The translations under genes were made by a program, and so were the position numbers. The notes beneath the pieces are model-generated. The model saw nothing but the letters and a program-made list of their open reading frames with translations. It did no database searches and had not been told where the DNA came from. A stretch of DNA of 64,000 nt, from assembly GCA_019634385.1 (NCBI GenBank), contig JAHQVK010000170.1, positions 3,040 to 67,039 on the forward strand, written 5' to 3'. Of this stretch, positions 1 through 64,000 are shown piece after piece (within the stretch, counting starts at the first letter, position 1; every line of letters starts with the position of its first letter). Origin of the DNA: Myxococcales bacterium. Lineage in GTDB: Bacteria; Myxococcota; Kuafuiibacteriia; Kuafuiibacteriales; Kuafuiibacteriaceae.

Positions 1-36
1 TCTTTGGTCGAAGATTCAGCACTCGGTGAGCGAAAA

Positions 37-1179
37 CTACTGATTCCCTTCGGAGACTGGATAGGACCTCCTAAGACGAGCCTGGGCGGCATTGAATTGT
101 TCTTTTAACTGGGAAGCTTTGGGAGGAACGTGACTACTGACGGTTGCTTTGCCATTCTCGAACACTACTCCCCAAGGCTCTAGCGTTCGGGCACATGCCA
201 TGGCGATCTCGTAAGCTGGGCGGTCGTGTAGCCCGACATGCTCAGCGATGTACTGGTTAACAATACGAGCGATGGCGCTTGGGAGTAACTCGGGACATCT
301 CACTCCATGAAAGGCTACTGATGCGTCGGTCCACTTACCTGATTCTAGTGTACCCTCGAGAAAGTTGGTTAACGTATCGCTGGATAGTTGGTATATGAGC
401 TCCGAAGGTAGGCGACTTCGTGCTCGCAAATATTCCGCTCGCCAGGCAACCCAGTTGCTATCCGTGGGGATGAGTCCGTTAATGAATGTATTTGCCCATC
501 GGGTCTCAAATTGAGCACATATATCGTAGAACGCCTGAGCAGCATCTGTCTCTTTATTGTCGTATCCCGCTCTATGCCATAGTTCGCTGCATTCGATGGT
601 AATACCATGAGCTCGAGCCAGCACAAACGAAGAAGACGGTAAATGCTGGGATTGAACCGCCATGCGCGATACCTCCTGCTCAACAGCAGTTGAACTAAGG
701 GTCGAGTGGGTGGCGTGAACAAACTCAAGTGCCGATTGCCACATTTCCTCATCGCCGTAGGCAACCATTGTGTGAGCTACAAGCATTTGATCTGGCTCTG
801 ATAAACCGGTGAGTTCGCCAACGGTATAGTATGTGCGCTGCGAAGAAAGATGCTTTAGTGGGGGCCAAAGAGAGGCTTGGGGCGCCATAGGGATCACTTT
901 GACCGAGTCCGCCAGTGCTTGAGCATAAGCGCGGACCGCGTCAGAGGTATCCATTAGGGTGTGACAAAAAAGGTCTTCGATATTTCCGGTGTTTGCGGGA
1001 TTTCGTTCCCGTTCACCCAGCCGTAGCAAGTGCTCAACGACAATGGCGACCTGGGAGGGCCTGAGCAGGCCTTCTACTTGAAATCTCAGAAGTCTCTTAC
1101 GGAACCGGTCGAACCCCCGCGCGTGCTCCGGACTCAAATTGCCTCTTCGCTCCGCGTGCTCTTTCGAAAGGTGTAGCAT
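37..1179 (-). CDS. hypothetical protein (380 aa)
   Basis: Long ORF divergent from coaBC; no motif recognised. Confidence 0.7.
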   Translation of the reverse strand: MLHLSKEHAERRGNLSPEHARGFDRFRKRLLRFQVEGLLRPSQVAIVVEHLLRLGERERNPANTGNIEDLFCHTLMDTSDAVRAYAQALADSVKVIPMAPQASLWPPLKHLSSQRTYYTVGELTGLSEPDQMLVAHTMVAYGDEEMWQSALEFVHATHSTLSSTAVEQEVSRMAVQSQHLPSSSFVLARAHGITIECSELWHRAGYDNKETDAAQAFYDICAQFETRWANTFINGLIPTDSNWVAWRAEYLRARSRLPSELIYQLSSDTLTNFLEGTLESGKWTDASVAFHGVRCPELLPSAIARIVNQYIAEHVGLHDRPAYEIAMACARTLEPWGVVFENGKATVSSHVPPKASQLKEQFNAAQARLRRSYPVSEGNQ

Positions 1180-1317
1180 TCTTTTGTTGAGCTTGCTGAA
1201 TGTCTCGCCTAACTACTTGTCAAGCACCAACTGGCGTGACGAGCAGTTGACTATTTACTTAAGCATATCTTTGATGAGTTCACAAGGCTAAGCAGGGCGG
1301 AGTGTGATAAATATCTA

Positions 1318-2550
1318 GTGATGGTGCCAGAATGCTGTGATGGCTCTCGCGTATTGCTCGGTGTGTCCGGTAGTATCGCCGTCTATAAAGCGATCGAAGT
1401 CACGAGAAAACTCCAACAGGCGCAGATACGCGTGCAGGTGGCGATGACTTCAAGTGCTCAACAGTTCGTGACATCACTCACCTTCCAAGCGATAACAGGC
1501 CACCCCGTTTTTGATGATCTTTGGGTTAGCAAAGGACGTATTGAGCACGTTGAGCAATCTCACGATATGGATCTTTTGATAGTGGCCCCCGCTTCTGCCA
1601 ATATTCTTGCAAAGATGGCCACCGGTTTGGCTGATGATCCGGTAACAACAACCGCCTTGTCCACGCGAGCGCACATCTTGGTTGCGCCCGCAATGGAGGA
1701 TGGTATGTGGCGTCATCCAGCAACGCAACATAATATGCAGATCTTACGTGACCGGGGGGTATGGGTTGTGGGGCCCACAGAAGGAGTTTTGGCTTCTGGT
1801 AGGGTTGGTCTCGGTAGGATGGCGTCTCCGGATGAGATCGTTGATGCGGCATTGCATATTCTTCATCCGCCTCCGCTTTCTCTCAAAGGTGATCGGATAG
1901 TTGTAACTGCGGGGCCAACGCAGGAGATGATCGACCCGGTTCGCATGTTGTCGAATCGCTCAACGGGAGCTATGGGCATCGCGCTCTCCGAGGAGGCAGT
2001 TCGCCGAGGTGCTCAGGTGTGTTTGGTGCTGGGACCTACGCATTTGAAGCCTCGTGATAATAATCACCTACGGGTTGTACGGGTTGAGAGTGCCTCGGAG
2101 ATGCTTGCCGCAGTTCAAGCTGAACTTGCCGAGTGTACGATGTTTGTTGGGGCGGCCGCAGTGAGTGATTTTCGAATAGCTAATCCTCGAACCTCAAAAT
2201 GGAAACGGTCTGATTCCGAGGCTACCCACCTTGAACTAGTCGAAAATACTGATATTCTCAAGACCGCTACCGCCCGGTTGCGAGCGCTGCGTGAAGATGC
2301 TTGGGTTATGGGCTTTGCGGCGGAAACGGAGGACCTGGAACAACACGCCCGCGCAAAGTTGGAGCGAAAGGGGTGTGATGTAGTGATAGGCAATATTGTT
2401 GGTCCGAATCGTGGGTTTGGTGAAGGCCGGACCGAAGTGTTAGTAGTCAGTCGGCAGCAACCAGCAGAAGTATTGGGGCCTGCAACCAAAAGTGAGATCG
2501 GCTCACTTATTTGGGATAAGGTTGCACAGATGAGGGGCAAGTTTCATTGA
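1318..2550 (+). CDS. coaBC: bifunctional phosphopantothenoylcysteine decarboxylase/synthetase
   Basis: GVSGSIAVYKA, APAM, VTAGPTQEMIDPVRMLSNRSTG and GFAAET motifs. Confidence 0.96.
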   Translation: MMVPECCDGSRVLLGVSGSIAVYKAIEVTRKLQQAQIRVQVAMTSSAQQFVTSLTFQAITGHPVFDDLWVSKGRIEHVEQSHDMDLLIVAPASANILAKMATGLADDPVTTTALSTRAHILVAPAMEDGMWRHPATQHNMQILRDRGVWVVGPTEGVLASGRVGLGRMASPDEIVDAALHILHPPPLSLKGDRIVVTAGPTQEMIDPVRMLSNRSTGAMGIALSEEAVRRGAQVCLVLGPTHLKPRDNNHLRVVRVESASEMLAAVQAELAECTMFVGAAAVSDFRIANPRTSKWKRSDSEATHLELVENTDILKTATARLRALREDAWVMGFAAETEDLEQHARAKLERKGCDVVIGNIVGPNRGFGEGRTEVLVVSRQQPAEVLGPATKSEIGSLIWDKVAQMRGKFH

Positions 2551-3596
2551 GTGCCCAGGAGGACTTAGCTGAAATCATTCAACAGCTGCGTATCGAGCTA
2601 GAGTGGGCGGTGCGCACGGGCATTGACGTCCATTTTCCTGCGCCAACCTTGGAGGTTACGGAGGTGCTGCGGCTAGACGTTGGTGGGGACACCGAGGTAT
2701 TGCCGGTCGATGCGGGGGGCCCGGCTATTTCATCAACGGATCCCAGCTCAGAGGCTGAGGGGAAACCGGATGACACTCCACCACCAGCATTTAAGCCCGA
2801 CCCACCGGAGAGCCCTGAGCCCGAGAGAGTACATTTTGCTCCAGAAAGAGCACGGCAGCGGACGGAGTTTCAGGCGGACCGACCTTGGGAGAGGTATATT
2901 CCTGAAGAGGGAGGGGAGCCGGTTGTTGAAGGACGGGAACTTGTTGTTGAAAGAGCAGAAGGTAGTGGACGAGGTCTTTTGGATACCTCCCCCAACGACC
3001 CACGTGGATACTCTGCGCTTCAAAGCGCGAGGGGGCTCGAACAAGTACGGGAGATTTTAGGGGATTGTGAAAGATGCAAACTTCATCGAGCCGGTCGTAC
3101 TAAGATCGTATTTGGTGTCGGTAATCCTCATGCTGAACTCATGTTTGTGGGGGAGGGACCAGGACGCCAAGAAGATCGCATGGGCGAGCCATTTGTTGGT
3201 GATGCTGGTCAGCTACTCACCCGAATTATCGAACGAGGCATGGGGCTTGAGCGAGCTCAGGTATATATTGCCAACATCGTAAAGTGCCGCCCACCAAATA
3301 ACCGAGATCCTATGCCTGATGAGGTGGAAGCTTGTGAGCCGTTTCTGAAAGCGCAAATACATCAAATCCAGCCGAAAGTGATTATTGCCCTGGGAAAATA
3401 TGCAGCCCAGACTCTCCTGAGGTCTAGGATGCCTATAAGCCGACTTAGAGGAAAGTGGGCAACGTACGAAGGTATTGATCTCATGCCTACGTTTCATCCG
3501 GCATACCTGCTTCGAAACCCTCAAGAGAAACGACCGGTATGGGAGGATGTACAGTCAGTAATGAAGTGTTTGAAAGATTTTAAGAGGCGTAGATAG
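2547..3596 (+). CDS. udg: family 4 uracil-DNA glycosylase with long acidic/Pro-rich N-terminal extension
   Basis: CERCKL, GEGPG, PFVG, NIVKCRPP and TFHPAYLLR motifs; start overlaps the coaBC stop. Confidence 0.93.
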   Translation: MSAQEDLAEIIQQLRIELEWAVRTGIDVHFPAPTLEVTEVLRLDVGGDTEVLPVDAGGPAISSTDPSSEAEGKPDDTPPPAFKPDPPESPEPERVHFAPERARQRTEFQADRPWERYIPEEGGEPVVEGRELVVERAEGSGRGLLDTSPNDPRGYSALQSARGLEQVREILGDCERCKLHRAGRTKIVFGVGNPHAELMFVGEGPGRQEDRMGEPFVGDAGQLLTRIIERGMGLERAQVYIANIVKCRPPNNRDPMPDEVEACEPFLKAQIHQIQPKVIIALGKYAAQTLLRSRMPISRLRGKWATYEGIDLMPTFHPAYLLRNPQEKRPVWEDVQSVMKCLKDFKRRR

Positions 3597-3643
3597 TCAG
3601 TCGGAACATAGGTTTGTTGATGGTCTGAATATGTTGATTTCTC

Positions 3644-3784
3644 CTAGCAGCCGGTTGATCTAGCCCTGCACGCATCTATCGGCCGGTCTTTCCGTGAAAG
3701 ATCCTGACCACGAAAAGTCTCTCCTCGGTCGCGTACCGCCAGGTACGCTCGCCTCGTCACAGGGCTAAATCAACCGGCTGCTAG
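3644..3784. mobile_element. MITE-like element family D (141 bp, CTAG-flanked)
   Basis: 25-bp terminal inverted repeat CTAGCAGCCGGTTGATCTAGCCCTG / CAGGGCTAAATCAACCGGCTGCTAG with 1 mismatch; internal GCGTACC-GCCA-GGTACGC hairpin; no transposase. Confidence 0.8.
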
Positions 3785-3971
3785 GGTGTGTGTCTTTAAT
3801 CTCCGGACCGCGTTCTGACTTGTTTTCAACATTTGTGGGGGGTCGGTGGCTTCACCACCCTTTCGGGCTCCTCGGGCCAGTACATCCAAGTACCATCCCT
3901 CCGGGGTCGACCCTTCATACCCGCGGGATACGGCCTCATCTCCACAGGCAGAGGTTAAAGACACGCCCTAA
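3781..3971 (+). mobile_element. MITE-like element family A, full copy (strand gives relative orientation only)
   Basis: Ends CTAGGGTGTGTGTCTTTAATCTC ... GAGGTTAAAGACACGCCCTAA; homologous to the copies at 24126 and 59917. Confidence 0.85.
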
Positions 3972-3992
3972 AAGAAATCTGGAAGTAAAGGA

Positions 3993-4865
3993 TTGCTTGC
4001 GACTCAGCCGGTTGTCGCCCACCCTTCGGGAGTGGACGCCTGGCTTCAAGCGCTATTGTTAGGGATCATTCAGGGTTTAACTGAGTTTCTTCCCGTCTCC
4101 TCTTCCGGTCATCTAGTTTTAGCCCAGTCAATCATGGGGGAGTCTTTTGAGTTCCAAGATATGGCGGTGGCCTTTGACCTTGTACTACACATTGGGACAT
4201 TACTTCCGGTTCTGTACTTCTACCGAAAAGATCTTGAGCAGATTTGGTATGCGTATACTGATACTGAATCTTTACAAAGTGTTGGTCTTGGTGAGTGGCT
4301 CCGCGGAAATGAGTCACGATGGCTTCTGATCGCGGTGATTGTTGGTACAATACCTACAGCCGTAGTGGGACTCTTATTCAAAGATACCTTTGAGGTGTTT
4401 TTCCACAGTGTGCCAGCAGTCTGTGGGGCGATGTTATGTACTGCGATTCTTTTGTTTGCTACCCGCCTTGCAATGCCACTCAGTAGTCATCGTCAACTGG
4501 GTTTGTTGCTAATATTATCGATTGGGATTGGACAGGGTTTGGCTATTACCCCAGGCATATCTCGGTCAGGGACCACGATCGCGATTGCTTTACTGTTGGG
4601 TCTGGAGCGGGACTTGGCTGCAAGATTTTCATTTATGCTTTCCATCCCTGCTATTACTGGAGCTGCGATCTTGGTTGCTAAGGATGGGGTGCAGGTACCT
4701 GCGGGTGGGAGTGTAGCCCTGATAGTTGGATTTATTGCGGCTATGGTAGTTGGATATGCGGCACTGGTGATGTTGGTTGCACTCGTCAAGCGCGGTGGAC
4801 TGCACAACTTTGCTTACTACCTGCTGGCAGTGGCTACTTTGGGGCTTTTGTGGCCTAGTGCTTAG
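3993..4865 (+). CDS. uppP: undecaprenyl-diphosphate phosphatase (BacA/UppP)
   Basis: QGLTEFLPVSSSGHL and PGISRSG motifs, many TM segments; true start may be GTG at 4032. Confidence 0.95.
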   Translation: MLATQPVVAHPSGVDAWLQALLLGIIQGLTEFLPVSSSGHLVLAQSIMGESFEFQDMAVAFDLVLHIGTLLPVLYFYRKDLEQIWYAYTDTESLQSVGLGEWLRGNESRWLLIAVIVGTIPTAVVGLLFKDTFEVFFHSVPAVCGAMLCTAILLFATRLAMPLSSHRQLGLLLILSIGIGQGLAITPGISRSGTTIAIALLLGLERDLAARFSFMLSIPAITGAAILVAKDGVQVPAGGSVALIVGFIAAMVVGYAALVMLVALVKRGGLHNFAYYLLAVATLGLLWPSA

Positions 4866-6015
4866 TCATATCGGCGTGAATTGGGTCTGCTGGTCTGATA
4901 TCTGGATATTGGCCGCTACCACGAAAAGTCCGGAATTTAGCGATGCCGTTGCTTCTTTCTGTCATCCAGTCGGGCTGGACGGTGACCTTTCCCAATCCAC
5001 CGGGAACATCAACACACAGTTTAGGAATCATCAGCCCGCTGACCCTACCTCGTAACCCATCAATAATATCAATGCCAGTCTGCAGGGGGGTACGAAAGTG
5101 GCTGATACCTTCGGCTAGGTCACACTGGTGTAGGTAGTAGGGAATGGCTCGCATGAATACGAGCTTACGGTTGAGGTTTTCGATGGCTTCCACTGAGTCA
5201 TTGATGCCCTGCAGGAGAACGGACTGATTCATAACTTGGATTCCAGCGTCTAATAGAAGCTTAATCGAACGGGCAGCTGCTTCGGTACATTCTTTCTCAT
5301 GGTTAAAATGGGTCATGATGTACGTCGGGCCATAGTCTCGAAGTATTTCCACGAGTGCCGGTGTTATCCGCATAGGACAGGTTGCCGGCATTCGAGTGGC
5401 AACCCTAATTACGTCTATATGAGCGGCAGAGCGTATCTCTTGCATAAGATACTTCAACTGCTGGTCACCATTCATTAGCGCATCACCGCCGGATATTAAT
5501 ACTTCTCGAATCTCCTTGGTTCGCTTAATATAGTCGAGTGCTTGCTGAAGTAGGCTCCGAGTAGCTTGTTGTTCAAGCCGCCCCACAATTCGTCGACGCG
5601 TACAAAATCTGCAATAAACAGGGCAGCGATCGGTGGCCAAAAGAAGTACACGATCTGGGTATCGATGTATAAGATTAGGCGCAACCTCTAACATTTCTTC
5701 CCCTAAGGGGTCTGATTGATCTTGCTCTCCGAGAATGGTTTCTTGAGTGCTAGGGATAATCTGTTTTCGGATAGGACAGTTTGTATCTCTTTTATCCGCG
5801 AGCAAGGCGTAATACGGACATACTGAAAATCTAAATAGATTCTTAGTTTTTTCTAACCCATCACTTTCATCTTTTGTTAGTTCAAATGTTTGGGCTAGAG
5901 CACTAATATCCGTAATACGATTTTTAATTTGCCATCCCCAGTCGACCCAGAGTTCTGGAGCGACATGTGCCCATGGGGTATTAGATAATTCAGGATTCGA
6001 GTAAAAGCGATTCAT
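4855..6015 (-). CDS. KamA-family radical SAM protein (lysine 2,3-aminomutase / EpmB-like)
   Basis: HRYPDRVLL, CPVYCRFC, ISGGD, NQSVLL, PYYLHQCD and PGGLGK motifs. Confidence 0.9.
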   Translation of the reverse strand: MNRFYSNPELSNTPWAHVAPELWVDWGWQIKNRITDISALAQTFELTKDESDGLEKTKNLFRFSVCPYYALLADKRDTNCPIRKQIIPSTQETILGEQDQSDPLGEEMLEVAPNLIHRYPDRVLLLATDRCPVYCRFCTRRRIVGRLEQQATRSLLQQALDYIKRTKEIREVLISGGDALMNGDQQLKYLMQEIRSAAHIDVIRVATRMPATCPMRITPALVEILRDYGPTYIMTHFNHEKECTEAAARSIKLLLDAGIQVMNQSVLLQGINDSVEAIENLNRKLVFMRAIPYYLHQCDLAEGISHFRTPLQTGIDIIDGLRGRVSGLMIPKLCVDVPGGLGKVTVQPDWMTERSNGIAKFRTFRGSGQYPDIRPADPIHADMTKH

Positions 6016-6056
6016 GAAGTTGTGATCCTGACGTATGGTTGCGAGATGATATTTTG

Positions 6057-8516
6057 TTAGTCAGAAGAACTAGGTATCAACAGTGATGGAGTGTTCGTTG
6101 AAACAACCCATAGCTGATGAATAGCCCGGGTGGCTGCTATGTGCAAAAGGTGACGAGCCTCTTTACGCTCCGGGTAAACATTTTCGTTGACCTCGACGAG
6201 TATGACATAGTCATACTCAAGGCCTTTTACTTGGCTGACATCAACAATATCTATACCTGGTGTGAAGCTAAAATCTTTGCCGTGTACTCTTCGAATAGCT
6301 GGTACTTCTGCCCTACGCAGACCATCGTAATAAACATCTGCTAGGGCTGCGAATCGATTGATAATAGCTATATTAGCTTTGCGTTCCCGGACGACGAGAC
6401 TTCGTAGTTGTGCACCGAGGAATGCCACCGCTTCCCCTGTGCTGCCAAAAGTAAATTGTTCAACGGGAGCACCATCACGGGGTACTTCGGGAGGATCCGG
6501 GTCTGCGAGTGGTCCTAGTACATGGCGAGAAAACTCAACAACCGGTTTGGTTGAGCGATAGCTAACTTTGAGTTGGTCTATCTTAACTCCCGCAATACCA
6601 ACGTCTTGGAGCATACGGTCCCAACTATCAAAGCTGTTATCAAAAATAAGCTTCTGGGCTGTGTCTCCAGCCAGGGTCATACTCTCTCGCTTAGTGAGAG
6701 CACCGCGAAGCACACCAATATCAGTAGGGGATAAGTCTTGGGCCTCATCAACCACAATATGTTCATAGGTGACACTGCGTTGGCCCCCAGCAATGGGTAG
6801 CCCCCCATATTTGAGCTGTGCTAGCTTGAGGAGAAGAGCGTCATCATGGGGGTCTAGGTGATGCTCTGGTCCATCGCCATCTAGACTGATCCCGTCGATA
6901 CCCACGCCTGTATCATCTTCATCGTGTTCATCCGGTTGGCCTCTTGGCTTTTTGTTACGGGCATCGTGCGAAGACGACGCCGACTCTGAGTGCCGTTCGC
7001 TGCGACTATCATCGGATTGCCTACTCACCCAGCGGACCAGCTCATCCACCTCGGATGGGTCGACGTGGTCGCCGCGCTCTTCGAATACAGAGCTTATGAG
7101 CTCCTTATCAGTGAGAATATCGGACCAAGTTGACAAAACGTCATTGGCTTGCGATCGAGCGCGTCTCAGATTGCCTAATAGAACACCCTTGGTTTTTGGC
7201 TGAAGTCCGGCCCGTTGTGCCGCCCCTGATTCGAGCCAGCGAGCCATCTCTCGCAGACGAGGAAGGTAAGCTAGGCGATGAAGCCCATCCCATTTTTGCA
7301 GGACCGATTTCTTAACTCCGCCGTCGTTGGGCAAATTGTCGAGCAAAGTCTTGCGAATCTGTTGGGTGTCTTCTTGGATCCCTCGTTCTAGCGTAGCTAG
7401 GATGGCTGGGTGCTTCTTTAGTTTGGCCACCGAAGTGGGTACATCTTCGTAGCGCTTATATTTTATCTCCGGCAGAACCATCTTCCGGGTTTTCTCCATC
7501 CAGCGCTCGAGGGTAATTACTTCGGTTCCAGACACATCGAGGGAGGGTAAGACGCGAGATATATACTCGGTCAGTGGTTCGCTCTTCACCACCACCACCA
7601 TCTTCTTGGGCGAGAAAATGTGTGGATTCTCGAAATGAAGGTAGGCTGCTCGATGAAGAGCGACTGTGGTCTTACCGCTACCTGCTCCACCTTGGAGAAT
7701 CACAATGCCACTGTCTGGCGCGGTAATTAGCTCAAACTGTTTTGGATCAATAAGCGCCGTTATTTCTTTGAGATGCTTGTCTTCTCGTAAGGATTCGTCA
7801 TCTACAACCCCGAGTCGACCCTGCTCAAAGACTGAAGGCAGGATATGAGCGGGTGGTGGACGAGATGCTATGCCAGCTCCCCCTTTCAGGGTCGGCAAGT
7901 TTTCATCGGCCAGAGTAAGCCATTCGTCACGTCTTCGAATGATAGCACCGGTAGACCAGCTTACGCGGCGTAATTCGCCGTTCACGATGCTGACTGTCCT
8001 TCGTGCTTCCACCATTCCTTGAACGTTGCGACCACCAAACTCTTCTTCGTAGTCGTCTCCTTCCTCGTAACAGTAGTAGATGCGAGAAACAGGTGCGTGA
8101 CGCCAGTCCACGATGTTCATGGTGCATCCCGCTTTGACGAAACCCCGATTGCCGATGAGGACATCGCGGGTTTTTCGACCATCCTTAAGTTTAAGATGCC
8201 CGAAGTACGGACTGCTTACATCAACAGGAAGGCTTCGACCCTTGCCATTGGCTGCACCCAGCGCTTGCATTCGGTACATTTCAGCAACGAGCGGAGCAAC
8301 GTCTTCCAAACGGGCGTCTGCAATTTGGTCTCGTAACGAGAGCAGTTCTGAGTCGTATTCTGACTCTTCGGCGGCTCTTTCTAACTGATCTCGAGCGAGC
8401 TGCTGCTGAACCTTTCGAAGGATGTGCTGTTCTTCTTCCAGAATAGCTGCTTCCAGGGAACCGGATACCACCGAGGGCAGATTGTTGTAGATGCTTGTCA
8501 CGTTAATCTCGCCCAC
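6057..8516 (-). CDS. HelD-like superfamily 1 helicase / RNA polymerase recycling ATPase
   Basis: PYFGHL, IVDWRHAPVS, GGAGSGKTT, VVDEAQD, GDTAQ, SYRST, KGLEYD and TRA motifs. Confidence 0.85.
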   Translation of the reverse strand: MGEINVTSIYNNLPSVVSGSLEAAILEEEQHILRKVQQQLARDQLERAAEESEYDSELLSLRDQIADARLEDVAPLVAEMYRMQALGAANGKGRSLPVDVSSPYFGHLKLKDGRKTRDVLIGNRGFVKAGCTMNIVDWRHAPVSRIYYCYEEGDDYEEEFGGRNVQGMVEARRTVSIVNGELRRVSWSTGAIIRRRDEWLTLADENLPTLKGGAGIASRPPPAHILPSVFEQGRLGVVDDESLREDKHLKEITALIDPKQFELITAPDSGIVILQGGAGSGKTTVALHRAAYLHFENPHIFSPKKMVVVVKSEPLTEYISRVLPSLDVSGTEVITLERWMEKTRKMVLPEIKYKRYEDVPTSVAKLKKHPAILATLERGIQEDTQQIRKTLLDNLPNDGGVKKSVLQKWDGLHRLAYLPRLREMARWLESGAAQRAGLQPKTKGVLLGNLRRARSQANDVLSTWSDILTDKELISSVFEERGDHVDPSEVDELVRWVSRQSDDSRSERHSESASSSHDARNKKPRGQPDEHDEDDTGVGIDGISLDGDGPEHHLDPHDDALLLKLAQLKYGGLPIAGGQRSVTYEHIVVDEAQDLSPTDIGVLRGALTKRESMTLAGDTAQKLIFDNSFDSWDRMLQDVGIAGVKIDQLKVSYRSTKPVVEFSRHVLGPLADPDPPEVPRDGAPVEQFTFGSTGEAVAFLGAQLRSLVVRERKANIAIINRFAALADVYYDGLRRAEVPAIRRVHGKDFSFTPGIDIVDVSQVKGLEYDYVILVEVNENVYPERKEARHLLHIAATRAIHQLWVVSTNTPSLLIPSSSD

Positions 8517-9525
8517 CTCGATAATGCGATAGGGCCTCCAGCATAGCCTTTGCCCGTTGTTGCTCAGCTGTTGAGAGTCTAGCCCGCCAGGTTCGCTGAA
8601 TACGGAATGGGTTTAGGATACGACCATTCTTCTCGAGCTGGTAGTGCAGGTGAGGGGCAAAACTTCGCCCTGTATTACCAACCCGTCCGAGGACCTGACC
8701 GCGTTTAATGGTTGAGCCTGGCTTTAACTGCTTAGAAACACTGGATAAATGGAGAAATACACCCTCCCAGCCGGTCTTTTCGTTCACTATTCTAATGCAG
8801 CGTCCGTTGTAGCGAGTAGACCAGTTAACCTGCAGAATTTTCCCATCAAAGGGAGAGAACACCGGCGTGCCTTTGGGCGCTTTGAAATCTATCCCCTTGT
8901 GTCCACGACCGTCGTTCACCAAGGCTGTGATCTGTTCATAGCTTTTCAGTGGGGCATTACGTAAGCGTTTAGCAACTTCGTAGCCGGTATCGGGCTCAAC
9001 CCACCGCCGGAATACCTTGTTAAGCGGCCAGTGAAACACAGCTTTTTTCTCGCCTTTCAGCTTCTTACTTCTAAGCCAAATTGCGAACACTATCGGCTCT
9101 GCGTGAGGTTGTTCGTTCCAAATGAATGACAACCGATCGCCCTTGCGGAAGTCTCTTCTGGGGTTAACCCACCAAACAAGAACTCGTTTGACTACCTGGG
9201 CGATGGCACCGGCCCGGTTCAGTCCCACGACCGGCGCCAAATCGGTCTCTAGTCCGCGGAGAACACGGATGGTGGTAAACCGGAGGGCCTCCGGTTTGAT
9301 CCCTCGTAAGGGACCATTTTCAGCGATTTGCTGGGCAGGTTGATGGTCCTGAGGTACTTGGGCCATGATCGGCTGTTCATAACCGAAGGTCGATAAAATT
9401 GCGGACGAGACTGGCATGAGCCATCTGGGCGGTATCCACCGAGCTACCCATAATTGTAGGCATCTGGCGCCACAGGAATGGGAAAAAGCTGGTACTGGGA
9501 CATTCTTGGAATGGCGTAAACTCAT
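8503..9525 (-). CDS. M23 family metallopeptidase
   Basis: HKGID and PHLH motifs, VGNTGRS. Confidence 0.88.
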   Translation of the reverse strand: MSLRHSKNVPVPAFSHSCGARCLQLWVARWIPPRWLMPVSSAILSTFGYEQPIMAQVPQDHQPAQQIAENGPLRGIKPEALRFTTIRVLRGLETDLAPVVGLNRAGAIAQVVKRVLVWWVNPRRDFRKGDRLSFIWNEQPHAEPIVFAIWLRSKKLKGEKKAVFHWPLNKVFRRWVEPDTGYEVAKRLRNAPLKSYEQITALVNDGRGHKGIDFKAPKGTPVFSPFDGKILQVNWSTRYNGRCIRIVNEKTGWEGVFLHLSSVSKQLKPGSTIKRGQVLGRVGNTGRSFAPHLHYQLEKNGRILNPFRIQRTWRARLSTAEQQRAKAMLEALSHYRGGRD

Positions 9526-9665
9526 TCGCTAAAGACCAAGAATTTGCCCAACCTAATGAGTAAGTACAACCCTGAAGTTCAAGGATGCTGGTCGCGCAAC
9601 ATGCGCAGTCACGGATACGACTCACCGCTTGTGCAACGCTTACGTTGTTCGTAGCGTCCGGGATC

Positions 9666-10874
9666 ATGACTGAAATGAAGGCTCGAAAGGTTATCGTCGC
9701 CTATTCCGGGGGACTGGATACCTCCGTCATTATCCATTGGCTGCGGGCACAATACGACTGCCAGGTCGTTGCCTTTACTGCTGATGTGGGACAGGGGGTC
9801 GGGGAGCTAGAGGGCCTGGAAGCGAAGGCGAAGCGGACTGGGGCCGAAAAGTTGGTGTTGAGCGATCTTCGAGAAGAGTTTGTGAGCGACTTTGTCTTTC
9901 CTGCTCTTCGAGCCAGCGCGGTGTATGAAGGTGTCTACTTACTCGGCACTTCCTTAGCCCGTCCGTTGATCGGTAAATATCTGGTGGAAGTGGCTCGCGC
10001 TGAAGATGCGGATGCCATATGCCACGGTGCCACCGGGAAAGGAAATGACCAGGTGCGCTTTGAGCTCACTGGATATGCTCTTCACCCAGAGATTAAGGTC
10101 ATTGCTCCCTGGCGAACCTGGTCGATGCGAGGTCGATCAGACCTTATGGAATACTGTGAAACCCATTCTATCCCGATCACCGCTACCCGAGAGAAGCCAT
10201 ACTCGATGGACCGAAACCTTTTTCATTGTTCGTATGAAGGTGGGGTACTCGAAGATCCCTGGACTGAGCCTGATGAAGAAATGTTCTTGTTGACCACAGC
10301 TCCGGAGCGTGCACCGGACACGCCGCGATATGTGGAGATTCAGTTTGAGAGTGGGAACCCCGTAGCGGTGGATGGCCAACGCTTATCACCAGCCAAACTG
10401 CTTGAACGCTTGAATTCGCTGGCTGGGGAGCATGGGGTGGGTCGAATAGATATTGTGGAGAACCGGTTTGTTGGGATGAAATCTCGTGGTGTGTATGAGA
10501 CTCCGGGGGGTACCATTTTACATACGGCTCACCGAGGACTGGAGCAATTGTGCCTAGACCGGGAAGAAATGCATCTCAGAGACCAGCTGATTCCAAAGTA
10601 CGCCACGCTTGTCTACAATGGTTTCTGGTATGCGCCGGAGCGTGAGGCGATGCAGGTAATGATCGACCACATACAAAAAAATGTCTCCGGTGAGGTTAGG
10701 GTCAAGCTTTACAAGGGCTCGTGTCAGGTGGTGGGCCGGCGTTCCGATCGAAGTTTGTACTCGGAAGCTCATGTGACCTTTGAGGCCGATGATGTATACA
10801 GCCAGGCTGATGCGGAGGGTTTTATCAAGTTGAATGCTCTTCGTCTTAGGCTAGGTAATCCACGTAGAAAGTAG
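9666..10874 (+). CDS. argG: argininosuccinate synthase
   Basis: [22 protein letters not shown] and [11 protein letters not shown] motifs; start moved from ORF-track 9585 to ATG 9666 (or 9675). Confidence 0.97.
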
Positions 10875-10967
10875 GTGCATCCCGCCCCTTTCTTGCTTTG
10901 CCTCTGTCAACAGGTTTGGCGTAAGAAAACAAATCGTTTCCCGACAGAAGTCTTGATGATTAGATAG

Positions 10968-12806
<1,839 letters not shown>

Positions 12807-12960
12807 CAAACCCACGAATATCCTGAGTTCGTTATGGATACACCATCCAAGGTGGTTTTCGGATTTGTGACTCCTAACGCCTGCCGATTTAGTAGGTAGT
12901 TCATATACGGATATTTACTCTATTTGTATGTAAACATAAGTCTCGAAAACTTAGACCAGG

Positions 12961-13036
12961 TACCGCAAAGACCCCTTGAATTGATTCTGTAAGAAGAAGC
13001 AGCAACTTGGGTTCAACCCAAGTGATTTCTGCTGTA
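12961..13036. mobile_element. MITE-like family B, internally deleted copy
   Basis: TACCGCAAAGACCCCTTGAATTGATTCTGTAAGAA...AAGTGATTTCTGCTGTA matches both ends of 33540-33652. Confidence 0.75.
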
Positions 13037-13271
13037 CGAGCCCAGGATGCAAATATACTACATGGCTTAGCTCGCCTCACTATCCGAGCCGACCGTTGTA
13101 GTGAATATGAGCACGTGTTGGGGGCGTTGGGGGATCCTTGCGCGGGGACCTTGATTTGGTGGCCTTCCGGGCCTTTCTGAACGCGGTGTGGCTTTTGGGT
13201 GATGCGGTATCGGCGTTCAAAGCCATCTAGTCGTTTGCTGACTGAGGCGCCTCTGCTATCTCTCTCTAACA

Positions 13272-13799
13272 ATGTCGCTCCCGATGGATTCGCAAGCGAT
13301 TGATGCTCGGGCGATCCGCATCCGAGCGCTGGTGCTTGATGTGGATGGCGTACTTACGGATGGGCGCGTATTACTTTTGCCAGGCGGCGAAGAGGGAAGG
13401 ACTTTTAACGTTCGAGATGGATTAGGCATCCAGTTGATGGGTGCCGGCCGTCGTCCTATTCCCGTTGCCTTTTTATCCGGCCGAGATAGTGAAGCGGTCC
13501 GTCGCCGAGCGACAGAGTTGGGCGTAAAGGAGGTTCATCTAGGTATTCCGGACAAAGTTGCTGCCTATGAGCAGTTGCTGACTACGTTTGGGGTCAAGGA
13601 CGAAAATGTAGCGTACGTTGGGGATGATCTCCCGGATTTGCCACTGCTTGAACGGTGTGGTTTGAGCTTTGCGGTGGCGGATGCTGTGTCAGAGGTCCGG
13701 TCGGCCGCCCATGTTGTGCTCCGAGCCGGAGGCGGTCAGGGTGCGGTACGTGAGGCTTGTGAACGCATTCTTAAAGCCCAGGGCGCGTGGATTAGTTAG
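13272..13799 (+). CDS. kdsC: KDO 8-phosphate phosphatase (HAD family)
   Basis: LDVDGVLTDG, FNVRDG, GDDLPD and GGQGAVRE motifs. Confidence 0.92.
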   Translation: MSLPMDSQAIDARAIRIRALVLDVDGVLTDGRVLLLPGGEEGRTFNVRDGLGIQLMGAGRRPIPVAFLSGRDSEAVRRRATELGVKEVHLGIPDKVAAYEQLLTTFGVKDENVAYVGDDLPDLPLLERCGLSFAVADAVSEVRSAAHVVLRAGGGQGAVREACERILKAQGAWIS

Positions 13800-15093
13800 C
13801 GCTAATTGACGCTATAAACTCTCGAGTAGCGGCAGTCTGATCGCTTCGTTTTATATAGCTGGCTAATGTTTGGATATTGAGATCCGGTATCATCTGACTT
13901 GTTTCGCGACGCACATACAAATCTGATGAGAGCACAAAGACTTCGAGTTTGTCTTCCGAGTGCAGCCATACCTCTTGAATCCCGATCGTCCGGTATCGAC
14001 TCAGCAAAATTTCTTTGTCTGAAGGGCTGCAATGGTCAAAGACGAAATCAGGAGTCAGGTCGGCTTTCTGCCCCACAGCAAAACCAACATCGGGTTCAAT
14101 GCTCAACCGAGCATCAGCAGATTCAACACTCAAAGCTCCTAGCACCCGGAGGTCGAGGCGGTGGGACAAAGCGTAGGCACTCAAGAGCCGAGTGAGCATG
14201 CTTGTGGTCTGACGATGGGCCTGGGAGAGGTTTGTGAGTTCAATATTGCCCGCTTCAAAACCAAGCTGAGGTGCTGGATGCGTTCCTCGGATCGCTCGTA
14301 CCTGCTCAAAATCTTGCCAAGAAGCGCCTTTTAGACGGATACGGTTGGGGCTAGGGGCTTTGCTGGATAGTTCTGGGGCCCCATTTTTTTCGGAGGAGGG
14401 TGTACTTTGCTTGGAGACCTGGTTAGTTGGTGCTCTTTTTGCGGACTTGAGTCGCCCGCGCAGGTTCTCGATCTCATGATCGGCCTCTTCAAGCTGTGAA
14501 GCCAAGTCGTCAACTGTTTCAGACAGTACCGCAACTTGTTGGCGCATTCGGGCGCTCCCTAGGGTTGGAGGACGACGCTCGGTGCGGAGCAAGATGCTCC
14601 GATAATATAGACCACCGGTGAGAACCAGGAGCACGGCGAGGATACCGGCTATGTACCCCGTATGTCGTTTACGTTCGGGGGGAGCATACCGCCGCAAAGT
14701 GACGAAAATCTCATCAAACAGCTGAGTGGGTAGTTGTGGTACGGACAATCGCACAACTTGTGCGTCACCGGCGGGTTGGTACTTTCTAGTCTCTAGGTGT
14801 TCACACACCAATCCTTCGATCATCTCATGGAGCTCATCGTTGATGAAGCTCAACTGAATCTTTCTGCGTCGCCCTAGAGTTCGGGCCAACGGCCGCCCTG
14901 CAGGCCCGGTCACACTGACGCGAAACTCTTCAGAGGAGATGTCGGTAAGGATCCCTACGATAGGTTCGGTAATTCGGTGTCGCCCGGAATCGTCAAGAAT
15001 GCGTAAGGTTACCGGAATGAGTGTGGCGGATTGGCGATGATGAAGGGGAGACGAGACAGCGACCGTGCCCAGGGACATAGATGAGGACGCCAC
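13792..15093 (-). CDS. membrane protein: PilZ-like N-terminus, TM helix, coiled coil, C-terminal Uma2/DUF820 endonuclease-like domain
   Basis: TM GYIAGILAVLLVLTGGLYY; C-terminal SWQDF...GNIEL...H...EPDVGF...PD...GIQEVW pattern of Uma2 proteins. Confidence 0.7.
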   Translation of the reverse strand: MASSSMSLGTVAVSSPLHHRQSATLIPVTLRILDDSGRHRITEPIVGILTDISSEEFRVSVTGPAGRPLARTLGRRRKIQLSFINDELHEMIEGLVCEHLETRKYQPAGDAQVVRLSVPQLPTQLFDEIFVTLRRYAPPERKRHTGYIAGILAVLLVLTGGLYYRSILLRTERRPPTLGSARMRQQVAVLSETVDDLASQLEEADHEIENLRGRLKSAKRAPTNQVSKQSTPSSEKNGAPELSSKAPSPNRIRLKGASWQDFEQVRAIRGTHPAPQLGFEAGNIELTNLSQAHRQTTSMLTRLLSAYALSHRLDLRVLGALSVESADARLSIEPDVGFAVGQKADLTPDFVFDHCSPSDKEILLSRYRTIGIQEVWLHSEDKLEVFVLSSDLYVRRETSQMIPDLNIQTLASYIKRSDQTAATREFIASISAN

Positions 15094-15239
15094 ACTGGGA
15101 TACTACGCTATTTAGCGTATGAAAGAGAGTGCTATTGGTGCCCAGTTGGCAGATTGGTTTTACTTTAGCTGCTCTTGCAGCCTATCAAGATGCTTCCAGC
15201 CATTCTGTAGTCAGGCTAGAGTGATGGGGGTGTACAGTT

Positions 15240-17141
15240 ATGCGATCGAGTACCAATGACCTACCATCCCCCGGATCGACAGTTTTGGTAAGAGTTGCTG
15301 GCCGACCAGAAGTCAGCGAGGGTCGAGTTGAGGACGTGAGCAAAGAAGGGGTTATGCTCAGCGTTAATCGTCCTCCCGACCTTGGGGTGATGACTCTGCT
15401 CGAATTCTTGGGCCCTGACAACGTGGTTACTCACCGACGAACGGCTTGCATGGTCTTTCGCCGAGGGTCACTGAACTCTTCCAAGGATACGTCGGCGATC
15501 GCTCTCGAGTTTGTGGATCTCATCGGGGGACCCACGCTTGAGAAGGATGGCCTGCTACAAAGATTTACCCGTTTTTTTGGTCGCCGATCGTCCACGGTTC
15601 TAGTTGAGGATGCCGAGCTATCTCTGCCTCCTCGAGAAGGACCAACGATAGGCATTGATCTTGGTACTGCGAATTGCTGCGTAGCGGCCAATGTTGATGG
15701 GCGGGTACAGGTTTTATTGGAAGGTGAGCACCGAACCATCCCATCGGTGGTGTACTTTGGTCCAAATGGTCGACGTCGTGTTGGGCGATTGGCTCAGGAC
15801 AAGAGGATTTTGGAGCCAACTCGAACGATATTTGGTTCCAAGCGCTTTTTGGGTCGGCCTTTCATCTCCGAAGAAGTCCGGCGGTGGGGGCATTTTTTCC
15901 CGTATCAGTTGGTCCAAGGTGTTGGCGGGACAACCGCGGTTAAGATTGGGCATGAACTATATCCCCTGGAAGAAGTGGCTAAGGAAATCCTCGTAGTCCT
16001 CAAGAATCACGCAGAATATGTTCTGCGGTGTCCGGTGCATCGTGCGATCATATCGGTGCCTGCGTACTTTGGTGAGCCGCAGAGAGCTGCTGTACTCGAT
16101 GCTGGCCGGCGAGCGGGACTGCGAGCTGAGAAGCTGGTGAATGAACCCACGGCAGCAGCTATCGCTTATGGATATGGCCGAGGGTTTAGAAAAGCCATCC
16201 TTGTGTATGACTTAGGGGGTGGTACCTTCGATGTTTCTATCCTTCGGATCAATGGTGCGGAAGTATCAGTTTTAGCTACCGGTGGTGATCCCTTTCTCGG
16301 CGGTGCTGATTTTGATGATCGTCTCACTGAGCACATTCTTTATAAGTTTGAGAAGTTGAACGGGACGTCCCTTAGAGACGATTATGTTGCGGTTCAACGA
16401 ATTCGATTCGCAGCGGAGATCGCTAAGATTGAACTCACGGAAAGAGAAGTCACCGAAGTTCTGATTCCCAATATCCAGCAACAAGCTCCGAACGAACTTC
16501 GGGTGAAGGTAACCCGCCAAGAGTTCCAAAATATCGTTGGGGATTTGATCGACCGGACCTTGGTGATCACCGACGCTGTCCTCAAAGAGGCGGGCCTAAA
16601 AGCCCAAGATATCCAGGATTTTGTACTCGTTGGTGGGCAGACACGCACCCCGCTTGTGCGGCAGCGACTGACCGAACGTTTTGGGCAATCACCGAGTCGT
16701 CAGGTGAATGCTGATGAGGCGGTCGCAGTGGGTGCGGCATTGCTTGGTGAGTCCCTCAATAACGATAAGAAAGTGGCTCTTAAGGATATCCTAAGTGCCT
16801 CGATTCAGTGGAATGTTGCTCAGGATAGCTGCGAGGTTCTACTTCGTCGGGGCACTCGTTTACCTGCGGAAGCAGTTTTCGAAATTCCGGAGCAGATGGC
16901 GAACGACGATGAGGGTTACCGACTGCAGCTGTACAGGGGGGAAGCAAGCTCGTGTCGCGACAACTCGTTTATTGGGGCCCTTAACTTTGATGAAGCCTAC
17001 CTGGGTGGTAAGGCCCGAGTGTTGGTGAGCGCGGAAGGATTATTGTCGATCAAGATTGCACGGTCTCACGCATCAAGTGGCGATTGGCAATCTACAACGG
17101 TTGATTTTGTTGAGGCTGAATCTTCGATCGATCTTGGATGA
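15240..17141 (+). CDS. Hsp70/DnaK-family protein with N-terminal PilZ-like domain and no lid
   Basis: GIDLGT, VPAYF, NEPTAAA, YDLGGGTFDVS, LGGADFD, VGGQTRTP and DEAVAVGAA motifs; N-terminal DVSKEG. Confidence 0.88.
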   Translation: MRSSTNDLPSPGSTVLVRVAGRPEVSEGRVEDVSKEGVMLSVNRPPDLGVMTLLEFLGPDNVVTHRRTACMVFRRGSLNSSKDTSAIALEFVDLIGGPTLEKDGLLQRFTRFFGRRSSTVLVEDAELSLPPREGPTIGIDLGTANCCVAANVDGRVQVLLEGEHRTIPSVVYFGPNGRRRVGRLAQDKRILEPTRTIFGSKRFLGRPFISEEVRRWGHFFPYQLVQGVGGTTAVKIGHELYPLEEVAKEILVVLKNHAEYVLRCPVHRAIISVPAYFGEPQRAAVLDAGRRAGLRAEKLVNEPTAAAIAYGYGRGFRKAILVYDLGGGTFDVSILRINGAEVSVLATGGDPFLGGADFDDRLTEHILYKFEKLNGTSLRDDYVAVQRIRFAAEIAKIELTEREVTEVLIPNIQQQAPNELRVKVTRQEFQNIVGDLIDRTLVITDAVLKEAGLKAQDIQDFVLVGGQTRTPLVRQRLTERFGQSPSRQVNADEAVAVGAALLGESLNNDKKVALKDILSASIQWNVAQDSCEVLLRRGTRLPAEAVFEIPEQMANDDEGYRLQLYRGEASSCRDNSFIGALNFDEAYLGGKARVLVSAEGLLSIKIARSHASSGDWQSTTVDFVEAESSIDLG

Positions 17142-17583
17142 ATGAGCTATCGGGGGGGGCATCAATTATGAGAAGGCGTACTCGCCCTGAAGCGACCATG
17201 ATCTCAGAATCATTAAACATATGCACTTCCCAAACGTGGGTGCGCTGACCGGTTGCAATCGGTTTGGCCGCTGCTTGCAGGACTCCCGATCGCGTAGCCC
17301 GCAGGAAGGTGGTTGAGTTTTCCAGGCCCACGGCCACTTTTTTCTCGGCGATAACGTGTAGCCCTGCCGCGAGACTTGCGAGGCTTTCAGCCACGGAGGC
17401 GTAAACACCGCCGTGCACCAGGCCAAAGGGCTGGAGCAAGTGTGGTCCAATAGGCATCTCAGCGTCGAGTTGTTGATAGCTAGCCTGAGTAACTCGAAGT
17501 CCGAGGCTGGTACTAAACGCACCACTGTGGGCATTAAGTTGGTCCACTATGTCCGTGGGCAGTGGGGGCCGGTGTACACTCAT
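17092..17583 (-). CDS. PaaI-family hotdog thioesterase
   Basis: QPFGLVHGGVYASVAE motif; start placed at ATG 17583 to avoid overlap with yigZ. Confidence 0.88.
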   Translation of the reverse strand: MSVHRPPLPTDIVDQLNAHSGAFSTSLGLRVTQASYQQLDAEMPIGPHLLQPFGLVHGGVYASVAESLASLAAGLHVIAEKKVAVGLENSTTFLRATRSGVLQAAAKPIATGQRTHVWEVHMFNDSEIMVASGRVRLLIIDAPPDSSFIQDRSKIQPQQNQPL

Positions 17584-17609
17584 TACGAGAGAATACGATA
17601 AACTCTTAG

Positions 17610-18233
17610 TTGATGCCGACGGAAGGGAGCTACTTGGTACCATCGGGGCTCGTTGAGACTCAATCAGAGGTCCGGAGCAGTCGGTTTTTGGCCGCAGTGT
17701 CCCTGGCTGCCACCAAAGCTGATGCCCAGATTTTTGTTAATCATCAGCGTAAAAAGTATCCGGAGGCCTCCCACCACTGTTTTGGTTTTCGAGTAGGCCC
17801 ACCACAATCGACGATGTGCATCGGATGTTCCGATGATGGTGAGCCTCATAGTTCAGCCGGGCGGCCGATCCTAGATGTTCTGATTCATTCCGGATTTGGA
17901 GATATTGTGTGTGTAGTCACCCGGTGGTTTGGCGGGACCAAGTTGGGACGCGGAGGACTGGTTAGGGCCTATGGAGAAGCTACGCAGGGAGCATTGGCCG
18001 CCGCTGTTCCGGTGGAGAAAGTGGACTGGATAGAGGCCAGCTTGAACCTGGAGTACGCGCAGGCAGAGGTATTTAGCCGAGAAGTGGCCGGTTTACGGGT
18101 TGAGAAGCTCGAAGAGCAATATGGGGCCACGGTGCAGATGAAGATTCGATTCGCGCGAAGTGAGCATCACCGATTGGGTCAACGCCTCCGGCAATTGACG
18201 CGGGGTGCGGCAACACTTTGGGTAGATGATTAA
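17610..18233 (+). CDS. yigZ: YigZ/IMPACT family protein
   Basis: SRF, ASHHC, SDDGEP and VTRWFGGTKLGRGGLVRAY motifs. Confidence 0.9.
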   Translation: MMPTEGSYLVPSGLVETQSEVRSSRFLAAVSLAATKADAQIFVNHQRKKYPEASHHCFGFRVGPPQSTMCIGCSDDGEPHSSAGRPILDVLIHSGFGDIVCVVTRWFGGTKLGRGGLVRAYGEATQGALAAAVPVEKVDWIEASLNLEYAQAEVFSREVAGLRVEKLEEQYGATVQMKIRFARSEHHRLGQRLRQLTRGAATLWVDD

Positions 18234-18338
18234 GTTGAGTTGACAATTTGAGCGCATGGCCGGAGCGTCGCGCGCTGCTCCCCGCCTAGGGACATTGGTC
18301 CCAAGGGTGCGGGAGCCGAAAGATCGAGGATCGAGTAG

Positions 18339-18710
18339 ATGTCATCGCAACTTGCAGATTTCCTGAATGAACACAATCTCAGCCTGGAATCGGTAGTGAG
18401 AGAGTCTCTGGTTACAGAGCAACTCAGCTCCGAGGATCGTGCTAAGTATGTGGCCCGAGCTGATGCTCGACGTGAGAAGAAGAGTTACTCCGATGTTGGC
18501 GTAGACAAACCGACCGCTCTTCGTCGAGGGGTATCAGTCCGGATTGTGAAGCTTGCCCTTGAGGGACAACCAATTACTCGAGTAAATCGCAAGAAGATCA
18601 CCCGGGCGGTTCACAATCTCCTCAAAGGAGGAACGGACGTCACCGTCTTTAAGCTTTTTGGTGATGTTCGGTCCCGAAACCACAAAAAACCTTCTTCTGA
18701 CGAAGAATAA
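18339..18710 (+). CDS. small basic hypothetical protein
   Basis: ORF with GAGG upstream, Lys/Arg-rich C-terminal half. Confidence 0.7.
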   Translation: MSSQLADFLNEHNLSLESVVRESLVTEQLSSEDRAKYVARADARREKKSYSDVGVDKPTALRRGVSVRIVKLALEGQPITRVNRKKITRAVHNLLKGGTDVTVFKLFGDVRSRNHKKPSSDEE

Positions 18711-18891
18711 CCCGACAAGAATTCGTTGTGATTGGCTAGTGGGGTTTTCTCCTAGATAAGAGAGCAGTAGTGCCCAATGGTCGTCAATTCCCTACACAGA
18801 CCGGGCATCATCTTCCTTGTCTGGTGTGCGCGTATCGGACCACAGGCTTTAGACTACACCATGCATATATTGCTGGCGGTGGATACTAGCT

Positions 18892-20226
18892 ATGGCAATG
18901 AAGGCGACCATCAGTGAGCAAGAGGCATCGAATCGAGACGTCACAGGGGCGGCTACATGGCTGGTTCGGGTGGGTTCGGCCGCTGAGCCACTAACAGAGC
19001 CCCAAATATACCCGTTAGAAGAGTCCGTGCCAGTGCATTTGTGCCGACACGAAGCCGATGTTCCGCAAGGTACACGTTGCATTGCGACTTCGGATCGGTG
19101 GATGTCGAGTCAGCATGTGGAGGTGTGTCGAACTGGCGAGGGTTGGAGACTCTCGGACCTAGGTTCGAGCAATGGCACTTTGACATGGGGCAGGCGTCGC
19201 TCGACGACACTCCTTGCGAACGGTGACGTATTTGAAACTGGAAGCACGTTCTGGCTATTTAGGTCAGAGTTGATCGGGGCGCCCTTCGAGAGAGGATCGA
19301 AGAGGGAAGAGTTTTTTGAGACCGTTTCTCTCCGAATGAAGGCGGTGTACCAAGAACTGGACCGTATGGCTACCAGCCGTATTCCACTCGTCATTCGAGG
19401 ACCCATCGGTTCGGGAAAGGAAGTTTTCGCTCGTGAGGCTCACCGAATCTCGAGCCGTTCGGGCCGATTTGTGCCTCTAGATGCAGGGACAATTGCTCCT
19501 AAGCTGGTGGCCCATGAACTATTTGGCGTTCTTGAACATGCTGATGTGCAAGAACGGGCACGGCAGGGGCGGTTGCGGCTAGCTGATAGAGGTACGCTGT
19601 TCATCGATCAGCTTGAAGATATTGCTGAACCGGTGCAGTTGGCGCTGCTTAGGGCGGTGCAAACGGGGGAAATCGTCTCGGTGGGTAGCGATGAACCGGA
19701 GCAGATTGACGTTCGGTTTATTGCAAGCACTCGCTGTGACCTCAAGGAGCTAGTGGAATCTCGGGGGTTTCGTCCAGACTTGGCCTCTCGATTAAAAGGA
19801 CTGGTGCTGGCCGTGCCGTCATTGAAAGAACGCCTTGAGGATTTGGGCCTTCTCATCGGGCACTTCCTCCGAAAAGTTGGGCTCGAACATGTCACATTTT
19901 CTCCTGCGGCCTACCGCGCATTGATGTCCTATGGTTGGCCGGGCAATATTCGTGAACTGATGCAAACGCTGGAGTCCAGCGTTGCCCTCTGCGAGGGCAA
20001 TAAGATTGAGCTCGCGGACTTGCCAGTGGAAGTACAGTCTTACCAGCCTCCAGAGGCAGTAGAAGAAAAGACTAGCGATGAGCATCGTGAGCGAGAGCTG
20101 ACGCGACTGCTCACAGCACACCGCGGAAATGTGAGCGCGGTGGCTCGCTCAATGGGATATTCACGTATGCAGGTGCACCGATGGATGAAGCAAATGCGCG
20201 TAAATCCAAATGACTACCGAACGTAG
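18892..20226 (+). CDS. FHA + sigma54-activator-like AAA+ + Fis HTH regulator (degenerate motifs)
   Basis: SSQH/LGSSNGT FHA motifs; GSGKE, FRPDL and WPGNIREL; C-terminal GNVSAVARSMG HTH. Confidence 0.88.
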   Translation: MAMKATISEQEASNRDVTGAATWLVRVGSAAEPLTEPQIYPLEESVPVHLCRHEADVPQGTRCIATSDRWMSSQHVEVCRTGEGWRLSDLGSSNGTLTWGRRRSTTLLANGDVFETGSTFWLFRSELIGAPFERGSKREEFFETVSLRMKAVYQELDRMATSRIPLVIRGPIGSGKEVFAREAHRISSRSGRFVPLDAGTIAPKLVAHELFGVLEHADVQERARQGRLRLADRGTLFIDQLEDIAEPVQLALLRAVQTGEIVSVGSDEPEQIDVRFIASTRCDLKELVESRGFRPDLASRLKGLVLAVPSLKERLEDLGLLIGHFLRKVGLEHVTFSPAAYRALMSYGWPGNIRELMQTLESSVALCEGNKIELADLPVEVQSYQPPEAVEEKTSDEHRERELTRLLTAHRGNVSAVARSMGYSRMQVHRWMKQMRVNPNDYRT

Positions 20227-20261
20227 CTAGCGCGCAACGGACAACCGATCAGGAGGCCCCT

Positions 20262-20636
20262 CTACTGCTGTCTCCTAACCAGCACCACACCATTTTTTGA
20301 GCGGCTGGCACTTTTTAATCGATTACCCTGACGCATAGCTAAAGCCCGTGCGTATTCGACGCAATCCAAGGGATCGTCGTAGTGGCAAATTTTGGTGAGG
20401 AAGAGCTCACATCGGGTGCATTTTTGCCGCTGTTCGGTGCCGATGTTAGCTTCTCGATCGACGACCCCAAGCTGCTTTGCCGCACAGTTTCTGCAAAGGG
20501 CTGGTTGGTTTGGGCGGGGGCTGAAGTGAATGGTGTCTAGGGAACCACAGGATGTACACGTGATTTTTCGGGCAACACGGGTGCCATGGTCACTCCGAAT
20601 TTTCCGCGCTGAGGTTGGTTTTTTACCCTTCACCAA
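20262..20636 (-). CDS. CxxC-x17-CxxC zinc-ribbon protein
   Basis: CTSC, 17 residues, CRNC, then a further CTRC...C...C cluster. Confidence 0.75.
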   Translation of the reverse strand: MVKGKKPTSARKIRSDHGTRVARKITCTSCGSLDTIHFSPRPNQPALCRNCAAKQLGVVDREANIGTEQRQKCTRCELFLTKICHYDDPLDCVEYARALAMRQGNRLKSASRSKNGVVLVRRQQ

Positions 20637-20713
20637 AAAAGCCTAGCCCAACCTCCTGAAATGCCAAGTTGAACTTGTGAAATGTTTCCAGTCTCCTCTA
20701 CGAATGTTGTCTA

Positions 20714-20727
20714 TGCACAGACGTTCA
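20714..20727. promoter_or_regulatory. candidate LexA operator
   Basis: TGCAC-AGAC-GTTCA imperfect palindrome ending 14 bp before the lexA ATG; resembles GAAC-N4-GTTC and the Myxococcus GTTCAG half-site. Confidence 0.5.
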
Positions 20728-20741
20728 GATAATACAGTTGT

Positions 20742-21416
20742 ATGCAGGGGTTGACGCGCCGCCAGCAGCAAATACTGGATTTTATTACTCGACGAATCAA
20801 TGAGCAGGGCTATCCCCCGACGATCCGTGAAATAGGAGAGGAGATGGGTATTCGGTCCACGAACGGAGTAAATGACCACTTGAAGGCTCTCGAAAGGAAA
20901 GGTTTTTTGCGACGGGAAGGGCTAAAATCTCGGGCTCTTCGACCAGTGAACATGGGATCACCTGCTCTGGCGGTGCCATCAGTTCCATCACCACCGGTAC
21001 CCGCCAACGATAACGGACGAACTACGGGGGTTCCGGTCTTAGGTCGGGTAGCGGCGGGATCACCAATTCTGGCGGATGAGAATGTTGAAACGACGGTCTT
21101 CGTAGACAGTTTTTTTCTGGGGACGGCCGATGTTGGGCGGGTTTTTGCTCTTCGAGTGTCAGGCGAATCGATGATCGAGGCCGGTATTCTGGATGGCGAT
21201 TTTATTTTTGTTCGTAAACAGCCCGAAGCACATCGAGGAGATGTTGTGGTGGCCATGATCGACGGCGAAGCAACTGTGAAACGTTACGAGCCTGACGGGG
21301 ATGTGATTCGTTTTGTGGCGGAGAACGCATCGATGGCTCCGATTGTTGTTCAGCGCTCTGACTTCAGGAATACCGCTATATTAGGAGTGGTTTGCGGAGT
21401 CTACCGACGCATCTAA
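20742..21416 (+). CDS. lexA: LexA SOS repressor
   Basis: [22 protein letters not shown] cleavage site, GESM and TVKR catalytic residues. Confidence 0.97.
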
Positions 21417-21463
21417 TTGCGCTGGTGCTTTCCATCATCTGAGCTTCTTCGTAGTACGGGCCG

Positions 21464-22399
21464 GTGGAGTATTACTTCCTGAGGTACGGAGACCTGGAAC
21501 TGCAGCGCCGGATGGTAAGTGACCGATGGCGTACGGACGCTTTCGCTAGGGCCATAGCCGAGGCGGTTCGTCCCGGTGATGTGGTTCTCGATGTGGGGAC
21601 CGGCACCGGGATCCTCGCTATGCTAGCTGCTAAGGCTGGGGCCAAAACGGTTTATGGTGTTGATGCTTCCGAAATCGTACAGTCCGCTGCGAACCTGGTG
21701 AAGGCTAATGATCTATCTGGCACGGTGAAGATTCTACGTGGACCAGCCCAGGAGCTTGAGCTGAATGAGCCAGTGGACCTTATTGTTAGTGAGTGGCTTG
21801 GTCACCTCGCGTTTGTCGAGAATATGCTTGATGACGTGTTAGTGGCTCGGGACCGCAATCTTGTGGAAGGCGGACGAATGTTGCCCTCAAAAGTAGATGT
21901 GCGGCTAGCACCCCTAGATGATCCATACTTGTACTTTCGTGATGGACCGGGTGCTTGGCGCAATTCAGTACATGGACTTGATCTCACGAGCTTAGAGCCG
22001 ATCGAACTTCGACAGGGTCGAGCGGTTCAGACTCGGATTGATCCGAGTGGGTTGCTAGCAAGCAGTAGCTCCATAAGTAGGATCGATCTCGCTCGTACCT
22101 CAAATGAAGGCCCGTACGGTAAAACATCTCATCGATTTGAGGTGACTCGGGATGGGGTCCTGAATGGATTTGCCGGATGGTTTGTTGCTCAGCTTTCTGA
22201 AGGGGTGGTTCTGGATACCGGTCCCCAGCAGCCTGAGACTCATTGGTCACAGACCTGGTTTCCTTTCCCTCCCCAACCAGTGCGAAAAGGTCAGATTCTT
22301 GAGGTCTTGGTGGATATATGTCGTGACCAGGTCGAGAAAAGATACCTATCGGTAGATATTCGCACCCTCGATCTCAGTCAGTGCTTTGTGGTTGAGTAG
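21464..22399 (+). CDS. type I protein arginine methyltransferase (PRMT)-like SAM-dependent methyltransferase
   Basis: YYFLRY, MVSDRWRT, VLDVGTGTG, VDLIVSEWLGHLAFVENM (double-E loop), GGRMLP and PETHWSQT (THW loop). Confidence 0.85.
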   Translation: MEYYFLRYGDLELQRRMVSDRWRTDAFARAIAEAVRPGDVVLDVGTGTGILAMLAAKAGAKTVYGVDASEIVQSAANLVKANDLSGTVKILRGPAQELELNEPVDLIVSEWLGHLAFVENMLDDVLVARDRNLVEGGRMLPSKVDVRLAPLDDPYLYFRDGPGAWRNSVHGLDLTSLEPIELRQGRAVQTRIDPSGLLASSSSISRIDLARTSNEGPYGKTSHRFEVTRDGVLNGFAGWFVAQLSEGVVLDTGPQQPETHWSQTWFPFPPQPVRKGQILEVLVDICRDQVEKRYLSVDIRTLDLSQCFVVE

Positions 22400-23060
22400 G
22401 AACGACCCCCAATCGAAACCGGTTCTTGCTGTACACAAAAACTAAGTTCTCACCTGAGGACAGAAGGGCCTTGTTGGGACCTGGTATAAGATTTAGCTGG
22501 GCTACCGGTTTCGGCAGTTCCTCAACTGAGGATAAACCGACGTCGTCAAACATCAGTACAAGAACTCTGCGCTCGGGTTGAGTGGTTGCTTCAAAAAAAG
22601 CTGCATCAGTGATCCCGTTGCCATCGAAGTCGGCCAGTAGGCATGGGGTACCGGGAGGTTGGAGGTCTTCTTTGTGAATGCCAATCCGGGTTAGCGCCGA
22701 GAGTCCGTGAAACAGCGTAGGGGCAGCACATGAGCAGGGCTGGGTACCGTCGCATGAACTTCGCTCCGAACTCTGGTAGTCGATGCCAGTATTGTTTTTA
22801 CCAAGTTGTACCCCGTTTTTTGCTGGGGGAAGCGGGGTCACTGGACGTGGGGCGGGTTGGCTCGCAGAGACGGGGCCAGAAGTGGGCTGACTTGTTGGTG
22901 TTGCGGCCGAGGTGGGTTGACTAGTGGGTGCTGAAACTGGTTGGCTGGTGTGTGTTAATGTATCCGGTGGAAGTGGCCCTGCTGGACGGCAACCGCAAAA
23001 GATTGCGAACAAGATCACAAGACGGAGTACGGTATACATACTGTGAATGACAGCACGCAT
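22374..23060 (-). CDS. putative lipoprotein with TSQP-repeat stalk
   Basis: Lipobox-like FCGC, four (T/A)SQP repeats, ADFDGNGITD Ca-binding-like motif. Confidence 0.65.
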   Translation of the reverse strand: MRAVIHSMYTVLRLVILFAIFCGCRPAGPLPPDTLTHTSQPVSAPTSQPTSAATPTSQPTSGPVSASQPAPRPVTPLPPAKNGVQLGKNNTGIDYQSSERSSCDGTQPCSCAAPTLFHGLSALTRIGIHKEDLQPPGTPCLLADFDGNGITDAAFFEATTQPERRVLVLMFDDVGLSSVEELPKPVAQLNLIPGPNKALLSSGENLVFVYSKNRFRLGVVPTQPQSTD

Positions 23061-23369
23061 GTAACAAACAACGAAGCAAATCTAGGAAGTTTGGGACGTA
23101 GGAGATCGTTGGTGGCCACCCTTTCTGTTTGTCTCGGGCTGTGGAGTGTAATTGGAGTGGGCTGTAGTGTTCCTCCATGTGAGGAGGCGGAAGCGTGTTG
23201 TGAGGTGACTGAGTCTCTGTTGTTGGCTCTTGGTATGAACGCCAATCAGGTGACCTCAACATGTCAAGGGTTGGAGGAGGCCAACGACGACCAGTGCACA
23301 ACAATCACTGATGAGTTGCAAATGACGTTGTCGGAGTGGGGTCTGCGAGTACCGGAGGACTGTATCTAG
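23043..23369 (+). CDS. small Cys-rich putative lipoprotein
   Basis: Signal-like segment ending in GVGC, several further Cys, acidic composition. Confidence 0.55.
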   Translation: MNDSTHVTNNEANLGSLGRRRSLVATLSVCLGLWSVIGVGCSVPPCEEAEACCEVTESLLLALGMNANQVTSTCQGLEEANDDQCTTITDELQMTLSEWGLRVPEDCI

Positions 23370-23510
23370 GACGGTGGCTGGTTTGGAATTGGCTGATTGA
23401 CACGCCCTTGATGCCGCCGAGCCTCTCTCCGAGTTTGGACCTTAGGGCCCCGCAAGAGGCCAAGCTGATGTTGAAAGACAGGACCCGAACCCGAGTTATG
23501 ATGAGCCGAT

Positions 23511-24020
23511 TCAAGGATCGTTCGGTTTGGTGGATTCAACCTCAGGCTTTGGTCGGGGCCGTTGTAAGAATCTAAAAAGTTGGCTGGCATTTGCTCCTCC
23601 GCGTGACCGGGGACTGCAAGAGAAAAGTCTCTGGACGAAATCGGAACCAGCAGCGGGCCATTTTCTAAATAGTTCTTCCGCAATCGGAGAGGAAGAATCT
23701 TCGGACTGGAAGTTCTCTAGGGTTGAACTCAAGTGGTGTAAAAAAAAATCGCTGAACGATTGGTCGTTCATGCGGATAAGGTTGAGCAGCAACGGCACTG
23801 GCAATAGCCGCGAAGCTCGTCGGCTTTCCAAAACAATTTGAGCGAGGGTTGCTTGGGTTATATCCTGACCGCTTTTGGCGTCAAATACTTGAATCTGACT
23901 ACCTTCTTGGACCTTACGCGCGAGCTCTTCCAACGTGACGTATCGACTATCGCGTGTATCGTACAGACGTCTGTTGCTGTACTTTTTGACCACGATTTCG
24001 TCAGCTGTCTTGTCCGCCAT
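23511..24020 (-). CDS. phaR: PhaR-like polyhydroxyalkanoate synthesis regulator (DNA-binding domain)
   Basis: KKYSNRRLYD...YVTLEEL...DAKSGQDIT motif. Confidence 0.85.
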   Translation of the reverse strand: MADKTADEIVVKKYSNRRLYDTRDSRYVTLEELARKVQEGSQIQVFDAKSGQDITQATLAQIVLESRRASRLLPVPLLLNLIRMNDQSFSDFFLHHLSSTLENFQSEDSSSPIAEELFRKWPAAGSDFVQRLFSCSPRSRGGANASQLFRFLQRPRPKPEVESTKPNDP

Positions 24021-24125
24021 ATTTGTATAGACATAGCATGACTAGTTGGTCTGTCCCAGATGTGCGCACCCAAGTTTTGAAGGTAGTATGCTGAACTAAG
24101 CATCTAAGCAATCAGCTGTTCTAAC

Positions 24126-24313
24126 TTAGGGCGTGTCTTTACCCTCTTAGGGCGTGTTCTCACTTGTATCCCCAGTTGTGAGGGCTCGGTGGCTTCGCCC
24201 CTCTTTCGGGCCCTGCGGTTCGGTACATCCCGTACCCTCCCTCCGGGGCCGACCGTTCACAAATGCAGGATACGGCGTCATCTCCATCGCCAGAGTTTAG
24301 AGACACGCCCTAG
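24126..24313 (+). mobile_element. MITE family A, full copy
   Basis: TTAGGGCGTGTCTTTACCCTC ... GAGTTTAGAGACACGCCCTAG with conserved interior. Confidence 0.85.
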
Positions 24314-24538
24314 GCGGCGGAGCTTCCGTCAAATGTATAGGGTTTGTCAGATCGGCTTGGATGTATATTTGTAATGTCTTCTTCCGTAGGCTCCAGGTCC
24401 TTTGAGGGTAGTTGTCCACTAAACTAGGACAGAACTTTCGCTGGTTCCTGATGTACCTGAATGTCGGGCTTCTAAACGCCACTCCCCGGAGCTTCTTGGT
24501 AAGCTAGCTGGGGTAAGCCTCTCCCTGAAGCCAAATAC

Positions 24539-24581
24539 TACGCCGTAATCTCCGCAGCCGGAGTGTAAAGATACGCCTTAG
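24539..24581 (+). mobile_element. MITE family A right-end fragment
   Basis: TACGCCGTAATCTCCGCAGCCGGAGTGTAAAGATACGCCTTAG matches the family A right end. Confidence 0.6.
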
Positions 24582-24635
24582 GCAAATTAGGGAAGAGTTT
24601 CAGAGCCACGTACGACTTTAATGACAAGCCCGAGC

Positions 24636-25505
24636 TCAGTCTTCACCGAGTTTTCGAACGAAACTGGGTTGAGGAACTTGTGGCCATGACATCTTTGAGA
24701 ACCGAACGGTAGGGGCCGTGTCACTATCAAAAGCGATCGGAGGACCGGTATGCTCAAGAAATTCTACGGCAACTAGAGTGAGCTCAGTGGGTTCGGCACT
24801 GGCAACAATGAGTGCTTGTCCGGCGGTCCCGCGACTGAAGCTATTGGCTCGGAACTGGGTATTTTCTATGCGAAGTTTCCCACCGGTCAAGAGGATAGCT
24901 CCTGCCAGATTGCCGGTATTTCCTTCGATACTACTATTTCGGATAGTGACGTCCATGCCAGACTTAATGGTTATGGCACCAGCCACGTAGCAGTTGTGGG
25001 CTCTTATTTGTACGTGATCCATCTGTAGCTCGAGCGGCGAACGAGCTTGAATTGCGGAGCCAATGCAATAGCCAGTAATGGTTCGGCTAAGATCAACGTT
25101 GGTGAATTTGATTGTCCCTGGACCACTGAGCATTATACCCACCCCACGATGGCGGCTGGTTCGCTGTGCGCTTGTAAACGTTATATCTTCGACGTGAATG
25201 GTACTTTTTTCAGGGGCAGAAATAATTAGTACCGGTTTTTCTCCTTTCGATTGGATGATGGTTGACCCCTGACCTGCGCCACGAATGGTGAGCGGTTTAT
25301 CGATGCGAAGTGACCCATGAATCTTGGTGGGAGGGAGGGAAATGGTCGCTCCAGATAAACTGGTCGCTATGCGCCGCTGGATATCGCGAGTAGTACTAGC
25401 AGGTGGCTCGGCGCTTGAAGAAAGGGAAGCGCCAGGAGAAGGGTCGGTACCCGTGGTGAGGAGAAAAAGGCCTAAGCCAATGAAAGAGATGGCCATCGTA
25501 CTCAA
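24636..25505 (-). CDS. secreted right-handed beta-helix (pectin-lyase-like) protein
   Basis: Signal-like N-terminus, IDKPLTIRGAG, repeated xIxNSxIxGN / AGAI beta-helix turns. Confidence 0.7.
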   Translation of the reverse strand: MSTMAISFIGLGLFLLTTGTDPSPGASLSSSAEPPASTTRDIQRRIATSLSGATISLPPTKIHGSLRIDKPLTIRGAGQGSTIIQSKGEKPVLIISAPEKSTIHVEDITFTSAQRTSRHRGVGIMLSGPGTIKFTNVDLSRTITGYCIGSAIQARSPLELQMDHVQIRAHNCYVAGAITIKSGMDVTIRNSSIEGNTGNLAGAILLTGGKLRIENTQFRANSFSRGTAGQALIVASAEPTELTLVAVEFLEHTGPPIAFDSDTAPTVRFSKMSWPQVPQPSFVRKLGED

Positions 25506-25606
25506 ATACGTTACGCACGAGTGATGGGGTGGTGCTAGTTTTTGAGAGATATGGAAGGCGACCTAAACAAAGGAAGACTAAGACTTCGCGTTGAAAGTCC
25601 TTATTC

Positions 25607-27688
25607 TCAAGGCCTAGTCACTGCGCGCGGCCCTTCTTTTTGTTGTAGTCGTTGTTTGTTGGCACCCAAAGAAGGACCTCGGGGGGCTATGGCGAGGTCA
25701 ACCGCAATTTCGATGGCCTCGTTCACAAATGTCTTTTCGAGTCGTTCGAAACGTTGATCGTCATCTTCTTGTTCTTCTGTTGACTCGTCCTTCTTCTTTT
25801 TTTGCTCTTCTGCGAAGTCGGTAAGGTCAACGATCCCTTTCCTTTTCTCGGCTTTTTCGATTTCAGCATGAATTTCGGCGTACGCCTCTGATGTGGAGAT
25901 TCGTGCCTTCGAGCGTCGAATAAGTCGCTCGGTAGCTGTCAGAGAAACCGGCGTCCAGTGGTCTTTGTTGGCCTTGTTGACGTGTAACGACCGAAATTCC
26001 TGAGTGGATTGGGGTGGAAGGCTATAATCAAGGTCTTTCTCCCCCATTTCGACGGTTGATAGAAGTGAAGGGACAACCAGATCTGCGCTCACCCCGACCT
26101 GTTGGGTGGAGCGGCCGTTGGGGAGGAAGTACATGCCAGTTGTGACTTTGACTGCGCCTAGGTTTCCGGGCAGTGGACGAAGGGTTTGAACGCTCCCCTT
26201 ACCAAATGAAGATGTTGCGGCTCCCACGACTAGCGCACGCTGATAAGATTGGAGAGCTCCGGCAAGAATCTCACTTGCGGAGGCGCTAAGAGGGGATATT
26301 AGAACCACCAGAGGGCCAGACCAAGAGATCGATGAATCCGTATCTTTAAGGATGCTGACTTCGCCACCAGTGTCTCGAGTGGCAACGATCGCTCCCTCAC
26401 GAATGAAGAGGCCAGAGATTCGGACTGCGTCTTCCAGGTACCCGCCGCCGTTTTTGGAAAGATCTAGCACCAAAGTATCAGCTGATTTAGCTTTAGCTTC
26501 TTCCAGCAAGTGTTTAACGTCCAAATAAGAAGATCTTCCATCACGATCTCCTCCTCCGTAGAAGGATGGAAGTTCCAGTACGCCTACTTTGAACTTTTTG
26601 TTGTTGCGGGTGCGTTCTTCGAACTCAATTTTTGCTGCTTGTTGTTTTACGTCGATCTTATCTCGAACAATGGTGACACCGAATGTTTTAGTTTCAGTAC
26701 CCTCCCTCAGGATACTTAGCGTGACCTTTGTTCCCTTTTTTCCACGAATGAGTTTTACAACGTCTTGGATAGACATATCGATCGTAGTGACTGGTGCTTC
26801 TCCATCTTGAGAAACTGCGATGATTTTGTCCTTAGGTCGCAGTTTGCCGCTCTTCTCCGCTCCGCCACCAGGAATGAGAGACTCAATATAGGTAAAGCCA
26901 TCGGACGAACGAAGGGCGGCACCAATACCCTCCAAGGATAACTTCATATTGATTTGAAAATCTACGAGTGAGTCGTGCGAAAGGTAGGACGTATGGGGAT
27001 CGAGGGAGCGAGCAAAGGCCTCAGCAAAGATTTCTGGAAGGCGTTGCTTCTTAGCCCGTTCGGCTAAACGTTTTTCCACAAGTTGATAGCGATGTACGAG
27101 CTGTTTTTTCGCCTTGTCCATGGCTACGCTACCCCTCAAATAGTTGGCCATTTGGAAGTGAATGAGGGACTCAACCAATTGGCTACGTTGTACTGTGCTT
27201 AGGGCATAGCCACGCTCGTCGGGATCTATTACGATCTTAACCGAGGTATCTACCTTATAAGAGTCCGTCATCAGTTTTTGAGCATGTAGAGTATCTTCTG
27301 TTGCTTTATTTTGGATGATACCGAAGGCTTCGCTGAGAAGCTCACAGTTCCCTTGAGCAATGGTGTCGAAATGCTTTTCAATACGCGTTGTGAGACCTTC
27401 TGCTTCGCTCTTAAGGAGGAGTGTGCGTGAAGGATCGATGCTTTGCACAAACTGCTCGGCGGTGCGGTGCTTGAGTTCAGGGGTAATATTACCGATACTG
27501 TAGTGATAGGCTTGATATTGCGCAAACAGCTTGCTCAAGGCGTTACAGGGGAGCGAAGCGGCTTCAGCTTGGCGAGTGGTTTGCGCGCAGGCCGTTCCTG
27601 CCACGACAAGGATAATGCTCGTGGCTCGTAGCCACACAGTGTACAGTTGCTCGGGCATAGATTTCATAACCTCTCTGTGCAAAAACAT
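25607..27688 (-). CDS. prc: carboxy-terminal processing protease (S41A, Prc/Tsp)
   Basis: DPHTSY, GIGA PDZ loop, DLSKNGGG, SASASEI and FGKGSVQ motifs. Confidence 0.92.
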   Translation of the reverse strand: MFLHREVMKSMPEQLYTVWLRATSIILVVAGTACAQTTRQAEAASLPCNALSKLFAQYQAYHYSIGNITPELKHRTAEQFVQSIDPSRTLLLKSEAEGLTTRIEKHFDTIAQGNCELLSEAFGIIQNKATEDTLHAQKLMTDSYKVDTSVKIVIDPDERGYALSTVQRSQLVESLIHFQMANYLRGSVAMDKAKKQLVHRYQLVEKRLAERAKKQRLPEIFAEAFARSLDPHTSYLSHDSLVDFQINMKLSLEGIGAALRSSDGFTYIESLIPGGGAEKSGKLRPKDKIIAVSQDGEAPVTTIDMSIQDVVKLIRGKKGTKVTLSILREGTETKTFGVTIVRDKIDVKQQAAKIEFEERTRNNKKFKVGVLELPSFYGGGDRDGRSSYLDVKHLLEEAKAKSADTLVLDLSKNGGGYLEDAVRISGLFIREGAIVATRDTGGEVSILKDTDSSISWSGPLVVLISPLSASASEILAGALQSYQRALVVGAATSSFGKGSVQTLRPLPGNLGAVKVTTGMYFLPNGRSTQQVGVSADLVVPSLLSTVEMGEKDLDYSLPPQSTQEFRSLHVNKANKDHWTPVSLTATERLIRRSKARISTSEAYAEIHAEIEKAEKRKGIVDLTDFAEEQKKKKDESTEEQEDDDQRFERLEKTFVNEAIEIAVDLAIAPRGPSLGANKQRLQQKEGPRAVTRP

Positions 27689-27695
27689 TGTTTGA

Positions 27696-28610
27696 TTATT
27701 CTAGATTCCTGTCTGCAGCCAAACATTGTTGTATTGTTTCATCGAGCGATGTCCGGCCGAAATCAGGTATGTTTGGCCAGATTTCGGGGCCACTCGGATC
27801 CAGATTTGAACGTAGGCCTTGGACAAGCTCTCGAGCGATATTCAGGTCTACCCTTGTAATTAGCGCTATCCCGTAGCTGGACAGTGTGAGTGAAAACAAG
27901 GGCACCGGAATCGTAAGTGGGTGTCGGTTCATACGGGCAGCAACTCGCTGAATGAGCGCAGCATGGGTTATGCGCTCCGGACCCGGGGCATCAAACCACG
28001 CCGATCGGTGCGCAAGGGGCAGCTCCAGAGTATGAATAATAGCTGCGCAGATATCATTGATGTATACCGGCCAGGAACCAAACTTGAGCCATGATGGTAT
28101 GATCATCGCTGGTAGTCGAGCTGCAAGGTCTCGAACGATGTGCCACGAGGCACTTCCGGTGCCGGCAATCATGGACGCTCGAAGCTCAATCGTAGATACC
28201 GAACCCGAACGAAGGATTCGCCCGGTTTCTAAGCGGCTCATCAGATGTTTGGATGGAGGACCGGAAGGATCTACCCCACCGAGGTAAACAATACGTTTTA
28301 TACCAGCAGCTTCAGCGGCTTGGCGAAAGGTCTGGGCGGCAAGAGCTTCTCGGTAACTATAATCCCCACCGTCAGTCATTCCATGTATAAGGTAAACAGC
28401 ATAGTCACATTCACGCAGTATGTGTACAATGTCTGAATACTGATGATGGTTGAGATCAAGACGGATCCACCTCAGGTTGTGATCCTCAAATCTCGTGTAC
28501 CGTGCTGACCTACTGGTGGCGATCACCCGGTATCCGGATGCTCTCAGATGAGGAAGGAGCGACTGTCCGACAAAGCCAGTGGCCCCTGTTAAGAGAACAG
28601 AGCCCTTCAT
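27696..28610 (-). CDS. NAD(P)-binding epimerase/dehydratase (YbjT-like SDR)
   Basis: TGATGFVG, YLIHGM, IVYLGG and SKHLMSR motifs. Confidence 0.85.
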   Translation of the reverse strand: MKGSVLLTGATGFVGQSLLPHLRASGYRVIATSRSARYTRFEDHNLRWIRLDLNHHQYSDIVHILRECDYAVYLIHGMTDGGDYSYREALAAQTFRQAAEAAGIKRIVYLGGVDPSGPPSKHLMSRLETGRILRSGSVSTIELRASMIAGTGSASWHIVRDLAARLPAMIIPSWLKFGSWPVYINDICAAIIHTLELPLAHRSAWFDAPGPERITHAALIQRVAARMNRHPLTIPVPLFSLTLSSYGIALITRVDLNIARELVQGLRSNLDPSGPEIWPNIPDFGRTSLDETIQQCLAADRNLE

Positions 28611-28825
28611 GAGAGCTTATGATCCATGGGGTTCGGTGCTTAACCAAATATTATGCGCCGTCGCATGCCTAGGAATGACTATCTCGCAAGCTTTGGAGGG
28701 ATCGAAGAGTCGTTGGCACCTTTAGTGTTCTGAGTCGATCTGCTCTCTTTTCTCGCGTGCCCCGGTCCGAAAATCGATGAGGTAGTGGATAATGACTGAA
28801 TGCGACAAGGATAGCGGAGCCTACT

Positions 28826-28887
28826 ACCCTTTACACACGTGGGCTTCGGCGTCATCTCCACCGCCAGAGGGTAAAGACACGCTCTAA
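28826..28887 (+). mobile_element. MITE family A right-end fragment
   Basis: CGGCGTCATCTCCACCGCCAGAGGGTAAAGACACGCTCTAA. Confidence 0.7.
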
Positions 28888-29263
28888 TAGCTCGTTTATC
28901 TAGCCCAGCAAGCATGCTTCGCCCAGTTCTAGTAGGGAGACACTTCTGGACTGCTTTGCCCGTCATCTGCTCCATATGCCGAGTATGCCCCTCTGTCGAA
29001 GCGTTTCACAAAATACGCCGGTAGGACCAAATCAACGGGCTGTTGGCGGTCGTTGATGAGGGCGGGATATTAATTCAGCATGTTGACAGAAAATCAATTT
29101 GAATTACAAATAGTTACCAAGATATAAGCGCCCCACGGATGGTCTACCAACCATCCGTTATTAGGCTGTTCTCAGGCGCAGGGCACTATATGATCCTCAG
29201 GAGCCCGTCTCATAAGGGGCCAATTGCGCGGCAATAACCAGGCGGTTCAAGCTGATCAGTGCT

Positions 29264-29530
29264 CTAAGCCTTACTGAATTGGGAGCGGAGGAAGCTCTCG
29301 ATCGTTGAGCAGGGAACAAGCATAGGTTTCTTTGTGATCGTGAAGGTGATCGACCCGCCATCGATATCGTATTTACCCTCGATAGCCCCACCTACCGGAA
29401 GTTTTACGGAGTAGGTACCGTTTGCTACGTTTCCTTCGAACGAACCTTTGGCATCACAGATCATTTGACGGGCTTTCTGGACGAGTTCATCGGGCGTTCC
29501 GGGCAGGTTGATGGAGAAGGTACAAGCCAT
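29264..29530 (-). CDS. small hypothetical protein
   Basis: Clean 88-aa ORF downstream of E1 beta, protein-like composition. Confidence 0.7.
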   Translation of the reverse strand: MACTFSINLPGTPDELVQKARQMICDAKGSFEGNVANGTYSVKLPVGGAIEGKYDIDGGSITFTITKKPMLVPCSTIESFLRSQFSKA

Positions 29531-29680
29531 AGTTAGACGTGAAGATACCTGAGATACTCCAAAAGCACGAGCTCGGGTTGAGGGTTGAGCTGGTTAGTGG
29601 GTGCTTGCTCGCAAACAATGGTGTCGCGCTATATGCTTCATCCCCCGTGTAGCCCCATCCTTCGAGGAGAGACTTGCGTC

Positions 29681-30736
29681 TTAGGCGGACAAGTTGGCGA
29701 GTTCTCGGATGGCCTGTTCAACGTCGTCCGGCTGGGGGACGGTGGCTTGCTCCAGTGGCCAGGCAAGACCGATACCGGGTATGGCTCGAGCGGCAACCAA
29801 CTTAGGGGGGGCTTCCAACTCATAGAAAAGCTCTTCCGTGATTCGGCGAATCAGGTGTTCGCCAAAGTTAGTGATCGCACCATCCTCGTTGACCTGGAGA
29901 AAACGACGAGTTTTCCGGACAGAGGAGGCAATCGTTTCCCAGTCATAGGGATACAGTGAGCGTAGATCTATGACTTCTGCCGAAATTCCTTCATCTCCCA
30001 ACTTATTCGCTATCGAGTGACATAGCGGCGCATGCCGACCGTAAGTAACTACGGTGAGGTCGCAGCCGGATTTGAGAATATTCGCGGTCCCGATTGGGAT
30101 AGAAAAATCGGGCAGTACGGGCCAATTGGGGATCCAGCTGGAGCGGTCCCCAAGCGGGGCGTCGATCATTTTGCTCAAAGTGCGAGGGTTGTCTGGTTCT
30201 CCAGGAATTTTATCTTTCCCCTGGGCTCGTACGAGGGCCTTCGGATAAAGAAACATGACCGGGTTTGGGTCCCTGATAGCGGATATCATTAGCCCATAGC
30301 AATCTCGGGCGGTGGATGGCAGCACAACCTTCCAGCCAGGGATATGGGTCATCATCGAATCGAAGGAGTGTGAGTGATATAGCGAACCATGGATGCCTGC
30401 ACCAACCGGAGTCATCACAACCATAGGAAGAACAAACTGTCCCATGCTCGACCAGTGAGAGCTGCCAGCGAGTTTGAGAAGATCTATGGTGTTGAAGACA
30501 TAATCACAGAACTGGATTTCAGCTACACACCGTTGACCAGCCAGTGCTAGCCCCATGGCGGTACCTATAATTCCTCGCTCATCAAGCGGGGAGTTCCATG
30601 CGGTCTTAAGTCCCTGAGTAACTGTGAATACTCCTCCAAGAGGAGGGCCTACATCTTCTCCAAGGATATCGGTAACGCCCAGTCGAGTCTCACCCACATG
30701 AAGCGCAAGACGAATGGCTTGTGCTATGGTTGCCAT
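29681..30736 (-). CDS. 2-oxoacid (likely branched-chain) dehydrogenase E1 beta subunit
   Basis: GEDV..GGVF, PLDERGI, AEIQF and VIDLRSL motifs. Confidence 0.9.
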   Translation of the reverse strand: MATIAQAIRLALHVGETRLGVTDILGEDVGPPLGGVFTVTQGLKTAWNSPLDERGIIGTAMGLALAGQRCVAEIQFCDYVFNTIDLLKLAGSSHWSSMGQFVLPMVVMTPVGAGIHGSLYHSHSFDSMMTHIPGWKVVLPSTARDCYGLMISAIRDPNPVMFLYPKALVRAQGKDKIPGEPDNPRTLSKMIDAPLGDRSSWIPNWPVLPDFSIPIGTANILKSGCDLTVVTYGRHAPLCHSIANKLGDEGISAEVIDLRSLYPYDWETIASSVRKTRRFLQVNEDGAITNFGEHLIRRITEELFYELEAPPKLVAARAIPGIGLAWPLEQATVPQPDDVEQAIRELANLSA

Positions 30737-31764
30737 GAGTTTTCCTCGGCAAAAATGTGATCGTAGATAGTGTCCGGAGTGGGTAATGGTTCACGAACAA
30801 CCGTTTCGAAAGCTTTCCGTGCTTCATCTTCGTGCCCGATATAGATGGTCTCCAGCTGATCTTCGGAAGCGGTACCCTGCTCTATGAGTTGCCCTTTGAA
30901 TGCCTCGAAGCAATCGGGTTCGTCCACTCGTGCTCCTCCAGAGCTCGAAGAGTGACCATGAAGTCGGGAAACGGCTGCCTCTAGGCCGAACGGCTTTCGA
31001 GTATCACGGACGTAAGCAATGGCGGCAGATAGCGCGTTCCACGAGGCAGTCGGATCATTACCATCCACGGTTTCCCAACGGATGCCATACGATCCACACC
31101 GCTGAATGGCGGTTTGCTCGCCACGGATTTCCGAAAATGGTGTCGAAATGCCCCATTGGTTGTTGACCACTAAAATGAGCACTGGCAGCTCTCGTCCGGG
31201 AATGCTGGACCAATTAAGGCAGGTGGCGAAATCGCCCTCTGAGGTCCCCGCGTCACCACCATTTACGATGGTAATTCCGGTCCCACCGAACCGTTTTTGA
31301 GCGAGAGCAGTGCCTGGTGCCATTGTGTACTGAGTCTCGATTGTGGAGCTCACCGGCACTACATTCCAAGCTGGAATCGAGTAGTGGTGGACAAAGTTGC
31401 GCCCCCCGCTGAAACGGTCTGTAGCGCGGGAGCACATCTGACGAACGGCATCGATCATAGGCATGCCCATGGCGGTAAGTATTGCTCCGCTACGATAATG
31501 GAGATGTAGATAATCGAAAGCAGGGCCTTGTCCTTTCTGGACTAATAAGCCTAAGGGCACATTGAAGGCCTCTTCCCCCGTACCACCGACCCAGAAATAG
31601 CCATGTTCCGTTTTTGATATCTTCCGTAAACGTTCTTCCAGGGCACGTGCTTTAGCCATGATATCAAAGACCCTAAGGGCATCCATGGGTGGCACCTTGT
31701 TCTGATAGATTTCAGGAATACCACGTAGCGATTTCCAAACTTCACGGTCTCGGGTCTTTGTCAT
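30724..31764 (-). CDS. 2-oxoacid dehydrogenase E1 alpha subunit (TPP-binding)
   Basis: HYR, GDAGTSEGDF...NNQWGIST, VDGND and HGHSSS motifs. Confidence 0.9.
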   Translation of the reverse strand: MTKTRDREVWKSLRGIPEIYQNKVPPMDALRVFDIMAKARALEERLRKISKTEHGYFWVGGTGEEAFNVPLGLLVQKGQGPAFDYLHLHYRSGAILTAMGMPMIDAVRQMCSRATDRFSGGRNFVHHYSIPAWNVVPVSSTIETQYTMAPGTALAQKRFGGTGITIVNGGDAGTSEGDFATCLNWSSIPGRELPVLILVVNNQWGISTPFSEIRGEQTAIQRCGSYGIRWETVDGNDPTASWNALSAAIAYVRDTRKPFGLEAAVSRLHGHSSSSGGARVDEPDCFEAFKGQLIEQGTASEDQLETIYIGHEDEARKAFETVVREPLPTPDTIYDHIFAEENSWQP

Positions 31765-32013
31765 TACATATTCCCATCTTTTCGGATGTCTTCAGGTGGG
31801 AGGAGCGTCTCCACCGCCAATCTCTTCACCAGAAGGGTAACGTCGTCAAAGAAAGCACGTCCGGCGAAATATACCATGTCGTATCCTCGTTGTTGCTTTT
31901 TTTGCGGTATAGCCCCAACCATTAGAACTAGCCAAAGATTAACACAGGAGCAGGTGTAAGGGAGCAGAATCTATTGGAAATACCGATGTATTACCCACGG
32001 GTAATTGGGCGCT

Positions 32014-32673
32014 CTACGCGTTTGGGTTATTTCGGTCGAGCAAATCAATGAGGGCACCAGCAACCGATCGCCTATGGGGGTCAATAACCTCATTAACTTG
32101 TTGGTTGTCGAGCCGTTCAAATAGCGTATTCACATTTTGCTCAAGCTTAAGGTTTACTTCGTGTTCGAACAACGGAACGACGGCCAGCATATGAGCTTGA
32201 TGTTTGGCTATAGTTGTTATGGTTTGTGCCTCTGGCGGGAGGGACAATGGTGGTGCGATGAGTGCGCAGCAAAGTTGGGTGCTGGAATCATACGGCTGCA
32301 TGGGCTCTCCATGAGGTACCGTGTGACCAACGCCTAGCCAAGCGGCATATTTTTGTGGAAAGAGGGCCAAACTGGCCAAAAGCCTAGCGGGCCAGGTGTG
32401 CTGTTGCTCAGAAGACGCGACTGACCAATCCGCGGGCAAGCCAAGCATGAGCTCGATACGTTGGGGTCTTTCGGGCTCGTCTTCAGGCACGGGCATTGGG
32501 GTTGCTGACATGCCTGCGGTGCATAAGACCTGAAATGGCTTGTACTGAGTCGCGGGTACATGAAGCACAGCCACGCGGGTGACAGGAGCAGGCAGTTCAA
32601 TAATCCCGTGAATAGGCCCTATCTGTTGAGTAACGTGCTCAGCGATCCGTTCCTGTTCAGCGTTGAGTTGCAC
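32014..32673 (-). CDS. suppressor-of-fused (SUFU-like) domain protein
   Basis: TAGMS..PM, RIELMLGLP.DW, GHTV and VPL..E motifs; start placed at GTG 32673. Confidence 0.8.
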   Translation of the reverse strand: MQLNAEQERIAEHVTQQIGPIHGIIELPAPVTRVAVLHVPATQYKPFQVLCTAGMSATPMPVPEDEPERPQRIELMLGLPADWSVASSEQQHTWPARLLASLALFPQKYAAWLGVGHTVPHGEPMQPYDSSTQLCCALIAPPLSLPPEAQTITTIAKHQAHMLAVVPLFEHEVNLKLEQNVNTLFERLDNQQVNEVIDPHRRSVAGALIDLLDRNNPNA

Positions 32674-32697
32674 GGGAGAAGTGTAGCAGGTTGATGC

Positions 32698-33357
32698 GTG
32701 GATACCGATGAAGAGGGTCCCAAGGAGAGATGGATCCATGAATATACCCGCATTGAGTCACCGTTGTTGGTACCTGAACTGCGATTGCATCTCGCTACGG
32801 AGACCTCTTGCTTGTGGCGAGCGACGGATGACGATCTGCGTCGATGGGGTATTGAGGATCCATTTTGGGCGTTTGCGTGGCCAGGTGGTCAAGCGATGGC
32901 GCGGTTTGTTCTCGATCAGCGGGTATGGTTTGAGGGACGTGCAGTACTAGATTATGGAACGGGAAGTGGTATTGCCGCATTGGCTGCAGCCAAAAGTGGG
33001 GCCCGAAGTGTACGGGCTCTGGATCACGACCCGTGGTCTAAGGTCGCGGTGCAATTAAATGCACGGCTGAATGACGTGAATATTTTTCCCGAGATCGGCG
33101 AAATATCTTACGATAAGCCTATTCTTGAGGACACAGTACTCCTTGCCGACATGACCTATGACGCGGTCACAACCGCTAACATTGTCCAGTGGGTCCGGAC
33201 TCTTCAGACTCGAAAGGTGACTGTGTGGATCGCGGACCCTGGAAGAGGGTATATCTCAGAGGATCTGTTTCCTCGAGTAGCTACGTATTCTGCACCAGCT
33301 GACATTGATGTTAATGGTGCCTATATGGTACGTACACATATATATCGTGTCTGCTGA
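32698..33357 (+). CDS. class I SAM methyltransferase, ETF-beta lysine methyltransferase (METTL20)-like
   Basis: PELRLHLA, PFWAFAWPGGQAMAR, VLDYGTGSG, ADMTY and ADPGRGY motifs. Confidence 0.82.
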   Translation: MDTDEEGPKERWIHEYTRIESPLLVPELRLHLATETSCLWRATDDDLRRWGIEDPFWAFAWPGGQAMARFVLDQRVWFEGRAVLDYGTGSGIAALAAAKSGARSVRALDHDPWSKVAVQLNARLNDVNIFPEIGEISYDKPILEDTVLLADMTYDAVTTANIVQWVRTLQTRKVTVWIADPGRGYISEDLFPRVATYSAPADIDVNGAYMVRTHIYRVC

Positions 33358-33419
33358 CCGCCTTGTGACGGTGGGATGTTCTTGAGTTCTCTAGCAGCCC
33401 ATTGATTTGGATCAGTATG

Positions 33420-33522
33420 TACAGCAGAAGTTTCGATGTTAGAACTGTGCCTCAGCTCGCGGTTGACGTAACTGCTTGAATATAAGTCTGAGGGTAGTAT
33501 TCCTATCGAAAGTCTTGCTGGA
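33420..33522. mobile_element. MITE-like family C
   Basis: Imperfect terminal inverted repeat TACAGCAGAAGTTTCGAT / ATCGAAAGTCTTGCTGGA; ends related to family B. Confidence 0.5.
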
Positions 33523-33539
33523 GAGAGTTCAAACCAGAG

Positions 33540-33652
33540 TACAGCAAAGACCACTTGAATTGATTCTGTAAGAATCAACAAGGGGTCGCGCAGCGGGCTA
33601 TGCCCCGCGTAGAAGCAGGAGCTTGGGTTCAATCCAAGTCATTTCTGCTGTA
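33540..33652. mobile_element. MITE-like family B, full copy (113 bp, TA ends)
   Basis: TACAGCAAAGACCACTTGAATTGA / TCAATCCAAGTCATTTCTGCTGTA imperfect inverted repeat; second copy at 12961. Confidence 0.75.
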
Positions 33653-33720
33653 TTCAACAGATGAAAGGGACGAAACTGGGTAGAGATGTTCCACCGAAAG
33701 ACCGCCCGAAGAATACTTTT

Positions 33721-34506
33721 TCAGCTAGATGAGCGATCTGCTAGGTACCGGTTGTCGGGGTAACTATGTGTCCAAAGTTTTGTTTTTAGATTGGATGCGA
33801 GGTCATACAGCTCACTCAGAGATGGAAGAATATAGTATGTGGTTTGAAGCTCGCTGATTAGATAGTCTCGGTTGATGATCTCCTCGAGATCAAATAGGCG
33901 CTGCTTTGTTGGGTCCAACTCAAGACAGCTTAAGCTTTCCTTGGTTGATGATGCGATACCTGCACCATACAGACGTAGACCATCAGGAGTGTGGGTTAAA
34001 CCGAACTCGATTGTGAACCAAAAGATGCGATGTATTGGTTCAAAGTATGCTGGTCCCAGATCGAGGGCCACCCGACCAAAATTCTCAACGGCGTCTGCAT
34101 ACTCCGGGATGGTGAGTAATGGGCAGTGGCCATATATCTCATGAAAAATATCTGGTTCGGGTAGATAGTCTATCTCCTCTCTCTTGCGAACGAAGGTGGC
34201 TACGGGGAATTTTCGATTTGCTAGGAGGTAGAAGAAGGCCTCATCAGAGATCATTGCCTCGACAGGTTCTACGCCAAACCCGGTGAGCTCGTTGAGTCGG
34301 GCGTTTACATCATCAACTTGAGGCACTCGATCCAGGGGAAGTTGTAGTGCCTCCAAACCCCGCAGAAACTCGGGTGCAGCCCTACCGAAGAGCACCTGCT
34401 GTTGTCGCTCAATGAGATCTTCCCAGACGCTATTCTCCGCAGATGTATATGAGAAGTATCCATGATGGTCAGCCGTTTTTGACTCATACCCGCTGGAGAA
34501 GAGCAT
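33721..34506 (-). CDS. phhA: phenylalanine 4-monooxygenase
   Basis: YLPEPDIFHEIYGHCP, FWFTIEFGL and YGAGIASS motifs. Confidence 0.95.
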   Translation of the reverse strand: MLFSSGYESKTADHHGYFSYTSAENSVWEDLIERQQQVLFGRAAPEFLRGLEALQLPLDRVPQVDDVNARLNELTGFGVEPVEAMISDEAFFYLLANRKFPVATFVRKREEIDYLPEPDIFHEIYGHCPLLTIPEYADAVENFGRVALDLGPAYFEPIHRIFWFTIEFGLTHTPDGLRLYGAGIASSTKESLSCLELDPTKQRLFDLEEIINRDYLISELQTTYYILPSLSELYDLASNLKTKLWTHSYPDNRYLADRSSS

Positions 34507-34596
34507 GAGCTTATACTAACGAGGGATGAAGGGAATTATTGCCCTTTTTGAGGGGAAAATGGCTGTTTGTTTGGAGAAATGTTCTAAATTATCCGT

Positions 34597-35073
34597 GTGG
34601 AAGGAAATAAATCAGTCGCTCTAGATGAGAAAGACCGAGCGATACTTCGGGAGCTTCAGCTGGACGCGAGCATCTCCATGGCTGAGCTAGCGGATCGAGT
34701 AGGTCTCTCTTCATCCCCTTGTTGGCGGCGAGTGAAACGTCTGGAGGACGAAGGGGTTGTCTATGGGCGGGTGGCGCTGGTGAACCCTGCTTGCCTCGGA
34801 CTTGCCATTACCGCCTTTGCGATGGTTTCCCTAGATCGGCACGTTGAGGAGGAGATCACCGCATTTCATTCCGCGGTCCAGAAGGCTCCGGAAGTGATCT
34901 CAGCCCATGCCGTAACCGGTAGCGTAGATTTTATCCTGACCGTGCTGGTCCCCGATATGAGCGCCTATGAGTATTTTCTACGCCGGCACTTATTGAATCT
35001 CACTATGGTACGGTCGGTAAATACGAGTTTTGCTCTACGCACTATCAAAGCGTCTGCGCCGGTTCCATTGTAG
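34597..35073 (+). CDS. Lrp/AsnC family regulator, divergent from phhA
   Basis: LDEKDRAIL..LQ.DA, VGLSSSPCWRRVKRLE. Confidence 0.93.
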   Translation: MEGNKSVALDEKDRAILRELQLDASISMAELADRVGLSSSPCWRRVKRLEDEGVVYGRVALVNPACLGLAITAFAMVSLDRHVEEEITAFHSAVQKAPEVISAHAVTGSVDFILTVLVPDMSAYEYFLRRHLLNLTMVRSVNTSFALRTIKASAPVPL

Positions 35074-35096
35074 ACCGTCAATGGGCGGACCGGCCT

Positions 35097-36662
35097 CTAC
35101 TCCCATTCGATGGTTGATGGAGGCTTTGAGCTAATATCGTACACTACTCTATTGATACCTCGGACTTCGTTGATAATGCGATTGGCGACGCGTGCGAGAG
35201 TATCGTGAGGGAACCGAAACCAATCGGCGGTCATGCCGTCCACACTGGTGACAGCACGTAGCGCGCAGGTAGCTTCATAAGTGCGTGCGTCCCCCATCAC
35301 CCCCACCGACTTTACGGGCAGGAGCGCAGCGTATGCCTGCCATATGGAGTCGTAGAGACCCGCTTCCCTGATTTCCTCTATGTAGATGCTATCTGCTTGC
35401 CGGAGGATGTGGAGGCGTTCTTCAGTGATTTCGCCTACGATCCGTATTGCTAAGCCTGGTCCGGGAAATGGGTGGCGACCTACAACCTCATCCGGCAGGC
35501 CTAGCTCTTTGCCTAGGACTCGAACTTCATCTTTGAATAGTTCTCGGCATGGTTCAAGCAGTTTCAGATGCATGCGTTCTGGTAAGCCACCAACGTTGTG
35601 GTGGCTCTTAATGGTTGCGCTGGGTCCTCTGAATGACACGGATTCGATCACATCTGGATAGAGCGTGCCTTGAGCCAACCAACGAGCGGTTGGACCGGCG
35701 TCTTTGGCCGCTCTTTCGAAGACTTCAACAAAGACTCTGCCAATGATTTTCCGCTTTTGTTCGGGGTTGGTAATCCCGTCCAAGGCGCTGAGAAATGCGG
35801 AAGAAGCGTCGATGTACCGAAGATTGGTCATCCCCAGTCGATCGCGAAATAGCGTCTGAACTTGTTCCGCTTCCTGTGCTCGCAGTAGGCCGTTATTGAC
35901 GAATACCGGAACTAGCTGAGGGCCGATCGCGCGGTGTATCAGGGTTGCGACAACAGAGGAATCCACCCCTCCAGAGAGACCACAAATGACTGTATCTTCT
36001 CCGATGTGTTGGCGTATACGTTCGACCTCTCGATCGATAAACGAACCCATGGTCCAACGCGGTTGAAGGCCTGCAATCCTAAATAAGAAGTTCGCTAGTA
36101 CTTGAACCCCGGGGTGGCTGTGTACCACCTCCGGATGAAATTGAAGGCCATAGAGTTGTCGCTGAGCGTCAGCAACAACTGCAAACGGGCAGGTCTCGCT
36201 TTTTGCTTGGACCGTGAAGCCTTCAGGTAAGCTTTCAACACTGTCCCCATGGCTCATCCAGACAGATAGGTCGCTCGTTGCATCGATGCCGATGAACAGA
36301 TCGCCTCCGTCGCCGAAGAGGGTTAAGTGTGCTCGACCATACTCCTGGTGCTCAACCCTGCGGACTGTACCGCCTAGGGAGTGGGTCATTAGCTGCATGC
36401 CGTAGCAGATGCCAAGAATGGGTACTCCGAGAGCGAAGAGTTCAGTATTAACTAAGGGGGCTCCCTCTTCATGAACACTACGCGGGCCCCCGGACAATAT
36501 GAGTGCTTTAGGTTTGAAGGATTTAATCTTCTCCAAAGGGGTGGTACACGGCCAAATCTCCGAATACACCCGTTGCTCACGGACCCGTCTGGCTATCAGT
36601 TGGGTGTACTGCGACCCGAAATCAAGAACAAGCACTCGGTCGAGGCTCTCCATATGCGTCAC
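35097..36662 (-). CDS. guaA: GMP synthase (glutamine-hydrolysing)
   Basis: DFGSQY, GICYGMQ, QFHPE, SGGVDS and KPPSTIEWE motifs. Confidence 0.98.
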
Positions 36663-36867
36663 CCCAACCGGCTACCATCGAGTTGATTCACCTCGCTAGC
36701 GCTAGATGGGAGTCAATGGGGGGTGCATCTGAGACCATCGGCGCAAAATGAAGGTGTTCCCCGGTATTTGTGGGCGATAAACTCGCGCTTTTAGGCTTCT
36801 TATGGTGAGCGTCTGCCTTTGAGGGCCGGTCAACATTGACCCTTGCGGTCCGTCAGGCGATTTCGCA

Positions 36868-37758
36868 GTGGTGGGTGTGGGAAACGACTGCAGACTCGTC
36901 GTTGGTTGCCTGTTTGCTGCCATTGGCGGGGCCTGCCAGAGCGGTGCTGTCTCCGCGGGAGCTACTGCGAGCTCAGTAGCTCAAGTAGCTGATCCTTGTT
37001 CAACTTCTTCATGGGATGACACTGCTTGCCCAGATCAGCGCACCCGGTTGCTTGCCTCACTGGAACTCCCACTCGGTGATAACCCTGTGGCCAAGTGGCC
37101 TCAGGCTCTAAGGAAAAAGCCGCGAATACTCATTCTCGGGGATAGCTTTGTGGCGACGGATTTTGGGTTAGCCCTTCAGCGCTTGTTGAATAAGGAATTT
37201 GCGGTGGATGCTCGTCGACGTGGTCGGAGCTCAACTGGTTTAGCCCGGCCAGACTACTTTGACTGGATGTCTGAGGGGACTCGCCAGGTACGCCGGCACC
37301 GGCCAGACATGGTGATTGTCATTCTCGGAGGCAATGACGGACAAGATTTGATTATGGAGTCGGCGGTCAAAAAAGGGCGGATTCGCTGGCGAAGCCGCCA
37401 GTGGGAGGGCGCTTACGCGAAGCGGGTACAAGAGTTTATTGATACTCTTACTAAAGGGCAATTTCGTCGCTTGCTGTGGGTGGGACTACCGACGATGGCA
37501 TTGCCGAGTCTGGAACGGAAACTCGAGACCATTCGGGCGATTCAGAAACGGGTGGTCAATGCTCATCCGCGAGGCAGCTACGTCGATACTGGCTCTTGGT
37601 TCCACGACCGGTTTGGTCGTCCTCGAGAATCGGTGACGCTACGTAAGCGAGAGTTACCTCTACGTCAGGAAGATGGCGTTCATTTCAGCCGACCCGGCGC
37701 TATTTGGTTTGCTCAGCGAATTGCACCGGTCATCGCGGTTAGTCTGGCTGATGGCTGA
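36868..37758 (+). CDS. SGNH/GDSL hydrolase (DUF459-like), probably a lipoprotein
   Basis: GDS, STGLARPDYFDW, GGND and DGVHF motifs. Confidence 0.85.
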   Translation: MVGVGNDCRLVVGCLFAAIGGACQSGAVSAGATASSVAQVADPCSTSSWDDTACPDQRTRLLASLELPLGDNPVAKWPQALRKKPRILILGDSFVATDFGLALQRLLNKEFAVDARRRGRSSTGLARPDYFDWMSEGTRQVRRHRPDMVIVILGGNDGQDLIMESAVKKGRIRWRSRQWEGAYAKRVQEFIDTLTKGQFRRLLWVGLPTMALPSLERKLETIRAIQKRVVNAHPRGSYVDTGSWFHDRFGRPRESVTLRKRELPLRQEDGVHFSRPGAIWFAQRIAPVIAVSLADG

Positions 37759-37769
37759 ATAATGGCGTG

Positions 37770-38144
37770 TTATTGAGTACGAGCGACGGCGAGAGCAAAC
37801 CAGAGCCAACTCGTGACCAACAAGAGTCCCCCCAGTGGGGTTATTGGACCGAGCCATCGCCAGGAAGTGAGGGTCAGTCCATAAAGGCTGCCGGAAAAGA
37901 GTACGATACCAATCAGCATAAGCCACAGAGGGCCGCTTACCGGCACTTGAGGACGAAGCCATCCCACCAATGACAGCAACCCCAGACCAAGTGCATGGTA
38001 CATCTGATAACGAACGCTAACCTCAAAGGCATTGAGGCTTTGGGCATCGAGTTTGTCCTTCAGTCCATGTGCGCCGAATGCACCCGCAGCTACTGCGATA
38101 CCTGCGAATACAGCACTAAGGACGAGACCCCACCTAGGTGACAC
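37770..38144 (-). CDS. DUF423 family membrane protein
   Basis: GAFGAHGL, RYQMYH, FSGSLY and GPITPLGG motifs. Confidence 0.92.
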   Translation of the reverse strand: MSPRWGLVLSAVFAGIAVAAGAFGAHGLKDKLDAQSLNAFEVSVRYQMYHALGLGLLSLVGWLRPQVPVSGPLWLMLIGIVLFSGSLYGLTLTSWRWLGPITPLGGLLLVTSWLWFALAVARTQ

Positions 38145-38238
38145 ACTGGTCTGCTGACAGTTTGTTGGGAAATCCGCAAGCGTTCCTTGCCTTAGTAGAG
38201 AAAGGCTGAGCGAGACCGGGCAAGGGTGCGGAAACGGC

Positions 38239-39141
38239 TTAATCCTCGGTAATGGAAACTTGGGGCTTCAGCCGAAGCTCATAGGGCCGTTCAGCATCTT
38301 CTGGGAGTGGTCCCACTAAAAAGCGCCATGCCCCATCCTCGAATGTGAGTTCAAGTTCTCCTACTGGGCGCTGAAGGTACTGCCATATCACTGCAGTGAA
38401 CCAACGATCGAAGGGAACAGTGAGCTCGGTGTCTAATCCTCCGAGGCGTAGACCGATAGGAAGCATGATGTCCACAACCTCATATTCTTGAAGGGTTAAT
38501 TGTAGTGTCTTGACTTGGTTTTCTTCGAGATTAACCGCGCCTCGGATCAGGCGACCATGTGGTGAGCTGGTAGCGCTTGTGTCCGAAACGGAGGACGTCT
38601 GAGAAAATTCCGCACCCAAGGATGGAGACGGAGGCACAAGAAGACTCTCAGGACTCTTTGAAAGCTCCGCGCTAATCTCTACCGAAGCCCCATCGAGGTG
38701 TACCGAAGGCCCGATGCGTACAAATAGTGCGGCGTCTTTACCGGCTACGAGAGGTAGGGAAAGTTCCAGGCCGGAAGCAACATCTGACTGGTTGTCCCAG
38801 GTTATGACTTGCGGATGGGTAAGTAGCTCAACGCCACCAGCAGGAATTTTAGGATCCTCACCTACTAGACGAACTTCATGAAGGCTTACAGCCAGGTGGG
38901 CTATCGTGAGTTGATTGAGCTCGTTGTCGTCCAGAGTGTTGCTATGAGTCAGAGACGGAACAAGATTCAGTTTTTGCGGGATGTTCCTACCTGGGGAGGG
39001 GCCCGGGTCCTCGTTGGGTGTTTCGCCCGATACGCCACCACAAGCCAGTATCAGTGAGAAAAACAGTCCCAAAATTGAAGCTTGTACGACCATTTTGAGC
39101 CTCAACACGGCGGTGAAGTGAATATGTCCATCCCTCGCCAC
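38239..39141 (-). CDS. hypothetical lipoprotein
   Basis: ILAC lipobox after a hydrophobic stretch; start uncertain. Confidence 0.6.
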   Translation of the reverse strand: MARDGHIHFTAVLRLKMVVQASILGLFFSLILACGGVSGETPNEDPGPSPGRNIPQKLNLVPSLTHSNTLDDNELNQLTIAHLAVSLHEVRLVGEDPKIPAGGVELLTHPQVITWDNQSDVASGLELSLPLVAGKDAALFVRIGPSVHLDGASVEISAELSKSPESLLVPPSPSLGAEFSQTSSVSDTSATSSPHGRLIRGAVNLEENQVKTLQLTLQEYEVVDIMLPIGLRLGGLDTELTVPFDRWFTAVIWQYLQRPVGELELTFEDGAWRFLVGPLPEDAERPYELRLKPQVSITED

Positions 39142-39405
39142 CTGTAGACTATTGTCGAGTATTTATGCCGGTTGGGCAAATGATTCTGGAGGGATCGTGG
39201 TGGCGCACACATGCCTTAGGTTCGGTCTCATTGTCTTCAGTTCATTACCTTTTGTGGTAGCGATTGCGTGGGAGCTATGTCGTGGGAAGACTGGAGTGAA
39301 ACGTGGATGCAATAGCATCTTGTGCCTACATTAAATGCCTGGTTACTGAGCGGCAAAAAACTAGATCATCCTAATGTGGTCTAGATTATGGCTATGTGAT
39401 CTTGG

Positions 39406-40374
39406 TTATGGGAATGACGCACCAGGCTTGAGATGCCGCCCGCTCCCGCGGAGGTAGTCTTCCGCGGAAACCGCTTTTCGCCCCGGCGCTTGTAAAGCAT
39501 CGATCTCTAGCCGGCCGAAGGTGGTTTGAATCTGTAGGGGGTTTAGACAATGCACGTGCCCCACTTTACCAACCGGTCCATCGCCATCAGGTACATCACG
39601 GCCGGAAAGGATTTTTAAGGGGCCTGTAGGCGTTGGAATAAAGGTTCCTGGCCAGGGAGATAGGCCACGGATACGCGCAGCAAGAAGAGCGGCCGGTTGG
39701 TCAAACTGGAGGCTACCATCTGACTTTTGGATCAGGGGGGCGTAGGTGGCCGCTTGATGATCCTGTTCGGCTATCTCTAAACCGGTGGTTTTGGCCAGTT
39801 GGATGCCTTCGATCAGGGTGTGAGCACCCATGTTAGCAAGACGTTCCATGAGTTGGCCCGTCGTTTCATCCGGACCAATTTCCGTGGTGTTCGAGAGGAG
39901 CATCGGGCCTTCGTCTAGGCCGGCTCGGAGCTGCATGATGGTGACTCCGGTATACTTCTCCTGGTTCAGGATCGCGTGTTGTATCGGTGACGCTCCCCGG
40001 TACTTTGGCAGTAGGGACGCATGGACATTCCACGTGTCCAGCTTTGGAGCGTTAAAAATGTCTGGGGGTAAGATGCGCCCGTAAGCCACGACTACGGCAA
40101 GGTCGATACCATCTACGGTCAGTTGTTGGGCTACCGCCCCGTCTTTGAGTTTCAGCGGTTGAGAAACTGGAATGCCCGCTGATTCCGCAAGCTGTTTGAC
40201 CGGAGGCGAACCAACTTTTTTCCCCCGTCCTTTTGGTCGATCGGGCTGACAGTATACTCTGACGAGTGTGTCTACCGAGTGGCTGATAAGCCGCTCCAGC
40301 ACAACGCGGGCAATATCCGGAGTTCCAAAAAACGCAATACGCAGGGATTTTTTGGGGAATCTTAGGGTGTTCAG
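39406..40374 (-). CDS. fmt: methionyl-tRNA formyltransferase
   Basis: QPDRPKGRG, VAYGRIL and NVHASLLPKYRGASPI motifs; conserved N-terminus LRIAFFGTPD lies in frame upstream of the ORF-track GTG 40302; proposed start CTG 40374. Confidence 0.93.
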   Translation of the reverse strand: MNTLRFPKKSLRIAFFGTPDIARVVLERLISHSVDTLVRVYCQPDRPKGRGKKVGSPPVKQLAESAGIPVSQPLKLKDGAVAQQLTVDGIDLAVVVAYGRILPPDIFNAPKLDTWNVHASLLPKYRGASPIQHAILNQEKYTGVTIMQLRAGLDEGPMLLSNTTEIGPDETTGQLMERLANMGAHTLIEGIQLAKTTGLEIAEQDHQAATYAPLIQKSDGSLQFDQPAALLAARIRGLSPWPGTFIPTPTGPLKILSGRDVPDGDGPVGKVGHVHCLNPLQIQTTFGRLEIDALQAPGRKAVSAEDYLRGSGRHLKPGASFP

Positions 40375-40907
40375 GCTGGGGCCTCCACAGATTTTCTCTT
40401 TAGGCGCTTTTTGACCATGGTCTGCTTGAGCCGAGAGAGTCTATCTACAAACAAGGTGCCTTCGAGATGGTCAATCTCGTGTTGTAAACAGACGGCCAGT
40501 AATTGTTCGGCCTCAATGCTTAAGGGTTCCCCTTCGCGATTGAGACCGGTGACAATCACTCGGGCTGAACGCTCTACCTCGTCAGTGTACCCAGGGACGG
40601 AAAGACAGCCTTCCTGCCAGGCAACGCACCCTTCAGAAGATTCCACCACGGGATTAACAACGGCGATGGGCTGAACTGGGGGTAATGGCGCGATGCCTTC
40701 GGAGCCGGAGCGATCTCCGCAATCCAGTACAATCACCCGTTTGAGTACCCCCACTTGGGGGGCAGCGAGTCCCACGCCCTCAGCCTGATACATGGTCTCG
40801 AACATGTCGTCGATAAGGCGTCGTACCGAATCGTCGACGGAGGCTACCGTTTCCGCTCGATTTTTCAGGCGCGGGTCGGGGTAGGTCAGTATGTCTAGCA
40901 GCGCCAT
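40371..40907 (-). CDS. def: peptide deformylase
   Basis: GVGLAAPQ, EGCLS and QHEIDHL motifs. Confidence 0.97.
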   Translation of the reverse strand: MALLDILTYPDPRLKNRAETVASVDDSVRRLIDDMFETMYQAEGVGLAAPQVGVLKRVIVLDCGDRSGSEGIAPLPPVQPIAVVNPVVESSEGCVAWQEGCLSVPGYTDEVERSARVIVTGLNREGEPLSIEAEQLLAVCLQHEIDHLEGTLFVDRLSRLKQTMVKKRLKRKSVEAPA

Positions 40908-41062
40908 GTTAATGCCCTAGAATAGCACCAATGCGCCAAGCGGCAACTAGGAAGCGCGCTGATAGCAGTTGTCATTCCAAAATTTTTTTCAGTAACCGTC
41001 ACATTCGGCTCAGTCGTCCCAAAAATCTCTAGAGCTACAACCGTCACTGCCTTCCATTCGGC

Positions 41063-41110
41063 CTAAGGCCTGTCTTTAAACTCCGGACCGCGTGCTGACT
41101 TGTTTCCTAG
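41063..41110 (+). mobile_element. MITE family A left-end fragment
   Basis: CTAAGGCCTGTCTTTAAACTCCGGACCGCGTGCTGACTTGTTTCC. Confidence 0.7.
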
Positions 41111-41178
41111 TCTTCCTCTTTAAGCTGACATTTAGCTTTTTGCGGCCGTTTGTTTCCAGTGCAGATATTCTGCTCCGT

Positions 41179-44100
41179 CTAAAAGATGGCATCCGTTCGG
41201 GGGGTGAGGTGGTGTTCATAGGCTGCCCGGAGTTCGGGTATAATCAGGATGTCCCTCGCTTCGTCTACACTGCGTAGGACTTCTCGTACTGTGGACTCGA
41301 GCTCAGTCTGTACCTGATCTGGGATCAGACTACGAACTCGCTGATGGGCTTCATCAATGGCTCGCCGGTTGGCAGAGCCATCGATACCGAGGATGCCAAA
41401 ATAGTCCCGTGTACGTACCATTTCTGCAAGGTAGCGCACCCGTTCCTGCTGGTTGAGCTCAGCGAGTTCTGAGTCCAAGAGACCATGGCTGTGGTGGTGA
41501 GTGGGAGCTGTTGTAGGTTGAGCGGCTGGAGGCTCGGCAAGTGTGTTGGAAGCAGCATGCGGGACAGTTGAAGTTAAAGATGGTGCAACTGAGGTCTTAG
41601 CGGAGGCTGGTGAGGGTTGCGCACGCACTGAGACTGGGGGCCGTTTCGTCTCTGGTGTTGAAGGTGTTGATGATTCCTTGGGGCGGATGCGTTGAGCGGG
41701 GGCCAACGGGAGGGAGCGACTCGGACGAATGAGCTTAGGTAGGTCGACGGTGTCCAGGCTGACTTGGGTACTTATAGAAGATGGATACTCTTTCTTGACC
41801 AAAGGACGCACCCGTTCAGCCAAGCCCTCATGAACCCAAACCAAGGCCCAAGCCAATGCTCTCGCAACCGGGATGCCTGACAAGCGAGCCGCCTCGTCCA
41901 AACTTCTGGCGCCGTCGAGGAGTTCGAGAATCGGAGCGGCTAAGGGCGGAACAAAGTGCTCACTGCCGGTGATGACCCGGATTGTATTTGAGCCTAACGC
42001 GAGCGCTTGTTCGAGCTCCGGTTGACTGGAGGCTCGAGGTAGCAGCTCCACCAACCATTCACGAAGGTTGCGTGGTTGCGCGACCAAGTCATCTGCTCCG
42101 AGATTGTTGTTCGACGACTCAAATTGCCAGGCACCCCGATGTTGTAAGAATCGGACCAAGCCATCTTCTAGATGGCGAGTTGGTAGGATCTGGGCGTCAT
42201 CGGTGTTGAGTATATTTCGAGCGGCCAGTTTGCGGGTAAGGGCGCGGGGTGATCGAAACGGAGCCAGTGTTAAGTCCCGTGCCTGACTCTCCGAGATTCG
42301 CCCCATATCAGCCATAAACCGGATGAAGCTGGTCATGACTGTGTTGCCGACTAAGCCTCGGGGTTCACCGTGAGCGACGAGCACTCCTGTATTCCGACCG
42401 AACCGAATTACGCCGGTTGAGCGCTGGGCTCGGCTGCGAAGGAGTAGCTCTACGAGGTTGTTTAGATGGTGAACCTGACCACTTTTCGGTAGCAGTTGAG
42501 AGGGGCGGAGGATGCCCAGGGCGAGAGTTGTAGAGAGTCGGCGAGGAGGTGGTTTCTCGATTGTCGAAGTGGTCGCAGATAACTCGTGGTCGTCAAGCAC
42601 GAGATCAGAGGCTACATTCGGGTGAAAGCGGTTGGCGCCTGTCATTGGCGGAAGGGATGGAGCTGTCTGATGGGGAGTGACGAGAGCGTCTTCGACAAAC
42701 TCGAGCACAAATACGTCTGGGCGGTCTGGTAGCGGGCTTTCGTAGACCTCTTCTGAGTTGGGCGTGGGGGCAACATCCGGTGCTCCGGCGTTGAGTCCGT
42801 CCGGTTCCAGATTCGCGTGCGGCTGTTCAGAGTTGGGCGTGGACACTGGAGTCTTAAACACCGGCGTGTTGAGTTGTTCCGGATGCGGGTTTTCAGGCGC
42901 TTCATCTGAATTAGATGCTTGCGGGGTGTCGGGTCCTGGGGACCCGAGCTTTTCCGGTTGCTCGGTACTGGCGTTCTCGAAGGAGGTGCTTTGCGATACC
43001 TCGTTCAGTGCTGGCCAGTCAGGGGTATCAGTCGCTGTGGGTGGTGGTTCGCTGGAGAGCGGAGATAAATTAGCAACGCTTTGTCTGCGATTGGTGATCG
43101 CTGGTGGTTGAAAGGCCAGTGCTTCAAGTCGTTGCTGGGCTTCCTGATCGTGGGGTGAGAAGCTCAACACGTGTCTATAGAGCGCTCTGGCTGCGTCAGG
43201 CATATTGCTGGCTAGGTAGAGCTCAGCGGCAATGCGGTAAGCATCTTGCGCGGCGAGGTGAGCTCCCGCGACTTCGTATTCTTCGGCTTGTTGAACCATT
43301 GTTGAAGCTTGCGAGAGTATGGAGGCCAGAGGAGTAGCGGCTTTCTTATTTTGAGGGTGTTTCAGCCAAAGGGTGGGTTCTTCATCCTCAAAAAGCCCAA
43401 CTTCATCCGGAGAATTACTCACTGGGAGTAGCGGCGACAACTGGTTCGACCCTAGGGAGTTGTCGTCCTGTATAAAGGTTCTAAGAGCTTGGTAACTTTC
43501 TTCCGAGATTGATGGCATCGGTTGGGAAGTGGGTATTCTGGCGGAGATGGTGGCGGTTTCCACCGCCGCCATCGGAAATTGCACATCGCGTGATTGGGGG
43601 GCGGACGCGGTTATACCGTCTGGTGTTAGCTCTTGGCCGATAGGCCGCGAATGGGTGAGTTCCGAGGTGTCTTCATCGGCCGGCCCCGCAACGAAAGCAT
43701 TGGCCGCTTCATCAATGCGAAGGTCGTCAAGAGGATCGTCCTGTTCTGAAGCTGCAAATTCAAAAAGGAGGTCTGAGAGCTTGGCGTCGTCGGTAACCGT
43801 TTGCTGATCCCGGAGTCGTTCCAATTCGGGTACCTGTGGACCTTCATGCTTGTCCAAGAATCCCTCCAGTTCAGGCATAGATAGCGGGGGGGGAGAAGCG
43901 TGAGGTGGACGACGAGTTCCATGTTTGGCCCAAGCTTGCGCGCGGCCAGCGAGGTATTGGAAGTCGCAAGGGAGTCGAAAAAAGTAGTCACCACCGTGAG
44001 CTAGGGCCTCGCTTGTGGATCGGATGGACGACCCTTCCTTACCGTAACCAAAGAACAATATGGGTACCTGATGAACTGATGATGCGCGTAGGATGTGGAC

Positions 44101-44292
44101 AATTTCATGGTGGGGTTCACCGTTTCCGTCCACGGAGAGTAGAACCGCGCTGATGGTGTTCTTCCGGCAGCAATAGACCACTTCTTCGCGATTGCTTGCG
44201 AACAGAGGTTGTAGCTGGTGACTGCGAAGTGCGTCATCAAGCGCCTCAAGAGCTTTGGTTCCAAAGTCCACCACTAGGATGTTCGTGTCCAC
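41179..44292 (-). CDS. large signalling protein: degenerate receiver domain, Pro/acidic linkers, TPR-like segment, DUF4388-like region, J-like C-terminus
   Basis: ILVVD...VPILF...GGDYF receiver-like; DYFGILG...DEARDIL..PELRAAYE J-domain-like without HPD. Confidence 0.7.
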   Translation of the reverse strand: MDTNILVVDFGTKALEALDDALRSHQLQPLFASNREEVVYCCRKNTISAVLLSVDGNGEPHHEIVHILRASSVHQVPILFFGYGKEGSSIRSTSEALAHGGDYFFRLPCDFQYLAGRAQAWAKHGTRRPPHASPPPLSMPELEGFLDKHEGPQVPELERLRDQQTVTDDAKLSDLLFEFAASEQDDPLDDLRIDEAANAFVAGPADEDTSELTHSRPIGQELTPDGITASAPQSRDVQFPMAAVETATISARIPTSQPMPSISEESYQALRTFIQDDNSLGSNQLSPLLPVSNSPDEVGLFEDEEPTLWLKHPQNKKAATPLASILSQASTMVQQAEEYEVAGAHLAAQDAYRIAAELYLASNMPDAARALYRHVLSFSPHDQEAQQRLEALAFQPPAITNRRQSVANLSPLSSEPPPTATDTPDWPALNEVSQSTSFENASTEQPEKLGSPGPDTPQASNSDEAPENPHPEQLNTPVFKTPVSTPNSEQPHANLEPDGLNAGAPDVAPTPNSEEVYESPLPDRPDVFVLEFVEDALVTPHQTAPSLPPMTGANRFHPNVASDLVLDDHELSATTSTIEKPPPRRLSTTLALGILRPSQLLPKSGQVHHLNNLVELLLRSRAQRSTGVIRFGRNTGVLVAHGEPRGLVGNTVMTSFIRFMADMGRISESQARDLTLAPFRSPRALTRKLAARNILNTDDAQILPTRHLEDGLVRFLQHRGAWQFESSNNNLGADDLVAQPRNLREWLVELLPRASSQPELEQALALGSNTIRVITGSEHFVPPLAAPILELLDGARSLDEAARLSGIPVARALAWALVWVHEGLAERVRPLVKKEYPSSISTQVSLDTVDLPKLIRPSRSLPLAPAQRIRPKESSTPSTPETKRPPVSVRAQPSPASAKTSVAPSLTSTVPHAASNTLAEPPAAQPTTAPTHHHSHGLLDSELAELNQQERVRYLAEMVRTRDYFGILGIDGSANRRAIDEAHQRVRSLIPDQVQTELESTVREVLRSVDEARDILIIPELRAAYEHHLTPRTDAIF

Positions 44293-44689
44293 GACAGGTA
44301 CTCAACAGTAGGGAGCCGTACACCTATCCCTTTCTGAGCAATTGCGAGCTCAAATACACGAAAGACAAGGTTTTTTGCGTTAACGAGACCGCTTGCTGCA
44401 AAGACTGAGCGATGATTATGAGACTTTCCCGGACAGCCCTACTCCGCACCACCAATGCAGTTTGATCGCCTTGTTGTACTGGCTAACTAGCTTCTTACTG
44501 AAAGAGGTTCCGGCCAGACACCAGCTTTGAGTCGCGTGGTACTCCTGGCGGAGCTTTGTTAGAAGGTTCGGTGGGGGGTAGCTGAAGCTGACAGATCACC
44601 GATCAAGGTGGACCTTTCTTTGATCACCAGACGTATGGGTCAATTTAGGGATGAGTTAACGATCACGCCCGACATGAAAAAACACGCCC

Positions 44690-44710
44690 GCTAGATCAAC
44701 CGGCTGCTAG
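44690..44710. repeat. solo end of MITE family D at the kinase stop codon
   Basis: GCTAGATCAACCGGCTGCTAG is the exact reverse complement of 3644-3664. Confidence 0.7.
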
Positions 44711-45993
44711 TAGGTTCGGCTGATAAACCAGAGCAGGCCCAGGAAGAGGGTTGCGGTGAGGGTGATGACCGTTGTGTATAGTCTGTCGGCTGGGTTCCAG
44801 CGGCAGCCGAAAAGTGCTCGAGATGGGATGGAGGAGGGTGAACGTTGGGGGAATTGGGCCTCCTCGAATCGCGGCCGGGACCGAGCCGCTCTGGTTAGTG
44901 GTGCGTTTAAGGAGTGGGGACGACCATTGCTTGTTGTGGCTCTTCGACGCTTTTGGAGGGTGCCCTGGAGGCTTGGTGCTCGAGCAAGAAGCTTCAGTTC
45001 GTCAGCGGGAAGGACAATCGTTTGGCCGTACAACTCTCCTTCGTTGTGTTGCATCACCTCATGACGACGCTCTACAATGGTTGGCCAAGTTTGGTGAACA
45101 ACCTCCGCAATGGCTTGGGTCGTCAGTCGCAGCTCCCTCGTTGCTCGGAAGCTGCCCAGGGCTCGTTCGAATTGACGGGCTGAGCGGTGACGAGCGCTGA
45201 CATTCGGACTTAGGGCCTTCTCGATGATAGCAATCAGGCCGGGATCAGCGTTGGGAATCCGCAGTCCGATGGGCTCGTAGTCACCCGATGCAACCCGGTA
45301 CAATAGGGTGGCGATGGTCTCTTGAGGGTAGAGACACTCTCCAGAAACCATCTCAAAGAGCGTCGCGCCGAGGGCGAAGATGTCAGCACGAGCATCGGTA
45401 GGATCTCCTCGGGCTTGTTCCGGTGCTAGCGAGCGGGGTCGGCCGCGTATAATGCCCGGCTGAGTTAGATCTTGTCCGTTGAGCTTGGCGAGTCCGAAGT
45501 CTACCAATTTGGGAACTCCGTCGTGACCAATCAGTACGTTCTCAGGAGCGACGTCTCGATGTACAATACCGAGCGGTGTACCATCAGGCTGGCATCTCTC
45601 ATGAGCGTGCGCTAGCCCTTGCGCGATCTGCATCGCTAATCCGCAGGCCACGTTCAGCGGTAGTCGGGCAGATCGGCTTTTGTATGCCTCCAGAATCTCC
45701 GCAAGGGTGGGGCCGGCAACCAATTCCATTACGAGAAATAGTTCGTTTTTAGCTTTGCCGACGTCGATGACCTCCACGATGTTGTGGTGCTCGAGGGTGG
45801 AAGCAACAAGCATCTCGCGGAGAAATAATGGAAGGAGGTTTTCGTCCGTCGCGTTTTGCTCCATCATCCGCTTGACCGCTACGGTGCGGCTGATATCGGG
45901 GGCGCTGGCCTCGTACACTTCACCCATACCTCCAGCGGCGATCAGACGGTGTAGATGATATATCCGGTCGGTTGATCGCGCGCGGAGGACCAC
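44707..45993 (-). CDS. Hanks-type Ser/Thr protein kinase with C-terminal TM helix
   Basis: GGMGEVY, VAVK, HRDVAPEN, DFG, APE and DIFALG motifs. Confidence 0.93.
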   Translation of the reverse strand: MVLRARSTDRIYHLHRLIAAGGMGEVYEASAPDISRTVAVKRMMEQNATDENLLPLFLREMLVASTLEHHNIVEVIDVGKAKNELFLVMELVAGPTLAEILEAYKSRSARLPLNVACGLAMQIAQGLAHAHERCQPDGTPLGIVHRDVAPENVLIGHDGVPKLVDFGLAKLNGQDLTQPGIIRGRPRSLAPEQARGDPTDARADIFALGATLFEMVSGECLYPQETIATLLYRVASGDYEPIGLRIPNADPGLIAIIEKALSPNVSARHRSARQFERALGSFRATRELRLTTQAIAEVVHQTWPTIVERRHEVMQHNEGELYGQTIVLPADELKLLARAPSLQGTLQKRRRATTSNGRPHSLNAPLTRAARSRPRFEEAQFPQRSPSSIPSRALFGCRWNPADRLYTTVITLTATLFLGLLWFISRTY

Positions 45994-46184
45994 GGGAGGA
46001 AGCTATCATGAATCTACGGACACGATGATGACCATGATTGGTGGCCGTCTCCGGGAGGGACGAGCGGCGAGAGTTTGCGCGTGCTCGGATTAGTCACCTG
46101 TTTGAGTGGGATACACTTATCATCTGAGGGGTTGCGGTTAGACATTCGGCTTATCTAGGTTAAGAGTGGCAAACCTAGCACTTC

Positions 46185-47981
46185 ATGCGACCGATCGATG
46201 GTAATACCCACGGCCTAAAAGCCCGCCAACTTCAACGCCTTGAGGCTACTTTCCGCCGTCGTGTCAAAGGGGAACTGCTTGTCACGACCGAGCTCACCCG
46301 ACATCTCTGTGACCTGAGTCGCGAAATCAATCGCCAGATCGGTGTGCTGCTCGATCGGAGTGGGCTCATCCAACGAGTGGTTGTTGGTGAGCCGTCTCGG
46401 CTCTATCTCCCTGATATAGGTCGCGTCCGAGGGGGACGTAGCCGCTTTAGAGGCCTGCGCTTGCTCCGCACGGAGCTTCGCGCTCAAGGCCTCACACGGG
46501 AGGATCTAGCGGACCTTAACAAGCTGCGTTTAGACGCGGTGTTAGTCCTTGAGGTCGATCCGGTGGGTCACGCTGGTTACGTCCACTGGGCTCATTTGGT
46601 GCCTAATAACCGAGAGCGCACGGTCACGCCCACGCAAGAGAGTTTCCGCAGCGTACACGAACTCCCACCGGATGCGATGGCTCTGGTTCGTGCTGCTGAG
46701 CAAGAAATGGGGCGCCTGTTTGCTGGGGATGCGCTTGATGTTGAGCGGGATGCCGCGGTGCTCGTGGGTGTATGGCCAACCGGACCGAAAGCTCGTCGGG
46801 AGGCTGAGGCCTCGATGGCGGAGCTTTCGGAGTTAGCTCGCACCGCCAACGTTCGGGTGTTGAATGAGGTGATTCAAATCCGCAAGCAGGTGGATCCCAA
46901 GACCGTCCTGGGGATGGGCAAGCTTGAAGAGCTCACGTTGCAGGCTCTGGAGTTAGGGGCGGAAGTCCTTATTTTTGACCGTAATCTCTCCCCATCTCAG
47001 CTGAGAGCGATCACCAACGAGACGGACCTCAAGGTGCTTGATCGTACTCAACTTATCCTCGATATTTTCGCCCAGCACGCAAAGAGTCGAGATGGGAAGC
47101 TTCAGGTTGAGCTTGCCCAGTTGAAGTACGCTTTGCCCCGCTTGATCGACCGATCTACCGCGATGTCTCGGTTGACCGGGGGAATCGGTGGGGTTGGGCC
47201 GGGCGAAACAAAACTTGAAATCCACCGACGTCGGGCGCGCGAACGTATTCATCGGCTGGAACAAGACATTGCCAAGCTGAGTGTCCACCGTTCAGTGCGT
47301 CGCAAACGACGAGAATCGTTCAGAGTACCCGTAGTGTCGATCGTGGGCTACACCAATGCCGGTAAATCGACCTTACTAAACGCCCTGACTCATTCCGAAG
47401 TCCTAGCGGAGAACAAGCTGTTTGCCACCTTGGACACTACGACCCGACGCTTACGGTTTCCGGAAGAGCGGGAGATTGTTCTGACCGATACCGTTGGCTT
47501 TATTCGTGATTTGCCGCAGGATTTGCTGAATGCCTTCAAGGCGACCCTTGAAGAACTGGAAGAATCGGACCTGATTCTTCATGTCATCGATGCTTCGGAC
47601 CCGCAGGTTGATCAGAAGCGCCAAGCAGTTGAAGGCATTTTGGCTGAGCTTGCCCTCGAGGGTCTCGACCGGTTGGTTGTCGTAAACAAGATCGATGAGA
47701 CACCAAAACCGATGGTGTCTGCGCTGAAGAAGGTGACTCGAGGGGTTGCGGTGAGTGCTCTTCAGCGAGAGGGTTTTGATCTGTTGCTGAAGCAGATCGA
47801 ACGTCACTTATTTGAGGGGCTAAAGGTGCAGCCGCCCACGGAACAGTCGGCTCGTGATTGGCTTTATCGCAACCGCCTTTCTCACTTTGGTGGGGATGAG
47901 ACTTCGTTTGGTGGTGGGGATGAGACCTCGAAGTTTCCGGCTGCTAACGAAGGGCTTGCGCCGACCAGTGAAGTCCGGTGA
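46185..47981 (+). CDS. hflX: ribosome-splitting GTPase HflX (long form)
   Basis: GPGETKLE, GYTNAGKS, LFATLD, DTVG and NKID motifs. Confidence 0.96.
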   Translation: MRPIDGNTHGLKARQLQRLEATFRRRVKGELLVTTELTRHLCDLSREINRQIGVLLDRSGLIQRVVVGEPSRLYLPDIGRVRGGRSRFRGLRLLRTELRAQGLTREDLADLNKLRLDAVLVLEVDPVGHAGYVHWAHLVPNNRERTVTPTQESFRSVHELPPDAMALVRAAEQEMGRLFAGDALDVERDAAVLVGVWPTGPKARREAEASMAELSELARTANVRVLNEVIQIRKQVDPKTVLGMGKLEELTLQALELGAEVLIFDRNLSPSQLRAITNETDLKVLDRTQLILDIFAQHAKSRDGKLQVELAQLKYALPRLIDRSTAMSRLTGGIGGVGPGETKLEIHRRRARERIHRLEQDIAKLSVHRSVRRKRRESFRVPVVSIVGYTNAGKSTLLNALTHSEVLAENKLFATLDTTTRRLRFPEEREIVLTDTVGFIRDLPQDLLNAFKATLEELEESDLILHVIDASDPQVDQKRQAVEGILAELALEGLDRLVVVNKIDETPKPMVSALKKVTRGVAVSALQREGFDLLLKQIERHLFEGLKVQPPTEQSARDWLYRNRLSHFGGDETSFGGGDETSKFPAANEGLAPTSEVR

Positions 47982-48020
47982 CTTCGAGAACCAATGGGCA
48001 TGGAGACGGTGGGAGGGGTG

Positions 48021-49112
48021 TCATTCCGGAGCTAGACCCGCCCAGTCTCTCCAAGCTTGGGCGATCTCTGCTTGGGCATTGGCTCGAGTGGGATTGCCAA
48101 AACTTTGCCCGGTGATGTGCTCAAGAATGGCGATGACTCGTTGTCCTAAAGTGTTGGAAATGATTCTTCGCTGACCCACACGGGTGTTTCGAATGGCTAG
48201 GGCATCGGTACTGGCCGCGTATTCCGCGAGTAGGGGAGCGATCATCTGTCCTTCACCGACAAGTTTCTCCACCGCTCGGACGACCAAGTGACCATCGTTG
48301 TCTTTAAGATTTTCTACTGCGGCTTGCACAGTCGCGATGAGTACATCGGAGAGAGTAGAACGGCGGACCCGGTTTCCAGACTTCTTGTGTTGACGAAGGT
48401 CACTAAGAACATTCGGCTTTCGGCCGACTCTGATCGCGATGACCAGCGAGTTGCGGGTCATAACCCGAATCTCCCGAGGTTGGATACCTACGAGGACCGC
48501 GCCGCGGGGTAGAAGATCGCCGATCGCATAGGAGCGTACTTCTCCACTTAATTGGTCCTCGATCAGTGCTCGTCGGTTTTCCCAGGCCATACGTGATTTG
48601 CGGGTGCGTTGAAGCCTCAGCTGCAGGTTGGCAGGAGGAGCATCGACAGCGAAGTCTTTCTGGATCTCAGGTGGTACGGCTGGGCGACCTGGTTGAGCAA
48701 GAACTGGCTTGGGAGTCACAGGCACTGCGACCGGAGGCTTGCCGAGGCTGACCGATGCGAGGGTGTTTCTAGATTTGTTTGGTGCGGTCTTGATTGTTGT
48801 TCTCGTCTGGGCTGGCGCAGGGCGGTTAGCAGTTGGCTTCTGCCTTACTAGAGAAATGTTTGCGACTTTGGATGGAGTGCCTGACCTCCTTGCTGTGGAT
48901 ACTGATGGGTTGTTGGGCTCCGAGATAAATTTGGGCTCCGAGATTAGCGGCTGGGGATCTGTGGTACAATCAGCGCCGAGGGGCCTCGGACTCACATTGC
49001 TCGGTGAGGTTTCGGCGGTGGCCGTCAGATGGATGGTGATACGTTGAGGTTCCCGACTACATTGCGCATTGAGTAAAACGACAAACCCCATCAAGGCGAA
49101 CCAACGATTCAT
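48021..49112 (-). CDS. exported hypothetical protein with a GspC/PilP-like beta domain
   Basis: Signal MNRWFALMGFVVLLNAQC, Pro-rich linker, ALIEDQLSGEVRSYAIGDLLPRGAVLVGI; start placed at ATG 49112. Confidence 0.55.
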   Translation of the reverse strand: MNRWFALMGFVVLLNAQCSREPQRITIHLTATAETSPSNVSPRPLGADCTTDPQPLISEPKFISEPNNPSVSTARRSGTPSKVANISLVRQKPTANRPAPAQTRTTIKTAPNKSRNTLASVSLGKPPVAVPVTPKPVLAQPGRPAVPPEIQKDFAVDAPPANLQLRLQRTRKSRMAWENRRALIEDQLSGEVRSYAIGDLLPRGAVLVGIQPREIRVMTRNSLVIAIRVGRKPNVLSDLRQHKKSGNRVRRSTLSDVLIATVQAAVENLKDNDGHLVVRAVEKLVGEGQMIAPLLAEYAASTDALAIRNTRVGQRRIISNTLGQRVIAILEHITGQSFGNPTRANAQAEIAQAWRDWAGLAPE

Positions 49113-49286
49113 GATTTCTTGTCCTTGGGTACGTGCACCTCGCCGGTGGCAGGCGCATAGACCACGTGAGTATCCTCGACGGTAATGCACGGAGAGACCA
49201 GCACTGATCCTCATTGCTACGCAAAAGGTGCTGCTCTACGGTCTAGTGGCAGGGGAATGTGCCTGAAGAATGGGGATCACGCGGCG

Positions 49287-49457
49287 CTAGAGCGTGTTTT
49301 TAAGGTTGGCTGTGGTCTTTTTGCCCGCCCCCCACTTCAAAGGCCTACGTCGTCCTCTCGGTGCGTGGGCCTCTCGAGTAGTCACAGATTCAGTACATTA
49401 GGGTGTGTGTCTTTAACCTCCGGACCGCGTTCTGACGCGGGATACGGCATGCTCTAG
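49287..49457. mobile_element. MITE-like family E (CTAGAGCGTG...CATGCTCTAG) containing an internally deleted family A fragment (49398-49448)
   Basis: 10-bp terminal inverted repeat with 1 mismatch; TTAGGGTGTGTGTCTTTAACCTCCGGACCGCGTTCTGAC fused to GCGGGATACGGC. Confidence 0.6.
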
Positions 49458-50464
49458 TGCTGCTCGTGTTTGAGGTTTCTGCGCATCAGGTCCCGCACTG
49501 CATCGGGTACAGGCTTATCATGATGGAGAATACGGCTCACCTGCTCAGTGATAGGCATTTCCACGGCATGGTGTTCTGCGAGGGCCCGAGTGGCGGTGCA
49601 TGTTTCGACCCCCTCTGCGACCTGACCCATCTCTTGCAGAATGACGGAGAGCTTATTCCCCTGACCGAGAGCCAGTCCTACTCGGCGGTTGCGAGAGAGG
49701 TCACCAGTACACGTCAGAACCAAGTCACCCATACCACCCAGTCCGGCCAAGGTCATAGGATCGGCTCCGAGCTGGACCGCAAGGCGAGTCATTTCAGCGA
49801 GGCCGCGGGTCATAAGAGCCGCGCGAGTGTTGTTGCCCAACCCAAGTCCGTCAGCACAGCCGCAGGCAATAGCTACGATGTTCTTTAGAGCACCACCGAT
49901 CTCTAACCCAATTACGTCGTGAGTTATGTAGGCCCTTAACCAATCAGTGGAGAGGAGATACTGCACTTCGGTGGCGAGATCGGTGTTCTGGGACCCGACA
50001 ACGACTGCGGTTGGAACATGTGCGGCAACTTCTCGAGCAAACGAAGGGCCGCCGAGGAAGCAGATTGGGTGACCAGGTACAGTGCTCGCGAGTACCTCCG
50101 ACATTAGCTGCAGCGATCCCAGTTCTATCCCCTTGGAAGCGCATACGACCGGTGTTCCGGGACGAAGGTGGGGACGCGCGGTTTGCCAGATGACCCTTGT
50201 GGCTTGGGACGGCAGCACTGAGAATACCCAGTCTACGTGGTCCAACGCCTCCTGCAGATCGGACGTTATATTAATGGAAGCGGGGAGGGTGTAGCTCGGG
50301 AGATAAGGGGTGTTTTCGCGAGTAAGTCGCATGGTTTCAGCGAGTTCTTCTCGCCGAGACCACAACTGTACTTGCATGCCTGCATCACAGAGATGGATTG
50401 CGAGGGCAGAGCCCCAGCTGCCGGAGCCGATCACCGCAATACGAGTCCTGCGATGCCCATTCAT
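49454..50464 (-). CDS. gpsA: NAD(P)H-dependent glycerol-3-phosphate dehydrogenase
   Basis: GSGSWG, SKGIE, GPSFA, GGALKN and GDLVLTCTGDLSRN motifs. Confidence 0.97.
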   Translation of the reverse strand: MNGHRRTRIAVIGSGSWGSALAIHLCDAGMQVQLWSRREELAETMRLTRENTPYLPSYTLPASINITSDLQEALDHVDWVFSVLPSQATRVIWQTARPHLRPGTPVVCASKGIELGSLQLMSEVLASTVPGHPICFLGGPSFAREVAAHVPTAVVVGSQNTDLATEVQYLLSTDWLRAYITHDVIGLEIGGALKNIVAIACGCADGLGLGNNTRAALMTRGLAEMTRLAVQLGADPMTLAGLGGMGDLVLTCTGDLSRNRRVGLALGQGNKLSVILQEMGQVAEGVETCTATRALAEHHAVEMPITEQVSRILHHDKPVPDAVRDLMRRNLKHEQH

Positions 50465-50507
50465 CAGACAGTCAGCATACTACTGTTCTAATGAGGCGGA
50501 TCATGTT

Positions 50508-51203
50508 TCAACGTGCTGGAGCGAAGAGTTGCTCCAACAGTCGGTGTTTTTGCACATATTGAAGTGCAGCATCTCCCACGTTTGTCGAGATACGTGGGAA
50601 TGGAGGATATTCGTTGGCGTGCGAGAAATGCTCGCGTGCGGATGAATCACTAGGTGGAGACTTCTTCGCGTGCGGATCCGCACTGCCTTCATTGACAATG
50701 ATTGCTTGTACCGAAAACGGGGGTAAGGGGAGGGTGGAGGTGTTCCCATGCATTAGAAGTAGTGGGGCATTTATTCGCGCTACGAGGTCGGGCCCGGTCC
50801 CGTCTTCAGTGATCGGGCCGTCGACGGGCCCTGGAAGCTCAACAAATAGAACATCCCCATGCTCACCAGCCACCCGAATGGCCTGCTCTAAGTGATCCAA
50901 ACGGAGGCTTAGTCCTGACGCGCGGGTCGCTTCGAGTGGGCTGCTGTCTCGCTGGACGAATCGATAGGGCACCATCACTAGCGGGGGCATGGGATGTCCC
51001 CGAGCTTTGGCTAGTCGTAGACCATCATCAGATATGAGGTCATGATCCTCACCATGATGACAGTCTACGTCGATCGGCTTGATAGCTGCTGGGTGGCCAC
51101 CGAGCTCGATCGCCCGGCGCATCAGCGCCACGCACATCGTGGTTTTGCCAACGCCGGAACAGTTCCCCGCGATGAACAAGGTGGGCGGGTGCGTACGGCT
51201 CAT
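50508..51203 (-). CDS. divergent dethiobiotin synthase (BioD)-like P-loop protein
   Basis: GVGKT and KP motifs present; EGAGG replaced by ELPGP; C-terminal part shortened. Confidence 0.6.
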   Translation of the reverse strand: MSRTHPPTLFIAGNCSGVGKTTMCVALMRRAIELGGHPAAIKPIDVDCHHGEDHDLISDDGLRLAKARGHPMPPLVMVPYRFVQRDSSPLEATRASGLSLRLDHLEQAIRVAGEHGDVLFVELPGPVDGPITEDGTGPDLVARINAPLLLMHGNTSTLPLPPFSVQAIIVNEGSADPHAKKSPPSDSSAREHFSHANEYPPFPRISTNVGDAALQYVQKHRLLEQLFAPAR

Positions 51204-51329
51204 GGACGGGTAGCGTTAGCGAAAGGACAGACGGCCGTCAAAGTACCGGCTCGGCTAATTATCTTGAGTCGATACTCTGCAGCAGATCTCCAGCCGCTTT
51301 TGGGACCTAGTCTGCGCCGCCTTCGTCTT

Positions 51330-51965
51330 TTAGATGAGAAATACAAAAAGGTAGATCAGGACCCACAAGCCCCCAACGGAGTGCCAATAGTAGCCCCACA
51401 AACGGATCGGAAGGTGGTGGCTCTCAGAAAAAAAACCATCCCAGGCCCGAGCCGACAACCACGCGCCTGCTAGGCATCCGAGGAGGGCGTGAGCAAAATG
51501 GTACCCGGCGAAGATCCAGAAGAGTCCAGCATACGCGCTTTGGTCCCACCGAAGCCCAGTGGCTATGGCGATAAACGCGGCGCAGACTTGCATGACTAAA
51601 AAGATGAAAGAGAGAACGGAGGCGGCAGCCAGTCCCCTAAAGAGCTGGGTCTTATTGCTCTTTTCGATACCAATAAGCCCCCAATGGTAGAGCAGACTGG
51701 AGAGAATCGTGACCATTGTGCTTAGGCCCGTTAGGATTCGTGGTGGCGAAGCTGCGCCTATAGGAGGCCATTGGATTGCGTTGAGCCGCAGGTACCATTG
51801 GGCGGCAAAGAGCGCGATGAATCCTATGGCCCACGAGCCCATGAAGAGGCCCATAAATAGACGCGCATTGGCTTCACGATTGGTCATAAATACTAGAAAA
51901 TCACGGATTGGCTGTGCAACTAGCCTGGATTGATGGCGAGGGGAAGTCGGACGCCTGTCAACCAC
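51330..51965 (-). CDS. heme-copper oxidase subunit III family protein
   Basis: Five TM segments, GYHFAH and YWHSV...W motifs. Confidence 0.82.
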   Translation of the reverse strand: MVDRRPTSPRHQSRLVAQPIRDFLVFMTNREANARLFMGLFMGSWAIGFIALFAAQWYLRLNAIQWPPIGAASPPRILTGLSTMVTILSSLLYHWGLIGIEKSNKTQLFRGLAAASVLSFIFLVMQVCAAFIAIATGLRWDQSAYAGLFWIFAGYHFAHALLGCLAGAWLSARAWDGFFSESHHLPIRLWGYYWHSVGGLWVLIYLFVFLI

Positions 51966-52012
51966 AGGCTTAGTTACTGGCGCCTCGGCACCAGCAACGG
52001 TCAGCTGGACGC

Positions 52013-52681
52013 TTAAGCGCTGATCTTGGTGGAGTCTTCGTCGATAACAAACTCCGTCTCGACCAGCTCGTCAGCGGACATTTCGGTGTTCTCGACCTTA
52101 GCTTCTTCGGTGGGTGAGGGAGGCGGGGTGGCTGCTTTCTGTGCTTTGGGCACTCGAGCTTTTTGCTTACGAACACCTTTCTTACCCGAACCTAACGAAA
52201 TTTCGCCAAGTTTGGCTATGAGCTCTTCGTCACCAACGGCGAAAACCTGAGCATAGGCAAGTCCCCGCTCAGCGCACTTTTCGAGGGCGCTGCGTTCGCC
52301 ATTGAGCCGATCTTGTGCAGCCTCGAGATCTGAGAACAAACGACGAACGTCCGCATCTGCGTCTCGGAGGGCATCACATCTCTCTTCGAGAATCTCGCGG
52401 TCGACGTCGGGAAAGTTCACGGACTGGAGTGGACCTTGAAACAGGTCTACAAGCTTTTTAACCCCTTCAGGAATTGGATCTTCTTCGGGGGTTGGATAGG
52501 CCTCTGGGCTCTTTTGGGTCGCCTTGGATGTTGACGTGGATGTGGATGTGGATTCACTGGGTTCGGTAGCACTGGTTTCTTGGGATGAACTCCTTGAGCC
52601 AGCACCCCGAGCAGCTCGGCTGCTGACTTTTCGTGTGGAGGCTTTGTTGCGCGTTGCGCGCGAAGACTTGGCGGTAGTCAT
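52013..52681 (-). CDS. hypothetical protein with basic Ser/Arg-rich N-terminal tail and coiled-coil core
   Basis: Long ORF in an operon-like run; FPDVD core; acidic C-terminus. Confidence 0.7.
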   Translation of the reverse strand: MTTAKSSRATRNKASTRKVSSRAARGAGSRSSSQETSATEPSESTSTSTSTSKATQKSPEAYPTPEEDPIPEGVKKLVDLFQGPLQSVNFPDVDREILEERCDALRDADADVRRLFSDLEAAQDRLNGERSALEKCAERGLAYAQVFAVGDEELIAKLGEISLGSGKKGVRKQKARVPKAQKAATPPPSPTEEAKVENTEMSADELVETEFVIDEDSTKISA

Positions 52682-52716
52682 CGAAACCTACTCTCAGCGT
52701 ACTGCCATGTCTAATA

Positions 52717-54123
52717 TCAACGTGCAACTGCTGAAGTAGGGGAAGTTTTGGCGCCAGATTGTGTTAGATGCAACAGGGCGCGGTGTAAAACATCTAAAGC
52801 GCGGTACAAACTCTGGGTTGGAAGGTGTTCTCGGGGTCGCCCGCGGGTAGCGAATGTTTGAGGACTCACTTCAAAAGGCATGAATCCAAAAGTAGGTATC
52901 TGAATCCCAAGCAAGAATCGAGCTTGTGAGGGCGCTCCGAGAATGCGGAGCCAGTGTTTATGGCCGAAGGCTTCAGCCAAAACCGGCAGGCGCGCGTGAT
53001 CATGGGCAACATCCAGGATCGCTGGTTCTCCGTTATAGAGGTCAACATGCACCAATGGATTCAGAGCTTTACGTAGCTCGGCCCGTTTTTGTACCGGTGT
53101 TTGTGCTTCCGGCAGAGAAACATCTAACCAAGCCTGAGCTCGAGCGTCGTTCTGTACAAAGGGCTCATGACGTCGTCCCCAATAGGATACATGCTCCAGG
53201 CAAATTACCATGCCCGAGGTCCACGGGGTGTTTTCGAGCTCCGTCATGTACAATGCTTGAGCAAGTGGTTTGATGCCGATGAGCCATCGAACAAGTGGGG
53301 ACGAAGTTTGAGCGAGATCAGACAGATAGCGTGCAGCAGACCCTGTATATGAGGGTTTGGTGAGCACTTGGTGAGCACGACTTATGGCCTTAGCTAGCTG
53401 GGTTCCAGCACTGAATCCGTTGGCAGTAACAAGGATCCTTGCGAATCCTTGTTCCCCGTGGGTGACGAGATAACGAGGTTTTGCGGTTTTTCGAGACTCT
53501 CGGAGAATGACACCACCTGGGTTGAGAGCCAGGTAAGTTGTAGCGAGTCTGGGATAACGAGCAAAGATACGCTTGAGCTGGCGGGCTTCTGGATCTGCAC
53601 CTTCGGTGGTTACCACCAGGTAGATCGATCGCTGCAGGTTTTTAGCGGTACTGGCCTGCGCTAGGACGGAAGTCATTAGACTTGCTGCGCCTTTGCCGCC
53701 GAGTGCTCCCCGACCAACAATCCTGTCTTCCACAAGAGCAGCGGATATTGGGCCTGCGTCTTCGGACCACTGAGTTTCTTCCCAAGAGATCGTGTCAATG
53801 TGACTAAGGAGAAGAATAGTTTCGCGGGTTTGCCCTGGGAGGTGGGCAACGAGGGCTAAATCCTTCTCGTACACTTCAATAGGAGGATAATTCTCAAGCT
53901 CTTGGGAGAGTCGATGAAGAGCAATTTTCTTCCCCAGTTGAGGGGTGGTATCGATACTGAGTAAACTCCGAAATAGCCGTAGAGCTGAGCGATGGTAGTT
54001 CTTGGGCTTAGGGGGAGGGCTGAGTTTCCCCCCTGCGATCGAACTGGCGCAGCCAATATACAATGGTTGGAGGAGCGCGATCAGCAGATAGAGGGAAAAA
54101 CTCTGAGGACGCCACTTCACCAT
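52717..54123 (-). CDS. M20/M28 peptidase-fold lipoprotein with degenerate metal ligands
   Basis: YIGC lipobox, LLSHIDT, GRGALGGKG. Confidence 0.72.
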   Translation of the reverse strand: MVKWRPQSFSLYLLIALLQPLYIGCASSIAGGKLSPPPKPKNYHRSALRLFRSLLSIDTTPQLGKKIALHRLSQELENYPPIEVYEKDLALVAHLPGQTRETILLLSHIDTISWEETQWSEDAGPISAALVEDRIVGRGALGGKGAASLMTSVLAQASTAKNLQRSIYLVVTTEGADPEARQLKRIFARYPRLATTYLALNPGGVILRESRKTAKPRYLVTHGEQGFARILVTANGFSAGTQLAKAISRAHQVLTKPSYTGSAARYLSDLAQTSSPLVRWLIGIKPLAQALYMTELENTPWTSGMVICLEHVSYWGRRHEPFVQNDARAQAWLDVSLPEAQTPVQKRAELRKALNPLVHVDLYNGEPAILDVAHDHARLPVLAEAFGHKHWLRILGAPSQARFLLGIQIPTFGFMPFEVSPQTFATRGRPREHLPTQSLYRALDVLHRALLHLTQSGAKTSPTSAVAR

Positions 54124-54146
54124 GGAAAGTAGTATACCGCGTTAGC

Positions 54147-55088
54147 ATGAAGCTGCCTCATAGAGCCCGAGGTGAACGGTTCGATAGGGCTATTTGTCAG
54201 GCTTTGACCCACAACGGGGTCAGTTGCAGTATAAGAGAAGTCAGGAAAGCCCTACGCGAAGGTGCTATTCGGGTGAATCAGCAACGCGTGGCTGCTGGTT
54301 GTCGGGTTGTCGGCGGCGAAGAAATCTACCTGGCTCAGTTTCAGCCTAGGGGGGCAGCGCAGGTGAAGGGTGAAGCGGATCTTTGCCCGAACGCACCTGT
54401 TTTGGCTGATTGGTTAGATATTTTAGCCCTCGGAAAGCCTGCAGGGTGGGCGTGTGCACCGCTTCGACCCGATGAAACCGGTACCCTCCTTGGGGCTGCG
54501 GTAGCCTACGATTCGGCCGTGGCGGATGCAGGACCCTCACTTGAGGGGGGCTTAGCTCATCGTTTGGATATAGGTACATCGGGGGTCGTGTTGTTTGGCC
54601 GAAACACCCGCGCGCGAGAACAATTACGCCGGTGGTTTTCTGAGCATACCATCTCTAAGACTTATATCGCGGTCGTTGAAATACCTGCCAGCCCGCTACC
54701 GGCTTTCTCCGACAAAGCGATTCGCCCCGGTACAAGGCGGGTAAGGGTGGGGGATGGTCCCGGTGCGTTGAAGGCTCGCAGTGATTTTGAGCTGGTGGCG
54801 CAGTCTGCTGACGCTTGGGTGGTTTGTATTCGAACGTTTTATGGTCGCCGACACCAGGTCCGGGCCCATTTGGCGGAACTAGGAGCGGCAATTCACGGCG
54901 ATATCCAATATGGGGGAAGGGATGGTAGTCGACTTATGCTGCACGCTGCTCGCATCGACTTGCCCGACGGCAGATCAGTGGAGGCTCCTATCCCAACGAG
55001 TTTTACGGCGGGGATGGATAGCTCTTGTTTTCGTCGCGCTGGTTTGGAGCGGGTGCGCGGGGGGGACACGAAACCCTGGACTCCCTAA
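54147..55088 (+). CDS. RluA/RluD family pseudouridine synthase
   Basis: KPAG, HRLDIGTSG, GRRHQVRAH, GDIQYG and LHA motifs; start placed at ATG 54147. Confidence 0.9.
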   Translation: MKLPHRARGERFDRAICQALTHNGVSCSIREVRKALREGAIRVNQQRVAAGCRVVGGEEIYLAQFQPRGAAQVKGEADLCPNAPVLADWLDILALGKPAGWACAPLRPDETGTLLGAAVAYDSAVADAGPSLEGGLAHRLDIGTSGVVLFGRNTRAREQLRRWFSEHTISKTYIAVVEIPASPLPAFSDKAIRPGTRRVRVGDGPGALKARSDFELVAQSADAWVVCIRTFYGRRHQVRAHLAELGAAIHGDIQYGGRDGSRLMLHAARIDLPDGRSVEAPIPTSFTAGMDSSCFRRAGLERVRGGDTKPWTP

Positions 55089-55509
55089 GGGGACCGTAGA
55101 CTTTCTGTATGTCGCCTATAGCGGTGCCCAGCAAAATATAAAGTCATTCCGGGGAAAACCGGTGGTTGTACTGATTATGGCTACATGGGCAGGTCCCGCT
55201 CTGGTTGAGGTCCAACGGATTCGGGCGGTTCAAGATGAGTTTAAGGATGCTTTTGACCTGGTTGTTTTGGTTGTTGACGAAGAACCCGAGATGGCTGGGA
55301 TTTTCGCAGAGAAGTTTGAGCTGACTGATGTGATCGGATGGGTAGAATCAACGGATGACTTAGTTATGGATGAAGGGCCTTTTGGACCTATTGGCACCCT
55401 ACCAACAAGTATACTGCTCGATGTGGAGGGACGCATTGCCGTACGTAGTGATGGACCATGGCCACCGGGATCGTTAGAGCAGAGTCTACGGGCGCTAGGG
55501 ACGCCATAG
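54910..55509 (+). CDS. TlpA-like thioredoxin-fold lipoprotein lacking CxxC
   Basis: RGKPVVV..ATWAGPA..E, LPTSILLD.EGRI, WSGC lipobox; start uncertain. Confidence 0.7.
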   Translation: MGEGMVVDLCCTLLASTCPTADQWRLLSQRVLRRGWIALVFVALVWSGCAGGTRNPGLPKGTVDFLYVAYSGAQQNIKSFRGKPVVVLIMATWAGPALVEVQRIRAVQDEFKDAFDLVVLVVDEEPEMAGIFAEKFELTDVIGWVESTDDLVMDEGPFGPIGTLPTSILLDVEGRIAVRSDGPWPPGSLEQSLRALGTP

Positions 55510-55574
55510 ACTGTTGTTAGGGCTATAAAATGTGGGTCTGCCAGTAGCTAACACAAGGACGGTAACCGGCTCAT

Positions 55575-55892
55575 ATGGACGAAAACGCAGATACAAGGTT
55601 TTTGATCGGGCTAGCTTTGGTCTGTGGTCTTGTAACCCTGGTGTTACTCTGGGAGGGGTTGTTTGGCGAAAGTGGGATGAGACACCACCAGATGCTTCGC
55701 CGTGACCTAGCGGAACTGGTCCATCGTTGGAAACAAGAAGAGCTCAAACACCACCAGCTTCAGGCAGAAGAGCGGGCATTGAGCCAACAACCGGCATATG
55801 TAGAGTGGATCATCCGCCAAGAGCTAGGCTGGGTCCGACCGCATGAGATGGTGCTCATGCTCGAGGCACCATCGGTGCCCTCGCGGAAGTAA
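55575..55892 (+). CDS. FtsB/DivIC septum formation initiator family protein
   Basis: N-terminal TM, FGESG, coiled coil, IRQELGWVRPHE. Confidence 0.85.
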   Translation: MDENADTRFLIGLALVCGLVTLVLLWEGLFGESGMRHHQMLRRDLAELVHRWKQEELKHHQLQAEERALSQQPAYVEWIIRQELGWVRPHEMVLMLEAPSVPSRK

Positions 55893-55949
55893 GATCACTT
55901 TTCGAGCGGAATTTCTCTGGAACAGAAGTGTGCTAAAACGAGTGCACCG

Positions 55950-57272
55950 TTGAGAAAGTATTTCGTCCTCGACACCAATGTGCTCTTACATGATCCTGGG
56001 GCATTGTATGCATTTGCCGACAATGCGGTTGTTGTACCCATCTATGTGATCGAAGAGATTGATCAGTTCAAACGTGACCTAAATGAACTGGGAAGATCAG
56101 CTCGAGAGGTTAGCCGATCGCTGGATGAGCTGCGCAAACAGGGGGAGATCTCTAAGGGTATCGAAAAGGCTAGTGGGGGAAGTATACAGGTGTACTTCAC
56201 CGACCGAATGATTCCGGTGGAAGTCGTTCAAAGCAACCATGCTATCGATAATCGGATACTGGCGGTAGCACTCGATATTGCGGAGAATAACCCTGGTGAG
56301 CGGGTCATCCTGGTCTCCAAAGACATTAATTTACGCATTCGTGCGGATGTGCTCGGTCTGGAAGCGGTTGATTATGACAACAGCGATCGCATGGAGATCA
56401 ACGAGCTCTATACCGGCATGAACGAGTATGAGCTTGATGGCGAGGGTGTTGATGACTTCTACAAAACTGGGTTTCGTGGAGTCGAGGACTATCAGTATGA
56501 GCTCGTGGCTAATGAGTTCGTACACATAAAAAATCGTGACAATCCAAGTCACTCAGCTCTAGGGAAAATATCTAAAGATCTTCAAGGTATAGTACCAATA
56601 ACTCGTCTCAAAGATGGTCTGTGGGGCATTCGGCCTCGCAACAAAGAGCAATCGTTCGCGATCGACTTGCTTATGGATGACGAGGTCAAGTTGGTGACAT
56701 TAGTCGGAAAAGCCGGTACGGGCAAAACGCTTTTGGCTATTGCTGCTGGACTTCACAAGGCCACCGAAGAAGGTAAGTATCAGCGAGTTCTTGTGTCCCG
56801 TCCCATCTTTCCTTTAGGGCGGGATCTCGGTTATCTACCTGGAACGGTGGAAGAGAAACTATCTCCGTGGATGCAGCCAATCTTCGATAACGTGGAGTTT
56901 CTTATGGGATTGTCGAACGATGAAAAAAAGGGTGGACGTAGTTATCGAGAGCTTGTTGATCTAGGTATTCTCGAAATAGAGCCTCTGACATATATCCGCG
57001 GTCGCTCCATTCCGAACCAATTTATGGTTGTTGATGAAGCGCAGAATCTAACTCCACATGAAGTAAAAACAATTGTGTCTCGAGCCGGTGAAGGGACAAA
57101 AATTGTGCTGACCGGTGACCCATACCAGATCGACAACCCCTACATGGATTCCACCAATAATGGGTTGGTTCATGTAGTGAACCGGTTCCGACCGGAAAAG
57201 ATTTTTGGGCATGTAACGTTGTTCAAAGGTGAGCGGTCCGAGTTGGCGGAACTCGCAGCAAACCTCATGTGA
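55950..57272 (+). CDS. PhoH2 (PIN domain + PhoH ATPase)
   Basis: VLDTNVLLHD PIN domain; GKAGTGKT, LGYLPG, RGRS, DEAQN and GDPYQID motifs. Confidence 0.94.
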   Translation: MRKYFVLDTNVLLHDPGALYAFADNAVVVPIYVIEEIDQFKRDLNELGRSAREVSRSLDELRKQGEISKGIEKASGGSIQVYFTDRMIPVEVVQSNHAIDNRILAVALDIAENNPGERVILVSKDINLRIRADVLGLEAVDYDNSDRMEINELYTGMNEYELDGEGVDDFYKTGFRGVEDYQYELVANEFVHIKNRDNPSHSALGKISKDLQGIVPITRLKDGLWGIRPRNKEQSFAIDLLMDDEVKLVTLVGKAGTGKTLLAIAAGLHKATEEGKYQRVLVSRPIFPLGRDLGYLPGTVEEKLSPWMQPIFDNVEFLMGLSNDEKKGGRSYRELVDLGILEIEPLTYIRGRSIPNQFMVVDEAQNLTPHEVKTIVSRAGEGTKIVLTGDPYQIDNPYMDSTNNGLVHVVNRFRPEKIFGHVTLFKGERSELAELAANLM

Positions 57273-57352
57273 TCTTCTCTTTGACTGATTGTCGATAACG
57301 GTATCAAAGACTATGGACCTTATTGGTTAATTATCCCTCGGATGGCTTACCC

Positions 57353-57381
57353 GGCGAACCTTTCGAGTGGCTTCGCCTTTT
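57353..57381 (+). terminator. possible intrinsic terminator after phoH2
   Basis: GGCGAA...TTCGCC stem followed by TTTT. Confidence 0.35.
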
Positions 57382-57386
57382 CATTA

Positions 57387-57496
57387 GTACGGGCTGTACC
57401 GGGCTGAGGGGTCCGAAAGGGCGGCGAAGCCACCGACCCCTTACAAACGAAGGAAACAAGTCAGAACGCGGTTCGGAGGTTAAAGACCCGCCCTAG
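57387..57496 (-). mobile_element. MITE family A, partial inverted copy
   Basis: GGCGAAGCCACCGA...GAAACAAGTCAGAACGCGGTTCGGAGGTTAAAGACCCGCCCTAG. Confidence 0.8.
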
Positions 57497-57503
57497 CTTA
57501 GGG

Positions 57504-59021
57504 CTATGAGCGTCTGCCTCGGGTTGGTATTTTGGGATGAGGAAGAGATGGAGGATGCGGTGGATGTAAGGGAGGTGGATAGTAGTTTGGCCCCATTTGC
57601 TGTTGATGTTTCTCGGCAGCAATGATTTTTGGATTCGTCATATTGCTGAATACCTGCCAGGCTGCTCCAGCGGTAATAAACGGAAGATTAGTAAAAATGG
57701 CATTTGGGATACACTCTACTGCGTAAATTAGCGGTACAACGCTAAATGCGATCATAAAGCGCTGATCGTTTCGGTTGGGTAGTTTTTTATAGTTTCGAGC
57801 GATTCGAATGACTGGGAAGAGCATTAGGACAAATGGTGCGACCAAACCAAAAATGCCCGTCATATTAAATCGTCCTACCCAATAGCCGTCGACGGTGGAC
57901 AAGTTGACGCCGAGCCACTTGTCCCAAATGTGGCCACGAGCGTAACCTCCCCAACCGAACCATATCTTTTCTCTAGCTCTCGAAGATAGTTCATTCTCAT
58001 TTCGGAAACGGTAGCCCAGTGATTGCGCCCTCTGCGGAGAATACTTTGCGACGACGCCCACTACTGTATCAATATCTAACAATTTAAAAGCTCGGACATA
58101 GGGGTAACCTAGTACCAGTATGGCAGTAACCAAAATGGTTTTCGCCTGAGTTTTGATAGATGTGAAAAACAGTAAAGGCCCAAGCACAATGAGAAAAATA
58201 ATAGCCCCCATGGACTTTCCGAAAACGACCACAACCATCATGGTGCGTAGAACCATGTTGGCATTGAGACTCCAGATAGTTCGGAGGCCAGAGTTGTAGA
58301 GTGCAACGGCGCAGATAAATGCTACCAATTGATATCGAGCAAGGACCAGACCGTGGAGCATAAAACCCTGAGGACGAAAGCCTCCCCATCGAATTGTTTG
58401 GGAAATATCTTCATGAGGATAATAACCATAAACAGAGGAATGGACGATAGGACCTAGTCGCATGTCAAGAAACATTATGGGAATGTAGACAAGACCGGCT
58501 GCGACTATGATTGTACACATGGCTGTTATGTCCGACTTTCGTTGAAATGCGGCACGCCCAATGAGAAAGGGGATAATTAGATGGATGATTTCACGTATCC
58601 ACTCTGAAATGATATCATAGAGGGTGATGGCAGGAAGGACCGTTAAGGATATATCCGGTGTTTCATAAGCATAGAGCCCGTATATTAGTGGCTCGGTGTT
58701 TTCCTTCCATGTCCCAAACCATCCGACTAAGAGGACCATCGGCAGAAGTTCTAGCCCTCGCAGTGGTCGGATTTTCCTTAGTGATTTCCAGTGTCTTTGA
58801 TAGATGAAATATATGATGATTACCGCTGACCACTGAGCTTTGCCGAGCGGGGGAACCATCGGAAAGTCGAACAAAGCGTCTTCACCGGAGGGTAGATACA
58901 TTTCAGCGATAACCACCGAAAGAATAGTGGCCGCTGGGAGGCTGTATTGTCGGAACAGAAAGCGGGTGACAAGAGGGAAGAGGATGAAGGCGAGAAAAAC
59001 CGGGAAGCCACCGTCAGGCAT
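57504..59021 (-). CDS. O-antigen ligase / Wzy-like polytopic membrane protein
   Basis: About 12 TM segments; RWGGFRP, RAQSLGYR..NE and FGWGG motifs; start placed at ATG 59021. Confidence 0.75.
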   Translation of the reverse strand: MPDGGFPVFLAFILFPLVTRFLFRQYSLPAATILSVVIAEMYLPSGEDALFDFPMVPPLGKAQWSAVIIIYFIYQRHWKSLRKIRPLRGLELLPMVLLVGWFGTWKENTEPLIYGLYAYETPDISLTVLPAITLYDIISEWIREIIHLIIPFLIGRAAFQRKSDITAMCTIIVAAGLVYIPIMFLDMRLGPIVHSSVYGYYPHEDISQTIRWGGFRPQGFMLHGLVLARYQLVAFICAVALYNSGLRTIWSLNANMVLRTMMVVVVFGKSMGAIIFLIVLGPLLFFTSIKTQAKTILVTAILVLGYPYVRAFKLLDIDTVVGVVAKYSPQRAQSLGYRFRNENELSSRAREKIWFGWGGYARGHIWDKWLGVNLSTVDGYWVGRFNMTGIFGLVAPFVLMLFPVIRIARNYKKLPNRNDQRFMIAFSVVPLIYAVECIPNAIFTNLPFITAGAAWQVFSNMTNPKIIAAEKHQQQMGPNYYPPPLHPPHPPSLPHPKIPTRGRRS

Positions 59022-59365
59022 CACTGTTCTCCGGAGCTGATGTAGGGTGATACACCAGAAAATCAAATATCTCCGTGAAAGCAGGGTGCTTCAAACTGGT
59101 TGGCATTCGAGGTTCTCCGAAAATTCGTACGATCATACACCAGGCAGTCTGTCGTTGTGGGGTTAAATGAATGAAGGTCGGCTTTTGGAGTGAAGGCAAG
59201 GCGAAGTGAGGGGCCGGTTGTCGAGAGAAATAAGGACAAGCGGGGTCGCGGCCAGTCCGAAGCATACTTGGTGGTCAGCTTTCACAAGTGCAGCATGGGT
59301 TCAAGTCTTCGATGGCAGGACGCAATGTGAAACCGATACGGGGCTGCTTATGGTAAAATAGGTTC

Positions 59366-59809
59366 ATGAAAACTGTTCTTACACTGGTGCTTATCAGTAG
59401 TGGGGTCAGCGCTACACCGACCTCTTCTGCCATTGCCGGGGATGTCTCTGCGTCGGTGGAACATTTCTGGCTTGATACCTCTGGCTCCACCCAGCAAGTG
59501 AAGCTGGGGACAAAGGGACAGGTACGGTTGCAGATTCGACCCAAAAAAGGCTATAAAGTAAACGATAAAGGTCCATTGGCGGTGGTTTTTGTGGGAACAC
59601 CCAATATTATTGTTGATCGAACGAAGATGGGACGTGCGGATGCAGAAGGGACATCAGACAGACCGGTGTTTAGTTCAAATTTTTTGGCGCGAAAGACGAG
59701 CCAGGACCAGGTGCGAGTACAAGCCACATTCGTATTGTGTGATACCAAAGGCACTTTTTGCGAGCTGAAAAAAGAGTCGGTAGCGATACAGGTAGCGATA
59801 CAGCCATAA
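59366..59809 (+). CDS. secreted hypothetical protein (possible DsbD-N-like beta sandwich)
   Basis: Signal peptide, GYKVN..GP, CDTKGTFC cysteine pair. Confidence 0.6.
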   Translation: MKTVLTLVLISSGVSATPTSSAIAGDVSASVEHFWLDTSGSTQQVKLGTKGQVRLQIRPKKGYKVNDKGPLAVVFVGTPNIIVDRTKMGRADAEGTSDRPVFSSNFLARKTSQDQVRVQATFVLCDTKGTFCELKKESVAIQVAIQP

Positions 59810-59916
59810 AATAGAGTCTTAAGTCCTCTTCTTACGTTATCCGATGCGCATACTGATGTTTTGTTTTGAGGGTAGCTCTTGCGGAACCCTTCTCGATGGG
59901 GTGCTTCAGGTATTGG

Positions 59917-60104
59917 CTAGGGCGTGTCTTTAAACTCCGGCGGCGGAGATTGCGCCGTATCCCGCGTTTGTGAAGGTGCGGCCCCAGAGGGAGGGTACCG
60001 GATGTACCGGACCGAGGGGCCCAAAATGGTGGCGAAGCCACCGAACCCTCACACATGTGGGAAACAAGTCCCAACGCGGTCTGGAGTTTGAAGACAAGCC
60101 CTAG
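59917..60104 (-). mobile_element. MITE family A, full inverted copy flanked by CTAG on both sides
   Basis: CTAGGGCGTGTCTTTAAACTCCGG ... CTGGAGTTTGAAGACAAGCCCTAG (188 bp). Confidence 0.88.
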
Positions 60105-60126
60105 CTACCCGAGTGCACGGCTAGAG

Positions 60127-60213
60127 CGGACGGAGAGGGATTCGAACCCTCGGTACCCTTGCGAGTACACTGGTTTAGCAAACCAGCGCCTTAAGCCACT
60201 CGGCCATCCGTCC
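60127..60213 (-). tRNA. tRNA-Ser(GCT)
   Basis: GGACGGA acceptor stem, CTGGT-TTGCTAA-ACCAG anticodon arm, long variable arm, GGTTCGAATCC; CCA not encoded. Confidence 0.95.
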
Positions 60214-60242
60214 ACCGTTGTTGTCGCTGACGAAACTCGGTG

Positions 60243-60329
60243 CGGAGCAGGAGGGATTCGAACCCCCGGTACGCTCACACGCACGGCGGTTTTCAAAACC
60301 GCTGCCTTCAACCGCTCGGCCACTGCTCC
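60243..60329 (-). tRNA. tRNA-Ser(TGA)
   Basis: GGAGCAG acceptor stem, GCGGT-TTTGAAA-ACCGC anticodon arm, long variable arm, GGTTCGAATCC; CCA not encoded. Confidence 0.95.
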
Positions 60330-60448
60330 GTAAAGCCCGTCAGGGCGTCTGACATAACCAGCCTTGGCGCACAACGCAAGGCTTCGTTGCTCAGAAGTTC
60401 AAAGGCGGTAAAGAATGCTGGGGGACCGCGCACAGTCACTAGCAATTC

Positions 60449-62317
60449 TTGAATGAAACAAAAGGCTTTATGGCTTCAAATGCTCTACCCTTGACCAGCA
60501 CTACTATGGTTGACCGAGCGCTCCCCGGTTGGGCGAAAGAAATCCGTTCTACGTACCTTAGGGGGGAAGCATCCGTATTTTTACTGCACGGTAACGTCTT
60601 TGATCTCATTCCTCACTCCGGTGACCTGCTCCGCATGGTCGAGTTTTTGAGCAATGTGCTCCTGCGGAGGAAGGTAATTATCTGTCATGTGAATGCATCT
60701 AGCCGAGTAAAGACCCTCCGTAGAGAGCCGGGAGCACCCCACGTGGACGCGCTGGACTCAGCAACGGATATGCTGAGTGCTCTATCCTCTCTGCAACGGA
60801 CGCTCCGAGTCGCCGATGGGGTGGGACTGATCATCGACTATGCGGAGATGCTGATGCCCGCCGGTGATTTAAGTCTACTTAGCGAAGGGGATCGAAGGGC
60901 GATTGTGACGGTTCATCAGTGGAGCCTCGATCGTCGGCTCGAGAACTCAGACAATGTCGTTTTGCTCATATCCCAAAATCCATCGAGTATGTCGCATCAT
61001 ATTCTTTCCAACCCCCGGGTACAGTTGGTGGAGGTACCTCTTCCGGACAAGGACGAGCGTTCATTACTTATCCAGCAGCTGGAGCCAGATGCGAGTGCTC
61101 GGGAAGTAGAGAGGCTTGCGCATCACTCAGCCGGACTCAAGAATATTCAAATTCGGGGCATTTTGACTCCAGGAGAGGATTCAGAGGGTGATTTTGCGTC
61201 TCGTTATGAGTTGATTCGAGAGGTGCTAGGAGCTCCGACAGAGATGACCAAGCGGGCGAGCAAGCTCGCTCGCATGACTTCAGGAATGAGCCGTCATCAA
61301 GTGTTGAATTATCTCAACGCTGAAGGAAACAATACCACCCGCCAAGAACAAGAGACGGATCGCTATGACGAGGTACTGTCTCTTCTTGTCCAACGAAAAA
61401 AAGAAATTCTGCAGAAAGAAACGTTTGGTTTGGTGGAGTTTGTCTCTCCGGCCCATGATTTCTCCGCAGTTGGGGGGATGGATGCGATCAAGCGAGAGTT
61501 GATGGAGATCGCCCATAACATCCGGGAAGGACAACATCATAGAGTGCCGATGGGCCTATTGTTTACTGGGCCGATGGGTACCGGGAAGACTTTTGTGGCG
61601 GAAGCGTTTGCAAAAAGCTCGGGGCTAACTGCGATCAAGCTCAAGAACTTTCGGAGCAAGTGGGTCGGTTCAACTGAGGCCAACTTAGATAAAATCTTGA
61701 GCGTCGTGAAAGCGATCGGCAATGTGTTGATTATCATTGACGAAGGTGATCGCGTGTTTGGTTCCGCATCTACGGACCATGACGGAGGTGCTTCCAGCCG
61801 AGTGATCGCTCGGATGAAGGAGTTCATGAGTGATACCAACAATCGTGGCCGGGTGTTATTTATATTGATGACAAATCGTTCGGACAAGTTAGATGCGGAT
61901 ATTAAACGAGCCGGTCGTTTAGATCGGAAACTACCTTTCTTTTATGCAGCAATACCAGAGGAGGTGGAGCCGATACTCCTCGCGCAGCTACGTCGTCATC
62001 AAGTGCAACACCAGATCCATTTTCCTGCGGACCGAGAGCGGATTTCACAGCGTTTAGTGGGGTATTCCAATGCAGAGGTGGAAGCGGTGGTCCTTGAAGC
62101 AGGGCGTCTGGCGGACAAGGATCAAGTGAGCACCAAACATATGGAAGAAGCTTTGGATGATTACTTACCCTCGCGAGAGGGGGCGTTGATGGAGTATATG
62201 GAGCTTCTGGCTGTGGCTGAGAGTACCAGTCGCCGGCTGTTGCCGAAGCGCTTTCAGGAGCTAACTGTAACCGCGCTTCAGAGCCGTCTTCGGGAGCTTC
62301 GACAGCAGATAGCGTAG
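60449..62317 (+). CDS. AAA+ ATPase (degenerate N-terminal module plus active C-terminal module)
   Basis: [15 protein letters not shown] and [18 protein letters not shown] motifs; start may be ATG 60470. Confidence 0.88.
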
Positions 62318-62356
62318 GGATCTAGCAGGCATAGTACCCCGGTAAATGGTTGACCC

Positions 62357-62936
62357 TTGAGCATAAACCGTAGGAACAGAGCAGTGGTGTCGGATCTCAC
62401 CGACGAGCATTTGATGATCGCTCACATTGCTGGCGACAAGAAGGCCTTTTCGGAGCTCGTCAGGCGGTACGGTCCAATTTTGTCAGGAATGGCGCGGAGG
62501 CAGGTGCGCTTACCAGAGCTTGCCCGAGATATAGTTCAGCAGACCTTTCTTCAGGTTCATCGAGCTCGTAATGACTTTAGGGTTGGGGCTCAACTAAAGC
62601 CTTGGGTACTGACCATTGCCACCAATCTGATACGTGAGCATTTCAGGCGGACAAAGCGGCGTCCCGAAACGTCCTATGAGGCTCTAAACGCAGAATATCC
62701 TTCCGTTGAACCGATGGTTGAGCCCGTAGATTTTGCAGGTATCCAATCGCGGGCTCTCGAAGTCCAGCGGTTGAATGACGCGTTAGTCAAGTTGCCCGAG
62801 AGTCAGCGCTTGGTGATCGAGCTCCACTGGATCCAGGGGTATCCCTTCGCTGAAGTAGCACAAATGGTTGGCGCGAGTGTTTCGGCCGTCAAAGTTCGAG
62901 CTCATCGGGGATACCGGAAACTCCGAACCTTGATCG

Positions 62937-62956
<20 letters not shown>
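62357..62956 (+). CDS. ECF RNA polymerase sigma factor
   Basis: GDKKAFSEL, DIVQQTF, WVLTIATN region 2; LPESQR...VKVRAHRG region 4. Confidence 0.92.

Positions 62957-64000
<1,044 letters not shown>

Follow-up and report, generated by a model that had tools for sequence, protein, structure and literature searches.

Protein arginine methyltransferases (PRMTs) are usually associated with chromatin and RNA-binding proteins and regarded as having been invented by eukaryotes. Does a 311-aa ORF directly downstream of lexA in a Myxococcota genome nevertheless encode such an enzyme, and does its position place arginine methylation under the control of DNA damage? We examined both questions in the window, the whole stretch of 64,000 nucleotides that was analysed, and in related genomes. 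The first-pass annotation had placed the ORF on the same strand as lexA, 47 bp past its stop codon, and the ORF list and the gap sequence confirm these coordinates (Table 1). Taken as a whole, the locus is probably best read as coding for a minimal, stand-alone PRMT that methylates arginines in the bacterium's own proteins, is vertically inherited, has a changeable adjacency to lexA and is likely expressed from its own promoter.

Table 1. Features of the lexA–PRMT locus in window coordinates.
Feature	Position	Strand	Details
Small zinc-ribbon protein	20262-20636	-	124 aa; divergent from lexA; Pfam zf_Tbcl_2, 28.8 bits (cut-off 27)
lexA promoter-like block	20707-20735	+	TTGTCT (20707-20712), 17-nt spacer, TAATAC (20730-20735)
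lexA	20742-21416	+	224 aa; ATG start
lexA–PRMT gap	21417-21463	+	47 bp; diverged PRMT-proximal promoter-like block
PRMT-type protein arginine methyltransferase core (predicted)	21464-22399	+	311 aa; GTG start; without N-terminal extension
N-terminal helix, YYFxxY (YYFLRY, residues 3-8), and M17	21470-21514	+	from alignment and model
SAM-binding motif I, VLDVGTGTG (residues 41-49)	21584-21610	+	aligned to PRMT3 VLDVGCGTG
Double-E loop, SEWLGHLAFVENM (residues 109-121)	21788-21826	+	E110, E119, M121; aligned to PRMT3 SEWMGYFLLFESM
Dimerisation arm (~residues 153-188)	21920-22027	+	three short helices in model; WRNSVHGLDL at 165-174
C-terminal beta-barrel	21953-22360	+	PRMT_C match, residues 164-299; strands 188-310 in model
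THW loop, T259-H260-W261	22238-22246	+	in PETHWSQT (257-264); aligned to THW of PRMT3 and Hmt1
Convergent 228-aa ORF	22374-23060	-	lipoprotein-like N-terminus; 3' end overlaps PRMT 3' end by 26 bp

Family membership and predicted structure of the 311-aa protein

The PRMT motifs listed in the first-pass annotation are all present and in the order claimed, from the N-terminal helix (residues 3-8) through the segment that carries the THW loop (residues 257-264). YYFLRY, which corresponds to the YFxxY motif whose helix covers the cofactor pocket in PRMTs, aligns with YYFDSY of yeast Hmt1, residues 2-8 being helical in our structural model, and RRMVSDRWRT lies at residues 15-24. In an alignment of 78 homologous sequences, from which all conservation figures are taken, D43, G45, G47 and G49 of motif I are invariant, and Y8, M17, E110, W111, G113, E119, T259, H260 and W261 are each at least 90% conserved. 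The Met of PRMT3 HEEML is matched by M17 and that of PRMT3 FESML by M121, the majority residue at its position; in PRMT1, asymmetric dimethylation has been linked to two methionines of the active site, M48 and M155. The first description of the double-E loop needed one amendment, since the Met that it reported is present but stands two residues past the second Glu (E119-N120-M121) rather than directly after it.

A phmmer search of the PDB with the 311-aa ORF returned 75 distinct chains at E <= 0.001, with residues 2-304 covered. PRMT3 (E 6.2e-45) and Hmt1 (E 1.2e-44), together with PRMT6, PRMT1 and CARM1, span the range from 6e-45 to 1e-38, far beyond what chance would give, and the best matches also included PRMT8 and PRMT2. 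Scores were roughly equal over these paralogues (157 to 134 bits), so that the ORF belongs to none of them in particular. Moreover, the Pfam profile PRMT_C (PF22528) was matched at 57.4 bits, well above its cut-off of 27 (E 2.2e-15).

The structure predicted with AF2 (pLDDT 96.7, pTM 0.92) contains both the PRMT beta-barrel and the dimerisation arm, two elements on whose presence the first assignment had been made to depend, the arm helices spanning residues 154-160, 162-166 and 177-184. The best Foldseek match to this model was PRMT3 (8g2g_A; E 3.1e-38, TM 0.94, rmsd 1.8 A, 32% identity), and every one of the top matches was a PRMT. The protein would thus combine a SAM-binding Rossmann domain, a dimerisation arm and a beta-barrel, and no accessory domain precedes them at the N-terminus. 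Two copies were modelled as a homodimer with a score of 0.75 (0.75, 0.75 and 0.73 in separate runs; best of three controls, 0.00), although this pass may reflect likeness to PRMT dimers, because such dimers have already been solved. At least 81% of the contacts agreed between runs and the partner pLDDT was at least 90; when the tool was calibrated, 20 of 30 proteins solved as pairs of one chain came up to the mark, versus 1 of 23 solved as single chains. In the modelled interface, arm residues 160-188 face residues 10-28, 48-57 and 74-82, in Rossmann-domain helices of the other copy, and the protein is most likely a canonical head-to-tail homodimer. Sequence, profile, predicted fold and modelled dimer together support the original description of a eukaryote-style type I PRMT as a prediction.

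The predicted enzyme would transfer methyl groups from S-adenosylmethionine onto the guanidino groups of arginines in proteins of the bacterium itself, with monomethyl- and asymmetric dimethyl-arginine as the products expected of type I; we infer activity, product type and protein substrates alike. A literature search that covered few subscription journals yielded no paper characterising a stand-alone bacterial PRMT or a close relative.

The lexA neighbour and a putative PRMT promoter

The gene upstream encodes a canonical LexA (TIGR00498, 219.8 bits against a cut-off of 110.95, E 2.7e-65), comprising a winged-helix domain (LexA_DNA_bind, PF01726) and a self-cleaving one (Peptidase_S24, PF00717). 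An Ala-Gly site, the Ser in GESM and the Lys in TVKR, which presumably have their usual roles in self-cleavage, are all visible in its translation. Within the promoter-like block that precedes lexA, the TAATAC hexamer ends 6 nt before the ATG, and a LexA-box-like site, CTATGCACAGACGTTCAGA, fills positions 20711-20729. A block of the form ATGTTGCG..tA.ACA.gtGTTCAG.TA...T is kept upstream of lexA in 17/17 cases, at a distance of 13-20 nt from the start, and resembles the M. xanthus SOS box CTRHAMRYBYGTTCAGS, as quoted in PMC9705874. Judging by its sequence, this block may serve as both promoter and operator. When a PWM built from the 17 lexA boxes was run over the whole genome, the top score (19.4) fell on the window's own lexA box, and the next intergenic matches adjoined genes for a Cip1-like protein, a fatty-acid desaturase, a glycosyltransferase and unnamed ORFs, that is, genes with no recognisable SOS function. 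The PWM thus does not define a regulon, and the LexA-box call rests on position, conservation and likeness to the M. xanthus box.

As to the genes on either side, the zinc-ribbon ORF, which forms part of the context and lies outside the PRMT gene, was placed beside lexA by tblastn in 10 of 16 further genomes of the family that have lexA in view. At the opposite end, the convergent 228-aa ORF closes the PRMT transcription unit; a Pfam search assigned it to no family, and it was absent beside the PRMT gene at every other locus examined.

Co-transcription with lexA, and hence possible induction by DNA damage, had been proposed for this locus, and several observations are consistent with an SOS-controlled operon in which DNA damage switches on arginine methylation. 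In this genome lexA and the PRMT gene share a strand, the 47-bp gap between them contains no site recognised by a terminator scan and has no unusual RNA structure (fold z-score -0.57), and the LexA-box-like site is embedded in the lexA promoter-like block. Moreover, lexA lies upstream of the PRMT gene on the same strand, adjacent or 1-4 kb off, in 17 of the 19 evaluable genomes of the family, and the tandem state occurs in five different genera. Nonetheless, gene order across relatives makes such an operon unlikely. lexA is directly upstream of the PRMT gene in 6 of the 19 family genomes with readable context, an opposite-strand 5'-nucleotidase-like gene intervenes in 11 (accompanied by an SDR gene in three of these) and lexA is not in view in two. 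Because the intervening gene is on the opposite strand, the PRMT gene cannot be co-transcribed with lexA in those 11 genomes. On a tree of 17 genomes, the arrangement changed between adjacent and separated at least five times. The linkage itself forms part of a block of ~10 genes of conserved order, running from a sigma-54 activator gene to a PIN-PhoH gene, so that nearness alone is not specific. An orthologous copy of the 5'-nucleotidase-like gene was not found in the assembly studied here.

Outside the family, two further families of Myxococcota have more distant PRMT homologues, and no lexA was seen within ~6 kb of these, nor within 5 kb of the close homologues in Verrucomicrobiota. Seven Verrucomicrobiota loci have a kinase-like protein, an inositol monophosphatase and BipA as common neighbours, and none of the neighbours at these seven loci is common to the Myxococcota loci, where lexA, the nucleotidase, a pseudouridine synthase, a redoxin, DivIC, a GGDEF protein and PhoH occur. 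Neither setting offers a functional hint, the Myxococcota neighbours being housekeeping genes and those in Verrucomicrobiota unrelated genes. The word 'methyltransferase' is also absent from the text of PMC9705874, which counts as weak evidence against an SOS operon because M. xanthus may lack a PRMT orthologue.

The regions immediately upstream of the PRMT genes point in the same direction. Using the PWM from the 17 lexA boxes, no LexA-box-like site was found in any of 19 such regions: the best score was -9.9 in the window's gap and ranged from -6.9 to 7.2 in the 18 others, as against 16.8-29.3 at the lexA boxes and a null distribution with a median of -3.0 and a 95th percentile of 5.5. A different conserved element is found there. 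Of 14 aligned loci, 7 show the family block GAATAGTCTTTGCC..AGATCAAC..GTATG..GTG clearly and another two, of the adjacent type, keep its first half, whereas the window retains only parts of it, as a diverged copy with TTTCCA (21429-21434), a 17-nt spacer and TAGTAC (21452-21457), the latter 6 nt before the GTG. With its conserved spacer motif, this promoter-like block ends 6-8 nt before the GTG, and the PRMT gene therefore probably has its own, putative promoter just upstream of its start codon. Against this stand the diverged state of the block in the window and a simple sigma-70 scan of positions 20200-23100, which reported no promoter-like site. In this genome, where 47 bp and no terminator-like site separate the two genes, additional read-through from the lexA promoter is possible.

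Thus, co-transcription with possible induction by DNA damage is not supported as a property of the family, given the interrupted and repeatedly changed gene order and the lack of LexA-box-like sites in the 19 upstream regions. The SOS link, the most striking part of the original finding, is unsupported by comparative evidence; the link to lexA is weak, and adjacency does not amount to a conserved DNA-damage operon. The position of the PRMT gene right after lexA in this genome would then be the product of a changeable local arrangement.

Distribution, possible substrates and origin

A full-length orthologue (E <= 2e-76) was found in 19/19 other sampled genomes of the same Myxococcota family. 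The complete minimal PRMT core is kept in all family genomes sampled and is not an oddity of one genome. A search for PRMT_C gave hits in 42 of the 201 Myxococcota genomes covered and in none of 14 controls, and relatives of the PRMT also occur in Planctomycetota and in a few Verrucomicrobiota, a named strain, Pelagicoccus mobilis KCTC 13126, having a 50% identical orthologue.

Glycine-arginine-rich tracts are the classic substrates of PRMT1 and PRMT3. A scan for RGG/RGR/GRG clusters over the genome's ORFs of at least 60 aa gave only five weak candidates, one of them a 366-aa protein with a GRGGRGG-containing tail. Nor was there any sign of a reader/eraser 'system': Cupin_8 (PF13621, JMJD6-like) was not found in the 93%-complete assembly, the same search giving hits in two controls. 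A search for Tudor (PF00567) gave no hits in the genome or in any control genome and therefore carries no information. The scarcity of glycine-arginine-rich candidates could be taken to mean that the substrate is not a cellular protein but a small molecule or peptide natural product, such as free arginine, a guanidino compound or a ribosomal or non-ribosomal peptide, and substrates of this kind have been proposed for bacterial PRMT-like domains in antibiotic biosynthesis operons. We consider this quite improbable here, since no NRPS, dioxygenase or amine-oxidase gene adjoins the PRMT gene in the window or at 18 related Myxococcota loci, its presence in 19/19 family genomes is unlike that of an accessory biosynthetic cluster, and the barrel, arm and dimer of the protein-methylating PRMT1/3 architecture appear fully kept in the models.

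Many Myxococcota are predators, and a search of public sequencing runs listed no RNA run with this DNA and a single DNA run, which may be the source sample and is labelled as a plant metagenome; the predatory habit and the label would suit a eukaryote-like effector acting on host or prey proteins, a role that has been suspected for predicted PRMTs of Legionella. PMC10117894 lists these Legionella proteins, as of unknown function, along with an arginine methyltransferase that is secreted by mycobacteria and modifies histone H3 of the host. Even so, an effector is very hard to reconcile with a protein that begins at the catalytic core, lacks a signal peptide and further domains, is kept within a housekeeping neighbourhood in all sampled genomes of the family and belongs to a clade apart from the one with the named eukaryotes.

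That separation was seen in an unrooted tree of 53 rows, of which few are named and most are unlabelled metagenome proteins. The window's clade (17 rows) had support of 100/99, and its sister (95/86) was a group of nine rows that includes a Planctomycetota-named protein; a 34-36% identical Planctomycetota cluster with the NCBI name PRMT1 lies in this sister group. All three eukaryote-named rows sit in a separate clade of 17 rows (100/100), these three being the only rows of that clade named as eukaryotes. Most members of the window's clade are called 'L11 methyltransferase' or 'class I SAM-dependent methyltransferase', which are names only, and some close matches carry the JGI name 'type I protein arginine methyltransferase'. 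Because the window's clade stands apart from that of the named eukaryotes, recent capture from a host is not indicated; the gene would have been inherited vertically within one Myxococcota family and would not be a recent import from a eukaryote. As the tree is unrooted, the separation of the bacterial and eukaryote-containing clades equally allows a bacteria-to-eukaryote origin or one old reverse transfer. PMC13468126 names Myxococcota and Planctomycetota as major bacterial contributors, apart from the mitochondrial one, to the genes of the last eukaryotic common ancestor. It is conceivable, if on balance doubtful, that the two phyla hold an ancient lineage of complete PRMTs that methylate bacterial proteins, and that the eukaryotic PRMTs descend from this lineage or have it as their nearest living relative.

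The minimal stand-alone PRMT proposed here predicts eukaryote-type arginine methylation in bacteria and could serve as a simple bacterial system in which to study PRMT catalysis and dimerisation. It is relevant, too, to the question of which lineages of bacteria gave protein-modification enzymes to early eukaryotes.

Relation to known methyltransferases

PrmA, the ribosomal protein L11 methyltransferase, lacks the beta-barrel, arm, double-E and THW elements. A profile comparison of PRMT against PrmA had been called for at the outset, and in it PrmA failed as an identity for the ORF, with 37.6 bits for NCBIfam prmA (TIGR00406) against a cut-off of 183.15 and scores likewise far below the cut-offs for the other PrmA equivalogs. 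What the two have in common is the class I Rossmann SAM-binding domain: Pfam PF06325 matched ORF residues 30-125 (E 7.5e-13), over only positions 154-246 of its 296, and thus not over the full length that would take in the L11-binding domain at the N-terminus of PrmA.

Closer in kind are the bacterial PRMT-like domains that Aravind et al. [quoted passage not shown] Our ORF differs from these in being a stand-alone gene in a housekeeping neighbourhood, without biosynthetic partners, and it has a complete PRMT_C barrel and arm. The proteins annotated automatically as 'type I protein arginine methyltransferase' (JGI) or, in Planctomycetota MAGs, as 'protein arginine N-methyltransferase 1' (NCBI) belong to the same family as the ORF.

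Compared with the eukaryotic type I PRMTs, the predicted enzyme is bacterial and begins directly with the first catalytic helix, no zinc-finger, SH3 or PH-like domain preceding it; identity is only 29-33%. Nonetheless, it has the same YYFxxY helix, motif I, double-E loop, THW loop and two Met positions as these enzymes, the predicted fold reproduces the Rossmann domain, barrel and arm of their cores (PRMT3, 2fyt/1f3l/8g2g; Hmt1, 1g6q), and the modelled dimer has the same arm-based, head-to-tail arrangement.

A protein arginine methyltransferase core encoded beside lexA

Sequence, alignment and fold comparisons identify the product of the 311-aa ORF downstream of lexA as a PRMT, not PrmA. Searched with phmmer against all PDB chains, it matched 75 distinct chains at E <= 0.001, and the 53 best of the 60 displayed matches were PRMT1/2/3/4/6/8-type (type I) enzymes, with E values from 6.2e-45 (PRMT3) to ~1e-34 over residues 2–304, nearly the entire protein, and bit scores nearly level across eukaryotic paralogues (PRMT3, 157; CARM1, 134). 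The first-pass annotation, which had called the protein a eukaryote-style PRMT and not a PrmA-type enzyme, is borne out by the Pfam PRMT_C profile (barrel plus oligomerisation subdomain), which scored 57.4 bits against a cut-off of 27, while PrmA profiles fell far below theirs.

PrmA was rejected as an identity: the NCBIfam PrmA equivalogs gave 27–41 bits against cut-offs of 183–327, and the Pfam PrmA model aligned by its Rossmann part only (positions 154–246 of 296).

All the PRMT motifs previously listed were present in the translation and in that order. The Met of the double-E loop, said to follow the second Glu, lies two residues on from it (E119-N120-M121). In an alignment of 78 sequences, motif I residues D43, G45, G47 and G49 were invariant, and E110, W111, G113 and E119 of the double-E loop, T259, H260 and W261 of the THW loop, and Y8 and M17 were at least 90% conserved. 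The N-terminus coincides exactly with the first catalytic helix, and the protein is therefore a bare PRMT core. The structural comparison proposed earlier recovered the PRMT fold: an AlphaFold2 model built from the 78 aligned homologues (mean pLDDT 96.7, pTM 0.92) had PRMT3 (8g2g_A) as its top Foldseek match (E 3.1e-38, TM 0.94, rmsd 1.8 Å, 32% identity), followed by PRMT6, PRMT2, PRMT1 and CARM1.

As had been noted, the two ORFs share a strand and are 47 bp apart. The upstream gene encodes a canonical LexA (TIGR00498, 219.8 bits against a cut-off of 110.95; Pfam LexA_DNA_bind and Peptidase_S24 both matched). At its 3' end the PRMT gene overlaps by 26 bp a convergent ORF of 228 aa that has both a lipoprotein-like signal (…FCGC…) and a Pro/Thr/Ser-rich linker; we found neither a Pfam family for it nor a counterpart among the related loci.

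Coordinates of genes and sites in the window and, where a locus (L) is named, in fetched loci
Feature	Coordinates	Strand	Remarks
IMPACT/YigZ-family protein	17610–18233		UPF0029 + DUF1949; ordinary neighbour
Sigma-54-dependent activator	18892–20226	+	FHA (N-terminal), Sigma54_activat, AAA lid, HTH_8
Zinc-ribbon protein	20262–20636	−	124 aa, two CxxC pairs; divergent from lexA
lexA promoter-like block	20707–20735		TTGTCT, 17 nt, TAATAC
LexA-box-like site	20711–20729		CTATGCACAGACGTTCAGA
lexA	20742–21416	+	224 aa; ORF call
PRMT promoter-like block	21429–21457		TTTCCA, 17 nt, TAGTAC (diverged)
PRMT gene	21464–22399	+	311 aa, GTG start; ORF call
Convergent ORF	22374–23060	−	228 aa
PhaR-like PHB accumulation regulator	23511–24020		Ordinary neighbour
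Tail-specific protease	25607–27688		S41 with PDZ; ordinary neighbour
5'-nucleotidase-like gene	L013:3409–4947	−	Family locus
Verrucomicrobiota PRMT orthologues	L018, L020, L022: 5001–5930		Pelagicoccus and related
Arg/Gly/Ser-tailed protein	L048:681–1781		366 aa; contig C20 of the window's assembly

Gene order and promoter-like signals at lexA and the PRMT gene

The idea of an SOS operon, with the PRMT gene co-transcribed with lexA and possibly induced by DNA damage, found no support in either gene order or operator-like sites. We inspected ~12 kb around each family orthologue in 20 genomes, the window's included, placing the LexA, zinc-ribbon and PRMT genes by tblastn; one orthologue lay on too short a contig, leaving 19 evaluable. 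lexA was directly upstream of the PRMT gene in six (the window's genome and the relatives G003, G013, G015, G016 and G018), whereas in 11 an opposite-strand gene of ~510 aa with a 5'-nucleotidase C-terminal domain (PF02872) intervened, accompanied in three of these by an SDR gene; the other two had the nucleotidase-like gene, with lexA out of view. At least five changes between the adjacent and separated states are needed on a 17-genome tree. Because both same-genus relatives, G001 and G002, keep the intervening gene and the window's 93%-complete assembly has only a 27%-identical paralogue elsewhere, the tandem arrangement in the window looks like a loss. Proximity to lexA is also unspecific, since both genes lie within a longer conserved order: sigma-54/FHA activator, zinc ribbon, lexA, nucleotidase and PRMT, then pseudouridine synthase, redoxin, DivIC, a GAF-GGDEF protein and a PIN-PhoH protein, the downstream part being lost in the window and its genus.

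Several neighbours have features of their own. The nucleotidase-like gene, with counterparts in loci L014, L025–L030, L032, L034–L036 and L042, has a lipoprotein-like N-terminus and was gained or lost at least five times; the copy in L032, L034 and L035 (one genus) shares just 35–36% identity with the rest and perhaps represents a separate paralogue. The sigma-54/FHA activator, upstream of the zinc-ribbon/lexA pair, has a counterpart at the equivalent position in six related genomes. The zinc-ribbon gene, whose start lies ~75 nt from the LexA-box-like site, is a possible conserved SOS gene, as it occupies the equivalent place in 10 of the 16 remaining family genomes for which lexA could be seen.

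Each of the 17 regions upstream of lexA carries a block, ATGTTGCG..tA.ACA.gtGTTCAG.TA...T, ending 13–20 nt before the start codon. The window's copy has 6 nt between its second hexamer and the ATG, and the LexA-box-like site occupies its spacer; it resembles a promoter carrying a Myxococcus xanthus-type LexA operator (CTRHAMRYBYGTTCAGS, quoted in PMC9705874). Together with a GTTCAG hexamer located 13 nt ahead of the lexA start at 10 of the 17 family loci, this spacing (20707–20744) suggests a lexA mRNA with little or no leader throughout the family. A LexA PWM built from the 17 sites scored 16.8–29.3 at lexA and just −9.9 to 7.2 in the sequence (260 nt at most) preceding each of the 19 PRMT genes, where no LexA box was thus found (random 260-nt windows: median −3.0, 95th percentile 5.5).

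The PRMT genes have their own block, GAATAGTCTTTGCC..AGATCAAC..GTATG, ending 6–8 nt ahead of the conserved GTG start. Seven of 14 aligned loci show it clearly, G013 and G016, both of the adjacent type, keep its first half, and the window has a diverged version. At the start position (21464 in the window, aligned with 13 other loci), 12 of the 14 have GTG and the remaining two TTG and GTC, with GAGTACTAC following. Since these 14 loci have no Shine-Dalgarno-like sequence before the start and a −10-like element lies 6–8 nt upstream of it, the PRMT transcript would appear to be leaderless. We read the PRMT gene as normally having its own promoter. The 47-bp gap in the window contains neither a terminator-like site nor unusual RNA structure (z −0.57), and some read-through from lexA is possible there.

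Distribution and phylogeny of the PRMT

All 19 other family genomes yielded a full-length orthologue (E 2e-150 to 2e-76, 49–71% identity) when 40 relatives were searched in six frames, and two Myxococcota genomes outside the family gave weaker full-length matches. PRMT_C matched 42 of 201 sampled Myxococcota (19/19 in the family, patchily outside), none of 14 control genomes and 2 of 151 Verrucomicrobiota genomes, including the one at the centre of that sampling. Twelve related loci were retrieved, five from Myxococcota MAGs and seven from Verrucomicrobiota (Pelagicoccus, Opitutaceae, Puniceicoccaceae and strain DG1235; 47–50% identity). More widely, a word-index search returned 1110 proteins at E <= 0.001, variously named L11 methyltransferase, class I SAM-dependent methyltransferase or (JGI) type I protein arginine methyltransferase, and an exhaustive search of 50%-identity representatives returned 12316 at E <= 0.001 and 1022 at E <= 1e-30, eukaryotes included, with other bacterial clades at 175–345 bits.

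In an unrooted IQ-TREE phylogeny of 53 rows, chosen from the 78 of a quick tree and with bootstrap incompletely settled, the window's PRMT fell in a 17-row clade (support 100/99) of own-family rows from three genera, with three Verrucomicrobiota rows (L018, L020 and L022) among them in an unresolved fork. This placement and the rarity of PRMT_C in Verrucomicrobiota suggest inter-phylum transfer of the gene from Myxococcota; Pelagicoccus mobilis KCTC 13126 offers a named strain with an orthologue for experiments. All three eukaryote-named rows (Protostelium, Amoeboaphelidium and Phlyctochytrium PRMT3) belong to a separate 17-row clade (100/100), its other 14 rows being without names, so the gene was not acquired recently from a eukaryote. 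Sister to the window's clade (95/86) is a nine-row group including a Planctomycetota-named protein; one Planctomycetota cluster already bears the NCBI name 'protein arginine N-methyltransferase 1'. The phyletic pattern is of interest in that PMC13468126 names these two phyla, Myxococcota and Planctomycetota, as the major additional bacterial gene donors to early eukaryotes.

Predicted function and modelled homodimer

Given the conserved catalytic machinery and established knowledge of PRMT1/3, the protein would most likely act as a homodimer in SAM-dependent arginine methylation of the bacterium's own proteins, with type I products. A scan of the genome for glycine-arginine-rich tracts gave five weak ORFs; the best-looking tract, in a 366-aa protein with a long Arg/Gly/Ser-rich C-terminal tail including GRGGRGG, makes that protein a speculative substrate lead. 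A profile search of the 93%-complete assembly found no Cupin_8, and PRMT neighbourhoods gave no functional hint in Myxococcota or Verrucomicrobiota. Housekeeping context and 19/19 conservation disfavour both a small-molecule or peptide methylase, the role proposed for PRMT-like domains that bacteria encode in antibiotic operons (PMC3417536) but here with no biosynthetic partner, and an effector directed at eukaryotic cells, an idea drawn from the review PMC10117894, for which there is no export signal.

Bacterial PRMT homologues have already been noted in print (PMC3417536), and some annotation pipelines name them as such. A full-text literature search, with most subscription journals outside it, yielded no paper characterising a stand-alone bacterial PRMT with complete barrel and arm. 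The remaining interest of this protein is that it offers a bacterial model, and a clean one, for a protein-modifying enzyme of 'eukaryotic' kind.

The two-copy model scored 0.75 (runs 0.75, 0.75 and 0.73; best of three controls 0.00), a mark attained in calibration by 20 of 30 same-chain-pair proteins versus 1 of 23 solved single-chain ones, with at least 81% of contacts in common between runs and partner pLDDT of at least 90. Arm residues 160–188 of one copy pack in the model against residues 10–28, 48–57 and 74–82 of the second. Because this interface corresponds to the known PRMT dimer geometry, the score may stem from likeness to PRMT dimers already solved.
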